Assembly (NCBI RefSeq): GCF_001194135.2
Contig: NC_069001.1
Span: forward strand, 3,700,735 to 3,764,734
Length of the DNA stretch: 64,000 nt
From: Octopus bimaculoides
Taxonomy: Eukaryota
Direction of reading: 5' to 3'
Below are positions 1 to 64,000 of the stretch, piece by piece (the first letter of the stretch is position 1; each line of letters begins with the position of its first letter). The notes below the pieces were generated by a model. That model saw nothing but the letters and a program-made list of their open reading frames with translations, was not told the origin of the DNA and made no database searches. Position numbers and translations under genes: made by a program.

Positions 1-118
1 AAACTTTCGACAGTTTCATCTCAGATCAATATTTCGCAGTAGTTATGCCAACGTTTCAATTTCCCCTACCGCCGTATAAGAGAAAATGTCTTGTATACAA
101 CACAATTTTTTAATATCT

Positions 119-505
119 TTTAATCTCTCATTTGTTTCAGTGTTTGGGTTGCGGCCATGCTGGGACACCGCAAATTGACCCCCACTGCTTATTTTCAAAC
201 TATGGTATTTCTTCTATCATTTTCTTTCACCTAACTGCAAAGTTCCAGGGATGTAAACAAACCGGCAACGGTTGTTAAGCTGTTGGGGCTTAACACGGAT
301 ATTGTCCTTTTTATGGCCAGCAACACACACATATCTGTATGAGTATTTGTGTTTATTCCCCAAACTGTTCAACAGCCGGTGTTGGTTTGTTTACATCCAT
401 ATAGCATAGCAGTTCAGCAAAAAAAAAAAAAGAAAGAACGATAGAATAAGTAGTAATCTTAAAAGCAGAGGTACTGGGGTCAATTTGTTTGACTAAATCC
501 CTCAT
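119..505 (-). mobile_element. SINE copy (family with ...gacaaccggtgttggt...gactgaaacaag tail)
   Basis: Reverse complement of the element seen at 10985-11390, 37262-37635 and 45385-45750. Boundaries approximate. Confidence 0.7.
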
Positions 506-892
506 ACATACATACATACATACGTACGTACATACGTATGTATGTATGTATTCTCACACATATCTGTTCTATTCGTGTGTGTGTCAAAATAACATCTCTT
601 GCTATCTCTTCTTTCCTCTTTTTTTCTGTCCCTTTCATATCTTCCTTCTGAGAGTCTCCTTTGTTCTAATTTTCATTCTTACAGACTACCCCTTATGCAA
701 ATAGATGAAGATTAATTAAGACTGAATTATTGAGACAAAGAGTAAAATGTAATTGATATAGATTACGTATTTGTTCAGATGTCAATGATTTTCTTTAAAA
801 TAACTAAAATCTGTTTTCTGTAATTTTTCAGACGGTTGTTACAGTCTCTGGGTAAAACAACTCAAGAATTCATAACTGTGAAATATTAACAA

Positions 893-2602
893 ATGGCTGC
901 TATAAACTCCAGTGACATTTCTCTGTCAGATATTGTCCGAATTGTCTCATCACTGTCTGATATCTGTGCAAGCTCTATAGGTCCTATGTGTGAGAAGACT
1001 CTTTTCACAACTTCTACTGGATTGGTGCAGTTTGTCACTAATGGCATTGACATTCTTAATGCTTTGCAGTTTTCCCATCCAGTTGCAAAGTTTGTGGTAA
1101 GTTCTCTTCAACATGTACATTCTGTGACGGGAGATGGCAGCAAATTATTTATTCTTTACATCACTGAATTAACACGGTTTGTTGAACTGCGAGTGAACTC
1201 TTCTTCTCAGACAAACGGTACTCAGTTCAGAGAAAATATTCGTAGAATATCTCAGGGATTAAGAAACTTTAAGCGTCTAATAATGGAATTTGAGTTCAGA
1301 AATCGTTTATCTCCTTTCAGTTCTATCAATTCTTCCAACTTTTTACTAAGCTGTTGCCATCTGAAACAAGTTTGTAAATCAGTTTTATTGAGTTCTTTGT
1401 CTGACAAAGAATCAGTTTATTTCTCGTCTCTACTCATTGATTTTCTTAGTTACGGTGTTGAATGTACTGATTCCTTACATCAAGCCATTGACTTTACTAT
1501 TAAACACTTTGATGTATTAATTCACAAAGATATTGGTCATTGTTACAGTTCTTCAAAGGTTCTACCTGGAATACTCATACCATGTGAAGGAACATTATCC
1601 CATGATCTATCATCTTCCAAAGAGGAAATTGTATCAGTCATTTTGCAGAATTTCTTAACATCTGATGAAGATGCAGAAACAACAGAAGCCACGTTTACAA
1701 TAACAGAGTTTTATGAGTTCAGTTCCTTACTTGCCTTCCAATATCACCAATGTGAGGCCTTCATCAAACAATGTACACTAAACAATGTAAAACTAGTTTG
1801 CTGCTGTCATGAGATTCCAAAATTTGCTGAAACTTTGTTCCAGCAACATGGCATTTATACTATTTCTTACTTTCCTGAAGAATTCTGTGAGTATTTTCAA
1901 ACTGTAGCCAAAAAGCAACCTCTTTCATGTATTAGAGATTCTCTCTGTGATAGTTCACTAGTTTCATTTGGTTTACATAAAAGGATTGTCATAAATGGTT
2001 CCACGTATCTTCAAATGACGCTGCTATCTTGCCCACTTTTGGTAAATGTCTCTTCCAGTCTTATACTCACAGCACCAACGTTAGGTATGGTTCACAGCTT
2101 ATCCCAACAGATCTTTAAATGTTTGAAATCTCTTAGAATGTGCTTCGAAACATTTCAAATTCTGCCATTTGATCATGAAAGTATTACTAATGAAAACCTT
2201 ACTGTAACAGCGCCAACCCCTTCTTCAAATATCTTTACCATTCCTGCAATGACTTTCCAAACCAAAATGTTGCAATATAGTCAGGAAAGAACTTTTAAGA
2301 ATATATCTCATGATGATGGTGATGGTGATATTCCATGGGAAATTCTTGGTGATACATTTAGATGTGTCTGCAGGAAAGTCTGTACATCACAAAAATTTAG
2401 TCCAATTCAAATTCAGAATTGCTTACCCGAGCCTGATGACATAAAAATGAATAACAATAATTCTGAGGAATTCTACAAAGACGGAAGCTGGTTACCATTA
2501 TACACAGAGTTTTATATCCTGCATGCTTCACTCCAAGTGGTGATTCAGCTTTTAAATATGGACCAAATAGTCAAAGTGAAAAGCATTAAAAAAAATGTTT
2601 GA
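893..2602 (+). CDS. BBS10: Bardet-Biedl syndrome 10 chaperonin-like protein (569 aa, single coding exon)
   Basis: The N-terminus (CASSIGPMCEKTLFTTSTG...ILNALQFSHPVAKFVV...HSVTGDGSKLFILY) matches my recollection of BBS10 (GDGAKTFIIF), a degenerate group II chaperonin ATP motif. The C-terminus LQVVIQLLNMDQIVKVK is BBS10-like. A splice acceptor ttttcag at 825-831 upstream of the ATG implies a non-coding first exon. Confidence 0.88.
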   Translation: MAAINSSDISLSDIVRIVSSLSDICASSIGPMCEKTLFTTSTGLVQFVTNGIDILNALQFSHPVAKFVVSSLQHVHSVTGDGSKLFILYITELTRFVELRVNSSSQTNGTQFRENIRRISQGLRNFKRLIMEFEFRNRLSPFSSINSSNFLLSCCHLKQVCKSVLLSSLSDKESVYFSSLLIDFLSYGVECTDSLHQAIDFTIKHFDVLIHKDIGHCYSSSKVLPGILIPCEGTLSHDLSSSKEEIVSVILQNFLTSDEDAETTEATFTITEFYEFSSLLAFQYHQCEAFIKQCTLNNVKLVCCCHEIPKFAETLFQQHGIYTISYFPEEFCEYFQTVAKKQPLSCIRDSLCDSSLVSFGLHKRIVINGSTYLQMTLLSCPLLVNVSSSLILTAPTLGMVHSLSQQIFKCLKSLRMCFETFQILPFDHESITNENLTVTAPTPSSNIFTIPAMTFQTKMLQYSQERTFKNISHDDGDGDIPWEILGDTFRCVCRKVCTSQKFSPIQIQNCLPEPDDIKMNNNNSEEFYKDGSWLPLYTEFYILHASLQVVIQLLNMDQIVKVKSIKKNV

Positions 2603-3322
2603 TTTGAAAAATGAGTGCTGACACACTTAACGCAGGGAGGATGACAACTTGAACTAAACAAGACCAGCTGTATCAATGAAGTAAATGTCGAACAATGCAA
2701 AAGTCAAATCAGCCAAACAAAAGCAAGGAAGAAAAGGGAAAAAAATTGTTTGAAATGGATTCAAACAATGTGGAGAACGTGACAACTTGAATTAAACAAG
2801 ACTACACCTGTATGAGGCGAGGAACTAGACAAGACTACGCCTATATTGAGTGATGTAAACAGAACAAGGTAGAAGTCAAACCAACCTAACAAAAGCAAGG
2901 GAGATAGTTTAAAGTAAATAATTTTTTTTTTAATTGGATTGACCCAAAAGTGTTTCGATTTTGTATTTGGTTTGCAAGATTCCTGACGTGAAATCGTGTG
3001 TTGAAATATATTTAATTGCATCTCAGAACCATCGTTATGCTAATAATAAATACATGCACCGGTTCTATTACATTTCTTTATTTATCAATCGTTAATTGGT
3101 TAACCGTTTTAATCAACCAATAGTGCTAAGCATTTTGTCCAACATGCTAATGATTCTGCTAGCTCACTGCCTTATTATTATTATTATTATTAATAATAAT
3201 AATAATAAATATTATGGTTTCAAATTTTGGCACAGGACTGGCAGTTTTAGGGAGAAGAGATAAGTCAATTACATCAATCCCAGTACTTGAGTGATACTTT
3301 ATTTTATCAACCCTGAAAGAAC

Positions 3323-3354
<32 letters not shown>

Positions 3355-3514
3355 GAGGTTTTGATAAATTTTATTCACAAAGTGTGTTTGTAATAAGATA
3401 GATCTCTGTTTAATACTTTTTGTCAGAACACTAAAAACATTTGAATAGTCATTTAAACAGAAAAAATAAAAATAATAATCCTTAAAAGAACCTATTTGGT
3501 CTTTGAGCACAATT

Positions 3515-3751
3515 CTACATACTTTTGGGACACAAATTTTCTATATATGACTCCCTTTTAGAATATAAATAACTGAGGAAAGACGACACTCTTTCTTTCC
3601 TTTCCCTTGTGTAAGACAACTCCTTGGAATTTCGATTAATGTTGAGCTCACTCGGACAATTGTGTACATTCTCAGAGTCTTTGTGAACACATCTGTGGTC
3701 TGATTCCAGCTGGGTACTTTCACATTTCTCGTGGCTATAATTGACAGCTTC
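3515..3751 (-). CDS. DHDDS: DHDDS last coding exon (EAVNYSHEK...[30 protein letters not shown])
   Basis: 237 nt including TAG; tctag acceptor; the C-terminal helix resembles vertebrate RREERVQGFLQALELKR. Confidence 0.88.
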   Translation of the reverse strand, partial: EAVNYSHEKCESTQLESDHRCVHKDSENVHNCPSELNINRNSKELSYTRERKERVSSFLSYLYSKRESYIENLCPKSM

Positions 3752-6245
3752 CTAGATGACAAGAAGAAAGAAAAAAAATTTGTCAAATATTTTGTCAGGT
3801 CAAACAGAACTTTCATTAATAAGATAACAGGATAACACTGTAAGAAGGATAGAAAGGGAGGAGAACGAGAAGAAATAAAATAGAATGAAATGAAATAAAA
3901 CAGGATAAGATACAATAAAGTGGGGGAAATGAAATGAAATAAAGTATAAAGCCTGTCATGAAATGCATATTGTAGCTGGGTTTTCATCCAACAACCATTT
4001 AACTAAAAAAATTCAAGTATTCTATCAAACAGTTTCATCAAACAACTATTTCCTGATATCTTGGTCATGCCTAGTTGTTTGTCCAACAATTTGAGCTTGG
4101 ATACAAAACACCATCACACACAATCAAGCATTCTACCAAAGAGTTTCATCAAACAGCCATTTCCTCTAACATACATTAATAAATGTAAGTGTACGTACTT
4201 GAATTACATCATGGCTACGTTGATACTGGAGAATAGAGAGAAATAAATGCCAAATGGAAAATTCTGGCCATAGAACATTCAAGAAGGATAAACAGCTGAA
4301 ACTGCTCTGAAATTAGAAAAAAAAAAACTGAATCAGAAAATATCATCCTCATCTTTATTCTTATTTGGCTTTTCATGCTTTTTGGGTTTGATAAAATACA
4401 GAACCATTAGGTGAAACAAACACTGCAGCAAGGTGGGTGGGTAGGTGGGTGTATGGATTGATTGTAGGTAAACGAGGTTACTTACCTGCCAAGCAAGGAA
4501 GCCACTGAGTCTCACTTCACCAGATGTTCGCACTACAAGATCAGGGTTGGGAGATCTGCCACTGTACATGCAGTTTTGGAGAACCTCTTCATCAATATCA
4601 CTGCATCAAAGATAGAAATATTTGTAACAACCACGCAAAAAACGTTGACAACACAACAGTTTCATATGGAATTCTTTAAAAACTTGAAAAGTAAACATGA
4701 CAACTGTATTGGACTTGACTGGATTACTTCTGTTCAGTCCATTGAAGGTTGGAGGCCTCAGCATGGTCTTTCCACCAACCACAATCTGATGGCTTAGTGG
4801 TTAGGGCATTTGGCTCACAACTGTAAGGTGATGAGTTCAATTCCTGGTGACATGTTGTGTCCTTGAGTAAGACACTTTATTTCACATTGCTTCAGTCCAC
4901 TCAGCTGGCAAAAATGAGTAGTCTCTGTATTTCAAAGGGGCCAGCCCTGTCACACCCTGTGTCATGCTTAATCTTCATGAGAACTACGTTAAGGGTACAC
5001 ATGTCTGTGGAGTGCTCAGCCACTTGCACGTTAATTTCACGAGCAAGCTGTTCCGTCGACCGTATCAGCTGTCACCCCTGTCGTCGTAACCGACGGACTG
5101 CTCCATATAATATATACCTTACCTTGTTTTGATCAGTCCTAGCTGCACAGCTTCAGTCACTTCCTTCAAAACACAAGTTATTTCCTCTTGGGAGGAGTAA
5201 GCAATACAGATGTTCAAAATGTTCCTGCAAAATTCAATGTTAGATTCTTGGTTACAATTATTTACAAGTAGTTCAAAAGCAAGCTTCTTACCACACAGCC
5301 ACGCCTACCTCTATGTTCCAAAAGTTTTCAATGCCCCACAAAAATTTTAGTGGGTACACTTGCCCCCTTTGTTCCTGAGCATATAAATAACAAACCATTG
5401 AAGGAACTCTGTATAGTGGTTGATCTGCTAGAAACAGCAGCCGAATCCTGTTAAATCACCTCCTAACGTCTTTAAAAAGAAAGAGCATATAGAAAAGTAG
5501 ATAGGATGGTCATGGCTAGAACACCTTCAATCCAATTTCTGAAGAACCAGGGCTGATTTGGGGTTAAACAACAAGCGTCAGTGGTTGTTCAGCCTGGTAA
5601 AAATCGCAGCCAAATCCCTCTCAGATCAAACTCCCACCATCTCCAACAACAACAACAGAATGTCAGTCATATGAACTTCGATGTGGTCTCTCAGCGTACT
5701 AGAAATAGCAGCCAAATCACTCCCCGAGTTTTAAAATGACAGTCAAAGCTAGAACTGTTTTGATCCTATAGTTGCGGGTATGAAGATGTGATTAAGAAGC
5801 TCACTTTGCAAACCATTTAGTTTCGGGTTCAATCTGACTGTGCGGTACCCTGGGCAAGCGTCTTTTACTATAACCCAGGACCAACCAATGCCTTGTAAGT
5901 GAATTTGATAAAAGGAAGAATGTGGAAGTCCGTCGTGTGTGTGTCTTTTTGTTCACTACCACTGCGTGACAACCGGTGTTGGTGTTTTTACGTTCATGTA
6001 ACTTAGAGGATCGGCAACAGACGGATAGAATAAATACCAGTCTTAAAATAGATTCTCGCAGTTTTATTAACAGATAAAAGATATGTAATAATTAAATCAT
6101 ATTTATGCACTTTATCGAGTTTTGCTACGCGCAAAGGTTCCCCGACTCCGTGGTGCAAATAATGTTAGGGGACGCTGCCCTTAGGAGCGGGCCCGACGCA
6201 AGGAACTGAACAACAGCATAAGTAGTAGTAGTGGCGGTGGTAGCA

Positions 6246-6278
<33 letters not shown>

Positions 6279-9200
6279 GCGGTGAAAAGTCGGCAAGCAA
6301 CCATCGCTTATTTCCCTTCATTACACACAAAAGAAAGCAGGAGCAGCCTCTCTTATCTCCCTTCATCTCCACAGGAATGGTAAGATATCGGGGCAAGTGC
6401 GACAAGAGACGACAAAACACCAACCCTCCCTACCACGTCTCTTTCGAACTCTACGAATAATCTATTCCTATAGGCGTTTAAAAAATCACTACTCAATCAC
6501 AATTAGGTGGAACAATCGACAATTAAAGCAACAGTACAATTATCTTCGAACGTTTGTACGGTAACATTATGCAAATAAGATGCAACTATAATTTTATCTA
6601 CGCCGTATACTCCAAGTATATAAATAAGTGGCAGAGTAGTTATAGTCGAGGTCCGCGGTTACAGGTATTGATAACGTTCATTCTCCCTTTTCTCATTAGG
6701 AAGTGCGCGACTCAGTCTATCACCTTTATACAGTCTAGGCCTGTCGATCTTGCTAAGTTGATCCCGAATCCACCATTCGGTCTCTTTAACTTAAACCAAT
6801 GACCCTGTAGCGAACTTGACCTTACTTTTTGTTTGTTTTTGTTCCATTTTCTCCATCAGATGAAACCGCTTCAAATTTTCGGTTTTGCGCATTCGTTCAA
6901 ATTCTTCAGATTATTTTTCATTTGTAGCATATGAAACCAGATGGTGATGGGGATACGTGGAGGCCTTCATCACTATCAACAAAGGAGGACTTTAACGCGG
7001 TCGTAAAATCGTCATAAAAACATGGTTGGATTGCATTTGATCGTAGGGCTGTTGACTCAGGGCTGACCTGGGGTTACACAACAGCAAAGGACATTGAACT
7101 AATGAAGCAGCTTCTTCGGGTTCGCTCAATCTGCTAGAAATAGCAGCGAAATTTCCCTCAAATTGCATTCTAACGTCTTTAGAAAAAGATAGTGAATAAG
7201 ATGTAATCCTGGCGAATATCTCTTATCTTTTACTCGTTTTACTTGTTGGACTGCGGCCATGATGCAGCATCATCTTGAAGGGTTTTAGTTGAACAAATCG
7301 ACTCCAGTACTTATGTAAATTCTGGCAATGATTCTGTCGGGTTTTTTTTGCTGCCAACCTACCTACGAGGACATGAACAAACCAGCAACGGTCGTTTGTG
7401 TGCGTGAAACAAACACAAACACATTATATGTATCATTTAGCCAAATTGCCACGCGGTGGGGCTGAACCCGAAACCATGTGGTTGGGAAGCAAGCTTCTTA
7501 ACCACATAGCCATGTCTGCGCATATATCTAAAAGAAAATGTGACACGTCGGTCTCGAATGGAACTTCTGATCATAGGTTGGCTGGATAAGGATGAGACCG
7601 AAGTGTCTGAACAACAACAACAACGGTAATGAAACCAAGGAAGTCTCTACGTAGTCATTCGACTGCCTGCTAGAAGTAGCAGCCAAATGTCTCTCAAATC
7701 GTAATCTTTTGTCTTAGAAAAGAAAGATAGGTCGGATAATGAGTTACTGAGTTGATCGTGTCGAAGAAAAATAAAGAACCACTATGTTGTCTTTCGATAT
7801 GTTAAATAGCAGTCAAATCTCAGTCAGTTCACACAATACTATATATATAGATGATGATGATGTATATATTTTAATGATACGTTAGATAGTTCTAGAAATT
7901 ACGAAGTATGAACTTATTGTTAAAACATACTTGCATAGATAAATATTCCGCTTTAAAATATAAGTCCAAAACAGAAGAATATATAATCATGAGTGAAAAA
8001 AGAAAAATAGGACATTAATTCGACACTCAGTGCGTCAATCGATCGCACACCATAAAGGTCAGCGGAACTTACAGAAACAAGCCAACACGCTCGCGGCATT
8101 ACCTTATACTCTTCCCATTCTTTAATCATCATGTTTTCTCATTCCATCCAATTCTCATACACTTTTGCCATCTCCATCCAGTCTCCCTTTCTCTTCTTTT
8201 ACACTCAAGGCGCTAATCACTTTTTTTTATTGCCTTTTCTAGCTCCAAACCTGTTTCTTCCACTTTTCATTTCTTTGTAGTGTCATTTGAAATAATATAA
8301 AAAACATTTTTATTGTAGTGTTCTCCCTGTCATAACAGAGTGACTGACAGAATTATGGCATTAATTGTTGATTAATTGTTGATTAGTGATTGAGATATTG
8401 CTTACCTGGAATTGTTTTTGAAAATTGTGACAATTTCAGCAATATTCTCTCGGATATCTTTTGGAAGCAAACTCAGATTACCAAACACTCGAATACACAC
8501 TTCATTCTTCAATAATTCCTCTCTGAAATTAAATTAATAAACATTATTTACATTTGATGGATATTTGTCCTCATCTTGTTTGTTGTTAACACGTTTCGGC
8601 TGATGTACTCTCCAGCCTTCATCAGGTGTCTTGGGGAAATTTCGAAGCTGGGTCCTCATTGATCAGGTATTTTTCAATATTATCATTATTATACAGGTCA
8701 CTGCCTGGAACCGAACTCGGTTACACTTGATTACACTTCCACAACAGACAAAATATTTTAATAATTATAATTATACAATTTGTAATGATATTTAATCTTA
8801 AAATTATAATAGGATTTTTTAAGCATCAAATAGTTAGGAAGGTCCAACTGAGTAGAATAGGAACCAAAGGGGTCCATAGATTAAAAATGGTTGAGAAACA
8901 TTGGATTAAGGTTTGGGTTTGGGGTATGAAGACCTTGGATACAAGGGTGAAGAGAAGAGGAGAGAAGAATGTCTGAAGGTGGCATGAGTTCAACCAACTC
9001 TGAGGAGCAGAAGCCATTACAAAAACTCAAATTTTAGGTAACAATATAATTACATTACTTACTTCTCTTGCAGAAGACGTTTGAACCTTTCTCGTGCTAG
9101 ACCCATCAAACAATCCACCTCCTCCTTCGACCGTTTGAAGTTATCAATGCTGAAGGCATAAACAGTAACTTCAGTGATTCCAAGATTGTGGCACCAGTTC

Positions 9201-9977
9201 AGCACCTGCAGAAAAGAAGAATGCCAGACATTTAATGTTTTGGTTGCTTGTAAGTAGGAAATGTGGCCTCCATCACCAACCCCATTGGTAGTATTGGGTT
9301 GCCAAATAATTTTTTTCAATTCTTTGCAGTGTCATTTGAAATAATATAAAATAAAGCATTTTTATTGCAGTGTTTTATGGGTTTTGTAGCTCTCTTCTTC
9401 TTCTATAACTTTTGTTAATTGCTTTTGAAATTTGGATAAGATTTACTTGTTTTCAGAAATGTCACAATGGAGTGCCAAATGGAGAAAAAAAAAAATCAGT
9501 ATTTTCGGCACCTGCTTCTTTTTGTTTTCAACGAAGGAACCAAAGTTGCCAAAGCCATTTGAGACATTTGTGCTGAGTGGGATGAGCTACTCAACCTGAA
9601 GGAAATTCTAACTGGGCCCCAACTGCAAGGTTATGTTCTGCTTATCTTGATATGAGATCACTATGTCACGCACATACGGTTGTGATGCATGTGCCTGGTG
9701 TACCTTTATCAGACGGGTAGTTATGATGGGTGTACTGGACTTTGTATATTTGTACCCCAGTGTCACTTTGATGGCATGCTCTGCTGGCCCACTCGATAAT
9801 AATAATTATGATAATACTCTTTTTTTAAGTGGGCCCTGCCTTGTGTTAATATCCTCTCAATTCTGGAGCTGACAGGATTATCCAGATAAAAGGCAAAGTC
9901 AACCGCAGTGGAATTTGTATGTGAAATACCGCTAAGTATTTTGCCTGGTGTGCTAACGATTCTGCCAGCTCACCACC

Positions 9978-10038
<61 letters not shown>

Positions 10039-64000: not shown

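Follow-up and report, generated by a model that had tools for sequence, protein, structure and literature searches.

Whether the octopus genome holds a gene for a Y RNA is the question raised by a 183-nt unit with paired ends that lies in an intron of DHDDS in Octopus bimaculoides. Y RNAs have been much studied in vertebrates and nematodes, with isolated reports from insects and amphioxus. A 2009 survey listed Y RNAs as not known from lophotrochozoans, and no description of a lophotrochozoan Y RNA was found in the searchable literature, in line with the remark in the original prediction, which was made from this DNA sequence, that none had been well described. The window, i.e., the whole stretch of DNA that was analyzed, comprises 64,000 nt, and positions refer to it unless stated otherwise. 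The unit at 6648-6830 (+) probably represents a single-copy Pol III gene for a non-coding RNA of the Y RNA family, nested antisense in DHDDS intron 3, and the octopod ortholog of a 90-112-nt Y-like gene.

Location and borders of the unit

The unit and the neighboring exons of the host gene were placed as follows.

6648..6830, + strand: predicted transcribed unit of an octopod Y RNA-like gene, 183 nt (from octopod conservation)
8414..8524, - strand: coding exon 3 of the host gene DHDDS (tblastn with DHDDS)
5131..5220, - strand: coding exon 4 of the host gene DHDDS (tblastn with DHDDS)

DHDDS is read from the - strand, with exons at 8524-8414 and 5220-5131 in an order that agrees with the O. sinensis protein, and the + strand unit is therefore antisense in coding intron 3, where the original prediction had placed it; all coordinates of that prediction were correct on re-reading of the sequence. 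Octopod sequences were available from three sources (the Octopus window, O. sinensis and Argonauta). Regarding O. sinensis, the unit differs from 6648-6830 by one substitution and one 1-nt indel (about 99% identity), and the flanks show 82-93% identity. Regarding Argonauta hians, only 6648-6829 could be aligned out of the whole 3.2-kb intron 3, and the alignment ends at the borders of the unit, which measures approximately 192 nt in Argonauta and 183 nt in Octopus. The conservation in other cephalopods on which the original prediction hinged is thus present in O. sinensis and Argonauta, and is bounded at the unit's own borders. Its proposed 5' extension of the stem, GU 6645-6646 with AC 6824-6825, is not supported, as G6645 is A in O. 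sinensis and conservation runs from G6648 on; these extra pairs probably lie upstream of the transcript. An octopod covariance model (R1) scored 228 bits at the octopus unit and yielded no paralogs, the unit being single-copy in the window and the two octopod loci.

Putative promoter and terminator

Three elements outside or at the end of the predicted transcript were considered.

6569..6576, + strand: octamer ATGCAAAT, candidate upstream promoter element (position kept in octopods)
6617..6624, + strand: TATA box TATATAAA, 31 nt before GAGG, in a putative type-3-like Pol III promoter
6826..6830, + strand: T5, putative Pol III terminator giving a 3' oligo-U tail (from sequence; a T-run is found in every ortholog)

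Relative to GAGG, the octamer ATGCAAAT lies at -79 in both Octopus species and at -81 in Argonauta, where it stands amid flanking intron that cannot be aligned, and it may be part of the promoter. A TATA-like element starts 29-33 nt 5' of GAGG in the octopod, Lingula, Pecten, Haliotis and Gigantopelta units (see below), and the Patella unit carries TTTATATAG at the TATA position. At the sequence level, the unit has the upstream promoter elements and the T-run expected of an individual Pol III gene for a Y RNA, and the fixed TATA spacing, the conserved octamer, the T-run and the confinement of conservation to the unit agree with the original claim of an independent gene; the octopus unit looks like an independent Pol III-type gene. 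The upstream promoter (TATA at about -31, octamer at -79) would drive transcription from a start at or just before G6648 to a stop in the T5 run, which would leave at the 3' end an oligo-U tail such as La binds.

Terminal stems

The ends of the octopus unit are predicted to pair in the following segments.

6648..6655, + strand: lower (Ro60-type) stem, 5' strand, GAGGUCCG, with one bulged C (6653 or 6654)
6817..6823, + strand: lower stem, 3' strand, UGACCUU, pairing with 6648-6655
6658..6665, + strand: upper stem, 5' strand, GUUACAGG, pairing with 6804-6811
6804..6811, + strand: upper stem, 3' strand, CCUGUAGC (consensus fold, 12-unit alignment)
6666..6670, + strand: stem extension, 5' arm, UAUUG, pairing with CAAUG 6797-6801
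6797..6801, + strand: stem extension, 3' arm, CAAUG (MFE and consensus folds)

GAGGU (6648-6652) pairs with ACCUU (6819-6823), and past the bulged C follow a C-G and a G.U pair, with U6817 and G6818 as partners; taken as GAGGUC/GACCUU, the lower helix has six pairs below the bulge, including one G.U. An asymmetric internal loop, in which C6656 and G6657 face the longer GAACU (6812-6816) of the 3' strand, separates it from an upper helix of 8 bp plus the 5-bp extension. The single-sequence MFE fold and the three-species consensus fold closed the ends alike, and in the same way as had originally been proposed, with the bulged C and the upper helix. The stability of the fold of the octopus unit was unremarkable (z = -1.05).

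In the Ro60 site of Y RNAs, a conserved helix of the lower stem is interrupted by one bulged C, with bases of the facing strand left unpaired (PMC4726728). Both this arrangement and the pairing of the ends into a lower and an upper stem around a loop are found in the octopus unit. GGUCCG (6650-6655) and ACUUGAC (6813-6819) are exact matches to the Rfam Y_RNA consensus (GGUCCg and ACUuGAC), and both motifs, the bulged C and the 3'-strand asymmetry are kept in all three octopods. The deviations are C6656 in place of the consensus A, which costs the Ro60 site an A-U pair, and the helix of six pairs with one G.U below the bulge. In Argonauta, U6823 is replaced by C, so that the G.U pair of the lower stem becomes G-C, and in the stem extension one pair has both bases exchanged (U.G to A-U) and another no longer forms.

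Regarding the remaining features of Y RNAs, a size of 100 ± 20 nt and, as determinants of the function in DNA replication, GUG/CAC in the upper stem and UUAUC in the loop have been described (PMC4726728). The octopus unit has 183 nt, its upper stem reads GUUACAGG/CCUGUAGC in place of GUG/CAC, and a convincing UUAUC is absent from it, the loop starting with UAUUGAUAAC; the UUAU-like 'GUAUUG' singled out in the original prediction is not a convincing UUAUC. The deviations that it conceded (C6656, lack of GUG/CAC, greater length) are all present.

Positional orthologs in other lophotrochozoans

Units of 90-112 nt, each with an element at the TATA position and a T-run, were found antisense in the same DHDDS intron of Haliotis, Patella, Gigantopelta, Pecten and the brachiopod Lingula. 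Their positions, in the coordinates of the respective DHDDS loci, are as follows.

Haliotis: L010:23553-23650
Patella: L012:31999-32098
Gigantopelta: five intact copies
Pecten: L009:15358-15469
Lingula: L015:4871-4962

In Gigantopelta entire units were duplicated along with their promoters, in both orientations. The non-octopod units begin with GAGGUCCG (GAGGUACG in Pecten) and end with UUGAC(C/U)U (UGGACCU in Pecten) followed by the T-run; with the octopods included, the units number 12 and come from 8 species, and 11 of them share GAGGUCCG exactly. The Lingula unit carries UUAUC and GGGUUAUC. A lophotrochozoan DHDDS-nested Y-like family was defined accordingly by an antisense position in intron 3, a TATA element approximately 30 nt upstream, 5' GAGGU(C/A)CG, 3' U(U/G)GAC(C/U)U with a T-run, and a fixed register of the upper helix; the octopus unit shows all of these characters. 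Judged from these shared characters, from the common intron and orientation, from the covarying stems and from the helix in register, the unit corresponds, as its ortholog in octopods, to a Y RNA-like Pol III gene of lophotrochozoans and differs by a loop that has expanded to about 126 nt. As the nesting in DHDDS intron 3 is common to molluscs and a brachiopod, it is probably older than their split.

Four further DHDDS loci (Saccostrea, Solemya, the annelid Owenia and Branchiostoma) yielded no unit; in Branchiostoma, intron 3 has only about 380 nt. A squid-like DHDDS match (P0004) was present solely on intron-less transcript contigs. A conserved 19-mer from the internal domain, used to scan metagenomes, hit two places, neither with a unit according to model R1. 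Two further candidates, a dispersed repeat of Patella (approximately 128 nt, starting with GGTCCGATATGCGCG) and the segment 27843-27913 of the window, were rejected as false positives of the pattern search.

Rfam and covariance-model searches

The whole window was compared with Rfam at gathering thresholds, and the segment 6560-6900 (341 nt) at E ≤ 10, and no relevant match to the octopus unit was obtained in either search. Even at E ≤ 10 it thus lacks a match to the Y_RNA, sbRNA and vault models with which the original prediction was to be checked; it does not reach the 38 bits with RF00019 that serve as the gathering score, and neither of the marks of nematode sbRNAs (a match to an sbRNA model and UUAUC) was found. 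Regarding the units of the three gastropods, Y_RNA was the top Rfam family and was matched full-length, with 26.4 bits (E 0.0024), 25.1 bits (E 0.005), 33.4, 30 and 24.4 bits, a range of 24.4-33.4 bits that stays below the gathering score of 38. The Lingula and Pecten units gave no Rfam Y_RNA match; the best Rfam match of the Lingula unit was a weak one to the nematode sbRNA family ceN72-3_ceN74-2 (RF01656; 17.1 bits, E 0.46).

A covariance model built from seven gastropod units (R2) missed the octopus unit with default filters and with filters off, its top matches in the window being an unrelated palindrome (11384-11451) and weak noise. The miss is likely due to the loop, which is about 85 nt longer and probably exceeds the length limit of the model.

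Covariation and motif statistics

The covariation alignment comprised 12 units from 8 species. Within it, 91.3% of the terminal-stem cells pair, compared with 39-56% when the partners are slid, and double changes occur in nine pairs, a number reached by one of 500 shuffles. Compensatory changes were observed in seven of ten upper-stem pairs, and the octopus helix stands in the same register. Covariation of the terminal stems, another point on which the original prediction was to be judged, is accordingly present across the 12 units.

GGTCCG occurs five times in the window, both strands counted. The longer GAGGTCCG occurs once in the window; the DHDDS loci (octopus, mollusc, brachiopod and annelid; 396 kb in total) contain it 14 times, and 12 of these occurrences are units. 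A two-block weight matrix, trained on non-octopod units only and applied to both strands of the window, ranked 6648/6803 first with 23.5 bits (next best place, 15.0 bits); the maxima in 40 shuffles were 9.6 ± 4.0 bits, the largest being 20.3 bits.

Expanded internal domain

At the position of the loop, the octopus unit contains a domain with the following predicted parts.

6671..6796, + strand: expanded internal domain, 126 nt (the loop is shorter in other units)
6677..6697, + strand: pyrimidine-rich tract UUCAUUCUCCCUUUUCUCAUU (from sequence; alike in the three octopods except for one base)
6708..6746, + strand: predicted hairpin, CGAC/GUCG and GUCUA/UAGGC, containing ACAGUCUAGGC (consensus fold)
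6757..6790, + strand: predicted hairpin with the core CCGAAU (6764-6769) pairing with AUUCGG (6775-6780) (consensus fold)

The internal core (6673-6760) is identical to Argonauta at 84 of 91 positions (92%), compared with 74-87% for the stems. The domain is single-copy within the window, yielded no Rfam match and is not unusually stable (z = -0.77 and +0.43). Since the octopod sequences number three, the folds within it rest mostly on prediction. The hairpin 6708-6746 lacks covariation support because it is invariant across the three octopods; its ACAGUCUAGGC resembles the gastropod loop motif AUAGACUAGGC, and the AUAGUCUAGGC of Argonauta matches the AUAGACUAGGC of Haliotis and Gigantopelta at 10 of 11 positions. 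In the hairpin 6757-6790 the stem is invariant in the three octopods, the loop has 5, 6 or 10 nt, and of the two basal pairs one is altered on both sides and one on one side. The pyrimidine tract may have a protein-binding role. The original prediction did not recognize the octopod RNA as a lengthened version of an ancestral gene of approximately 100 nt.

Identity of the RNA

The original assignment to a cephalopod Y RNA or sbRNA-like RNA is largely supported: the Y_RNA matches of the positional orthologs and the covariation of the stems speak for it, whereas the octopus unit itself has no Rfam match. If the octopus RNA works as vertebrate, nematode and bacterial Y RNAs do, its lower stem would bind the octopus Ro60 ortholog and its loop would serve as a platform for other proteins. 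Ro60 homologues occur in most metazoa (PMC4726728); no paper linking TROVE2 with Octopus was found. In octopods the loop has grown to about 126 nt. It contains a pyrimidine tract and two or three predicted hairpins and hardly differs between Octopus and Argonauta, and the expansion is read as a binding module that this lineage gained on top of an ancestral Y RNA. A more far-reaching proposal, which we put forward tentatively as improbable but worth stating, is that octopods made a Y RNA of approximately 100 nt into a two-module RNA, in which the Ro60-binding stem is joined to a domain of about 126 nt that tethers Ro60 to a cephalopod-specific partner or target; in addition, the persistent nesting in DHDDS could reflect a functional coupling of Pol III transcription of the RNA with expression of the host gene rather than inertia.

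Among the alternatives, the RNA might be a real, conserved Pol III product of a Y-like gene that is no longer a partner of Ro60, the stem being kept for stability or export and the 126-nt domain having a new function (base-pairing or binding of another protein), as proposed for nematode sbRNAs. The closer identity of the internal core to Argonauta (92%) than of the stems (74-87%), the loss of the A-U pair adjoining the bulge (C6656), the missing Rfam Y_RNA match and the absence of C. elegans sbRNAs from ROP-1 immunoprecipitates (PMC4726728) would fit this reading. It is nevertheless considered unlikely, as three octopods keep GGUCCG and ACUUGAC together with the bulged C and the asymmetry of the 3' strand, and changes in the lower stem, such as that from G.U to G-C, keep the pairing.

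If, on the other hand, no discrete transcript were made, the unit could be a conserved intronic regulatory element of DHDDS or an old mobile-element insertion that became fixed, which would be in keeping with its constant presence in the same DHDDS intron. This is very unlikely given that conservation is bounded by a TATA element at fixed spacing and a T-run, that the stems covary, that whole units with promoters were duplicated in both orientations in Gigantopelta, and that target-site duplications, terminal inverted repeats, a tRNA-like head and, in the window and the two octopod loci, extra copies are all lacking.

Membership in another Pol III family (vault RNA, 7SK, RNase MRP or U6atac), with a convergent likeness to Y RNAs, was also weighed. 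GCGGUUAC (6655-6662) resembles the 3' half of the human vault RNA box A and was counted in favor of a vault RNA, as was a length of about 180 nt, which is atypical for a Y RNA. A report of homologs of vault RNA from two lophotrochozoan lineages, cited in PMC2770079, was likewise counted in favor. Against this, there was no match to any Rfam family at E ≤ 10, including the strong match to 7SK, vault or MRP that would have contradicted the original prediction; Argonauta reads GCUGUUAC where the window has the box A-like GCGGUUAC; CCCGAAUCC, which recalls box B, forms the 5' arm of a conserved hairpin; and the top Rfam family of the positional orthologs is Y_RNA and not vault RNA. This reading is accordingly regarded as highly improbable. 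That the pairing and motifs are a chance finding in a 64-kb scan, for which the MFE z-score of merely -1.05 might be cited, is refuted to a practically negligible residue by orthologs in seven further species, conserved borders, covarying stems and the motif statistics.

Several individual classes were tried and rejected: vault RNA (box A and box B not conserved, no Rfam Vault match), 7SK (only scattered GAUC motifs, far too short, no model match), telomerase RNA (no template complementary to TTAGGG), a tRNA-derived SINE (no tRNA found by ARAGORN, no extra copies in the window and two octopod loci) and a MITE (no terminal repeats or other flanking repeats). The copies expected of a SINE or MITE were thus not encountered, the octopus unit being single-copy in these sequences, and neither was a head derived from tRNA, 7SL or 5S RNA.

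Significance

With the Y RNA-family reading, the locus provides an identified family of Y RNA-like genes in molluscs and brachiopods, whose members are easily found by searching antisense in DHDDS intron 3. It is also an unusually old case of a Pol III gene persisting in one intron of one host gene, and octopods provide a variant of doubled size with an added domain under strong constraint. If the two-module proposal were true, this variant would be an animal counterpart of the effector module of bacterial Y RNA/YrlA. Two questions become testable, i.e., how far the recognition of Y RNA by Ro60 is conserved across bilaterians, and what the loops of Y RNAs can evolve to do.

Comparison with known systems

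With the vertebrate Y RNAs (Y1, Y3, Y4 and Y5; RF00019) the octopus unit shares an upstream TATA-type Pol III promoter, an oligo-U 3' end (here predicted), ends that form a lower and an upper stem with GGUCCG/ACUUGAC, one bulged C and a surplus of unpaired bases on the 3' strand, and a pyrimidine-rich stretch in the loop. The differences are its length of 183 nt against approximately 100 nt, C instead of A after GGUCCG, two pairs instead of four below GGUC, the lack of GUG/CAC, UUAUC and an Rfam match, a loop that is structured and strongly conserved, and a gene that is nested in DHDDS and not located in a Y RNA gene cluster.

Nematode sbRNAs and CeY are likewise stem-loop RNAs made by Pol III in invertebrates, again with a bulge in the lower stem, and the Lingula ortholog aligns weakly to RF01656, whereas the octopus unit has no sbRNA-model match and no UUAUC and is longer than the RF01656 model (130 positions). 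Vault RNAs resemble the unit as short Pol III RNAs with paired ends, a possible upstream TATA and an 8-mer like part of box A; unlike them, the unit lacks conserved boxes A and B as well as an Rfam Vault match, and its orthologs match Y_RNA.

Bacterial Y RNA-like RNAs (the D. radiodurans Y RNA and YrlA) are reportedly not homologous to the vertebrate Y RNA clades, and no homology in sequence or structure links them to the added octopod domain; the octopus unit has no tRNA-like module. They nevertheless combine, as the octopus RNA is proposed to do, a Ro60-binding stem with a large structured domain that tethers an effector, and offer the nearest functional analogy for the octopod loop.

The octopus unit and its host gene

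The coding exons of DHDDS lie on the minus strand of the window (10571-10386, 9208-9062, 8524-8414, 5220-5131, 4602-4441 and 4294-4199), which places the octopus unit antisense in coding intron 3, where the original prediction had put it. The best protein match of this DHDDS was that of Octopus sinensis, and DNA identity between the window and O. sinensis was 82-94%.

Features of the octopus unit (window positions, all plus strand)
6617-6624: TATA box TATATAAA
6648-6652 (GAGGU) with 6819-6823 (ACCUU): lower stem
6653 or 6654: bulged C, a single base in the lower stem
Past the bulge: two pairs, C-G and G.U, with partners U6817 and G6818
C6656 and G6657 opposite 6812-6816 (GAACU): asymmetric internal loop
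6658-6665 (GUUACAGG) with 6804-6811 (CCUGUAGC): upper stem
6666-6670 (UAUUG) with 6797-6801 (CAAUG): stem extension, 5 bp
6677-6697: pyrimidine-rich tract, internal domain
6708-6746: predicted hairpin holding ACAGUCUAGGC, internal domain
6757-6790: predicted hairpin, core CCGAAU/AUUCGG, internal domain
6826-6830: TTTTT run

The TATA box, T run, paired ends, bulged C, internal loop, upper stem and extension agree with the prediction; its additional pairs (GU 6645-6646 with AC 6824-6825) do not hold up, 6645-6646 not being conserved, and the RNA would most likely start at 6646-6648. The MFE fold also closes the ends of the unit with these stems; the folding energy is ordinary (z = -1.05) and is therefore no proof by itself.

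Comparison of the whole window with Rfam at gathering thresholds yielded nothing, and 6560-6900 gave nothing relevant at E<=10: neither the Y_RNA or sbRNA match that had been sought nor one to a different family (vault, 7SK, MRP or tRNA). A search for tRNA genes with ARAGORN was likewise negative. A mobile element (SINE or MITE), which should have left many decayed copies, was rejected: no flanking direct or inverted repeats pointing to one were found, and R1, a covariance model from the three octopod units, detected no paralogs in the window and two octopod loci.

Adjoining DHDDS, an uninterrupted ORF of 569 aa (893-2602, plus strand), whose O. sinensis counterpart (L001 23490-25211) carries Pfam Cpn60_TCP1, is apparently a chaperonin-family gene free of introns and may be a retrogene. 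A near-perfect palindromic hairpin (~64 nt, AAGAUAUCUUGGCACUAUCACG...CGUGAUAGUGCCGAUAUCUU; 11384-11451, both strands), situated some 800 nt upstream of the first DHDDS exon, gave a match on both strands to R2, a covariance model from seven gastropod units, which was rejected as spurious. In scallop, oyster, Gigantopelta, Solemya, Lingula and Owenia, the head-to-head neighbor of DHDDS is a large gene of WD40 type, with Pfam BRWD1_N among its domains (start of loci L009, L011, L013, L014, L015 and L016, minus strand; the squid-like transcript contigs L003-L006 are also listed), and the two are an old gene pair; the corresponding place in Haliotis (L010) holds a large minus-strand gene without recorded Pfam hits.

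Conservation in octopods

Comparison within octopods used the DHDDS locus of O. sinensis and that of an argonaut, Argonauta hians (L002). Two differences separate the octopus unit from its O. sinensis counterpart, a substitution and a 1-nt indel that both fall within a hairpin loop, and the 20 nt directly upstream and the sequence directly downstream diverge. In Argonauta, the sole alignable segment of the whole 3.2-kb intron corresponds to window 6648-6829, which spans the unit from the initial G to the T-run. A TATATAA stands at the same distance from the unit as in Octopus, and the octamer ATGCAAAT is present in identical form at -79 (Octopus) and -81 (Argonauta) amid otherwise unalignable sequence. 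The octamer region (6568-6584, plus strand, TATGCAAATAAGATGCA) and the TATA region (6617-6633, plus strand, TATATAAATAAGTGGCA) form an imperfect 17-nt direct repeat with copies 49 nt apart. Substitutions in the terminal stems preserve pairing (G.U to G-C, U.G to U-A, A-U to G.U).

Counterparts outside cephalopods

The Haliotis rufescens DHDDS locus was screened with the pattern GGTCCG...TTGAC...TTTT, and Gigantopelta aegis (24 kb) was scanned with all 4227 Rfam families. Every Rfam score of the units falls under the Y_RNA gathering score of 38.

Units in DHDDS intron 3 of other species
Haliotis rufescens, L010:23553-23650, antisense strand: 98 nt, pattern search
Gigantopelta, L013 (CM027793.1), intact: 12322-12421(+), 17050-17154(+), 21474-21575(-), 26047-26147(-), 28751-28850(-)
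Gigantopelta, L013, decayed: 13177-13263(+), 28311-28394(-)
Pecten maximus, L009 (LR736842.1) 15358-15469, minus strand: R2, 32 bits, E = 3e-6

The Haliotis unit has ATAAATA ~30 nt upstream and matches the Rfam Y_RNA model along its entire length (26.4 bits, E = 0.0024); Patella vulgata has an equivalent arrangement (25.1 bits). All Gigantopelta copies, five intact in both orientations and two decayed, lie inside intron 3, and three of the five intact ones match Y_RNA (33.4, 30.0 and 24.4 bits). Two pairs of copies have near-identical promoters and some copies are inverted, which suggests that entire genes were duplicated locally. In copies 2 and 4 an upper-stem U-A pair has become C-G, a compensatory change. 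The Pecten unit, without a Y_RNA match in Rfam, is a site variant (GGUACG...CUGGACC vs GGUCCG...UUGAC(C/U)), the bulged-C site being changed on both strands. The unit of the brachiopod Lingula anatina (R2, 27.7 bits, E = 4.7e-5) is antisense in intron 3 with AATAAATA upstream, has exactly the start of the octopus unit (UCGAGGUCCG) and carries GGGUUAUC; among Rfam families it is matched best, though weakly, by ceN72-3_ceN74-2, a stem-bulge family of nematodes. Searches of the DHDDS locus in Saccostrea, Solemya, Owenia and Branchiostoma yielded no unit.

In Saccostrea echinata the start codon of DHDDS is preceded, at a distance of ~340 nt, by a tRNA gene (L011 9592-9664, plus strand; Rfam tRNA, 54 bits). 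The DHDDS introns of Patella (L012, OW026349.2) are full of copies of a dispersed ~128-nt repeat that starts GGTCCGATATGCGCGAATATCGAAAGG and ends ...CCTTGATATACCATATTTT (e.g., 10123, 10455, 10810, 11145, 40217, 40546 and 48083, minus strand); it mimics the simple search pattern and has neither stem nor TATA box. These copies were set aside as false positives, and the repeat is probably SINE-like.

Linking the octopus unit to the other units

Model R2 did not recover the octopus unit from the window, and the link therefore rests on position, sequence and structure. Host gene, intron and orientation are identical across species, and in every species 29-33 nt separate the start of the TATA box from GAGG. 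Twelve of the 14 occurrences of GAGGTCCG in 396 kb of these loci (both strands) are the units. A two-block weight matrix from the non-octopod units only ranked 6648/6803 first in the whole window (23.5 bits; runner-up, 15.0), shuffled maxima being 9.6 +/- 4.0 and at largest 20.3 (40 shuffles).

The ends of all 12 units align column for column in plain MAFFT. The Y-type structure scored (8 pairs, bulged C, 2 pairs, 4-column 3'-strand bulge, 10 pairs) was paired in 91.3% of cells vs 39-56% with the 3' partners slid by 1-3 columns. Double-sided changes occur in nine pairs, a number reached by one of 500 shuffles, and seven of the ten upper-stem pairs are compensatory, so the predicted terminal stems do covary. 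In this alignment the helix GUUACAGG/CCUGUAGC of the octopus unit falls in the columns of the gastropod upper stem and supplies several of the double changes, e.g., gastropod U-A vs C-G in octopods and Lingula.

The enlarged octopod internal domain

Non-octopod units total 90-112 nt; the octopod RNA adds the 5-bp extension and a single-copy, 126-nt internal domain (6671-6796) of no unusual stability, whose fold, from three sequences, is mostly prediction. The Argonauta counterpart of ACAGUCUAGGC is AUAGUCUAGGC, with 10 of 11 positions matching the gastropod loop motif AUAGACUAGGC. In the hairpin at 6757-6790 the core is invariant, the loop has 5, 6 or 10 nt in the three octopod species, and of the two basal pairs one varies at both positions and the other at a single position. 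Identity to Argonauta is 92% in 6673-6760 vs 87% and 74% in the stem segments.

Family membership and comparison with known Y RNAs

The octopus unit is a real feature: a bounded, conserved unit with promoter- and terminator-like signals and a covarying Y-type stem, orthologous to units that resemble Y RNAs. Its reading as a cephalopod Y RNA or sbRNA-like RNA stands in its main points, and the comparative evidence takes it further; a Pol III gene of the Y RNA family is probable.

Y RNAs were known from vertebrates and nematodes only in a 2009 survey of schistosome ncRNAs (PMC2770079), and a 2015 review added insects and amphioxus (PMC4726728). As originally surmised, no description from molluscs or other lophotrochozoans was found in the searchable literature, which mostly excludes subscription journals, so that an earlier report is possible. 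What appears to be new is that molluscs and brachiopods have a Y RNA-like family, that its genes are nested in DHDDS intron 3 and that octopods have a form of double length.

By analogy with established Y RNA facts (PMC4726728), Pol III would transcribe the unit from the upstream promoter, La would bind the U-tail, Ro60 would recognize the lower stem and bulged C, and the loop may recruit other proteins; the pyrimidine tract and added hairpins are obvious candidates for lineage-specific partners.

In gene type (at sequence level) and terminal stems the unit agrees with Y RNAs, as it does in the Ro60 site, both its sequence and its geometry, except that position 6656 is C instead of A. It differs in Rfam score, size and the absence of GUG/CAC and UUAUC, the determinants of the replication function in vertebrates and nematodes, and no replication role is proposed. 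Given this mixture, it is termed a Y RNA-like gene, a divergent variant and not a certified member. Functionally, the octopod internal domain is best compared to the second module seen in Y RNA-like RNAs of bacteria.
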